Part shown: one piece after another, positions 1-37,392 of the stretch
How the letters are laid out: every line of letters starts with the position of its first letter
How positions within the stretch are numbered: position 1 is the first letter of the stretch
Virus record (IMG/VR): IMGVR_UViG_3300021579_000020
Location: 1-37,392 of that record
Strand: one strand, 5' to 3'
DNA: 37,392 nucleotides
Source: a virus
Taxonomy: Duplodnaviria; Caudoviricetes
Position numbers and translations under genes: made by a program
Notes under the pieces: model-generated
What the model was told of the DNA's origin: nothing
The model's input: the letters and a program-made list of their open reading frames with translations, nothing else
Databases searched by the model: none

Positions 1-531
1 TTATTTGTACAAGTTTTGATTTGTTGTAGATTTCAACAACAGATGTTTCCCCATATTCCACTATTGTTTCACTCATTTTATTTCCCCTTCCATTTCTTAG
101 TAAGTTCCTCCGTTTCCGTTTTTACATTGTAAAAATTTAATAGCTTCCGGAACATTCCCCATGCTTGTTTATCTTCGGCGTTGGTTAGTGTAGTTTTGCC
201 ATCTTGGTCAATTTCTAATACGTATAATTTCTTTGGCGGAAAATCAGGATACAATTTTGCGTATGCTGCTAGTTGTATAGGGTCGAGTATCTTGTTGTAA
301 GGTCTTGATTTGATATCGATAATCGCCTCTTCGAACACTAAATCCGGCGTTCCACCGTAAAAAAGTTTAGGGTGATACGTTGGTTTTTCAACAATTAGTT
401 TTTGATTCCCAAAATCAAGCGCAGACTCAAACCACTTTATAAACCCTTCCAGAGGCTTAACCAAAGCCTCGTCCAGCAATTGGTTATAGTTTAACCATGA
501 CTCAATAGTGCTATGTAAGGCCGTGCCGAAT
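1..531. repeat. Terminal redundancy, copy 1 (circularisation overlap containing allele 1 of the exonuclease 3' half)
   Basis: 1-99 is identical to 36856-36954 and 431-531 is identical to 37292-37392; the sequence between them is homologous but diverged. Confidence 0.95.
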
Positions 532-677
532 GCCTGCGCTCGTTGCAATGCATCGGCAGGCACATTACGATAACAATCAAGTGGCTCAATGATTTCCGAT
601 ACACTTGGCAAGCGCCTTTCTCCTAGCCAGTACGTATGGCTTTCCGGCTCGAATAGGAAATAATCTTTAGTTTCCAA
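78..677 (-). CDS. PD-(D/E)XK (Cas4/YqaJ-like) phage exonuclease
   Basis: Motifs H-x-Y...LPSVSEI, GTALH, VEKP, YGGTPD, IIDIKS, QLAAY; lies next to a Bet recombinase. Confidence 0.85.
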   Translation of the reverse strand: METKDYFLFEPESHTYWLGERRLPSVSEIIEPLDCYRNVPADALQRAQAFGTALHSTIESWLNYNQLLDEALVKPLEGFIKWFESALDFGNQKLIVEKPTYHPKLFYGGTPDLVFEEAIIDIKSRPYNKILDPIQLAAYAKLYPDFPPKKLYVLEIDQDGKTTLTNAEDKQAWGMFRKLLNFYNVKTETEELTKKWKGK

Positions 678-1686
678 GTTCGCCGTCCTCGCTGGTGTCT
701 ACAGCATCTGCCAGCATGTTTTCCTTTAATTCGTCCTTCGGTTCATCGCCTTCAATCAGGTCGATTCCTGCAATTTTATTGCCATATTTATCTGTTTTGA
801 ATTGTAATTTCACTTTGATGCCGTTGTCTATTGATGTTTTTGCCAGCGTGGCAAATTTTTCATTAGTAGAGGTGTAAGTATTCTCTTTCGAGTCGTACAC
901 GGTAAAAATGGGAAATTTCTTCTTTGTTTCAGAATTTTCTACCTCTTTTTTAGTTACTTTCAACAGCCCGGTAATTATTTGGTGTATATCGCCATCGTTT
1001 TTGGCTTCCGGCTGCCTAACTTCCGGCTTACCGCTCGGAACTGGAACTGGTATAACAGGATCCTGACCCATTTCGTATTGTGGTAATTCTTGGATTGTAT
1101 TTATTTCTTCTGGTGAATATAACCCTCCAAACGCGTCTGGGAATGCCTCTCTCAGGCTTTGTGTGAGTGATACCTTCCTTATCATTGTGGCTGATTTCTC
1201 TTGCCACATTTTTGATATTCCCCCGTCTTTCTTTCTCCCTATATATTCGTCTAATTTAACTTCATTCCTGAATGGGATTTTCCTATCTTTACGATAAACT
1301 TCCGCCCAGCCTCCTAATAATATTTCGCTCGACGTATGGAAGCTCCCCTCTCGATATATCACAACCCCACTACTAATAACTATTATGCCCGCCCGAAACC
1401 CATCATACTGTGGCTGCTTGTCCGCCCTTTTGGTAAATGTTTCCTTGCCTACAACCACAAATGCAGGGGTATCGCTTCCGTATTTGATAAGATATGCCTC
1501 TCGCAAAAAGGGATTAAGGTTCTGTGCTTTGCAAAGCTGCAAAAACATGTATGTTTCTTGCTCCGTAGCTGTGGGGCAGATATATTTCTTGATAATATTA
1601 ATGTCCAAAGCCACAGGCTTTTCTTCCTGTTTTATCGCGATATTTTTTCCCGCTCCATCTTGATTCATCAAATCGTAATTTGTCAT
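667..1686 (-). CDS. bet: Phage single-strand annealing recombinase (RecT/Bet family)
   Basis: FLQLCKAQNLNPFLREAYLIKYG, VGKETFTKRA, GGWAEVYRKDR, W...ATMIRKVSLTQSLREAFP..FGGLYSPEE. Confidence 0.9.
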   Translation of the reverse strand: MTNYDLMNQDGAGKNIAIKQEEKPVALDINIIKKYICPTATEQETYMFLQLCKAQNLNPFLREAYLIKYGSDTPAFVVVGKETFTKRADKQPQYDGFRAGIIVISSGVVIYREGSFHTSSEILLGGWAEVYRKDRKIPFRNEVKLDEYIGRKKDGGISKMWQEKSATMIRKVSLTQSLREAFPDAFGGLYSPEEINTIQELPQYEMGQDPVIPVPVPSGKPEVRQPEAKNDGDIHQIITGLLKVTKKEVENSETKKKFPIFTVYDSKENTYTSTNEKFATLAKTSIDNGIKVKLQFKTDKYGNKIAGIDLIEGDEPKDELKENMLADAVDTSEDGELGN

Positions 1687-1721
1687 TTTTCAACCCCTTC
1701 TTTCTTGCTAATTTTTGGCAT
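1683..1721 (-). CDS. Putative 12-aa leader ORF (MPKISKKEGVEK), translationally coupled to bet
   Basis: Strong SD AAGGAG 5 nt before the ATG; its stop overlaps the bet start (ATGA). Confidence 0.4.
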   Translation of the reverse strand: MPKISKKEGVEK

Positions 1722-1722
1722 G

Positions 1723-1872
1723 CTATCTCCTTTCCAAAATTTCCCCTAAGTCAGTAATTATTTCAGCAGAATCTAAAATTTCTCCCGCTTGAGTTACATA
1801 TCTATCGTACAAAGCAAGTACATCGTTGTACAATGCCTCATATTCTTTCTTCCAGTTTTTTTCTTCTTTCAC
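1723..1872 (-). CDS. Small 49-aa hypothetical protein (MKEEKNWKKEYEALYNDVLALYDRY...)
   Basis: GTG start after a purine-rich SD; fills the gap between the RNA element and bet; absent from the supplied ORF track. Confidence 0.6.
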   Translation of the reverse strand: MKEEKNWKKEYEALYNDVLALYDRYVTQAGEILDSAEIITDLGEILERR

Positions 1873-1894
1873 CTCTTTTCCCTTTTTCCCCAAC

Positions 1895-1986
1895 AAAAAA
1901 ACCTTGACCCCCGCAGGAGATAGCTGCGAAAGTCAAGGTCTCGGTTTTGCGTTTAAAAAAAATAATCAAGCCTATCTCTCTTGATT
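1895..1986 (-). ncRNA. Kissing-loop leader/attenuator element C
   Basis: Hairpin AAUCAAG-AGAGAUAGG-CUUGAUU, then a 16-bp stem (three U.G pairs, possible only on the minus strand) with loop CUAUCUC and a U-tract. Confidence 0.7.
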
Positions 1987-1994
1987 GTTTCAGT

Positions 1995-2023
1995 AATTTA
2001 CCAAAATGTTTTTGGTAAGTCAA
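1995..2023 (-). promoter_or_regulatory. Sigma70-type promoter with an overlapping palindromic operator
   Basis: TTGACT-17 nt-TAAATT with extended -10 TG; perfect inverted repeat TTACCAAAA-N3-TTTTGGTAA at 1998-2018. Confidence 0.7.
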
Positions 2024-2068
2024 AGAAATTCTAAAATAAATTTCACATCTCCTTGTAAGTCTTTAAAA

Positions 2069-2266
2069 TCAAGGCTTCTCGGCCTTCTCTACGAACGATT
2101 CTATGATGCTAATTTCCCTATTCAGCGATTCAATCTTACCCATGATTTTCCCACGAATACAATCATGGGCAATATCTAATGTGCCTCGCCAGGCGGCCAC
2201 CTCGTTACGGAGTTTGGCAATCTCATCTTGCCGGGCTTGATGGATGCCCATGTCAAATATATTCAT
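2069..2266 (-). CDS. Hypothetical protein, 65 aa
   Basis: SD AGGAG; ATGA overlap with the upstream gene; a partial copy exists at 3195-3265. Confidence 0.7.
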   Translation of the reverse strand: MNIFDMGIHQARQDEIAKLRNEVAAWRGTLDIAHDCIRGKIMGKIESLNREISIIESFVEKAEKP

Positions 2267-2631
2267 AAATTTGTCTCCTTTTCCTCAATTATCGCCCAGC
2301 ACTTATCATTACAATAGTTTTTAAGAAGCAAAGTAAATCGCTCAAACGCAACAGGTTCATGCGTAAATAATTCTATCACATTACCTCCGCCAACGCCTTC
2401 GGTGATTATCGCCATATGCCTGTCATCTACCTTGCAAAATTTAATCCACCTGAAAAATTTATCGTAATATCCTGATGGACAAAATACCTTACTGCCTACT
2501 TCTTTTAATATAGGCACATTTACATCAGGTATCCATTTTGGTTTACCATCTTCCAAGATGCATATTGCGCATCCTGTTGCGCTTGCTTTCTTTGCGTTCC
2601 TGTAATATCTGTACGTTTTCACTTTCCCCAT
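2263..2631 (-). CDS. Hypothetical protein (start may be the GTG at 2622)
   Basis: ORF after SD AAGGAG; its 5' end is duplicated at 3266-3310. Confidence 0.7.
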   Translation of the reverse strand: MGKVKTYRYYRNAKKASATGCAICILEDGKPKWIPDVNVPILKEVGSKVFCPSGYYDKFFRWIKFCKVDDRHMAIITEGVGGGNVIELFTHEPVAFERFTLLLKNYCNDKCWAIIEEKETNL

Positions 2632-2641
2632 CTCCTTAAAA

Positions 2642-2687
2642 TTCCGGTTTTACGGGCTGACCGGAAACCCAAGGCCGTGAAACTTAA
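2642..2687 (-). promoter_or_regulatory. Intergenic RNA element, copy 1 (TAA-GTTTCACGGCCTTGGG plus alternative hairpins)
   Basis: 20-mer at 2668-2687 is identical to 3663-3682; stems GUUUCACGG/CCGUAAAAC and UUCCGGU/ACCGGAA. Confidence 0.6.
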
Positions 2688-3022
2688 ACATTAATATTAA
2701 CCTCCGTCGTAATAGTATACGATAGAGTATTGCGCCAGGCTTTTATGTCATCTACGCGTCGTTGCAGCTCGGCTTGCAGATCTGCCGCAGAGCAACCAGG
2801 CGTAATTACCTGCCACTTGAAAATTTTACAATCCATCCCGATTGTCGTGCATATATTTATTACTTTCCCTTCCGTTATCACGCCTTTTCCTGCCTCCCGA
2901 GTGATGCCGTACAGTTTTCGGAATATGTTATAATCAACATATTCCTCGCCATTAATAGTCGCCGTATACCTCACGTGCTCTTTGCATCCAACATCTTTCT
3001 TCGCAGTTCTAGTGATCTTCAT
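2684..3022 (-). CDS. Hypothetical protein, 112 aa (first gene of cassette 2)
   Basis: ATG at 3022 after a GGAG/GGGG SD; the longer start in the track runs through the 5' hairpin. Confidence 0.7.
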   Translation of the reverse strand: MKITRTAKKDVGCKEHVRYTATINGEEYVDYNIFRKLYGITREAGKGVITEGKVINICTTIGMDCKIFKWQVITPGCSAADLQAELQRRVDDIKAWRNTLSYTITTEVNINV

Positions 3023-3049
3023 TTTCCCCGCTCCTCTCTTAATCCCCTT

Positions 3050-3188
3050 GGTGCAAGGCTTAATCGCCTTTTGCATCTAACTAATAGGCATTTCGTGTGC
3101 CATTCCCCTAAAATTACTTTTGCAATCGCCAGCAAAGCCTTACAAAATAAGGCGTTAGAGGTTTTTTAAAAATAATCTTAAAAAAATT
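3050..3188 (-). repeat. ~140-bp cassette head (sigma54 promoter plus 5' hairpin), copy 2
   Basis: Clearly alignable to 4409-4547. Confidence 0.9.
3088..3102 (-). promoter_or_regulatory. Sigma54 (-24/-12) promoter
   Basis: TGGCAC-ACGAA-ATGC, exact GG-N10-GC spacing. Confidence 0.75.
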
Positions 3189-3194
3189 AACCCC

Positions 3195-3310
3195 GTGCCT
3201 CGCCAGGCGGCTACCTCGTTACGTAATCTGGCAATCTCATCTTGCCTAGCTTGTTGGATCCCCATTGCGCTTGCTTTCTTTGCGTTCCTGTAATATTTGT
3301 ACGTTTTCAT
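3195..3310 (-). pseudogene. Deletion remnant fusing the start of the 2263-2631 gene to part of the 2069-2266 gene
   Basis: 3266-3309 matches 2577-2621 (KTY.YYRNAKKASA) and 3195-3264 matches 2181-2250 (QARQDEIA.LRNEVAAWRGT); the junction is out of frame. Confidence 0.8.
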
Positions 3311-3344
3311 TTTATTTCTCCCTTCCAAATTTGCAAGGCATGGG

Positions 3345-3623
3345 CTACATCGTATCCCTCCACTTTAAATCTTTCCCTCTCTCTTCATATTTAACGATGT
3401 CAATAAGACTGTTACCATACAACCACATTATTGTATGTGATTTATTGTCCCTGTCCACTACCTCGATTGTCCGAGGATTTGACGTTCCTGGAACAGGCCA
3501 AGAATGTATTGTGCCTACCATATTGCAATATTCCCTTCTATTGCAATATCCTTTCACTTTTACCATATCTCCATCGTAATACACAACCCCTTTTGCATCT
3601 GTGTATATGTATATTTTTCCCAT
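3345..3623 (-). CDS. Hypothetical protein, 92 aa
   Basis: ATG at 3623 after SD GGGAG. Confidence 0.65.
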   Translation of the reverse strand: MGKIYIYTDAKGVVYYDGDMVKVKGYCNRREYCNMVGTIHSWPVPGTSNPRTIEVVDRDNKSHTIMWLYGNSLIDIVKYEERGKDLKWRDTM

Positions 3624-3630
3624 TTTACTC

Positions 3631-3682
3631 ACTCCCTCCCACGGGGAGTTTCTCGGCACTCCCCCAAGGCCGTGAAACTTAA
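3631..3682 (-). promoter_or_regulatory. Intergenic RNA element, copy 2
   Basis: Same 20-mer; stems GUUUCACGGC/GCCGAGAAAC and GGGGAGU/ACUCCCC. Confidence 0.6.
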
Positions 3683-4380
3683 TCTTCTATTCCGTAGTTT
3701 TCTTCTGCATTCGCTTGTGCAAGTTTTCGGCGATATTTAATCTCTGGATTTCCTGAGTAATTGCCACAATCGCCATCGCAATAAGATTCACAATTGAAGC
3801 AATATCCTGTTGATATTTTATTTTCGATATCTTCTTTTATTGCTGCCTTACGGGCCGGAGCTCCTTCCCACTTTGTACGGGCTGCATTGATTTTGCCCAG
3901 TATTTCCGCATCCGTTTGGCTTGCACTATCTACATCATGCCCCATAATTAGGGCACTTTTGCATTCCGATAGGATTTCTTTATCTGATTTTGTGATATCT
4001 CCAATCCACTCTACGGGGCTATAATCGCCCCAACCGCAAGAAGATAACCAGATTCTTACTTGCTTCCTTTTTTCTGTTTTTTCTTCCTCGGCTTTTTTAT
4101 CTTGTTGCATTTTTACAGGGTGAGTTGCCCACATATCATCATCTCCAGCCCATATCCCATTATCGTTGTAGCCAAGCCTTACCCATGCATAGGCAGGGAT
4201 GCTATCGTATTTCCCAGCCTTAATGTCAGAAATAACTCTCCGCTTAGTGTTATCATCTGTGATTCCTAAAATAGGTATACCCTGATACCATAGTGTGCCA
4301 TCTGCCTTAATAATTACTTTTGCTGCAGGTAGATTGATTTTTACTTCTTCTCCTCTCACAATTCTAAGTATCCCCTTCAT
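3679..4380 (-). CDS. Hypothetical protein with C-terminal Cys cluster (CFNCESYCDGDC; probable metal binding)
   Basis: ATG at 4380 after AAGGAG; first gene of cassette 1. Confidence 0.75.
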   Translation of the reverse strand: MKGILRIVRGEEVKINLPAAKVIIKADGTLWYQGIPILGITDDNTKRRVISDIKAGKYDSIPAYAWVRLGYNDNGIWAGDDDMWATHPVKMQQDKKAEEEKTEKRKQVRIWLSSCGWGDYSPVEWIGDITKSDKEILSECKSALIMGHDVDSASQTDAEILGKINAARTKWEGAPARKAAIKEDIENKISTGYCFNCESYCDGDCGNYSGNPEIKYRRKLAQANAEENYGIED

Positions 4381-4408
4381 TTTATCTCCTTCTTCTTTTA
4401 TTCCCATC

Positions 4409-4547
4409 GGTGCAAGGCTTAATCGCCTTTTGCACTTAACTAATAAGCATTCGGCGTGCCATTTCCTGTAAAATTATTTTTTAAATCGCCCGCAAAGCCA
4501 ATAAAATCAAGGCGTTTAAGGTTTTTTAAAAATAATTTAAAAAAATC
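4409..4547 (-). repeat. ~140-bp cassette head, copy 1
   Basis: Alignable to 3050-3188; identical hairpin TGCAAAAGGC-GATTAA-GCCTTGCA. Confidence 0.9.
4447..4461 (-). promoter_or_regulatory. Sigma54 (-24/-12) promoter
   Basis: TGGCAC-GCCGA-ATGC; relative to the other copy the spacer varies and the boxes are conserved. Confidence 0.75.
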
Positions 4548-4589
4548 TAAAAGGCAAAATAACCGTGCCAAAGCCCTTAAAATCCCCAA

Positions 4590-4700
4590 AACCATTTCAA
4601 ACTTGCAATGCCTTAAGTTCCGGTGGGGAATGCAAATGCTTGCAAATTAAGGCTTTGCGCCAATTCATTGCATTTTGCAATACTTATTTCACCACTGCAA
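4590..4700. promoter_or_regulatory. Candidate enhancer (UAS) region with TGCA palindromes
   Basis: TGCAA-ATGC-TTGCA (4631-4644) and ATTGCA-TTT-TGCAAT (4667-4681), 170-220 bp upstream of the sigma54 site. Confidence 0.45.
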
Positions 4701-4805
4701 GGCGTGATTTTGAAATCTTTCCCCACCTATCAAGGGAGTAAAAATTAATCAAAATAATTTCCTCGCATTATTAAAAGATTAATGGTACAAAATAGCATAA
4801 ATAAG

Positions 4806-4912
4806 ATTACGGATTCGAGACGTAATTGAAATAAATATAACAGGCCGGGAATGGCCAAAACTGAACCCCAGTAAAGTTTGCTCGAATCATTCTTTACTGG
4901 GGTTTTTGTTTT
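4806..4912 (+). ncRNA. Kissing-loop leader/attenuator element A
   Basis: AUUACG-GAUUCGAGA-CGUAAU hairpin; GGCC-GGGAAU-GGCC hairpin; 13-bp terminator stem whose loop contains CUCGAAUC; U-tract. Confidence 0.7.
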
Positions 4913-4922
4913 GAGGGAAAAT

Positions 4923-5297
4923 ATGAAATTAACAACAAAAGAAAGAGAATTACTAGAAGAATCAATAGAGCATTGGAATAAAGATATTATTGATAATTTT
5001 ACAATTCATAACAAAACAATTTGTGAATTTGCCAGCACACTGTGGAATGATGGAAGCCTGATATGTGATTTTGAATTATATTGTCCTCTTTGCATAAAAT
5101 ATATGCGCCATAATATTAGAGGAGTATGTACAAGGTGTCCGTATTTCAAGTTTTATAAAATTAATTGTGACTATCACAATAAGTTCGAACTGAATGGCAA
5201 AAAGGGGCATTGGTACGCCTGGAGAATGAATAAAACATTAGAATCGGCAATAGCCATGAGAAATGCGTTGCAAAGGATAGTGGATTCAAATAAGTAA
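4923..5297 (+). CDS. Hypothetical Cys-rich protein (CPLC...CTRCPY...C)
   Basis: ATG at 4923 after GAGGG; 124 aa. Confidence 0.75.
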   Translation: MKLTTKERELLEESIEHWNKDIIDNFTIHNKTICEFASTLWNDGSLICDFELYCPLCIKYMRHNIRGVCTRCPYFKFYKINCDYHNKFELNGKKGHWYAWRMNKTLESAIAMRNALQRIVDSNK

Positions 5298-5307
5298 TAA
5301 AATTTCC

Positions 5308-5335
5308 TTGTATTAGTTGTAAAAAATGATATAAA
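5308..5335 (+). promoter_or_regulatory. Probable sigma70-type promoter for the replication genes
   Basis: TTGTAT-16 nt-TATAAA with extended -10 TG, just upstream of element B. Confidence 0.5.
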
Positions 5336-5353
5336 TTGGCGGGTAAAGATAAG

Positions 5354-5451
5354 GCTTGTATGTATGAGATATAAGCATAGATTGTTTAGGCCGAAAGGCC
5401 GAATATAGGGTTGTGTTGGCTTGCTCATACCAAGTCACACAACCCTTTTTT
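5354..5451 (+). ncRNA. Kissing-loop leader/attenuator element B
   Basis: GCUUGUAU-GUAUGAG-AUAUAAGC hairpin; GGCC-GAAA-GGCC hairpin; 16-bp bulged terminator stem with loop CUCAUAC; U-tract. Confidence 0.75.
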
Positions 5452-5467
5452 ATTGGTTTAGAAACAA

Positions 5468-6303
5468 TGACTAAAAACAAAGGGTGGGTTAGATTATACC
5501 GGCAAATAGAGGATAATCCTCTTTGGTTTGCGGAACCATTTACAAGAGCGCAAGCATGGATAGATTTAATTTTATTGGCAAATCATACAGACGGAATCCT
5601 GGTAATCAGGGGTAATGTCGTAACAATAAAAAGAGGCCAAATAGGATGGTCTCAAGAAAAGTTGGCCGAGCGTTGGAGATGGTCAAGGGGAAAGCTAAAA
5701 AGATTTATAAAATACCTAGAAATGATACAGCAGATAGAACAACAGCAATGCCATGCAGTTACATTACTTACGATAAAAAACTATTGTAAATATCAATCAG
5801 ATGATACAACAGACAGTACGACAGACAGTACAACAGACGGACATCAGACAGTACAACAGACGGACACTAACAAGAATGTTAATAATGTTAATAATGTTAA
5901 TAATGTTAATAATGATAATAATAAATACTCTCTGGTGAATTTCGAAGAAAATGTTAACACCACACCTGATAACACAGATGTTAACGTTGTTAACGTGAGT
6001 GTTAAAAAGAAAAGATTTATCCCGCCCTCTCTCGAAGAAATCAAAAGCTACATACTCGAAAAACAATACACAGTCAATCCGGATACCTTCTTTAACTACT
6101 TCACCGAGGGTAATTGGATTGACTCTAAGGGAAACAAAGTTCGTAACTGGAAACAAAAACTTATAACTTGGGAAAGGAAAAACTATGGACAACCTGGAAG
6201 AAGCATTAGTAGAAGCAAACAACCGCTTGAATCTGAGGAAGGAAAAGAAGGAAAATATGCCAATTTGCCCTGTGAGGTCATCAACGTCGATTTTGTCAAT
6301 TAA
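5468..6303 (+). CDS. Phage replication initiator / replisome organiser (lambda O-like role)
   Basis: KGWVRLYRQI..NPLW...AWIDLILLANH...IKRGQ...LAERWRWS N-terminus; C-terminal FIPPSLEEIK..FFNYFTEGNW..KVRNWK domain; internal repeats. Confidence 0.85.
5809..5919 (+). repeat. Putative replication origin: five 11-12 bp iterons (ACAGACRGKACA-like) followed by (AATGTTAAT)4-AATGATAAT
   Basis: Repeats seen directly; iterons plus an AT-rich tract inside the initiator gene is the lambdoid ori layout. Confidence 0.7.
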
Positions 6304-6985
6304 GCAAATTCAAGACAAGATATTACTTATGCCAACTCTGTTGGCTAAAAGAGAAAGTTACGAAGAAAGACAGCAGAGGAGAAACGAAGAGATTGAACAT
6401 CAAGAGCGTGAATCCTGGAACCATCTAAGGCAAGACAAGAAGAATAACCTACAGGCATACATCAAGGCTTGTGGTATCCCTAAGATATTCCAAAACAAAG
6501 AGCATTCAGGATGCAATGAAACTCAAAGCCTATTCCTCACTGGTAGTCACGGCACAGGAAAGACATACAAAGCCGTTGGCATATTAGAGAACTTTGTTAA
6601 AAGTCTGCCTTGTCCTTGTTTTAAAGATTCTCAACCTGCCAACCACCCTATCTTTATCACAGTACCAGAGCTACTTCTTAAGATCCGGTCTTGTTTCAGC
6701 GACCCTACATCATCCGAAGAGTATATGCTTAAACCTTATATCCAAACTCCTTTACTTATTCTCGACGATATTGGAGTAGAGAAAACTACCGAATGGGCAC
6801 TTCAAAGCCTTTATATAATCATCAACAATCGTTACTCTGAAGAAAAGCAAACAATCATCACTTCCAACCTTACCCTTGATGAAGTACGTGAAAAGGTTGG
6901 CGATAGAATCGCTTCTCGTATCTCAGGTATGTGTAAAATTGTAAAATTTACAGGCAAAGACAAACGTCTTACCATTAAACCCTAA
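6185..6985 (+). CDS. DnaC/IstB-like AAA+ helicase loader
   Basis: Walker A GSHGTGKT, Walker B LLILDDIG, IINNRY, TIITSNL, DRIASRI; start uncertain (overlaps the initiator by 119 nt). Confidence 0.9.
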   Translation: MDNLEEALVEANNRLNLRKEKKENMPICPVRSSTSILSIKQIQDKILLMPTLLAKRESYEERQQRRNEEIEHQERESWNHLRQDKKNNLQAYIKACGIPKIFQNKEHSGCNETQSLFLTGSHGTGKTYKAVGILENFVKSLPCPCFKDSQPANHPIFITVPELLLKIRSCFSDPTSSEEYMLKPYIQTPLLILDDIGVEKTTEWALQSLYIIINNRYSEEKQTIITSNLTLDEVREKVGDRIASRISGMCKIVKFTGKDKRLTIKP

Positions 6986-7115
6986 CAGGATTAAATACGG
7001 TAAAGCCAGCGTCGTTTTTATTACACTTGACGTATCTTTGGGCACTCACTGTATCTTTAAATCGATTGTAGGCCTTCCTATTGAGTTTTAAAATTTTTAA
7101 AATAAAACAATTTCC

Positions 7116-7143
7116 TTGACTTTGGTACAATTCGGTATATTAT
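7116..7143 (+). promoter_or_regulatory. Sigma70-type promoter
   Basis: TTGACT-16 nt-TATTAT after an AT-rich UP-like tract. Confidence 0.5.
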
Positions 7144-7213
7144 TTTAAAATAAACCTAGTCCGCCCTTTTGGCAAAGAGATTGACAACCTCTAAATTTCA
7201 GAAAGGAGTTTAT

Positions 7214-7723
7214 GTGAGAAAAATTCTCACGTTTTTGTTAATTTCTTCATTTCTTTTTTTTTACGGTTGTAAAGCTTTCGAGCTCTCAAAAGATTCAACC
7301 GGCAAAGAACATACCCAAATTGAGTCCACCCTTAATACCGCTTCCCAAATCATCAAAGAGGCATCTCCCGCGGCAAACGCCTTCTTCCCAGGCGTCGGAC
7401 TCATCGGTACGGCGATCGCCGGATTACTTGGGCTTATCGGGCATGGCATTACAACCGCTGTTGTAGCATCAAAGCGCAAAGATGCCTTAACCACAGTGGT
7501 TCAAGGCGTGGAGCAGAACGCTGGCGATTTCCAAAATTTATCAGCCAATATTTTGGATATTCTAAAGGCGGCTCCGGAAATAAAATCAAAAGTCGAAAAC
7601 CTATTATCTGATTTTATACCGGTTAAAAAGGCTGTCCAGAATGTTTCGAAAATCAAGGATAACACTGTTTACCTTGATAAGCATGTTCAAAAAATTACCC
7701 ATAAAGTTAAAAATGTTTCTTGA
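7214..7723 (+). CDS. Lipoprotein with an internal Gly-rich hydrophobic segment
   Basis: GTG after AAGGAG; signal MRKILTFLLISSFLFFYG-C; second hydrophobic stretch FFPGVGLIGTAIAGLLGLIGHGITTAVV. Confidence 0.75.
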   Translation: MRKILTFLLISSFLFFYGCKAFELSKDSTGKEHTQIESTLNTASQIIKEASPAANAFFPGVGLIGTAIAGLLGLIGHGITTAVVASKRKDALTTVVQGVEQNAGDFQNLSANILDILKAAPEIKSKVENLLSDFIPVKKAVQNVSKIKDNTVYLDKHVQKITHKVKNVS

Positions 7724-7796
7724 TGTTTTCTTAGTCTTAAATTAATTGTTGGCAAGTATTTAACTTAATTTTTAATAGGAAAGTGAGGGTGAAGAA

Positions 7797-7988
7797 ATGG
7801 CTAAATCTAAGAATGCTTTTAATTCAAGAGCAGCAAAACAGTTTGAAAAAAGTGTAAACCCTTTGGGTAGGGTTAGAAGTGCAAGGGGGGCAAGGGTTGC
7901 AGAAAGGTTGAGAGGTAAAATTACTGGTGGTTTTGGAAGAGGAGGAATTGGTATCTTGAGGAGGAAACCAGGCACAGGCGGCCCCTAA
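7797..7988 (+). CDS. Small Arg/Gly-rich basic protein, 63 aa
   Basis: GAGGG SD; very basic, low complexity. Confidence 0.65.
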   Translation: MAKSKNAFNSRAAKQFEKSVNPLGRVRSARGARVAERLRGKITGGFGRGGIGILRRKPGTGGP

Positions 7989-8002
7989 ATTGTTAACAAC
8001 TA

Positions 8003-8386
8003 ATGAAAATTTCTGTATATAACGATACGATTTTTGCTTTAAATCTGTTGGCGGAAAAAAATAAAGAGGTTATCGTTTTTTATTCCGGTGGTAAAGACAG
8101 CCTTTGTGTTTTAGATTTGTGCTCTAAAATATTCGAAAAGGTTGTCTGTGTTTTCATGTACTTTATCCCAGGCTTGGCATGTGCAGAAAAACAGTTACAA
8201 TATGCAAGAGATAAATATGGAGTAGAGATAAAACAATACCCACATTGGGTGTTTGTGCGGTCTTTAATCCACGTTTTTTGTGATAATTATTATTTTGATT
8301 TTCCGCTCAAAGAAATCAAGTTAAAAGATGTTTATCGAATGGCCAGAGAAGATACAGGAATAAAAATCATCACGCAGGTTCGATAA
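8003..8386 (+). pseudogene. PAPS-reductase-like (PP-loop) protein, apparently truncated
   Basis: VIVFYSGGKDSLCVLDL motif; only 127 aa, stopping at about the strand (IIT) where the family's G-x-R/K-x-x-D/E-S motif should follow. Confidence 0.6.
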
Positions 8387-8407
8387 TTCCTGCGAGGCGG
8401 GAGTTTT

Positions 8408-9088
8408 ATGGAGTTAACTAAATACGAAAAGTATGAGATTGTTGAAATCAATCGCAAGGAAATTAGGAACGCCCCGTACAATCCCCGCAAAATAAGTGAT
8501 AAGGTACGTAGTAAGCTTAAAAACAATATCAAGACTATTGGTCTTATGTCTCCAATTACTTTTAACGTCAGAACCGGCAATATAGTTTCTGGGCATAAAA
8601 GAATTGAAGTTCTTGATACTTTAGAAAAAAATCAAGATTACAAGCTGAAAGTGGCGAAAGTAGACCTCGACGAGAAGACCGAAAAGGAACAAAACATTTT
8701 CATGAATAATCCCGAAGCGCAAGGTGAATTTGATTTTCAAAAACTTGATGAAATGCTTCGAGAGGATAAAGTTGATTTCGGGAGTGCAGGTTTTGAACTT
8801 TCAACCATTTATGATATTTTTGGCACAGACCCATTGCTTCAGCAGCCAGAACAATTAGAAATATTGTCAGAGGATTTGCGAAAAACTCAAAATATTTATG
8901 AAGGCGCTAAGAAACAGCTCAACGAAAGGGATGACTGGCAGTTCTTTCTAGTTACGGTGTTTAAAAGTACAGAACAAAAACTTGCATTCATCGAAAATCT
9001 TAAACAAAAAGGAATTGCATCAACGCAAGATGGAAAATACATAAACGGGCAAGACCTATATAACTTTATAGGCGATAGTAAGTTATAA
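8408..9088 (+). CDS. ParB/Srx N-terminal-domain protein
   Basis: APYNPRKI...LKNNIKTIGL..PITFN.RTGNIVSGHKRI...EKEQNIFMNN...GEFD. Confidence 0.85.
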   Translation: MELTKYEKYEIVEINRKEIRNAPYNPRKISDKVRSKLKNNIKTIGLMSPITFNVRTGNIVSGHKRIEVLDTLEKNQDYKLKVAKVDLDEKTEKEQNIFMNNPEAQGEFDFQKLDEMLREDKVDFGSAGFELSTIYDIFGTDPLLQQPEQLEILSEDLRKTQNIYEGAKKQLNERDDWQFFLVTVFKSTEQKLAFIENLKQKGIASTQDGKYINGQDLYNFIGDSKL

Positions 9089-9108
9089 TAAATTAATTTA
9101 TTTTTTTG

Positions 9109-9142
9109 TTGACTACCATATCGATAATATATTATAATATCG
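9109..9142 (+). promoter_or_regulatory. Sigma70 promoter with overlapping inverted repeat; leaderless transcript predicted
   Basis: TTGACT-18 nt-TATAAT; ATG 6 nt after the -10 box with no SD; CGATAATATA-T-TATAATATCG. Confidence 0.65.
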
Positions 9143-9144
9143 GT

Positions 9145-9519
9145 ATGAAAATATACACAGGCAGACACGGCTCAAAACTCATCAATCCTGATAAGCATAT
9201 ACCTATCATGATATCAAGAGGCGCGCCGCGCTTTAAAACACACTATAAATTACAAGGCAAAATTGACATCCTCATGCCCACAAAAGAGGAGCTCGATTGC
9301 GCGGGCAAAAGCATTGAGGATATTTGCGATTTGTTTTGCGATCGGTGGGATATTTTAGGGATAGAGGCTATCCACGCCGCGCTCATAGCTCATGAGCAGC
9401 CAGGCAAGGATATTGTTTGCTTGTGTTTTGAGGATATTGAACAAGAGTTGTGTCACAGGCGCATATTTGCCGAGTGGTATGCCGATGTTACTGGTGAGGT
9501 TATTGAGGAGCTAAGTTAA
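9145..9519 (+). CDS. DUF488-like protein
   Basis: MKIYTG...ISRGAP...LMPT...IVCLCFE....CHRRIFAEW. Confidence 0.75.
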   Translation: MKIYTGRHGSKLINPDKHIPIMISRGAPRFKTHYKLQGKIDILMPTKEELDCAGKSIEDICDLFCDRWDILGIEAIHAALIAHEQPGKDIVCLCFEDIEQELCHRRIFAEWYADVTGEVIEELS

Positions 9520-9558
9520 GCTTTTTTTAAAAATTATCGTTATGCCAGAAAAAACACA

Positions 9559-10251
9559 ATGCTTACAATAGAAAATATATTCAATTCAGTCGAAAGAATT
9601 TTCAAGGAAAAAAAGGATGTAAACTCGCTACGGGAACTGCGCGATATTCGAAACGATTATTGCAAGCTCCTGCTGCCTGCTGTAACTGATAAACCGGTCA
9701 CAACCGAAATCCTTTTGATGAAGAAATTCAAACTTACTGCCTTGCAGGCCAAGTTTGTGATGGAATATTCGGTTGACATGAACGCATATGAAGCTATTAT
9801 GCGGGCAAATGGCAAGGATAATATCAATTCGGCAAAAGTCCAAGGCAACATGTACCTTGCTACGCCTAAGATAGCGCAAGCTATTCAATTCGTTATGTCA
9901 GAAAAGGCAGAACGAACACAGGTTAAGTCTGATTGGGTTATTTTGAAACTCAAAACAATTGTTGAGCGATGTATGCAAGTCGAACAAGTGTACGACCGCG
10001 ATGGAAAGCCTACGGGCAGGTTTGATTTTGACCCGTCAAACGCCTCTAAGGCTTTAGAGCTACTTGGACGCCACATCGGTATGTGGGACGATAGGTTGCA
10101 AGTAACTGGCGAAATCGGCGTGAATGTAACGGTTGAGCAACGGGTGAGTAAAATTGAAGCTGAACGGAAAGACGCCTACAAGAATTACCTTGAAACTCTT
10201 GGAAAAAGATTGAATGTTGATAACCCTAACGGAGAAGCAGGATTTAATTAA
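9559..10251 (+). CDS. terS: Terminase small subunit
   Basis: LTALQAKFVMEYSVDMNAYEAIMRA HTH-like region, WVILKLK.IVERCMQ, KALELLGRHIGMW; directly upstream of TerL. Confidence 0.85.
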   Translation: MLTIENIFNSVERIFKEKKDVNSLRELRDIRNDYCKLLLPAVTDKPVTTEILLMKKFKLTALQAKFVMEYSVDMNAYEAIMRANGKDNINSAKVQGNMYLATPKIAQAIQFVMSEKAERTQVKSDWVILKLKTIVERCMQVEQVYDRDGKPTGRFDFDPSNASKALELLGRHIGMWDDRLQVTGEIGVNVTVEQRVSKIEAERKDAYKNYLETLGKRLNVDNPNGEAGFN

Positions 10252-11824
10252 TAAGGCAGAAGAGTTCAGGGATATCGTTGATAACCTCGACGAAAAGCTT
10301 TTCTTCGACCCTATCGAATTTGCTCAAAGACTTCTATGGTTACGCACAAAGGCCGGTAAAGTCATCCCTTTTTTCCTCAACAAATTTCAAATCTACCTCG
10401 AAACACAAAAGTTAAAAGCAATTCGTTCCGGGAAGAAGCCTTCTTTTCTTGTGTTAAAATCAAGAAAGGGCGGTATTACTACATGGGAGCAAGCTAAATC
10501 ATTTTGGCTCGCATCGATGCATCATGGCCAATATTGCCTTACTCTGGCACATGATCATGAGACAACCCAAAAAATATTTGATATTTCGCAGTTATTCTAC
10601 GATAGGATTGACCCGTTCTGGCGAGCAAAAAGGAAAACTCAAAATAAAAGAGAATTTGATTTCTGCGATTTGGGTTCGAAGTTTTACATCGGAACGGCTG
10701 GCAGCCCTGATTTCGGACGCGGGCAAACGCTTCAGCGGGTTCACGGCTCAGAGTGTGCCTTCTGGCCAGAACAGCCATCTGATAACCCAAAAGAGTCAGT
10801 TACAAACTTGGTCGCTGGCCTGATGGAAGCCTGTTCATCTGGGGAAATTGTATTTGAATCGACACCGAATGGTCGACAAGGCTTTTTCTACCATGAGTGG
10901 CAAAGGGCAAAAAATTGCGATAGTGATTTCACACCGATATTTCTGCCGTGGTGGCTGGATGAATTGAACATTATTTCATTACTTCCAGGGGAAAAGTTAG
11001 AACTTGATTCAGAAGAATCAGGCTTATTTCTTAAGCATGGCTTAACTTTTGAACAAATAAAATTTCGGAGAGCGAAAAAGAAATCGTTAAAGGCTCTTTT
11101 CGCACAAGAATATCCCGAAGATGATATCACCTGTTTCTTGTTTTCTGGCGGATGTTTCTTTGAGATTCAAAACCTTACGGAAAGTATACAAAAATGCAAA
11201 GAACCTATAGAGTTAAGGCATAATGGATTATTAAAAATATGGAAGTATCCTGAAGCTAATAAAGTGTATGTGGCTGGGGCAGACGTCGGGGAAGGATTGA
11301 AAACCGGTGATTACAGCTCTCTTATGATACTCGATAAAGCCGCAGGAGAGCAAGTAGCGGCATTGCATGGCCATTGGAGGCCTGATATCTTTGCAAATAA
11401 GATTGCTGAAATTTGCAAGGAGTACAATACGGCATTATTAGCGGTAGAAGCCAATAATCACGGGCACAGCGTGTTGAATACGCTTATAAATGTGTTATGT
11501 TATCCTAACGTCTATAAGCATGAGAATTACGATGGTACTGGCGCACAGAAGTTAGGCTGGCAGACAAACGGAAAGACACGATCAATAATGCTCGATGACC
11601 TCGAAGCGGCAATATCAGGTAATTGGATTATTATCAATGATACCAGTTTCATTGAAGAGTGCCTTACCTTTTGTGATAATGGCAAAGGGCATTACGAGGC
11701 GATGCCTGGCTGTCACGATGATAAGGTTATGGCGTGTGCCATTGCATGGCAGGCACGCAAGGTAAAAGCCAGAATAATAGAATACTGTCAAGTATCGCAA
11801 AGACGTGTTTTGTCAGCATATTAA
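10214..11824 (+). CDS. terL: Terminase large subunit
   Basis: VLKSRKGGITT, GRGQT..VHGSECAFW, FESTPNG, FLPWW, QEYP, nuclease YVAGADVGEG..GDYS, VEANNHG, HDDKVMA. Confidence 0.95.
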   Translation: MLITLTEKQDLINKAEEFRDIVDNLDEKLFFDPIEFAQRLLWLRTKAGKVIPFFLNKFQIYLETQKLKAIRSGKKPSFLVLKSRKGGITTWEQAKSFWLASMHHGQYCLTLAHDHETTQKIFDISQLFYDRIDPFWRAKRKTQNKREFDFCDLGSKFYIGTAGSPDFGRGQTLQRVHGSECAFWPEQPSDNPKESVTNLVAGLMEACSSGEIVFESTPNGRQGFFYHEWQRAKNCDSDFTPIFLPWWLDELNIISLLPGEKLELDSEESGLFLKHGLTFEQIKFRRAKKKSLKALFAQEYPEDDITCFLFSGGCFFEIQNLTESIQKCKEPIELRHNGLLKIWKYPEANKVYVAGADVGEGLKTGDYSSLMILDKAAGEQVAALHGHWRPDIFANKIAEICKEYNTALLAVEANNHGHSVLNTLINVLCYPNVYKHENYDGTGAQKLGWQTNGKTRSIMLDDLEAAISGNWIIINDTSFIEECLTFCDNGKGHYEAMPGCHDDKVMACAIAWQARKVKARIIEYCQVSQRRVLSAY

Positions 11825-11835
11825 TAATAATTTAA

Positions 11836-11864
11836 TTGACAATTGATATTTATTTTGATATCTA
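11836..11864 (+). promoter_or_regulatory. Possible sigma70 promoter for the head operon
   Basis: TTGACA-17 nt-TATCTA with extended -10 TG. Confidence 0.4.
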
Positions 11865-11917
11865 TCGCATAGTTACGTTGTTTAAAGCATAACGACTATT
11901 ATTTTTTGAATACAAAA

Positions 11918-13477
11918 ATGGCTGTTAAATTATACGATTCTTGGGGGCAAGAAATAACCCCGAATGAAAAACCTGATGAACGAACGCTGGCAACGGCATC
12001 CCTCCGTGATCGCTGGAGTATGTATCCATCGAATGGATTGACCCCGCAAACCCTTGCTTCTATTTTCAAAGAAGCTGACTTGGGAAATGTATGGCGACAA
12101 GCAGAACTTTTTGAAGAAATGGAAGAGAAGGATACGCATTTGTTCTCCGTCATTCAGACACGCAAGCTGGCCATTACGGGGTTAGATTTTGAGATTGAGC
12201 CAGCCTCGGAAGATGCGCAGGATCAGAAGATAGCGGAATTCATACAAGAGGTAATTAATGATTTATCAGATTTTGAGGGAAACCTGAGCGACTTGTTAGA
12301 CGCTATCGGCAAGGGATATAGTTTGATGGAGATTTACTGGGATGTGCGGAATAACAAGAATATTGCAAGACACATAGAATGGGTGCACGCTAAGCGGATT
12401 ACTTGGTATAACAACATTACGCCCAGGCTTATAACGGAGGAGAAACCCTACGAAGGAATTGAAATTCCACCATTTAAAATGATTTTCCACCTGCATAAGG
12501 CGCGGTCTGGCCATTCCAATAGGCAAGGCATATTGAGAACTGTGGCATGGATGTATCTCTTTAAAAATTATACGATAAAAGATTGGGTTGCTTTTGCTGA
12601 AGTATTTGGTATGCCATTGCGACTTGGTAAGTATGATGTAGGGGCATTGCCTGATGATAGGAAAGCTCTTTATGAAGCGGTGCGTGCTCTTGGTAGGGAT
12701 GCGGCAGGCGTGATATCGAAATCTACGGAAATTGAATTTATTGAGGCTTCGAAAAATTCTGGTGAAAATATATATGAAACCCTAGCTATGTTTTGTAATT
12801 CGGAAATTAGCAAAGCAATTCTTGGGCATAGTGCCTCATCGGATTCAACCCCTGGCAAGCTTGGAAATGAAAACATGGCAGGTGGTATCAGGAAGGATTT
12901 GCTTATCTCTGATTGTGAGATGGTAGCAAAGACGTTAAGACGTGATCTGATTCGCCCGCTCGTGGGGTTTAATTTCGGGTGGGATGTCTCATTGCCCTGG
13001 TTTAAGTTTCATTATGAAGAGCCCCAGGATTTGGATGCTGAGGCGAATAAGATTAAGACATTGTCCGATGCGGGCGTGACGTCTATACCGGTAAGCTGGG
13101 TGCATGAAAAGTTTAATATCCCACTGCCGAAAGATGGAGAAGAGACGATTCATTCTACAATTAAAAATCCTGAAAATCAATTAACAAAAATGAAAGTGGG
13201 GCAATTTTCAGGACAAAATAAGTCTAATCTTGTTGACAAAGTAACTGTTGATGCTTTAACTAATGGCTTACATAGTTCAATATCTGTAGATAATATTATT
13301 AACGATGTTAAGGCTATAATGGCTGAGCCTGGCATAACAGTTCAAAAGGCGATGGAAAGAATAGCTGATAAATACAAAGGTAATATGACTGATTTCGAAA
13401 AAGTTGTGATGATTATAAAAAATTATCTTATAGCCAGCAAATTGAAAGGAATGATAGATGTCGCCGCAGGTGGTTAG
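11918..13477 (+). CDS. Portal protein, Mu gp29/DUF935 family
   Basis: GLTPQTL..I..EAD.G...QAELFEEMEEKD.H, LLDAIGKGYS, W..FAEVFGMPLRLGKY, EISKAILG. Confidence 0.93.
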   Translation: MAVKLYDSWGQEITPNEKPDERTLATASLRDRWSMYPSNGLTPQTLASIFKEADLGNVWRQAELFEEMEEKDTHLFSVIQTRKLAITGLDFEIEPASEDAQDQKIAEFIQEVINDLSDFEGNLSDLLDAIGKGYSLMEIYWDVRNNKNIARHIEWVHAKRITWYNNITPRLITEEKPYEGIEIPPFKMIFHLHKARSGHSNRQGILRTVAWMYLFKNYTIKDWVAFAEVFGMPLRLGKYDVGALPDDRKALYEAVRALGRDAAGVISKSTEIEFIEASKNSGENIYETLAMFCNSEISKAILGHSASSDSTPGKLGNENMAGGIRKDLLISDCEMVAKTLRRDLIRPLVGFNFGWDVSLPWFKFHYEEPQDLDAEANKIKTLSDAGVTSIPVSWVHEKFNIPLPKDGEETIHSTIKNPENQLTKMKVGQFSGQNKSNLVDKVTVDALTNGLHSSISVDNIINDVKAIMAEPGITVQKAMERIADKYKGNMTDFEKVVMIIKNYLIASKLKGMIDVAAGG

Positions 13478-14078
13478 TCCGTTTAATCTACCATTCGACG
13501 AAGCAATTCAGCTCATGCTAAAGAAACTGAACTTGCCAACAGCTACTTGGGATGCCATAAGCAATGAGGCTCACAGGGAAGCATTTACTGTGGCTGGAGC
13601 GATGGAAGTTAATTTGTTATCAGATTTCCACGATGCTATAAATAAAATGTTGGCCGAAGGTTTAACCCTAGAAGATTTCCGCAAAGATTTTGACTCGATT
13701 GTAGAGAAATTTGGCTGGGATTATAACGGTTCGCGGGGCTGGCGTAGCAATGTAATCTATCAAACTAACTTGCAAAGCTCTTATCAGGCAGGTAGATATC
13801 AACAATCTACAGCGCCGGAAATATTACAGGTTTTCCCCTATTGGAGATATAGGACGGCTGGAGATGAACGCGTACGGCCATTACACAGGCTATGGAATAA
13901 TACAATATTGAGAGCAGATGACCCCTGGTGGGACACCCATTATCCATACAGGGGTAATACATACATTTGGTATAACTGCCGATGCGATGTAGAGCCACTA
14001 ACAGAAAGCGAATATAATCAGTTGGTGGGAAAAGAAGGTTTTCAAACGTCTCCACCACAGGAGGCTGTATTAGCATGA
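13458..14078 (+). CDS. Mu gpF-like minor head protein
   Basis: AFTVAG, GLTLEDFRKDF, IYQTNL.SSY.AGRY, PYWRY..GDERVRPLH, DDPWW, NCRC. Confidence 0.9.
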   Translation: MSPQVVSPFNLPFDEAIQLMLKKLNLPTATWDAISNEAHREAFTVAGAMEVNLLSDFHDAINKMLAEGLTLEDFRKDFDSIVEKFGWDYNGSRGWRSNVIYQTNLQSSYQAGRYQQSTAPEILQVFPYWRYRTAGDERVRPLHRLWNNTILRADDPWWDTHYPYRGNTYIWYNCRCDVEPLTESEYNQLVGKEGFQTSPPQEAVLA

Positions 14079-14623
14079 GCGGAGCTACTATCCATGTAAC
14101 TATTGATGATTCTCAGGTTAAAAAACTACTCGATGATTTAAAGAACCGGACGCAGCACTTGAAACCGGTGATGAATATTATTGGTACTTTTGTGAGAAAA
14201 TCAATTCAGAAGAATTTTGAAGAAGGCGGAAGGCCGATACCGTGGAAACCTTCAAAGCGTGTGTTGTTAAAGGGCGGTAAAACATTGATATTGAATAGGC
14301 AGTTGTTTAATTCTTTCACAATTAATCCAACCGATACTTTTGTTGAAGTCGGGACAAACAAAAAGTATGCCGCAGTTCATCAATTTGGTGAGGATATTGA
14401 TGTTCCTGCTCATAATAGGAAATTGTTTTTCAAGAATTTTAAGTCAGGCAAAAGAAAAGGCAGAACGTATTTCTCGAAAGAAGGAAAAGCAAGTTATGGG
14501 AAGTCTGTTGAAATTGAAGGCTATAAGGTACATATAGACGCAAGGCCATTTATGATGGTGCAAGATGATGATTGGCCTAACATTGCAGAAAAATTGAATA
14601 ATTATATTATTGGGATAAACTAA
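14075..14623 (+). CDS. Mu gpG-like virion morphogenesis protein
   Basis: NFEEGGRP..WKP, VEVGTNKKYAAVHQFG, IDARPFM. Confidence 0.9.
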   Translation: MSGATIHVTIDDSQVKKLLDDLKNRTQHLKPVMNIIGTFVRKSIQKNFEEGGRPIPWKPSKRVLLKGGKTLILNRQLFNSFTINPTDTFVEVGTNKKYAAVHQFGEDIDVPAHNRKLFFKNFKSGKRKGRTYFSKEGKASYGKSVEIEGYKVHIDARPFMMVQDDDWPNIAEKLNNYIIGIN

Positions 14624-15661
14624 ATGTTACACAGGATTATTTTAAAATCGGAAGAAGTATCGAACGGGATTAATGAAATACAACTTTGCCCTGTAGGTGA
14701 ATTTGTGGACGCCGAAGGGCGCAAGTTCAAACTTACGGAAGAGAACATATCGGCGGTTATTACAAAGAGTGAAAAGCGGAAGACAAGGCTTGTTGTTGAC
14801 TACGAACACCAAACACTATACGGCGTGCAGGCCCCGGCGGCTGGTTGGATTAAACAGCTTATAAATAAGGGTAAAGATGGTATCTGGGCGGTGGTGGAAT
14901 GGACGAAGAAGGCGCAGGAGTATCTGGCAAATAAGGAATATCGCTATTTATCGCCCGTGTTGCTCGCGGGCAAAAAGGACGGAGACGGCAATTATCTGCC
15001 GGAAATGCTCCATTCTGCGGCATTAACTAACACCCCGCAGATAGATGGGATGATACCGATAGTGAATAGTAATTGTGGCAAGTGTGCCACGAGTCAAAAT
15101 GATTTAGCTGAGGAGGTAAAAATGAATAAAAAAATGTTAGAGTTGTTAGGCCTCAAACCAGAGGCCACAGAAGCGGAGGCGGTGGAAGCGCTTACCGTGC
15201 TGAAAAACAAGTCAGCCCTCTTGGGAACAGAGACTGATAATCTCAAATCTGAGTTGAAAAAGGTGCGCGAATCGCTTGGATTACAGGAGACGGCGACCGT
15301 CCCGGAAATCACCGGTACAATCCTGGCATTGAAACAGCCGGGCAATGTGGTGAGCGTCCAGGAGTTTAATAAGCTCAAAAATGAACTCGCAACGATTAAA
15401 CGCAATGAGCTGGTTGCCATGGCCATGAAGAGCGGCAAAATTTCCTCGGATCAGAAGGCATGGGCGGAAGATTATGCAGTCAAAGACCCTGATGGGTTTG
15501 CGGTGTTTATTGCAAAGGCGCCGGTGGTTGTACCGATGGGCAACTTGCCGCAAGGGGCAAAGAAGGAAGATGGCGCCTTAGACGAAACCACGATGCTTGT
15601 GGCAAAGATGATGGGTAATAAGCCAGAAGATGTTAAGAAGTATGCAGTGAATAAGGAATAA
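14624..15661 (+). CDS. Mu gpI-like prohead protease/scaffold
   Basis: VVDYEHQT...APAAGWI, WAVVEWT..A...EYRYLSPV, AALTNTP; helical scaffold-like C-terminus. Confidence 0.92.
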   Translation: MLHRIILKSEEVSNGINEIQLCPVGEFVDAEGRKFKLTEENISAVITKSEKRKTRLVVDYEHQTLYGVQAPAAGWIKQLINKGKDGIWAVVEWTKKAQEYLANKEYRYLSPVLLAGKKDGDGNYLPEMLHSAALTNTPQIDGMIPIVNSNCGKCATSQNDLAEEVKMNKKMLELLGLKPEATEAEAVEALTVLKNKSALLGTETDNLKSELKKVRESLGLQETATVPEITGTILALKQPGNVVSVQEFNKLKNELATIKRNELVAMAMKSGKISSDQKAWAEDYAVKDPDGFAVFIAKAPVVVPMGNLPQGAKKEDGALDETTMLVAKMMGNKPEDVKKYAVNKE

Positions 15662-15720
15662 CACACCCCCAACCCCCTCTCAAGAGGGGAGGAGTGTTAA
15701 TTCTAACAGGGTTATGGACA
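15662..15720. repeat. REP-like hairpin (CCCCTC-TCAA-GAGGGG) plus a collapsed copy of the 17598-17640 palindrome
   Basis: Seen directly; GTTAATTCTAACAGGGTT-ATGGA equals the 17598 element without its central part. Confidence 0.6.
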
Positions 15721-15745
15721 TAATTTAATTTTTGGAGGTTAAAAC

Positions 15746-16621
15746 ATGACGGCATTAGCAGTAGATAGGAATACCCAGCGACGCGACGGGCAGGAGCTCG
15801 TCCTCGGCGTTGCGGCTGCAAAAAAGATTTATGCGGGATCGATAGTCGCCAGGGACGCAAATGGCTATGCGACGCCCGGCGCAACGGCGACAACCTTGCT
15901 GGCGGTTGGCAGGGCTGAAGAATATGTGGATAACTCTGGCGGAAGCGCAGGGGATAAGACGGTTAAGATTTCCCGCGGCGTCTTCCAGTTTGCCAATTCG
16001 GCAGGCGGCGATGAAATAACCGCGGCGGATATTGGTAAAGAGTGTTACATCGTGGATGATCAGACGGTGGCTAAGACAAACGGCACGAGCACGAGGAGTG
16101 TGGCTGGCAGGGTGTACGACGTGGACACCAACGGCGTGTGGATTGACTTTACCATAATTCCCCGTTCAGCGACTGTTACCAGCGCGGACATGGACGCAAC
16201 GATGCTTAAATATGCCACGGTGACTTTGACAAATGCTAATATCAAGGCATTACGGGCAACGCCGATAACCCTGGTGGCAGCTCAGGGCTCCAACAAGGTG
16301 ATTGAGCTGGTAAGCGCCATGCTGGAACTGAAGGCAGGAACCAATGTTCTTGCAGAATCAGCGGATAATATGGCCATTAAGTTTAACAATGGCTCTGGCT
16401 TGGCGGTGAGTCAAACGATTGAGGCCACTGGTTTTATTGATGCATCGGTTGACACAATAACGAATTCAAGGCCCGCCATTGACGCTATTGTTGCCTTGTC
16501 AGCATCTGCCAATAAGGCATTGGTGCTGCACAATACCGGCGATGGCGAGTACGGCGGGAATGCGGCAGCCGATGCAACGATGGTTGTTAAGATCGCATAC
16601 CGTGTGCACGACTTCTCATAA
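15746..16621 (+). CDS. Capsid cement/decoration protein with C-terminal extension
   Basis: MTALAVDRNT...GVAAAKKIYAGSIV...ADIGKECYIVDDQTV...GVWI N-terminal ~135 aa; lies between protease and capsid genes. Confidence 0.75.
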   Translation: MTALAVDRNTQRRDGQELVLGVAAAKKIYAGSIVARDANGYATPGATATTLLAVGRAEEYVDNSGGSAGDKTVKISRGVFQFANSAGGDEITAADIGKECYIVDDQTVAKTNGTSTRSVAGRVYDVDTNGVWIDFTIIPRSATVTSADMDATMLKYATVTLTNANIKALRATPITLVAAQGSNKVIELVSAMLELKAGTNVLAESADNMAIKFNNGSGLAVSQTIEATGFIDASVDTITNSRPAIDAIVALSASANKALVLHNTGDGEYGGNAAADATMVVKIAYRVHDFS

Positions 16622-16628
16622 TATTGTG

Positions 16629-16655
16629 CTCTGTGTGCTTTGTGTACTTTGTGAG
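16629..16655. repeat. Three tandem 9-mers CTYTGTGNN
   Basis: CTCTGTGTG CTTTGTGTA CTTTGTGAG in the intergenic gap. Confidence 0.6.
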
Positions 16656-16681
16656 AACTTTTTAATTTTGGAGGAATAACT

Positions 16682-17587
16682 ATGTTAATAAACAGAACAA
16701 CCCTGGAGGCTATCTTTATCAATTTGAAGACGAGCTTCCAGAACGCATTTGATGCGGCGCCGTCTACGTGGGGCAGACTTGCCATGCTTGTACCATCTTC
16801 CGTAAAGCAGCAGGATTATGGCTGGATTTCCACTTTCCCTAAGATGCGGAAATGGGTGGGCGAGAAGCTTATAAAATCCCTTGCGGCATATAAGTACACC
16901 ATAATCAATGACGACTGGGAGGCGACGGTCGAGGTCGACCGGAACGATGTTGAAGATGATAACCTGGGCATTTACGGACCCCAGGCGCAGATGGCAGGAT
17001 TTAGCGCAAAGCAGCTTGCGGACGAGATTGTATATGACCTGTTTAATGGCGGGTTTACCAATCTCTGCTACGACGGCAAGGCGTTTTTTGCCGATAATCA
17101 TCCGGTGGCAGGCGCAAGCGTATCGAACAAGGGCACGGCTGCATTATCAATTGCAACACAGGCCGCTGCTAAGTCGTCCTTTGGCACGGCGCGGACTGCA
17201 TTGAGGAAGATGACGGATGACGAGAAGAGGCCGCTTGCCATTAGGCCGAATATTCTCCTTGTGCCGCCGGCGCTTGAAGATGTTGGTAGAATTCTCATGA
17301 CGGTAGACAGGTTAGAGGATGGCAAGGCAAATCCTTATAAAGGCACGGCGGAATTGGTTGTAGGCGATTGGCTCACGAGCGACACCGCGTGGTTCTTGCT
17401 CGATACGACAAAGCCAATAAAGCCGGTGATTTATCAGGAGCGTAAATCTCCACAGTTCGTGGAGCAGACGAACCCGCAGGCGGATGATGTGTTTATGCGC
17501 AAAAAATATAAATTCGGTGCTGAGGCAAGGGCGGCTGGCGGGTATGGATTCTGGCAGTTGGCTTATGGCAGCACGGGGGCAGGTTAA
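16682..17587 (+). CDS. Major capsid protein, Mu gpT family
   Basis: YGWI..FPKMRKWVG, WEATVEVDRND.EDD.LGIY, CYDGK.FF..NHP, LLVPPALE, WFLLDTTKPIKP.IYQER, GYGFWQLAYGS. Confidence 0.95.
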   Translation: MLINRTTLEAIFINLKTSFQNAFDAAPSTWGRLAMLVPSSVKQQDYGWISTFPKMRKWVGEKLIKSLAAYKYTIINDDWEATVEVDRNDVEDDNLGIYGPQAQMAGFSAKQLADEIVYDLFNGGFTNLCYDGKAFFADNHPVAGASVSNKGTAALSIATQAAAKSSFGTARTALRKMTDDEKRPLAIRPNILLVPPALEDVGRILMTVDRLEDGKANPYKGTAELVVGDWLTSDTAWFLLDTTKPIKPVIYQERKSPQFVEQTNPQADDVFMRKKYKFGAEARAAGGYGFWQLAYGSTGAG

Positions 17588-17599
17588 TACTTGTGATGT

Positions 17600-17634
17600 T
17601 AACTCTGACAGGGTTCACAACCCTGTCAGAGTTA
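17600..17634. repeat. Perfect 16-bp inverted repeat (REP/MITE-like, or transcript stabiliser)
   Basis: TAACTCTGACAGGGTT-CAC-AACCCTGTCAGAGTTA; no U-tract. Confidence 0.8.
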
Positions 17635-17654
17635 TGGATATTGAAAGGATATAT

Positions 17655-17939
17655 ATGATTACGCCGTTGATTAAAAACATTACCTTGAGCGCCACGGATT
17701 ACACTGAAATCGTGCTTGATGTAGCGACGCAGAATTTGCGCAGCGTGTTGGTGCAGTGTCGGAATGCCGCGGTAGATGTATACCTTGCAACAAGCGCGGC
17801 TCCGACGGAATATTTTACCCTGATGGCTGATAGCGCTTTGATTATCGATTTAGAATCCTTATCGGAAACGGGATTGTTTGCAAAGGCGTCATCCGGCACG
17901 CCGGTTTTGGAAGTTGTGAACATTGTAAAAACACTGTAA
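17655..17939 (+). CDS. Hypothetical beta-rich virion protein, 94 aa
   Basis: ATG at 17655 after AAGGA. Confidence 0.7.
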   Translation: MITPLIKNITLSATDYTEIVLDVATQNLRSVLVQCRNAAVDVYLATSAAPTEYFTLMADSALIIDLESLSETGLFAKASSGTPVLEVVNIVKTL

Positions 17940-17957
17940 GAGAAAGGAGTAGGGAAA

Positions 17958-18173
17958 ATGAAATATACGATTTATAAGAATATGGATTTACTTAAAGTGA
18001 TTGAGGTTGCGAACGCCGAAGAATATGGTTTCCGCAGTATGCAGATTGGCCATGAGATGGAGATCATCACCCACGAGGGCGGTGAACATGTTGTAATTAA
18101 AGGTAAGATTGTAAATGTATCCTGGGCAGTTGTGAACGGCGTAGAATCGGCATCAATCTTTTTAGAGGGTTAA
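17958..18173 (+). CDS. Hypothetical protein, 71 aa
   Basis: SD AAGGAG; operon context. Confidence 0.7.
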   Translation: MKYTIYKNMDLLKVIEVANAEEYGFRSMQIGHEMEIITHEGGEHVVIKGKIVNVSWAVVNGVESASIFLEG

Positions 18174-18178
18174 TATAA

Positions 18179-18853
18179 ATGAGGATTACTGGCCGGTTAA
18201 AGGTTTATACGAAAATGCTCGATAAGTGGAACATACCTGTTGTATCAGGTGGGACAACCACAGAGACGGAACTGTATGTTTACACCGTAAATGGTGGATT
18301 GATGGGGGATAAAGGAGAAGTTAAAATCCTTATCTCATTTACCAATAAGTCGAGCGCAAACAATAAAACCGTAAAGGTGAAATTCGGTAGCACTGAACTT
18401 GCATCGTATACGGTAACGACGAATACCCAAAAAGAAATATGTGTCAGCCTGAGAAACCGCAACAATGAGGCATCTCAGGTATGTACGGTAACATCTCAGG
18501 GCGTCACGACTGTGGCCAATTTGGCAGAAGATACGACAATCGATAAGGATATATCAATTACGGCAACGACGACAACCGAATCAGCGGTAAGCGTTACAGA
18601 CCTTACGTCTGCCGGTTCTGTGGCCTTGTGTCATGCCGTGGCTCACGGCTATGTTATCGGCGAGTATGTGCTTGTTGAAGGCGCAAACGAAACAGAGTAT
18701 AACGGCACATATTCAATTTATGATGTATCAGCAAATTATTTTAAATACAATTTTGCAGGTTCTGCTACAGCACAGGCAACGGGAACGATTACGGTAAAAC
18801 GCTATACGCCGATAACCCTCGAAAGCGTGGACGTGGAATTAATAAAGGTATAA
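18179..18853 (+). CDS. Structural protein with one FCCH-like beta module
   Basis: AHGYVIGEYVLVEGANETEYNGTYSI...FKY motif shared with the next gene. Confidence 0.7.
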   Translation: MRITGRLKVYTKMLDKWNIPVVSGGTTTETELYVYTVNGGLMGDKGEVKILISFTNKSSANNKTVKVKFGSTELASYTVTTNTQKEICVSLRNRNNEASQVCTVTSQGVTTVANLAEDTTIDKDISITATTTTESAVSVTDLTSAGSVALCHAVAHGYVIGEYVLVEGANETEYNGTYSIYDVSANYFKYNFAGSATAQATGTITVKRYTPITLESVDVELIKV

Positions 18854-18870
18854 TTGAGGACATATAAGTT

Positions 18871-21800
18871 ATGAGCTACATAATACCAACAACAAGCGTT
18901 AGTGGAGTGCGGAAAAAAAGCACAAAGCCAACAGCGAATACGATTAAAATGGCATTCGACAAAACGGACTTCATCTGCCATACACAAGGCGAATCGGCGA
19001 TTGCATTCCCCGATGAAACTTATATTGCCGACCCCATAAATCCCACAAATCTAAAATTACATTACAAATTTGACGAGGGCACTGGGACAACCGCTGCGAG
19101 TTCTGCGCTAGCTGCTAATACTGGCACTATACACGGGGCAACCTGGGTTGACGGCAAGTTGAGCAAGGCATTGAGCTTTGGCGGGACGAATGATGATTAT
19201 GTGGAAACGGCAAATGTACTTACTTGGTTCACCGATGAGTTTACCATGAGTGCATGGATAAACTTTGTTGATTATGTTGCGGTTAGGGGCATATTTACGG
19301 CAGATAAAAGCAGCCCGAATACAAAAGGTCTTAGGATAAAAATTGATACGGACGGGTCTGTTAAAATGCTTATGAGTGGAGGTTCTGCGTTGTGTTATAT
19401 CGCCTCTGGCATAATAACCACCAATACATGGTATCATCTTGCCATTACCGGCAAGGGAGGAGGCAACAGTCAAACGCCTGGATATGTAAAGGCGTATGTA
19501 AATGGCTCTCCGGTGTCGATTACTTACATGAATACCACAACCGTAAGCAGTATTACCCACAGCGGGGCTACAGCTACAGCCACTGCTACGGCTCATGGAT
19601 ACTCAAATAATGATACTGTTTATATATCTGGTGCCACACCTACCGACTATAATGGATATTTTGTAATATCCAATGTAGCGGCAAATACATTTGACTATGC
19701 GATGGCATCTACACCAAGTGGCAATGCTAGCGGAACTCTGAAATGTAAAAAGATACCGGCTATTGTTGTTCCCTCTGCCACGGCTTACGTGGGGGCTGAT
19801 TATACTGGCCCAACAGAAAACTTCAAAGGCATCATTGATGATTTCCGACTGTATAACAGTGCTCTTGATGATGCTACGATAAATACTATTTATAGCGATA
19901 TCGGTGTTCCACCAGTTGCGGCGGATAGTTTTAGAAATTATTTTGCGATCGCTTGGGTAGATAGTTGTATAAATTCGCTGAGATACGCCAATTCTCTGGG
20001 GTATGATTACATCGCTGCGTATGAAAACCAACCTGGCGGACTTGGAAACGGCGGGGGATATTACAAAAATACAGCCGATGCAAAAAATAAATATTTTTAT
20101 CTTGCTGACGCACATGATTGGTACAATACGCTCGAGCATCACAAAAGGGATATAACCACAACAAAACAATATACGCAAGATGAAATCGATTGGTATTTGG
20201 CCAATTGCGCCACGGTATCAGCCAAGAGTAATAACTGGTGGGACAAGTTGGCGAAGGGTTACAACATAAGCGCGACGCAGTTTTACTCAGTCCCTGACTT
20301 CCAGCAACAGGCGGTTATTGATTTAATCGTAAACAATATTATGACCTTAGCGGCGGCCTATGCTTCTACCAATGGAGATGCAGGACATCCGTTTACCTTC
20401 GCCGGTGTGTTATTCGACAGCGCAGCCCTGACGGGAGAATTTACCTCATGGCCGGTAACTGGGGCTATGAAGGTGTTAGACGGCGATAGAAAGCCTGTAT
20501 CAACTATAACAAGGTCTGGGGCTACGGCTACCGTAACAACTACGTATAATCATGGATATGCAAATAATGATTATGTAGTTATCAAGGGCGCAACGCAAAC
20601 TGAATATAACGGCAAACAACAGATAACATATATCAGCCCAACATCATTTAGTTTTCCGGTTTCCGGAACTCCTGCATCTCCGGCTACAGGCACAATAACA
20701 AGCAGTACGAGCGATTATGTTGTTGATAGTATAACAAGGTCTGGGGCTACGGCTACAGTTACTATAGGCGGCGGGCACAATTATGAGACAAACAATCAGG
20801 TAACAATTGCTGGAGCTGTACAATCTGAGTATAACGGTGTAAAGACTATAACCGTCACTGGTGCAACAACATTTACCTATACGGTTTCAGGGTCTCCGGC
20901 ATCTCCGGCAACAACAAGCGACAAAATCTATTGCTCTCCCTATGACCATTGCCTTATACCAGCAGGTAAGACGCATGATTTCAAGACTTACAGCGATGGC
21001 AAGGCGGCATTTTTCGAACAATTACGGACGGCGATTGGCGCCGGCAAAAAGTTCGGACTCGAACCGTCACAGATTTATCATGCATCATACATCGAAGAAC
21101 TTGTCCGACATATAAAAGACAGGTCGGACAAAGATAATCTGACGCCTGATATCATAGGGCAAGAGGACGCAGACACGAACTTTGTCGATGTATCACAGAT
21201 TTATAATTCTGGCGTGAACATTACTAAAAACATGGTGGGCATAGACCAGGTATCACAGGAAACAGAATCGACATGTAGGACGATCTATGCAAAGGCGGCG
21301 ATTAATGGATGCTGGTCTAACTGGTATGGGTTATTGGGCGAAGGCGCCGGCACGCCGCATTTCCAAAATATCGTTGACGTATACCCGCGATTATTGTTTA
21401 TCCGGTGCGTAGCAAATTGGGACAACCTGAACTTGGTACCTTTACAATATCGCACGTGGAGTGGGGCAATATATCAGAGCAAAGCGACATATAACGGGTC
21501 GATATGGAGTTATATGTCTCAGCATGTTTATTTTTCGAGGTTTCACAAGAACACGAACAAGTTATATATTGTATTCAATACTGCCTTTGAAACTGTGCCG
21601 GTACCGGCTGGAAAGACTGTATCAACCATCAAGCGGGCAAACGCATTTTTAGAAGAGGACACAGACGGCACGAATGATTTAACGGTAGCAAGTGGATTAA
21701 TTTCTTTGACAAGCGAACCGACGACAACGATAACGCAGGCAATGACGACAACGAGTCCAGGGAATAGTGGAACTCTTACGGTTGCAGACGGTTCAAAGCT

Positions 21801-21996
21801 TCCTTCGAACTCTCCTTTTGTGCTTTTGATAGAATCTGAAAAAATAAAGATTGCCTCAAGGAGTGTCAATACATTAACCCTTGCAAGTAGCGGCGCAAGG
21901 GGTTACGAGTCAACGACTGCGGCGTCTCATAGTAACGGTGTAGCGTGCAGCCGGAAGCTGGCAGACGGACTGCCTTATATTATAACCCTTGTGTAA
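18871..21996 (+). CDS. Large surface/head-fibre protein: LamG (ConA-like) domain, three FCCH-like repeats, possible glycanase-like region
   Basis: HYKFDEG.G...GATWVDGK..ALSF, FTMSAWI, WYHLAIT, FKGIIDDFRLYNSAL; repeats SIT.SGATAT...HGY..ND.V.I.GA...YNG. Confidence 0.75.
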   Translation: MSYIIPTTSVSGVRKKSTKPTANTIKMAFDKTDFICHTQGESAIAFPDETYIADPINPTNLKLHYKFDEGTGTTAASSALAANTGTIHGATWVDGKLSKALSFGGTNDDYVETANVLTWFTDEFTMSAWINFVDYVAVRGIFTADKSSPNTKGLRIKIDTDGSVKMLMSGGSALCYIASGIITTNTWYHLAITGKGGGNSQTPGYVKAYVNGSPVSITYMNTTTVSSITHSGATATATATAHGYSNNDTVYISGATPTDYNGYFVISNVAANTFDYAMASTPSGNASGTLKCKKIPAIVVPSATAYVGADYTGPTENFKGIIDDFRLYNSALDDATINTIYSDIGVPPVAADSFRNYFAIAWVDSCINSLRYANSLGYDYIAAYENQPGGLGNGGGYYKNTADAKNKYFYLADAHDWYNTLEHHKRDITTTKQYTQDEIDWYLANCATVSAKSNNWWDKLAKGYNISATQFYSVPDFQQQAVIDLIVNNIMTLAAAYASTNGDAGHPFTFAGVLFDSAALTGEFTSWPVTGAMKVLDGDRKPVSTITRSGATATVTTTYNHGYANNDYVVIKGATQTEYNGKQQITYISPTSFSFPVSGTPASPATGTITSSTSDYVVDSITRSGATATVTIGGGHNYETNNQVTIAGAVQSEYNGVKTITVTGATTFTYTVSGSPASPATTSDKIYCSPYDHCLIPAGKTHDFKTYSDGKAAFFEQLRTAIGAGKKFGLEPSQIYHASYIEELVRHIKDRSDKDNLTPDIIGQEDADTNFVDVSQIYNSGVNITKNMVGIDQVSQETESTCRTIYAKAAINGCWSNWYGLLGEGAGTPHFQNIVDVYPRLLFIRCVANWDNLNLVPLQYRTWSGAIYQSKATYNGSIWSYMSQHVYFSRFHKNTNKLYIVFNTAFETVPVPAGKTVSTIKRANAFLEEDTDGTNDLTVASGLISLTSEPTTTITQAMTTTSPGNSGTLTVADGSKLPSNSPFVLLIESEKIKIASRSVNTLTLASSGARGYESTTAASHSNGVACSRKLADGLPYIITLV

Positions 21997-22006
21997 GAGG
22001 TAAAAC

Positions 22007-22441
22007 ATGGCCTATTGTACGGTAGCAGACATTGAAAAGATGATACCAGCGGAAGCCATCATCCAATTAACCGATGATGAAGGCGCTAACTCTGTCAATA
22101 CTGGTAGGGTAAACGAGGCAATTACGCAGTCAGATGCTGAAATTGATAGTTATTGTGCAACGCGGGGTTATGTTGTCCCGTTTTCACCAATCCCAGATAT
22201 AGTCAAAAAAATGTCCGTTGACATCGCCATTTACAACCTGTACTCAAGGAGGGTTGAACAGATACCAGAGACGCGGGCTGAACGATACAAGAATGCTATG
22301 AGACAGCTCGAAGGCATTGCTAAAGGTGCGATTACACTTGGCGAAGTACCAGAACCGGAACAGGTCTCAGGCGGATTCGTGAAAACGAATAAGAGTTATA
22401 ATGATAGGATATTTACTTCTGACACATTGAAGGAGTTTTAA
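22007..22441 (+). CDS. Head-tail adaptor, Mu gp36/DUF1320 family
   Basis: MAYCTVADI...IQLTDD...AEIDSY...DIAIYNLY.RR...RYKNA..LE.IAKG.I.LG. Confidence 0.9.
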   Translation: MAYCTVADIEKMIPAEAIIQLTDDEGANSVNTGRVNEAITQSDAEIDSYCATRGYVVPFSPIPDIVKKMSVDIAIYNLYSRRVEQIPETRAERYKNAMRQLEGIAKGAITLGEVPEPEQVSGGFVKTNKSYNDRIFTSDTLKEF

Positions 22442-22851
22442 TGAGCACAATATCAAGCATAGAAGATGCTATGATTTCAACGGTTAAAGCCTTAAATGTG
22501 TTTAAAGTTGTGGAGTCGTTTGGAAGAAAGAGACCACCTGAAGCATTGCAATATCCGGCGGCATTTGTCTATTTTGTATCCGAGAAAGATACAGGCGCAA
22601 GGCCGCGTCCAACAGAAGAATTGATATATGAAATCCTTGTGGTTATCAAGAACCTACAGATTGAAAGCGCGGCGGCAAAAGATGCCTATGAATTACTGGA
22701 CGACGTGCGTAATGCCATTAATTTTAAATCGCTGGGATTGACCGATGTAGAGCCGTTTACCTGTGTATCAAGGGCGATGACTGAATATGCAGATGGCATT
22801 ATGTCTTATACTTTGCAATTTAAAACACGCCATTATTTACCTTTACCGTAA
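22441..22851 (+). CDS. Tail terminator/completion protein, Mu gp37-like
   Basis: ISSIEDAM, PAAFV, AYELLDDVR..I; position after gp36. Confidence 0.7.
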   Translation: MSTISSIEDAMISTVKALNVFKVVESFGRKRPPEALQYPAAFVYFVSEKDTGARPRPTEELIYEILVVIKNLQIESAAAKDAYELLDDVRNAINFKSLGLTDVEPFTCVSRAMTEYADGIMSYTLQFKTRHYLPLP

Positions 22852-22863
22852 GGAGTTTGAAAA

Positions 22864-24201
22864 ATGAATAGAACAAAAGCAGTTGTCCTGGCAAAACTGG
22901 AGACAGCCTACGGCGTAGACCCAACGCCAACAAGTGGCGCAAATGCCATCCTGTGTGAGTTGCCAGAATTTGAAGTCTTGGGAAAGAAATTAGAGAGGAA
23001 TTTTACAAGGGGGTTTTATGGAACGCTTCCTCCGGTGAACGTTGGGGAAGGATTAAAGCTATCATTTACAACAGAACTTAAGGGCGGAGGGCTTACAGGT
23101 GCTGGTGATCCTGTTGTTTACGCGGTTATTGCTCCAGAGATTGACCCATTATTGCAGATATGCAATTTCACAAAAGAGACTTTAAACGATACTAATTCAT
23201 CAATTTTATACACGCCAAATTCTGATGATACCACGCCATCATTTGCAGCCAACAGGGTGAGTAATGGAACGTTTACAACTGACTTAACCGGCTGGACTGG
23301 TGCAAATTGGGCTTATTCGAGCGGGAAGGCTCGACATACGGCGGGGGCGATAACGGCTCTGACACAGGCGGGCACAACGGGTACGGTAGGCAGAACTGAA
23401 AAGCTCTCTTTTGCGATTTCAAATCGTACGGCTGGAACCGTGAAAATAGAAATAGGTGGAGAACAAAGCGCATCTTATTCAGCGACTCCGACAAGCGCAG
23501 TTTACTTAACGCCTACAACTACCGGGGCATTAAAGATTGTCCCGTCGAGCGACTTTGATGGGGATATTGATAATGTTACCTGCCAAGCAATTTCTAGCGG
23601 TTCTGTTACAGCGAAGTCGGCTGTACTTTATTTTTATCAGCACAATATTTTGCACAAGATGCTTGGTTGTAAAGGCTCGTTAAGCCTTGACCTGAAAGTC
23701 AATGAATATGCGAAAATCAAATTTGAATTTACCGGTATTTATGCGGGCCCGGTAGATACCGTTATACCTGCAAGTCCTACCTATAATAGTACGTTACCGC
23801 CTGTATATCAATCGGCATTGTTTACGCTTGATAGTTACGCAGCGATTATTTCAAATCTCAAATTAGATATCAAAAATGAAATTGCAAAAAGGGTTGATGC
23901 GAACGCAGCGACTGGTATTCTGGAATATTATGTTAAGGGTAGAACCATTACTGGCGAATGTGACCCTGAAGTTCCTTCGCTTGATGTGTACAATTTTTGG
24001 AGCAAGTGGGACAATTCTACGCAGGTGCATCTTGTAACTACATTGGGCGCAAGTTCAGGCAATCAGGTTGTAATTGATGCACCACAGGTTGTTTTTGAAA
24101 CGCCGAAATATGCCGACAGGGAAGGCTTATTGACACATGCATTATCAATGATGTTATGTGCTTCTGTTGGCAACGATGAAATAACTTTAAAATTTGCATA
24201 A
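22864..24201 (+). CDS. Major tail tube protein with an inserted carbohydrate-binding-like domain
   Basis: VLAKLETAYGVDPTPT..NAIL, SFTTELKG, PLLQIC, K(M)LGCKG, FEFTG, YADREG; insert beginning NRVSNGTFTTDLTGWT. Confidence 0.8.
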   Translation: MNRTKAVVLAKLETAYGVDPTPTSGANAILCELPEFEVLGKKLERNFTRGFYGTLPPVNVGEGLKLSFTTELKGGGLTGAGDPVVYAVIAPEIDPLLQICNFTKETLNDTNSSILYTPNSDDTTPSFAANRVSNGTFTTDLTGWTGANWAYSSGKARHTAGAITALTQAGTTGTVGRTEKLSFAISNRTAGTVKIEIGGEQSASYSATPTSAVYLTPTTTGALKIVPSSDFDGDIDNVTCQAISSGSVTAKSAVLYFYQHNILHKMLGCKGSLSLDLKVNEYAKIKFEFTGIYAGPVDTVIPASPTYNSTLPPVYQSALFTLDSYAAIISNLKLDIKNEIAKRVDANAATGILEYYVKGRTITGECDPEVPSLDVYNFWSKWDNSTQVHLVTTLGASSGNQVVIDAPQVVFETPKYADREGLLTHALSMMLCASVGNDEITLKFA

Positions 24202-24217
24202 ACCGAAAGGGGAAAAT

Positions 24218-24625
24218 GTGCGAGAATTAAAACAGAGTGATAAAAATATTCTGAGAATCCAGGACGCCTTAAGCGGTTCTGACTTGGAATTATATTATCG
24301 GATGCCCACAACATCCGAGCTGGTTTCCTATCAATCAAAGCTGATGCAGCGCAAAGGTAAAAAGGTTATCATTCATGCCTTTGATACCCGTCTCGAATTC
24401 GGGTTGAAAATTTTAACCGGATTCCGTGACGGCGATTTTGGATTTGACGGAAAACCAATTTCATCGGAAAAGGAAAATGCAAACTATCGTGAAGATTGGA
24501 AAGAGCTAGTTAAACAATCAGCTCCAGGCATCATCAATGCATTTTCCATGACCGTATTCGAAGGCGCACGGGTGGAACAAAATATTGATATAGAATACGA
24601 GGACGAACAAAACCCAAACGGTTAG
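24218..24625 (+). CDS. Tail assembly chaperone (gpG-like)
   Basis: GTG start after GGGG; lies between tube and tape measure; ends at a slippery site. Confidence 0.8.
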   Translation: MRELKQSDKNILRIQDALSGSDLELYYRMPTTSELVSYQSKLMQRKGKKVIIHAFDTRLEFGLKILTGFRDGDFGFDGKPISSEKENANYREDWKELVKQSAPGIINAFSMTVFEGARVEQNIDIEYEDEQNPNG

Positions 24626-24921
24626 AGGCACACGATGTTTCTTTTCGGGACGAAATCAAGCGTATCATGAACCGATGTACGCCGGAGAAGAAAAAAAAGT
24701 GTGCGAGAGATTGTGGGCAACATCTTGAATTTGCCTGTAAGAATTGTGACATGAATCAGGTGGATGAACCGTCCGATTGGTTTAATCACATTTGGTTTTT
24801 GTTCAGCATGCAGCAAGGCGGATATCCTTTCCGGCAAAATGATTTAACCATTGATGAATGGCTTGATATAGGCTTGTTAAAAGGGGAGCTCGAAGCAATG
24901 AAGATGGGCTTTGAAAAATAA
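24613..24921 (+). CDS. -1 frameshift extension of the tail chaperone (gpGT-like)
   Basis: Heptamer C-CCA-AAC at 24613-24619; the -1 frame is open (PKRLEAHD...) into the 24667-24921 ORF. Confidence 0.8.
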   Translation, partial: PKRLEAHDVSFRDEIKRIMNRCTPEKKKKCARDCGQHLEFACKNCDMNQVDEPSDWFNHIWFLFSMQQGGYPFRQNDLTIDEWLDIGLLKGELEAMKMGFEK

Positions 24922-27047
24922 TGGCTAACGAGAATACGATAACTATAAAGATTAATGCAGATGGTTCTTTGGCCGTCAATGGAATAAACCAAGTTGTCGG
25001 CTCTATGAAGTCGATGGAGACCGAAACTCAATCCATTGCATCGAAGTTTAGGGAACACTGGATTGGTATTACCGCAGCCATTACCGGCGCAATTTATTCG
25101 ATGAAAAAGGCGTGGGACTTAGCAGACCAGGCGGCAAGATTCCAAGAACAGGCAACGGCGCTTAATGCTTTGTCAAGTCAATATGGCCTCACGTCTAAAA
25201 ACATAGTCGAAAAAATAAAAGAAGCATCTGGCGGCTTAATTTCAATGTCAGACGCCGTACATGTTGCATCAAAGGCTTTGCTTGAAGGTATGAACCCAGA
25301 CCAGTTGGTGCAATTTATGCGGCTCGTGAGGGAAACAACAAATGTGACTGGTGATAGTGTTGCAAACTCATTCGAACGTATAACCCAAGCATCTGCTATA
25401 GGTGCAGAACGGGCATTACGGCAAATGGGCATTATTGTTGATTTGCAAAAGGCATATAGGGAATATGCAAGAAGTGTTGGCGTAACTATCGAACAACTAT
25501 CTGAAGAGGAACGCCAACAGGCTGGCATCAATGCAATATTGGCACAAGGTAGCGAGCTCATGCAAAGGCTGGGCGAGTCTACAGACTCGGTTAATGATAA
25601 AATGGAACGGTTCATGGTTATGATTACCGATATGAAAACAGAAATAGGGAATATTCTTATTAGGGTTGGAGCTGGGTTAATTACTGTGCTCATGGACTGG
25701 GAAGTTGCCATTGCAACTTTTATTCAGAAAATTACATATCCGTTTGCTATGATGGAAAAGGGATTAAATCTGGTTGGAGTAAAAAGCACTATATGGCAGG
25801 ATGCCTATAAAACATGGGGCGATGCTATAAAAAACACATCCGAACAAAGCAAAGTTGCGTTTGATGTTATGGTTGCAAAATCAGACGAATTGGTTACAGC
25901 GCAAAAGAATATCGTAACCCAAACAGAAAGAACCCACGTGGTTGATCCTGAGAAGGAAAGGAAAAGGGTTGAAGATGTTATAAAGCTCATGCAGGAATTA
26001 CACGACAGGGAAGAATTGCTTAATAAGACAGCAGACCAAAAAGACCTTATCCAACTCCAACAAAAACAACGCGACGAAATGAAGACACTTGCAAACGCAA
26101 GGGCGTCTTTTGCACAACTTGACGAGGCATCACGGATTCACGAGCTCGAAAGTAATGCCTTATTGGCAGAGCAAAAGAAGAAATATTACGAAGAAGAAAT
26201 GAAGGCATCAGAGAAGATAAACCAAATCAAGTCACAGGGTATCGAAATCCAAAGACGCGGCTATGAAGAAGCATGGAACATGATTATGAACACTAATAAT
26301 ATCATCGGAGGCCAGGCTGGGCAAGGACTTGGCCTTGTTGGTGCTGGTTTAAAAGGTATTATGGATATAGCTGGCGGTACGGATGTATACTCTAAACAAC
26401 TGGCTGACTTACAGGACAATTATAATGCACAGATACAAGCAACGACTGACTTCTACGCATTGAAATTGCAGATGATGGAGCAGGCCGGCGCCGACGAGAT
26501 TGCCATTAAAGAGCAAACGGCGGCAATGATTGCAAGCATTAATGATACGGTTAATCAATATCAGGCACAACAAGACCTTATCCTCGTGCAACAAAAGTTA
26601 CAAGGTTATGCCATGATGGCCAACATGATAGAAGGTATATTAACCGGCTTAGCATCATTTATGGGCAAAAATAATTCCCTCATGTTCTATGCTCAAAAGC
26701 TCTTTGCAATGGCAAATATTGTGATAAGCACGGCTATGGGTGTAGCATCATGCCTTGCAAATCCTGCCTTATGGCCGATGATTCCCTGGGTTGAGGCGAT
26801 GGGTGCAGCTCAATTGGCAATTGTTGCAGCTCAAACAATCATGGGACAAGGTAAAGGATTAGCAACAGCAGGCAGGGGCGGCGGATTTGCCTTGCAGAAC
26901 CCAACGACGCCGAGTGTACAAAGGGAAGAATTGCAAAAGTCGCAAATTATCAATATCTATGTACAAGGTAACATTGTTGACCACGACGCATTTGCCAGGG
27001 AACTTATCCCCAGCATCCAGAAGGCTACGAGTGACAATGTGAGATGA
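24921..27047 (+). CDS. Tape measure protein, 708 aa
   Basis: Helical Ala/Gln-rich sequence, RALRQMGIIVDL..AY.EYA..G...LSEEERQQA motif, C-terminal INIYVQG; follows the chaperone pair. Confidence 0.9.
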   Translation: MANENTITIKINADGSLAVNGINQVVGSMKSMETETQSIASKFREHWIGITAAITGAIYSMKKAWDLADQAARFQEQATALNALSSQYGLTSKNIVEKIKEASGGLISMSDAVHVASKALLEGMNPDQLVQFMRLVRETTNVTGDSVANSFERITQASAIGAERALRQMGIIVDLQKAYREYARSVGVTIEQLSEEERQQAGINAILAQGSELMQRLGESTDSVNDKMERFMVMITDMKTEIGNILIRVGAGLITVLMDWEVAIATFIQKITYPFAMMEKGLNLVGVKSTIWQDAYKTWGDAIKNTSEQSKVAFDVMVAKSDELVTAQKNIVTQTERTHVVDPEKERKRVEDVIKLMQELHDREELLNKTADQKDLIQLQQKQRDEMKTLANARASFAQLDEASRIHELESNALLAEQKKKYYEEEMKASEKINQIKSQGIEIQRRGYEEAWNMIMNTNNIIGGQAGQGLGLVGAGLKGIMDIAGGTDVYSKQLADLQDNYNAQIQATTDFYALKLQMMEQAGADEIAIKEQTAAMIASINDTVNQYQAQQDLILVQQKLQGYAMMANMIEGILTGLASFMGKNNSLMFYAQKLFAMANIVISTAMGVASCLANPALWPMIPWVEAMGAAQLAIVAAQTIMGQGKGLATAGRGGGFALQNPTTPSVQREELQKSQIINIYVQGNIVDHDAFARELIPSIQKATSDNVR

Positions 27048-27048
27048 T

Positions 27049-27813
27049 ATGACACCTATAATTCTTTATAACAATATCTTTTCAAACGTATTACCCTTAA
27101 CCGCAACAGATACGACAGACGGTTATGACGTGCTGAACGTGATTGATTACAAGACCTATACGTACTGGCAAGCAGATAGCGCGGGAACTAAATATATCTC
27201 CATAGATTGCAGTGGTGATGTAATGGCCAATTGTGTTGGCATTGCAGGGCATAATCTTAAGACGGCAAACGCAACCGTCTCAATGGAAAGTTCAGCAGAT
27301 AATTCAAATTGGACGACAAGGGTATCGGATTTTATACCGGATACGGATAAGGCTTTCACGAAACTTTTTGATTCTGCGACAGCACGGTACTGGCGATTAA
27401 AAATTGTAACTGCTACGATAGCAGCTCAAATAGCGGTACTTATGGCAGGTGAACGCTTAACGTTTCCTTGTCCGCCGGAATCGCCGTATATACCTTACAG
27501 CGAGTCGGTTGAACTCGATTCGGCGAGGAGTAAGGCGGGGCATCTGCTGGGAGTTGTAACACGGTATAAACCCATTGAGATTAACGCACGATTCAGCGTA
27601 TTAAGTAGGGATTGGGTTTTCAACCAGTATTTGACTTTCTGGGAAAATCACGCATCAAGAATATTGCCATTTTTTTGGGCATGGGATGTTGTCACCTACC
27701 CAGAACACGTGTATTTTGTAACGATAACCGAGAAAATGAAATACAGCATACCATTGAGTATAGGCGCTTACGCGGATAGTATGGAAATAAATATGGAAGG
27801 AATTATAATATGA
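27049..27813 (+). CDS. Tail tip protein (distal-tail-like, galactose-binding-like insert)
   Basis: Position after TMP; IAGHNL, ARYWRLKI, PFFWAW. Confidence 0.6.
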   Translation: MTPIILYNNIFSNVLPLTATDTTDGYDVLNVIDYKTYTYWQADSAGTKYISIDCSGDVMANCVGIAGHNLKTANATVSMESSADNSNWTTRVSDFIPDTDKAFTKLFDSATARYWRLKIVTATIAAQIAVLMAGERLTFPCPPESPYIPYSESVELDSARSKAGHLLGVVTRYKPIEINARFSVLSRDWVFNQYLTFWENHASRILPFFWAWDVVTYPEHVYFVTITEKMKYSIPLSIGAYADSMEINMEGIII

Positions 27814-28520
27814 CATTTACCCTTAATAGAGACACGAGCGGCGTACCGGTAGCAGCGTACAATGATTCAAAAGACGTCGTCAAGGTAGACCATGTTCGCA
27901 AATCATTTCGGGATGATTTCCCAGGATCGTCCCTGGATACTACAACAAACTGGACTATTATACAGACTGGAGCCGGAATGACCATTGCCGTATCTAGTGG
28001 TTATCTAGTTATTAGCACTGGCACAACGCAGAATTCAGAGACCATTCTCAGGTCGAAGGCGTCTTATCGTTTGCCTGCCTTTTTGTCTGCAATTGTAAAC
28101 CTGTCTCAACGAATCGCAAATCAGGAATTTTATATTGAACTTATGACCGCAGACGGGAAGCATATCGCCGGATGGAAGCTGGATAGTACAACAGCGACAC
28201 AGGGTAAATACATGAACGAGAACAACGATATGAACACCCTGTCCTCCGCTCAAACAATACTCACGACGGCATCAGATGCAATTTTGGAAATTGAAGCCAT
28301 GCTTGATGGGGTTCAATATCATTCGAGGAATCTGAACGGGGCGCGGGCAAATAACTATGTACTTCATAAAAACACGCCCGACATGAATCAGGATTATTAC
28401 ATCCAAATTAGGGCGAAGAATCTTGGTAGCTCGCCATCTAGCACAACAGATTTTAGCGTTGACGCCGTTAACCTTATCGATATTAGCAATGTTTATAATA
28501 TTCCTGTAACGCTTATATAA
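27810..28520 (+). CDS. Hypothetical beta-sandwich tail protein
   Basis: FRDDF.G.SLD..NW, LSQRIANQEFYIE; tail operon context. Confidence 0.6.
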   Translation: MTFTLNRDTSGVPVAAYNDSKDVVKVDHVRKSFRDDFPGSSLDTTTNWTIIQTGAGMTIAVSSGYLVISTGTTQNSETILRSKASYRLPAFLSAIVNLSQRIANQEFYIELMTADGKHIAGWKLDSTTATQGKYMNENNDMNTLSSAQTILTTASDAILEIEAMLDGVQYHSRNLNGARANNYVLHKNTPDMNQDYYIQIRAKNLGSSPSSTTDFSVDAVNLIDISNVYNIPVTLI

Positions 28521-28533
28521 TAAGGGTTATAAA

Positions 28534-30384
28534 GTGGCATCTAACTACACGACAGAATTAAAAGCAATTGCCAGAACTCCAATAACCCTTGTTGTTATCA
28601 GCATGGACAATTGTGCATTGACCTTTGCAAAGTCGCCCTGCCTTGCAAGCGGTAAGCCTTGCTTTAATACTTACGTTACATGCCGTTATAAGGCCGGATA
28701 TCAACGGCAAGTAGGCGGCAAGAACTACATGTCATCATTAATTGTAATTCCCTATCCGGGCGGCAAGAATTATCAGTTTTCCTCTTGTGATGCTCCATTG
28801 CCATTCAAGGCCGGTGAAAAGCCTTACATCAAAGGTGTGGCGTATTTACCGACGGAAATCAAAGATAATCTCACGGTAAATGCAAGGCTTGTATGTACAT
28901 TTATTGACGAGCCTGACAATGATATTGGTATTGACCCCTATCTATTTTCAACAAGTATTGATCAGGATTTTACGCAAATTCGGAACGTACAATATACAGC
29001 AACACTGGGCGTGATACCGTCGGTTACAAGTCCTATTCCACGTGGAACATTCTTCAAAAAGTTTGTTGCCAGAAATCCTAATTACAAAGGGCGATTCTTA
29101 AAGGTTTACGAAGGTTTTCTGGGGTTAGAGGAAAAGGATTTTAAGCAGAAGTGGGCTGGTGTTGTCGATGCGATAAAATACGATAGGGGGAATGTGAAGA
29201 TTGAGGCCGTTGACCTCTTGAAATCACTTGCAAATATTGATATACCACAGAAGTTGGATATTAAGCTTAATTCGGACATTACCTATAATTCAACATCATT
29301 TTCCGTATCGACAATCGAAGGGCTTGAAAAGCCAGTCGGTTATTGCAGGTTAGATGATGAAATTATTTATTATGCATCAATCGACGAAAGAACTAAGACA
29401 GTAAGTGGCTGTGTGCGGGGCATGTTTGATACAGAAGCTACAGAACACAACATAAACGACAAGGTGCAAAAGGTGCGTGTTTATGCCCAAAAGAATCCCT
29501 TTGACTTATTGCTTGAAATGCTCGAAAAAGATGCAGAGATATCGCCGGAATACATTGATTATAAAGCCTTCGAGAAATGGCGGGACTTCCCAGAGCGGGA
29601 TATTGATTATCACGCCGTAATTCCTGAACCTACAAAGCTGGAGAAGCTATTCTTTGAAATCGTTGACTCTCTGGACTGTAAATGCTGGGTAAATGAAGAC
29701 CTGCAAATTACTATCAAGCGAAACATTCAGAACGAGCCTGGGCGCACATATTATAAAATTACGGACACAGCCAATATAATCAATGATTCGGCGGCCATTG
29801 ACCTAAATCCACAATCTCGAATATCAAGAATATTGCTTTATTGGGACAACGATATTTTCAAGAAAATTGATGATGTAACAGCTTATAGCAGGCTTGATAT
29901 CGCCGTTGAAGGTGAAGCGGAAAACAGAAAGGAATACGGGGAAATTGCAGAAAAGAAAATCTTCAGCCGATGGATCCACGATGATATTGGTTGGAAAGAA
30001 GAAGATTTCAAACGCTATATTAAAAATCATCTCATCAGGCAGTTATGGCGATATCGTGACCCAATGCCAATACTATCTTTCAGCCTCGAACTGAAAGATA
30101 GCGAAATGAGAACCGGGGAATTTTGTACCGTAAGCACGGATGAAATGTGCGACATATCTGGCGTAGATGTTAAGGCAATGCCGTTTAACATTATCCGGCG
30201 TGAGGCTAAGGGTGCAAAGATTAACTATAAGGCATTACAATTACAACCGCGCAAGATAGCCTTTATAGCTCCAGATGGTTTGCCTGATTATGACAAGGCA
30301 TCCGATGCAGATAAGGAATATGGCTACATATCAGGCAATGACGGCAAAATGCCTGATGATAGCTGGGGTTATTTCATTTTTTAA
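28534..30384 (+). CDS. Tail tip/hub protein
   Basis: N-terminal Cys cluster C..TF.KSPC.A...CFNTY.TC, ARNPNYKGR, DDEII.Y...RGMFDTEA.EH. Confidence 0.7.
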   Translation: MASNYTTELKAIARTPITLVVISMDNCALTFAKSPCLASGKPCFNTYVTCRYKAGYQRQVGGKNYMSSLIVIPYPGGKNYQFSSCDAPLPFKAGEKPYIKGVAYLPTEIKDNLTVNARLVCTFIDEPDNDIGIDPYLFSTSIDQDFTQIRNVQYTATLGVIPSVTSPIPRGTFFKKFVARNPNYKGRFLKVYEGFLGLEEKDFKQKWAGVVDAIKYDRGNVKIEAVDLLKSLANIDIPQKLDIKLNSDITYNSTSFSVSTIEGLEKPVGYCRLDDEIIYYASIDERTKTVSGCVRGMFDTEATEHNINDKVQKVRVYAQKNPFDLLLEMLEKDAEISPEYIDYKAFEKWRDFPERDIDYHAVIPEPTKLEKLFFEIVDSLDCKCWVNEDLQITIKRNIQNEPGRTYYKITDTANIINDSAAIDLNPQSRISRILLYWDNDIFKKIDDVTAYSRLDIAVEGEAENRKEYGEIAEKKIFSRWIHDDIGWKEEDFKRYIKNHLIRQLWRYRDPMPILSFSLELKDSEMRTGEFCTVSTDEMCDISGVDVKAMPFNIIRREAKGAKINYKALQLQPRKIAFIAPDGLPDYDKASDADKEYGYISGNDGKMPDDSWGYFIF

Positions 30385-30399
30385 AAGGATTGAAATAAA

Positions 30400-31407
30400 A
30401 TGAGTTGGAATCCAATAAGTAACGGTGAAATCGATGTTCGGAAGTCAGTATCACAAGGGTTATGGCAGAAGGTTAAGGATAACTTTGACTACCTCTATGG
30501 TAAAGCCTTGTTTGATGCAGGCATCCTGAACGGTTCTTTTGAAATTGATGCCGATAATAACGGTGTGCCGGACAACTGGACGGTAACTCTCTATGCTGGT
30601 GGTTTGTATAAACTTGATGAATCAGTTCCGGCGCACGGTTACAGGGCATTTAGTTTTACCCATCCTGGGGGGGCAAATAATGGCGGTGGGTATATCGAAA
30701 GCGGATTGTATGAAATAGCAGATGTCAGAACATACCTTATTGGCTTTATCTTGTGGGGTTCTGTGGCAGGCATGAAAAATCTTGTGCACATAAGGTATTA
30801 TGATAAGAACAAGAACTACATCGGCACGGATGATGATACATTGTATGCGGCAAGTAACGAAGGGAACGAATTGATTTATCGTTCAACAAGCAATCCGACA
30901 ACGGCAACGTATTTTGTCAGAGGTTTTAAACCGCCTTCAAGTCCATTGGCAAGGTTTATGAGTGTACGCCTTATCGGCGGGTATACTGATACAAATGTTG
31001 CAGGCACAACTTACTTTGATAACATCTCGATAATCCCCCTGGCAAATGCAATTCAGGCCGGTACAATCGCTGAAGGTAATACATCAGATACGAATTATGC
31101 AAGCATTGGAACGGTAGATATAAATGTGCCTGGCATAACCAGCGGGGCTTTACAGTTAGATTTTTTCTCAGAACTCAAGGCGTCTATCGGTACAGTATGG
31201 TTAAAATTTGGTGTAGGTAGTTATTTTACCCAAGAGATATCAACGACATCAACATCATATATAACCGGCTTGTTCCGATGTATTTTACCTCATACAGAAA
31301 TTTCAAGCGGGAAAATAACTTTGACTATGTATTTAAAAACAGAAAGTTATACAGGTTATGCAAGAAAGCTTACATCAAACACATCAATTACCGTAATACC
31401 TTTTTAA
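30400..31407 (+). CDS. Tail fibre/receptor-binding protein with a CBM4/9-like domain
   Basis: ILNGSFEID..NGVPDNW...TYFDNISI. Confidence 0.65.
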   Translation: MSWNPISNGEIDVRKSVSQGLWQKVKDNFDYLYGKALFDAGILNGSFEIDADNNGVPDNWTVTLYAGGLYKLDESVPAHGYRAFSFTHPGGANNGGGYIESGLYEIADVRTYLIGFILWGSVAGMKNLVHIRYYDKNKNYIGTDDDTLYAASNEGNELIYRSTSNPTTATYFVRGFKPPSSPLARFMSVRLIGGYTDTNVAGTTYFDNISIIPLANAIQAGTIAEGNTSDTNYASIGTVDINVPGITSGALQLDFFSELKASIGTVWLKFGVGSYFTQEISTTSTSYITGLFRCILPHTEISSGKITLTMYLKTESYTGYARKLTSNTSITVIPF

Positions 31408-31410
31408 GCT

Positions 31411-31977
31411 ATGAAATCATTTTTCATAAAACTCGGCGGAATCAGGCTAAAGAATACCGGCGATAAGCTCTTGGTGAGAACAAGGGATGATAAATATTAT
31501 GCCGATATAACAGTTAAATCAATAATCGCCGATGATGTATCAATCAATGGCGCATCATTGCTTACGGGGAATGCTCCAATAACAGGCGCAACAAAAACCA
31601 AAATAACTTACGACACAAAAGGGCTGGTAACAGCTGGTGCTGATGCCACAACGGAAGATATTGCGGATAGTACAAACAAGAGATATTGCACGGACGCACA
31701 GAAGACTATTATAGATAATACGAATGGAGTTAACACCGGCGATCAAACACTTAATGGCTTGGGGGGAGTGCCAACTACCCGACAGATAAATGCCAAGGCA
31801 TTGAGCACAGATATTACGCTAACTACCGCAGACATAGCAGATTCATCGGATAGGCGATACTGTACGGATGCACAAAAGACGGTAATCGGTAACACGAGTG
31901 GCACAAACACGGGAGACCAAGATTTATCATTAATAACGGTTGCCACGAAATTATACTTATACAACAATTTTATTTAG
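31411..31977 (+). CDS. Tail fibre shaft-like protein with a duplicated ~33-aa motif
   Basis: TT.DIADS..(K/R)RYCTDAQKT.I.NT.G.NTGDQ occurs twice; TKITYDTKGLVTAG. Confidence 0.7.
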   Translation: MKSFFIKLGGIRLKNTGDKLLVRTRDDKYYADITVKSIIADDVSINGASLLTGNAPITGATKTKITYDTKGLVTAGADATTEDIADSTNKRYCTDAQKTIIDNTNGVNTGDQTLNGLGGVPTTRQINAKALSTDITLTTADIADSSDRRYCTDAQKTVIGNTSGTNTGDQDLSLITVATKLYLYNNFI

Positions 31978-31986
31978 GGGGAAGTC

Positions 31987-32238
31987 ATGGCAAGCAAATC
32001 AAAATTTATATCAAACTATCGGGCGCAAATAGGCTCATTGCTTGATAATATTGCAAAGCTTAGAGGGCTCAACCTGGAGTTTGAACTCATTGATGGCAAG
32101 GTGGATGATGCTGATTTTGTCGGGGAAAATCAAGACATAAACGCCGAAATATTTTTGACGGCAGTTAAGCAGTTATCGGCAATTAACGAATCATTGAGCG
32201 TTGATCAGTTGAAATCCTTTTACAAGTTGAAGGTGTAA
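31987..32238 (+). CDS. Hypothetical protein, 83 aa
   Basis: SD GGGGG; operon context. Confidence 0.7.
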   Translation: MASKSKFISNYRAQIGSLLDNIAKLRGLNLEFELIDGKVDDADFVGENQDINAEIFLTAVKQLSAINESLSVDQLKSFYKLKV

Positions 32239-32239
32239 T

Positions 32240-32653
32240 ATGCCTGCGAATACAACTCCTATATTTACCCTTACGCCGGTTGCAAGCTGGGGAACGGTTA
32301 CAACTGCAAACACAGCAAAAGACGGTACTGGCACGGTGGTTACAATATTTACCGCTGGTGCAAATGGGGCAAGGGTTGACAAGATACGGTATAAAGCAAT
32401 GGGTACAAATACCGCAACAGCTATGCGTATCTTTGTAAACAATGGCAGTACAAATGCAACGGCAGCAAATAATACCATGATACGCGAGGAAACCGTAGCG
32501 GCAACAACCTTGTCAGAAGTTGCAGCCCTTACAAACGGCGAAATCGTATTTCTTGACGGCTTGATTTTACCGGCAAGTTACGTGATAAATATTACGATAG
32601 GCACAACGGTTTCCGCTGGACTCCACGTTTCAGCATTTGGGGCAAACTTTTAA
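32240..32653 (+). CDS. Hypothetical Thr/Ala-rich virion protein
   Basis: MPANTTPIF...TANTAKDGTGTVVTIFTAGANGARVD.I. Confidence 0.7.
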   Translation: MPANTTPIFTLTPVASWGTVTTANTAKDGTGTVVTIFTAGANGARVDKIRYKAMGTNTATAMRIFVNNGSTNATAANNTMIREETVAATTLSEVAALTNGEIVFLDGLILPASYVINITIGTTVSAGLHVSAFGANF

Positions 32654-32654
32654 A

Positions 32655-33398
32655 ATGGAAAAAAGCTTATACCGATTTCCTTTGAGAAATCGAAGGTCTG
32701 CATTTTGTGGCGCAAACAAATCCATGTTATCCACCGGATTATTTGCAAGCTACAAGCTCAACGAAGGCGCTGGGCTTAATGTAATCGATAGCTCAAACCA
32801 TAGAATATTAGGCACGATAACAGGGGCTGGAACAGGTTACACGTGGGTAGATAACTCCTTAATTGGCGGCGATGCTTATGGCAATGCTCTGAAATTCGAT
32901 GGCACGGGTAATGATTATATAAAGTTATCTCAATATTTGCCTGACCACTTTAACTCCTATACTTGTGCGGCGTGGATAAATGTTGCCGGGGTAAGCCTTA
33001 ATTGTGGCATATTTGAGGCTGGTAAAAATAATACCGGCGGGTTTAGGTGCAGGGTGAGAACCGATAGTGGATTGCAACATAATATGTCAGACGATAATTC
33101 GAACTTGACATCATGTATTTCGTCGGCAAGCCTTATATCTCTTAATACATGGTATCATGTGGCCTTCACTGCGCACAGTAAAAATTTTATGCGTATATAT
33201 TTGAATGGGGCGATTGTCAAAGATCAGGCAACGGCGCAAGTTTTGGATTATACGAACAAGGGATCAAACACAACCCCTCTTATAGGCACAAGCTGGGATA
33301 CCCCATCAACCGAGCCGTTTAATGGCACGATGTATAACGTCCGCATTTACACGCGGGCATTAAGCGATCAGGAAGTATACGATTTGTATCGGCAATGA
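32655..33398 (+). CDS. LamG/ConA-like lectin-domain protein
   Basis: YKLNEGAG, ALKFDG, YTCAAWI, TWYHVAFT, IYLNG, FNGTMYNVRIYTRALS.QEV. Confidence 0.85.
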   Translation: MEKSLYRFPLRNRRSAFCGANKSMLSTGLFASYKLNEGAGLNVIDSSNHRILGTITGAGTGYTWVDNSLIGGDAYGNALKFDGTGNDYIKLSQYLPDHFNSYTCAAWINVAGVSLNCGIFEAGKNNTGGFRCRVRTDSGLQHNMSDDNSNLTSCISSASLISLNTWYHVAFTAHSKNFMRIYLNGAIVKDQATAQVLDYTNKGSNTTPLIGTSWDTPSTEPFNGTMYNVRIYTRALSDQEVYDLYRQ

Positions 33399-33412
33399 AA
33401 GAAGGGGGAAGT

Positions 33413-33862
33413 ATGGAAAGTGAAATCAATGATGACCAACAATATTCAGAGAAAAGAAGAAGGGCTTCTGACGATTATCTCCCAAAATGCCTTTCTATAA
33501 TTAAAGAAAATATAAAAGAACTCACAGAAAATGTTTCTAACTTATCGAAGCAGTTTGAACAAGTTAATGAACGTCAGCAGTTTGTATTAAAAAGTATAGA
33601 GAAATTTGAAAAAGAAATTGGAGATATTAAGCATACGATTGACACAAGAATGAATTATTGTCCCTACGAACAAGACATAAAAGGGATGATAACCCAGTGC
33701 GCTGTATGTAAAGGTGGGAAGGAAACATGGAAAATACTTCCGGTTATTATACAATCCTTAATTGCTATAATTACGGTAAGTTGTTTAATTTACACTTTCC
33801 GTGCTACGGCCAATAATAAAGAAATACTTAATCGTGTCGAAAGTAGAGGATATGAGAAATGA
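33413..33862 (+). CDS. Coiled-coil protein with one C-terminal transmembrane segment (holin/hemolysin-like position)
   Basis: Heptad-rich N-terminus; ILPVIIQSLIAIITVSCLIYTF. Confidence 0.6.
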   Translation: MESEINDDQQYSEKRRRASDDYLPKCLSIIKENIKELTENVSNLSKQFEQVNERQQFVLKSIEKFEKEIGDIKHTIDTRMNYCPYEQDIKGMITQCAVCKGGKETWKILPVIIQSLIAIITVSCLIYTFRATANNKEILNRVESRGYEK

Positions 33863-34050
33863 TATACATTTACACTGTGGAAAACTGTGGTAATTGTTCA
33901 AAGTTGAAACTTGAATATTACCGGAACGGCACAAAGTATGAGGAGCGCAACGCAGAGAGGATTAAATCTCCGCATGATGAAATAGACCAGGAAGCCTTGA
34001 TTCTGGCCAGTATGCAAAACATGACACTTCCGGTTATCGTAGAAATCTAA
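33859..34050 (+). CDS. Glutaredoxin-like protein
   Basis: IYTVENCGNC..LK...YEERN...TLPVIV. Confidence 0.7.
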   Translation: MIYIYTVENCGNCSKLKLEYYRNGTKYEERNAERIKSPHDEIDQEALILASMQNMTLPVIVEI

Positions 34051-34057
34051 TCTCTAG

Positions 34058-34107
34058 GCCAGAGGGGCAGTTTTCTTAATCACATTTTCCCACCCCTCTG
34101 GCTTTTT
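34058..34107 (+). terminator. Intrinsic terminator at the convergence of the late and minus-strand operons
   Basis: GCCAGAGGGG...CCCCTCTGGC followed by TTTTT. Confidence 0.75.
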
Positions 34108-34112
34108 CTTCT

Positions 34113-34349
34113 TCACATCCTCGCCATTTCTTCTTCAATTTGCGCATAAAAAAGTTTGCCCTCATTTACTAAGTCGTAAAGCCTGACAAATTCTTCCTTC
34201 AGACACGCCGGACAGTATACCGTACCATTCTCTAATTCAATCCAAGAGCTTGGCAGGCTATTATCAGCATATAAATAACCGCATTTATTGCACTCGAAGC
34301 CTACAACAATATTTCCGACTTCTTTGTCTTTTCGTGTTTTAGTTCCCAT
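34113..34349 (-). CDS. Small Zn-finger protein
   Basis: CNKC...CPAC. Confidence 0.7.
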   Translation of the reverse strand: MGTKTRKDKEVGNIVVGFECNKCGYLYADNSLPSSWIELENGTVYCPACLKEEFVRLYDLVNEGKLFYAQIEEEMARM

Positions 34350-34351
34350 AA

Positions 34352-34849
34352 TTACTCCAATTCAACTCTGGACGGGTTAATATGTCCATAAGGTGTCCTA
34401 ATATCAACGCAAGCGTATTCACTATCCAAATCAACATGACGCTGACAATCAGAACATCGTCTATTTGTAATATAATCTGATTCGAACTCTTTGTAGCATA
34501 TAAGGCAAGTTCTTTTAGCTGGCTTATAATATTTGTCTCTTTTCCGTAAATCTTCAAGCAACTGCTTTCCATCTTCATCTATATAATCCCCGTAATTGTC
34601 ATTTCTCTTCTTATTCACAACCTTCAAGCATGCCCTACAATACGCCAAGTTGGGGTTGTTATGCATAACCCCGCATTTACACTTTCTCTTTACTTCGGTA
34701 ATTTTGTTGTCTTGAAAGTAAAAAAATAGCACACCATTTACAGCAATGTAGTTATCTATAATTTTGAATACTGACCGTGTCTTAATCTTCTTGTAAACCT
34801 TCACAAAACTTTCTACATCCATCCCGCAATACTTATTAAATTGATTCAT
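34352..34849 (-). CDS. Hypothetical protein with two Cys4 clusters
   Basis: CKC...CRAC and RTCLIC.KEFES....RRCSDC. Confidence 0.75.
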   Translation of the reverse strand: MNQFNKYCGMDVESFVKVYKKIKTRSVFKIIDNYIAVNGVLFFYFQDNKITEVKRKCKCGVMHNNPNLAYCRACLKVVNKKRNDNYGDYIDEDGKQLLEDLRKRDKYYKPAKRTCLICYKEFESDYITNRRCSDCQRHVDLDSEYACVDIRTPYGHINPSRVELE

Positions 34850-34946
34850 ATATCCCTTCCTTCCTATTCATCAAATAATTTTGAGAATTCATGTTTTTCC
34901 CTTTTTCCTTTGCCCTGATTGGCATAACCACCGTGATTTTAAACCA

Positions 34947-34989
34947 TCCACGCCGGTGGAGAAGGAGGAATCGGGGACACCGGCATGGA
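34947..34989 (-). other. 12-bp hairpin with a pyrimidine-rich anti-SD loop
   Basis: UCCAUGCCGGUG-UCCCCGAUUCCUCCUUCUC-CACCGGCGUGGA; the U.G pair fixes the strand. Confidence 0.6.
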
Positions 34990-34994
34990 CAGTA

Positions 34995-35315
34995 TTATTC
35001 AATCTTTAACAAAAACTCGTCGAGGCTATCAGCCCAAATGCCGATAGCATGGCACTTGTTTGTTTTAGCAAGGAAAGCTAACTGTTCCTTTGTTGGCTTC
35101 TTCCCAGTTGCCTTAGTCTCAATGTAAAATATTTTAAATCCCTCTTTCAAAGCAACTAAATCTGCAAAACCTTTTGTACCGTGAAAAGCGTAACGGATAT
35201 TACCCCCCTTTTCTTTAATCGCTGTACCGGCATTATTTATCCGGTACACCGTGTATCCATTCCATTCGAGCCAATTCTTAATGGCTGCCTTAACTTCGTT
35301 TTCAGATTGTTTTAT
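34995..35315 (-). CDS. VRR-NUC-domain nuclease (Holliday-junction-resolvase-like), apparent ATA start
   Basis: (M)KQSENEVKAAIKNWL...YRINN...KGFADLVA...YIETKA..KKPTKEQ..FL; SD AAGGAG 7 nt before ATA at 35315. Confidence 0.8.
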   Translation of the reverse strand: MKQSENEVKAAIKNWLEWNGYTVYRINNAGTAIKEKGGNIRYAFHGTKGFADLVALKEGFKIFYIETKATGKKPTKEQLAFLAKTNKCHAIGIWADSLDEFLLKIE

Positions 35316-35610
35316 TTTTATTCTCCTTTCTACAATATTTCTGAATGAGTGCCTTCTTGTATTTCTTTCTATATTTATATTTTGCTTCTAGTTCTGCCAG
35401 CCTTATTTTACGTGCTTTCTCAGCCTTCTCAGGTTCTGTTACAAACTTTTCAAGCTCCTTATAAAATGCTTCAAAATTCTCATCCAGCACACCGGCTAAA
35501 GGCATGCCGATTGTATTTTCAATCCAGTCACAACTTCTTTTTTCCCAGCCTAGTTTATTTAAAATTGATTCCATTTTCAACAAGTTTTCATTTATATCAA
35601 TGTTTTTCAT
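35302..35610 (-). CDS. Hypothetical protein with a Lys-rich C-terminus
   Basis: ATG overlaps the upstream stop (ATGA). Confidence 0.65.
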   Translation of the reverse strand: MKNIDINENLLKMESILNKLGWEKRSCDWIENTIGMPLAGVLDENFEAFYKELEKFVTEPEKAEKARKIRLAELEAKYKYRKKYKKALIQKYCRKENKNKTI

Positions 35611-35762
35611 TTGCAACAATCTTTCTTGTTTTGCTTCTTACAATTATCGCAAACTTCCAAAATAATACTTTCAATCTGATTTATCCGGCTATCTTGCAAA
35701 ATAGCCATAATAAGCATGCCAAATGCAAGGCCGCCGAATCCTATGGCAAAATACAGATACAT
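35607..35762 (-). CDS. Small membrane protein, 51 aa, with a Cys-rich tail
   Basis: SD AGGAGG; MYLYFAIGFGGLAFGMLIMAILQDSRI...CDNC...CCK. Confidence 0.75.
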   Translation of the reverse strand: MYLYFAIGFGGLAFGMLIMAILQDSRINQIESIILEVCDNCKKQNKKDCCK

Positions 35763-35765
35763 AAT

Positions 35766-35867
35766 TTACCTCCTTTCCTCAAAACTTGTGACCAATCCAA
35801 CAACCATAATGGTAGCAATCACACCAACGGTAAAACTTACTATTCCTATGGTAAAATGCAGTAACAT
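35766..35867 (-). CDS. Small membrane peptide, 33 aa
   Basis: SD AGGGG; MLLHFTIGIVSFTVGVIATIMVVGLVTSFEERR. Confidence 0.7.
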   Translation of the reverse strand: MLLHFTIGIVSFTVGVIATIMVVGLVTSFEERR

Positions 35868-35972
35868 TTATTTCCCCTTTCTTTCAAGTTTCGTGATCCT
35901 TGAATTCTGAAAACATGCATGAATCGCCAGAATCAAAATAAGAAAAGCTGTAAATCCAAAACCTATCATCAT
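35868..35972 (-). CDS. Small membrane peptide, 34 aa
   Basis: SD AAGGAG; MMIGFGFTAFLILILAIHACFQNSRITKLERKGK. Confidence 0.7.
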   Translation of the reverse strand: MMIGFGFTAFLILILAIHACFQNSRITKLERKGK

Positions 35973-36004
35973 TTTATTTACTCCTTTCAGTTTTCAAAAG
36001 ATAT

Positions 36005-36070
36005 AATCTACCCCAGCGAAGGGAGACTGTAGCCACGGGATAACTACAATCAGGGAAACTGGGGTAGATT
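36005..36070 (-). other. Extended hairpin with C/U-rich internal and terminal loops
   Basis: AAUCUACCCCAG/CUGGGGUAGAUU outer stem; UGUAGUUA/UGGCUACA inner stem; loop UCCCCG. Confidence 0.6.
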
Positions 36071-36073
36071 GTT

Positions 36074-36250
36074 TTAAAATATATTCCCATCTGGCCTATA
36101 CATAATTTTTATACAATTACATCCCTTGTATCTTATTTTCAACACAGTAAATATAGCTTTTATGAGCGAATTACCTTCGTATACCAGGCAATATCTGCTG
36201 CTCCATTCACTTTCTTTTCTCCATTCATAAATCACAAATTCATTTCCCAT
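36074..36250 (-). CDS. Hypothetical protein, 58 aa (MGNEFVIYEW...)
   Basis: AGGTG SD; starts 4 nt after the upstream stop; absent from the ORF track. Confidence 0.6.
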   Translation of the reverse strand: MGNEFVIYEWRKESEWSSRYCLVYEGNSLIKAIFTVLKIRYKGCNCIKIMYRPDGNIF

Positions 36251-36253
36251 GTT

Positions 36254-36931
36254 TCACCTAATCGAAACCGAATTAATTTGCTGAATATGGATGCCAGGCA
36301 CATGCCTGATACCGGATGATTTTATCCATGCCTTCAAAACTTGATCTTTAAAATCAATAACCGTTATGGGAATAGTTCCGGCAACAATGCCTTTGAGCAC
36401 AGTCATGGGGTCTTCGATTGTAATCTTGATATCACTTCTTCTGGTTGTACTTACATTTTCCGATTTTATAGTCTTGGGAATGTTATTTGGCACAATTACC
36501 GGGGCGTCGTAAATCATCTCTGCCTTTTCTATAAGCTCTTCAGCCTTTTCCACCTTCCCTTTTTCTTCAGCCTTTATGGCTTGTGCCAACAGCTTTTCAC
36601 GCTCTTTGTCGGCGATTGCCTTTGCTTCAGCTTCTGCTTTTGATTGTTCGAGTCGCCTCTTTATTTCTTGGTCATTAAGGTAGTTATTGATTTTCTCCCG
36701 GACAAAAGCTTCTGCACATTTTAACGGCTTGATTTCTTTTTCTTCTCGCTCTGCAACCGCATCTTTTGCAGGTTTTAGATTGGCAATATTTTTTGCTAAC
36801 ATGCCTTTGATTTTTTTAACAAATTCTGCTGCAAATAAATAATCGCTCTCGTTGTTTATTTGTACAAGTTTTGATTTGTTGTAGATTTCAACAACAGATG
36901 TTTCCCCATATTCCACTATTGTTTCACTCAT
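36254..36931 (-). CDS. Coiled-coil protein of the recombination module (Gam/gp157-like position)
   Basis: Long Glu/Lys/Ala helix plus C-terminal ..IPGI-type motif; directly follows the exonuclease. Confidence 0.65.
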   Translation of the reverse strand: MSETIVEYGETSVVEIYNKSKLVQINNESDYLFAAEFVKKIKGMLAKNIANLKPAKDAVAEREEKEIKPLKCAEAFVREKINNYLNDQEIKRRLEQSKAEAEAKAIADKEREKLLAQAIKAEEKGKVEKAEELIEKAEMIYDAPVIVPNNIPKTIKSENVSTTRRSDIKITIEDPMTVLKGIVAGTIPITVIDFKDQVLKAWIKSSGIRHVPGIHIQQINSVSIR

Positions 36932-37392
36932 TTTATTTCCCCTTCCATTTCTTAATAAGTTCCTCCGTTTCCGTTTTTACATTGTAAAAATTTAATAGCT
37001 TCCGGAACATTCCCCATGCTTGTTTATCTTCGGCGTTGGTTAGCGTAGTTTTGCCTTCTAAATCAATCTCCAGCACGTACAATTTCTTTGGTGGGAAATC
37101 AGGATACAACTTTGCATATGCCGCAAGCTGTATCGGGTCTAACACTTTATTATAAGGCCGTGATTTTATGTCGATAATGGCCTCCTCAAATACTAAATCT
37201 GGAGTTCCCCCGTAAAAAAGCTTTGGATGATACATTGGTTTTTCAACCACAGGTCTTTGTTTTTTTAAATCCAAAACAGTATAAGCTTCGTACCACTTTA
37301 TAAACCCTTCCAGAGGCTTAACCAAAGCCTCGTCCAGCAATTGGTTATAGTTTAACCATGACTCAATAGTGCTATGTAAGGCCGTGCCGAAT
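36856..37392. repeat. Terminal redundancy, copy 2 (allele 2; 6 bp longer)
   Basis: See 1-531. Confidence 0.95.
36933..37392 (-). CDS. Exonuclease allele 2, 5'-truncated by the window end
   Basis: Protein nearly identical to 78-677 except around WYEAYTVLDLKKQRPV. Confidence 0.85.
   Translation of the reverse strand, partial: FGTALHSTIESWLNYNQLLDEALVKPLEGFIKWYEAYTVLDLKKQRPVVEKPMYHPKLFYGGTPDLVFEEAIIDIKSRPYNKVLDPIQLAAYAKLYPDFPPKKLYVLEIDLEGKTTLTNAEDKQAWGMFRKLLNFYNVKTETEELIKKWKGK

What the first reader, a model, noticed from the sequence alone, without database searches (positions are those of the whole stretch)
1895..5451. Three orthogonal kissing-loop attenuator-like RNAs in front of the replication and recombination genes
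Seen: elements at 4806-4912 (+), 5354-5451 (+) and 1895-1986 (-) share almost no primary sequence but have the same layout: a 5' hairpin (6-8 bp), a linker (with a GGCC/GGCC hairpin in two of them), and a 13-16 bp terminator stem with U-tract. In each, the 5' loop is the exact complement of the terminator loop: GAUUCGAG/CUCGAAUC, GUAUGAG/CUCAUAC, GAGAUAG/CUAUCUC. The only invariant is AG pairing with (G)CU. Two follow recognisable sigma70 promoters. They precede the Cys-rich gene, the initiator/loader and the bet-exonuclease operon. Established: loop-loop pairing controls termination or translation in plasmid antisense systems and in phage P1 C4 and P4 CI RNAs. Inference: this is a structured cis-regulatory RNA family with loop 'barcodes' that could control early genes or immunity in a phage with no visible repressor. 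I cannot assign it to a known family.
Basis: partly seen in the sequence, partly recalled or inferred. Interest (0 to 1): 0.85.

Follow-up and report, generated by a model that had tools for sequence, protein, structure and literature searches.

The report
Kissing-loop terminator leaders in a phage
Three early operons of this uncultured freshwater phage each start with a ~100-base leader in which the tip of a first hairpin is the exact complement of the tip of a predicted transcription-stop hairpin; many other phages keep this match with different letters, and the pairing likely holds the stop signal partly open, which is untested.

Summary
Observation confirmed. The three leaders (4806-4912 +, 5354-5451 +, 1895-1986 -) fold well, and each has 7 perfect loop-loop pairs. 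A genome-wide scan finds only these three (shuffles 0.01-0.08 per genome). The design is widespread in phages. In a search that fixed no loop letters, 68 of 77 terminator-forming viral hits had a complementary word of 6 or more bases upstream (swap control 6%), with 42 different words. That set is a loop-E subtype; window-type copies occur in the same genomes. Five cultured Cellulophaga/Flavobacterium phages carry the design. It is rare in bacterial genomes, and no Rfam family reaches its cut-off. It works most likely like the guanidine-IV riboswitch (kiss on the terminator loop hinders terminator zipping) but lacks its conserved loop nucleotides and gene context, so it is not a member. Best model: a ligand-free cis valve in front of replication, recombination and nuclease genes (0.55). 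The 'barcode' or immunity idea is not shown: codes do not change faster than stems, and distinct codes within a genome (18 of 18 pairs) are expected by chance. No expression data. This scan noted the same design before on other DNA (83 findings, at least 81 genomes).

The parts
1995..2023 (-). Promoter-like site for leader C (TTGACT-17-TAAATT, TG before the -10)
1964..1986 (-). Leader C, hairpin P1; kissing word GAGAUAG at 1978-1972
   Evidence: free MFE gives an alternative P1 register
1895..1942 (-). Leader C, terminator-type hairpin (19 pairs, several G-U), loop CUAUCUC 1923-1917, U run
1719..1732 (-). Shine-Dalgarno-like site and start of a 12-codon ORF (1721-1683) overlapping the bet start; 10 bases are the perfect complement of leader C's terminator tip (possible second target, lead only)
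667..1686 (-). Bet/RecT-like single-strand annealing protein, downstream of leader C
   Evidence: PHROG 2760, 252
78..677 (-). Exonuclease, downstream of bet
   Evidence: PHROG 298
4763..4791 (+). Promoter-like site for leader A (weak -35 TCGCAT, TG-n-TACAAA), similar to B's
   Evidence: sequence read by eye; not listed
4806..4826 (+). Leader A, hairpin P1; kissing word (G)AUUCGAG 4812-4819
4843..4856 (+). Leader A, middle GGCC hairpin
4863..4912 (+). Leader A, terminator-type hairpin, loop CUCGAAU 4881-4887, U run
4923..5297 (+). 124-aa Cys-rich ORF of unknown family behind leader A
   Evidence: no PHROG or Pfam hit; only itself found
5308..5335 (+). Promoter-like site for leader B (TTGTAT-16-TATAAA, TG before the -10)
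   Evidence: sequence read by eye; not listed
5354..5376 (+). Leader B, hairpin P1; loop GUAUGAG 5362-5368
5389..5400 (+). Leader B, middle GGCC-GAAA-GGCC hairpin
5407..5451 (+). Leader B, terminator-type hairpin, loop CUCAUAC 5424-5430, U run
5467..6303 (+). DnaD-like replication initiator behind leader B
   Evidence: PHROG 2514, 186
6185..6985 (+). DnaC-like helicase loader
   Evidence: PHROG 50

Best explanation
Each element is a promoter-proximal leader with a short hairpin (P1) and a terminator-type hairpin whose loops are exact 7-base complements, and the loops likely pair during transcription so that the short linker would hinder full zipping of the terminator, letting part of the polymerases read on into the replication and recombination genes without a small-molecule ligand. 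Shown: the hairpin-forming sequences, the complementarity, its covariation across phages, the gene context, and the lack of conserved loop letters. Inferred: transcription from the promoter-like sites, formation of the kiss, and its sign (read-through), by analogy to the guanidine-IV riboswitch, where the P1-loop/terminator-loop kiss prevents assembly of a rigid terminator and P2 growth shortens the linker (PMC11611296). The likely result is a hard-wired or speed-sensitive valve that keeps initiator, recombinase and homing-nuclease output below the promoter's rate and releases ~90-100-nt terminated RNAs.
For: Layout far above chance. Complementarity kept with changing letters: 68 of 77 terminator-forming hits of a loop-blind pattern vs 6.4% in swaps and 3 of 32 non-terminator hits; 42 distinct words. 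Strict detector: 37 hits vs 2, 0 and 1 in three control modes over 26 carrier records plus the window; 10 convincing unseeded extra copies, several of window type. One of them (G006, GUACGAG/CUCGUAC) differs from leader B by one compensated pair. Leader B's code recurs with unrelated stems in L169 and L216, the latter before an HNH-initiator-DnaB operon. Cultured lillamy9-1 and morran9-1 differ by one compensated pair. Downstream genes are mostly initiators, primase/helicases and homing nucleases. Linkers are short and 85% A/U (median 12 nt vs a helical span of 39 bp; 6.2-8.4 A per nt needed with both helices full). Perfect 5-7-pair kisses generally form without cofactors (PMC10907184, passages). 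No protein is shared between the window and more than 1 of 27 carrier records.
Against: No expression or termination data. The sign comes only from analogy. The terminators are very stable (about -22 to -26 kcal/mol vs about -7 to -10 for the loop duplex), and nested folding gives the terminator once its 3' arm is out. The linker estimate is biased short because MFE folding over-extends P1 with weak A-U pairs, and window leaders A and B have 30-nt linkers whose tension depends on the middle hairpin. The loop-blind test is on a loop-E subtype that the window's three lack; the link rests on shared layout, shared loop grammar and co-occurrence. Hits are not phylogenetically independent. Only 4 of 115 loci of initiator relatives gave a strict hit (controls 2, 1, 1).
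Confidence: 0.55

Rival explanations
1. Code-specific feedback in trans. Terminated leader RNAs, whose zipped terminator keeps their own loops apart, accumulate with genome copy number and kiss nascent leaders of the same code. That would remove the cis tether and cause termination: an RNA copy counter or exclusion system like pIP501 RNAIII attenuation or P4 CI RNA. Leader C's tip may also block the ribosome site coupled to bet.
For: Three mutually non-pairing codes in the window (cognate -7.1 to -7.3, cross -0.5 to -3.2 kcal/mol); all 18 within-genome pairs differ. Initiator genes 96-97% identical carry three different codes. Leader C's tip pairs over 10 perfect bases (-21.6 kcal/mol) with a downstream Shine-Dalgarno site. 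Complete carriers seldom show an integrase (1 of 13) or HTH_3 protein (1 of 13), vs 4 of 17 and 6 of 17 in initiator relatives without a detected leader.
Against: Kiss pairs change no faster than P1 pairs (0.272 vs 0.266). About 0.5 collisions were expected among 18 pairs, so 0 is not significant. The differing codes go with unrelated upstream DNA (module shuffling). A downstream target of 10 or more bases is seen in 1 of 55 leaders, and C's site ranks only third in the genome by energy. The integrase and HTH differences are small samples of unrelated groups. Trans kissing must win within about 1-2 s of transcription (own estimate).
Confidence: 0.2
2. The kiss forms after or together with termination and reinforces it, or compacts and protects the released ~100-nt RNA, which acts as a small RNA or decoy; downstream genes get only basal read-through or use other promoters.
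For: Very stable terminators. 7/7 kissing loops are compatible with both stems in known complexes (own knowledge). Promoter-to-terminator units of about 100 nt look like small-RNA genes.
Against: The leaders sit a few bases before start codons of replication and nuclease genes in most loci. The linker looks too short for relaxed coexistence of kiss and full terminator. No conserved free sequence that could act on a target.
Confidence: 0.12
3. A true switch: a host or phage protein (Rop-like, reading the shape of the kiss) or an ion or metabolite stabilises or breaks the kiss, as guanidine does in guanidine-IV.
For: Same topology as guanidine-IV and Gd4v (PMC7736828, PMC9788692). The Bacteroidota subtype keeps an AGUA/GAA internal loop, and the guanidine-IV L. 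lactis terminator loop also reads AGUAG...GAGAA. L216 and Nekkels_1 have a branch hairpin in the terminator like Gd4v 'D2'.
Against: The window's three have no conserved loop letters or internal-loop motif. The AGUA/GAA motif was imposed by my search pattern. No shared phage protein was found (tblastn E<1e-4, which would miss small divergent proteins).
Confidence: 0.11
4. Ordinary terminators with chance upstream complements.
For: A loose detector gave no enrichment over controls (32 vs 23-37).
Confidence: 0.01

Closest known systems
Guanidine-IV riboswitch (GGAM-1) and Gd4v variant (PMC7736828, PMC11611296, PMC9788692)
   Same: Two hairpins joined by a loop-loop pseudoknot; the 3' hairpin is an intrinsic terminator; 5' leader position, about 90-100 nt.
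   Different: Guanidine-IV has highly conserved loop nucleotides needed for ligand binding, a large terminator loop (14 nt in the L. lactis construct) and sugE/GNAT/MATE genes. Here 7 perfect pairs with free letters, a 7-nt loop, and phage replication, recombination and nuclease genes.
Phage P4 CI RNA with seqA/seqC (PMC4825925, passages); P1 C4 RNA (recalled)
   Same: Leader RNA with internal complementary sequences; premature termination before replication genes; leader C also has a possible downstream target at a ribosome site.
   Different: CI is processed from the leader and acts as an antisense RNA on two targets. Here the antisense word is the terminator's own loop; a downstream target is seen in 1 of 55 leaders; carriers mostly lack an integrase.
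pIP501 RNAIII / repR attenuator (PMC4981023, passages)
   Same: Loop pairing controls termination in the leader of a replication initiator gene.
   Different: Uses a separate convergent antisense RNA. No consistent convergent promoter was seen here, and both loops lie in one transcript.
[quoted passage not shown]
   Same: Two hairpins, the second a terminator; weak match to leader C (21.7 bits, cut-off 50).
   Different: Its published alignment shows no complement between the two loops (read by eye); long P1; Lactobacillales rRNA methylase genes.

Membership tests
Guanidine-IV riboswitch / Gd4v | Two hairpins, the 3' one a Rho-independent terminator | tested here: met
   (predicted structure)
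Guanidine-IV riboswitch / Gd4v | Pseudoknot between P1 loop and terminator loop | tested here: met
   Sequence complementarity and covariation; formation not shown
Guanidine-IV riboswitch / Gd4v | [quoted passage not shown] | tested here: not met
   Three different loop words in the window; 42-45 words in relatives; L. lactis construct loops unlike these
Guanidine-IV riboswitch / Gd4v | Upstream of sugE, GNAT, MATE or transaminase genes | tested here: not met
   Downstream genes are initiator, Bet/exonuclease, unknown ORF; in relatives initiators, helicases, homing nucleases
Guanidine-IV riboswitch / Gd4v | Ligand-dependent read-through | not testable with these tools
   Needs in-line probing and termination assays
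Guanidine-IV riboswitch / Gd4v | Score against the family's covariance model | not tested
   No Rfam hit at these places, but I did not check that Rfam 15 holds a model of this family
23S-methyl motif (RF01065) | Covariance-model score at or above 50 bits | tested here: not met
   21.7 bits on leader C only
23S-methyl motif (RF01065) | Upstream of an rRNA methyltransferase gene | tested here: not met
P4 CI-type antisense immunity | Antisense element with an upstream and a downstream target | tested here: inconclusive
   Upstream complement in all; downstream 10-base target only for leader C, 1 of 55 leaders
P4 CI-type antisense immunity | Processed stable RNA acting in trans and giving immunity | not testable with these tools
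   Needs transcript mapping and superinfection tests
pIP501-type antisense attenuator | Separate convergent antisense promoter | tested here: inconclusive
   Consensus scan shows one weak minus-strand site near A (5014-4986) and none close to B or C; the scan is insensitive

The most novel reading that the evidence does not exclude
These leaders are a repressor-free, letter-coded RNA control layer of phages: the cis kiss opens the terminator, while released leader RNAs of the same code shut it in trans, so each operon counts its own copies (and excludes same-code rivals) with no protein, ligand or separate antisense gene; leader C also silences the ribosome site coupled to bet.
Probability: 0.2. 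Interest if true: 0.85.

Novelty: new variant of a known kind. Interest (0 to 1): 0.62.

Why it matters
A terminator controlled through its own loop has been described for the guanidine-IV riboswitch family. Finding the same topology, with free letters and no ligand pocket, in front of replication genes of many phages suggests a common, uncatalogued way for phages without a visible repressor to meter early genes. It also offers a natural set of orthogonal attenuator parts. This window adds a three-copy example from a phage with sigma70-type promoters and Shine-Dalgarno-led genes, outside the Bacteroidota-type group where most examples lie. Five cultured phages (Cellulophaga phi10:1, phi19:1, Nekkels_1; Flavobacterium morran9-1, lillamy9-1) make the mechanism directly testable.

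Tried and rejected
Close relatives of the window's phage: none found through Bet, the Cys-rich ORF or distant blastn against cultured phages. Exact-code scans: code B gave 2 unrelated look-alikes (L169 = L271, and L216) among 21 viral and 119 metagenome loci; codes C and A gave none among 5 and 12 viral loci. L255 is identical to the window and was left out. A GGCC-GAAA-GGCC pattern gave no convincing element in 37 loci. My first strict detector found no convincing hit in 152 loci, and a loose one was not above its controls; both were replaced. The final detector misses real cases (3 of 26 seeds, L216, all 5 cultured examples), so its counts are lower bounds. MAFFT could not align the elements, so no covariance model was built and R-scape was not run. 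Sequencing runs: no RNA holder listed; contigs of a second DNA run showed no differing letters. 23S-methyl rejected. Leader peptide rejected as a general rule: only B's loop holds an AUG. Strand-exchange antiterminator: possible for B (GGCUUG with CAAGUC), not evident for C or the loop-E subtype. Faster evolution of codes looked true when pairs were chosen by low stem divergence but vanished in the fairer test. The repeated 160-bp leftward modules do not fold better than shuffles. Literature searches showed no paper on this phage element. The supplement of PMC5737381 could not be read and three supplementary files of PMC10690425 were not searched; either may list it as an unnamed candidate.
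Full report
Setting. The window is a whole 37.4-kb phage record held by freshwater metagenome runs. Its ends overlap over 537 nt at 88% identity, so it probably spans most of a circularly permuted genome, although CheckV estimates 76%. PHROG hits give Bet/RecT (667-1686 -), exonuclease (78-677 -), a DnaD-like initiator (5467-6303 +), a DnaC-like loader and a head-tail block. No tyrosine integrase or HTH_3 protein was found. The host is unknown; the nearest named portals (60%) come from bins labelled Ca. Wunengus and Deltaproteobacteria.

Observation. All three elements are as described, with fold z-scores of -4.7 to -6.1. A scan for 'P1 loop complementary to terminator loop' finds exactly these 3 on both strands; 100 shuffles give 0.01-0.08 per genome. 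Starting from terminators instead, 3 of 10 strong terminator-like hairpins have a 7/7 complement upstream, against 0.15-0.65% per loop by chance. Each leader follows a similar promoter-like site (AATTTC then a -35, TG-n-TA.AA.); only C's is listed by the consensus scan. The three codes do not cross-pair.

Relatives. The phage itself has no close relative in reach. Among 115 loci of initiator relatives the final detector found 4 hits (controls 2, 1, 1), so most lack the leader or escape detection. Exact-code scans found B's code with unrelated stems in L169 (= L271) and L216; both have TTGACA promoter-like sites, and L216 precedes HNH, initiator and DnaB genes. Two look-alikes (L079, L088) had an AGUA/GAA internal loop under the terminator tip. 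I used that motif, with no loop letters, as a blind test in viral contigs (120 loci from 19 of 64 parts of the collection). Of 109 distinct hits with enough upstream DNA, 77 formed a terminator stem. Of these 68 had a Watson-Crick complement of 6 or more bases upstream (52 had 7 or more), mostly about 40 nt away in a hairpin loop, against 6.4% when loops and upstream regions were swapped and 3 of 32 non-terminator hits. The 68 use 42 words. They include records of the two seed phages and are not phylogenetically independent. The same pattern in GTDB genomes gave 115 hits, 21 terminator-forming, about 2 real by eye and 1 by the detector: the element is phage-enriched.

Are the window's three the same family as that subtype? 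They lack the internal loop. But their words fit its grammar (R..RG; 15 of 16 distinct words of one class). B differs from L412's word, and A from L381's, by one letter. Scanning 60 stretches of 26 carrier records plus the window gave 37 hits vs 2, 0 and 1 in control modes: 23 of 26 seeds, the 3 window elements, 10 convincing extra copies and 1 doubtful one. Several extras are of window type, and G006's GUACGAG/CUCGUAC is one compensated pair from B. I take them as one design with variable terminator interiors; common descent is not shown. Of 6 cultured-phage regions fetched, 5 carry it before the initiator region: phi10:1, phi19:1, Nekkels_1, morran9-1 and lillamy9-1, the last two differing by one compensated pair; none was seen in the Arctus_1 region (found by eye, missed by the detector). 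These and most subtype members follow TAnnTTTG, the Bacteroidota -7 box (label recalled). Downstream genes are mostly initiators, primase/helicases and HNH or GIY-YIG nucleases (28 and 42 selected proteins).

Mechanism. The guanidine-IV riboswitch has the same topology. There the kiss between P1 and the terminator loop prevents assembly of a rigid terminator, and growth of P2 shortens the linker and strains the kiss (PMC11611296, sections 5 and 11). It depends on conserved loop nucleotides (PMC7736828, sections 12-13), which are absent here. Perfect 5-7-pair kisses generally form without cofactors (PMC10907184, passages). Across 74 distinct leaders the linker is short and 85% A/U; with both helices full it would need 6.2-8.4 A per nucleotide at the median, near the limit for single-stranded RNA (recalled). 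This estimate is biased by over-extended P1 folds, and A and B have 30-nt linkers with a middle hairpin. Nested folding favours loop-loop pairing only until the 3' arm emerges, then the terminator. I therefore commit to a ligand-free cis valve that gives partial read-through (0.55). The kiss, its sign and expression are all inferred.

Barcodes and immunity. For: orthogonal codes; 18 of 18 within-genome pairs differ; 96-97% identical initiators carry three codes; few integrases or HTH_3 proteins in complete carriers (1 of 13 each, vs 4 and 6 of 17 in relatives without a detected leader). Leader C's tip also pairs over 10 perfect bases with the Shine-Dalgarno site of a 12-codon ORF overlapping the bet start. 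Against: kiss pairs change at 0.272 vs 0.266 for P1 pairs; only about 0.5 collisions were expected; the differing codes travel with unrelated upstream DNA; a downstream target appears in 1 of 55 leaders; C's site ranks third genome-wide. Trans feedback stays a rival at 0.2.

Known families. Rfam gave no hit at cut-off on the window's leaders or on relatives' leaders. The only on-target weak hit for the window with a similar layout, 23S-methyl on C, fails on score, gene context and loop complementarity. Not a member of guanidine-IV/Gd4v: conserved nucleotides and gene context are not met. It works like it.

What I read. PMC7736828: abstract, section 12 part 1, section 13, supplement part 1. PMC11611296: abstract, sections 5 and 11. 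PMC9788692: abstract, section 4 part 1. PMC1950547: passages, supplement file 1 part 24. PMC4825925, PMC10907184, PMC4981023, PMC7077304, PMC7724050: passages. PMC10690425: passages, partial supplement search. PMC5737381: listing only; supplement unreadable. P1 C4, Rop and ColE1 points are recalled. Searches showed no paper on this element; unread supplements may list it.

Earlier scan notes. 83 findings in at least 81 genomes match these words. They gave me the guanidine-IV lead, the pointer to cultured Bacteroidota phages and the 'valve' wording. I re-tested covariation and cultured carriers myself; their agreement is not independent support.

Verdict. A real, widespread phage RNA design not found in Rfam or in my searches; a new variant of a known kind; mechanism inferred. 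Interest 0.62.

Noticed in passing
window 3032-3190 and 4391-4550: A ~160-bp module repeated at 80% identity in front of two leftward ORFs, with TGCAAGGC at 3052, 3332, 4411 and 4696; does not fold better than shuffles, so possibly DNA sites of a leftward promoter or operator cassette.
   Followed up: partly
window 1-531 and 36855-37392: The contig ends overlap over 537 nt at only 88% identity (two versions of the exonuclease gene): circular permutation with strain mixture, or a diverged duplicate.
   Followed up: partly
window 2181-2251/3195-3265, 2577-2625/3265-3313, 2668-2687/3663-3682: Short repeats in the leftward early region; ORF 3155-3328 looks stitched from pieces of ORFs 2263-2631 and 2069-2266, a sign of recombination-driven mosaicism.
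   Followed up: no
window about 24390-24402 (+): 13-base near-perfect complement (one G-U, -21 kcal/mol, best in the genome) of leader A's P1 tip inside a tail-region ORF; probably chance.
   Followed up: partly
window 1721-1683 (-): 12-codon ORF with a strong Shine-Dalgarno site overlapping the bet start codon (ATGA), suggesting translational coupling.
   Followed up: partly
window 8003-9088 (+): PAPS-reductase-like and ParB-like genes just before the terminase genes.
   Followed up: no
L608 (G017) 41072 and 42625: Two recently duplicated leaders before homing nucleases differ by one compensated kissing pair (CUGGUCC vs CUCGUCC).
   Followed up: partly
L216:3647-3766(-) and L615 (Nekkels_1, record 48447-48544): Terminator hairpins with an extra branch hairpin, like the D2 feature of Gd4v RNAs.
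   Followed up: no
L310-L429 subtype: The AGUAG...GAAAG internal loop under the terminator tip resembles the AGUAG...GAGAA loop of the L. lactis guanidine-IV construct; a shared origin is possible.
   Followed up: no
L613:800-834: DUF805b RNA (RF02914, 52 bits, above cut-off) in Flavobacterium phage morran9-1.
   Followed up: no
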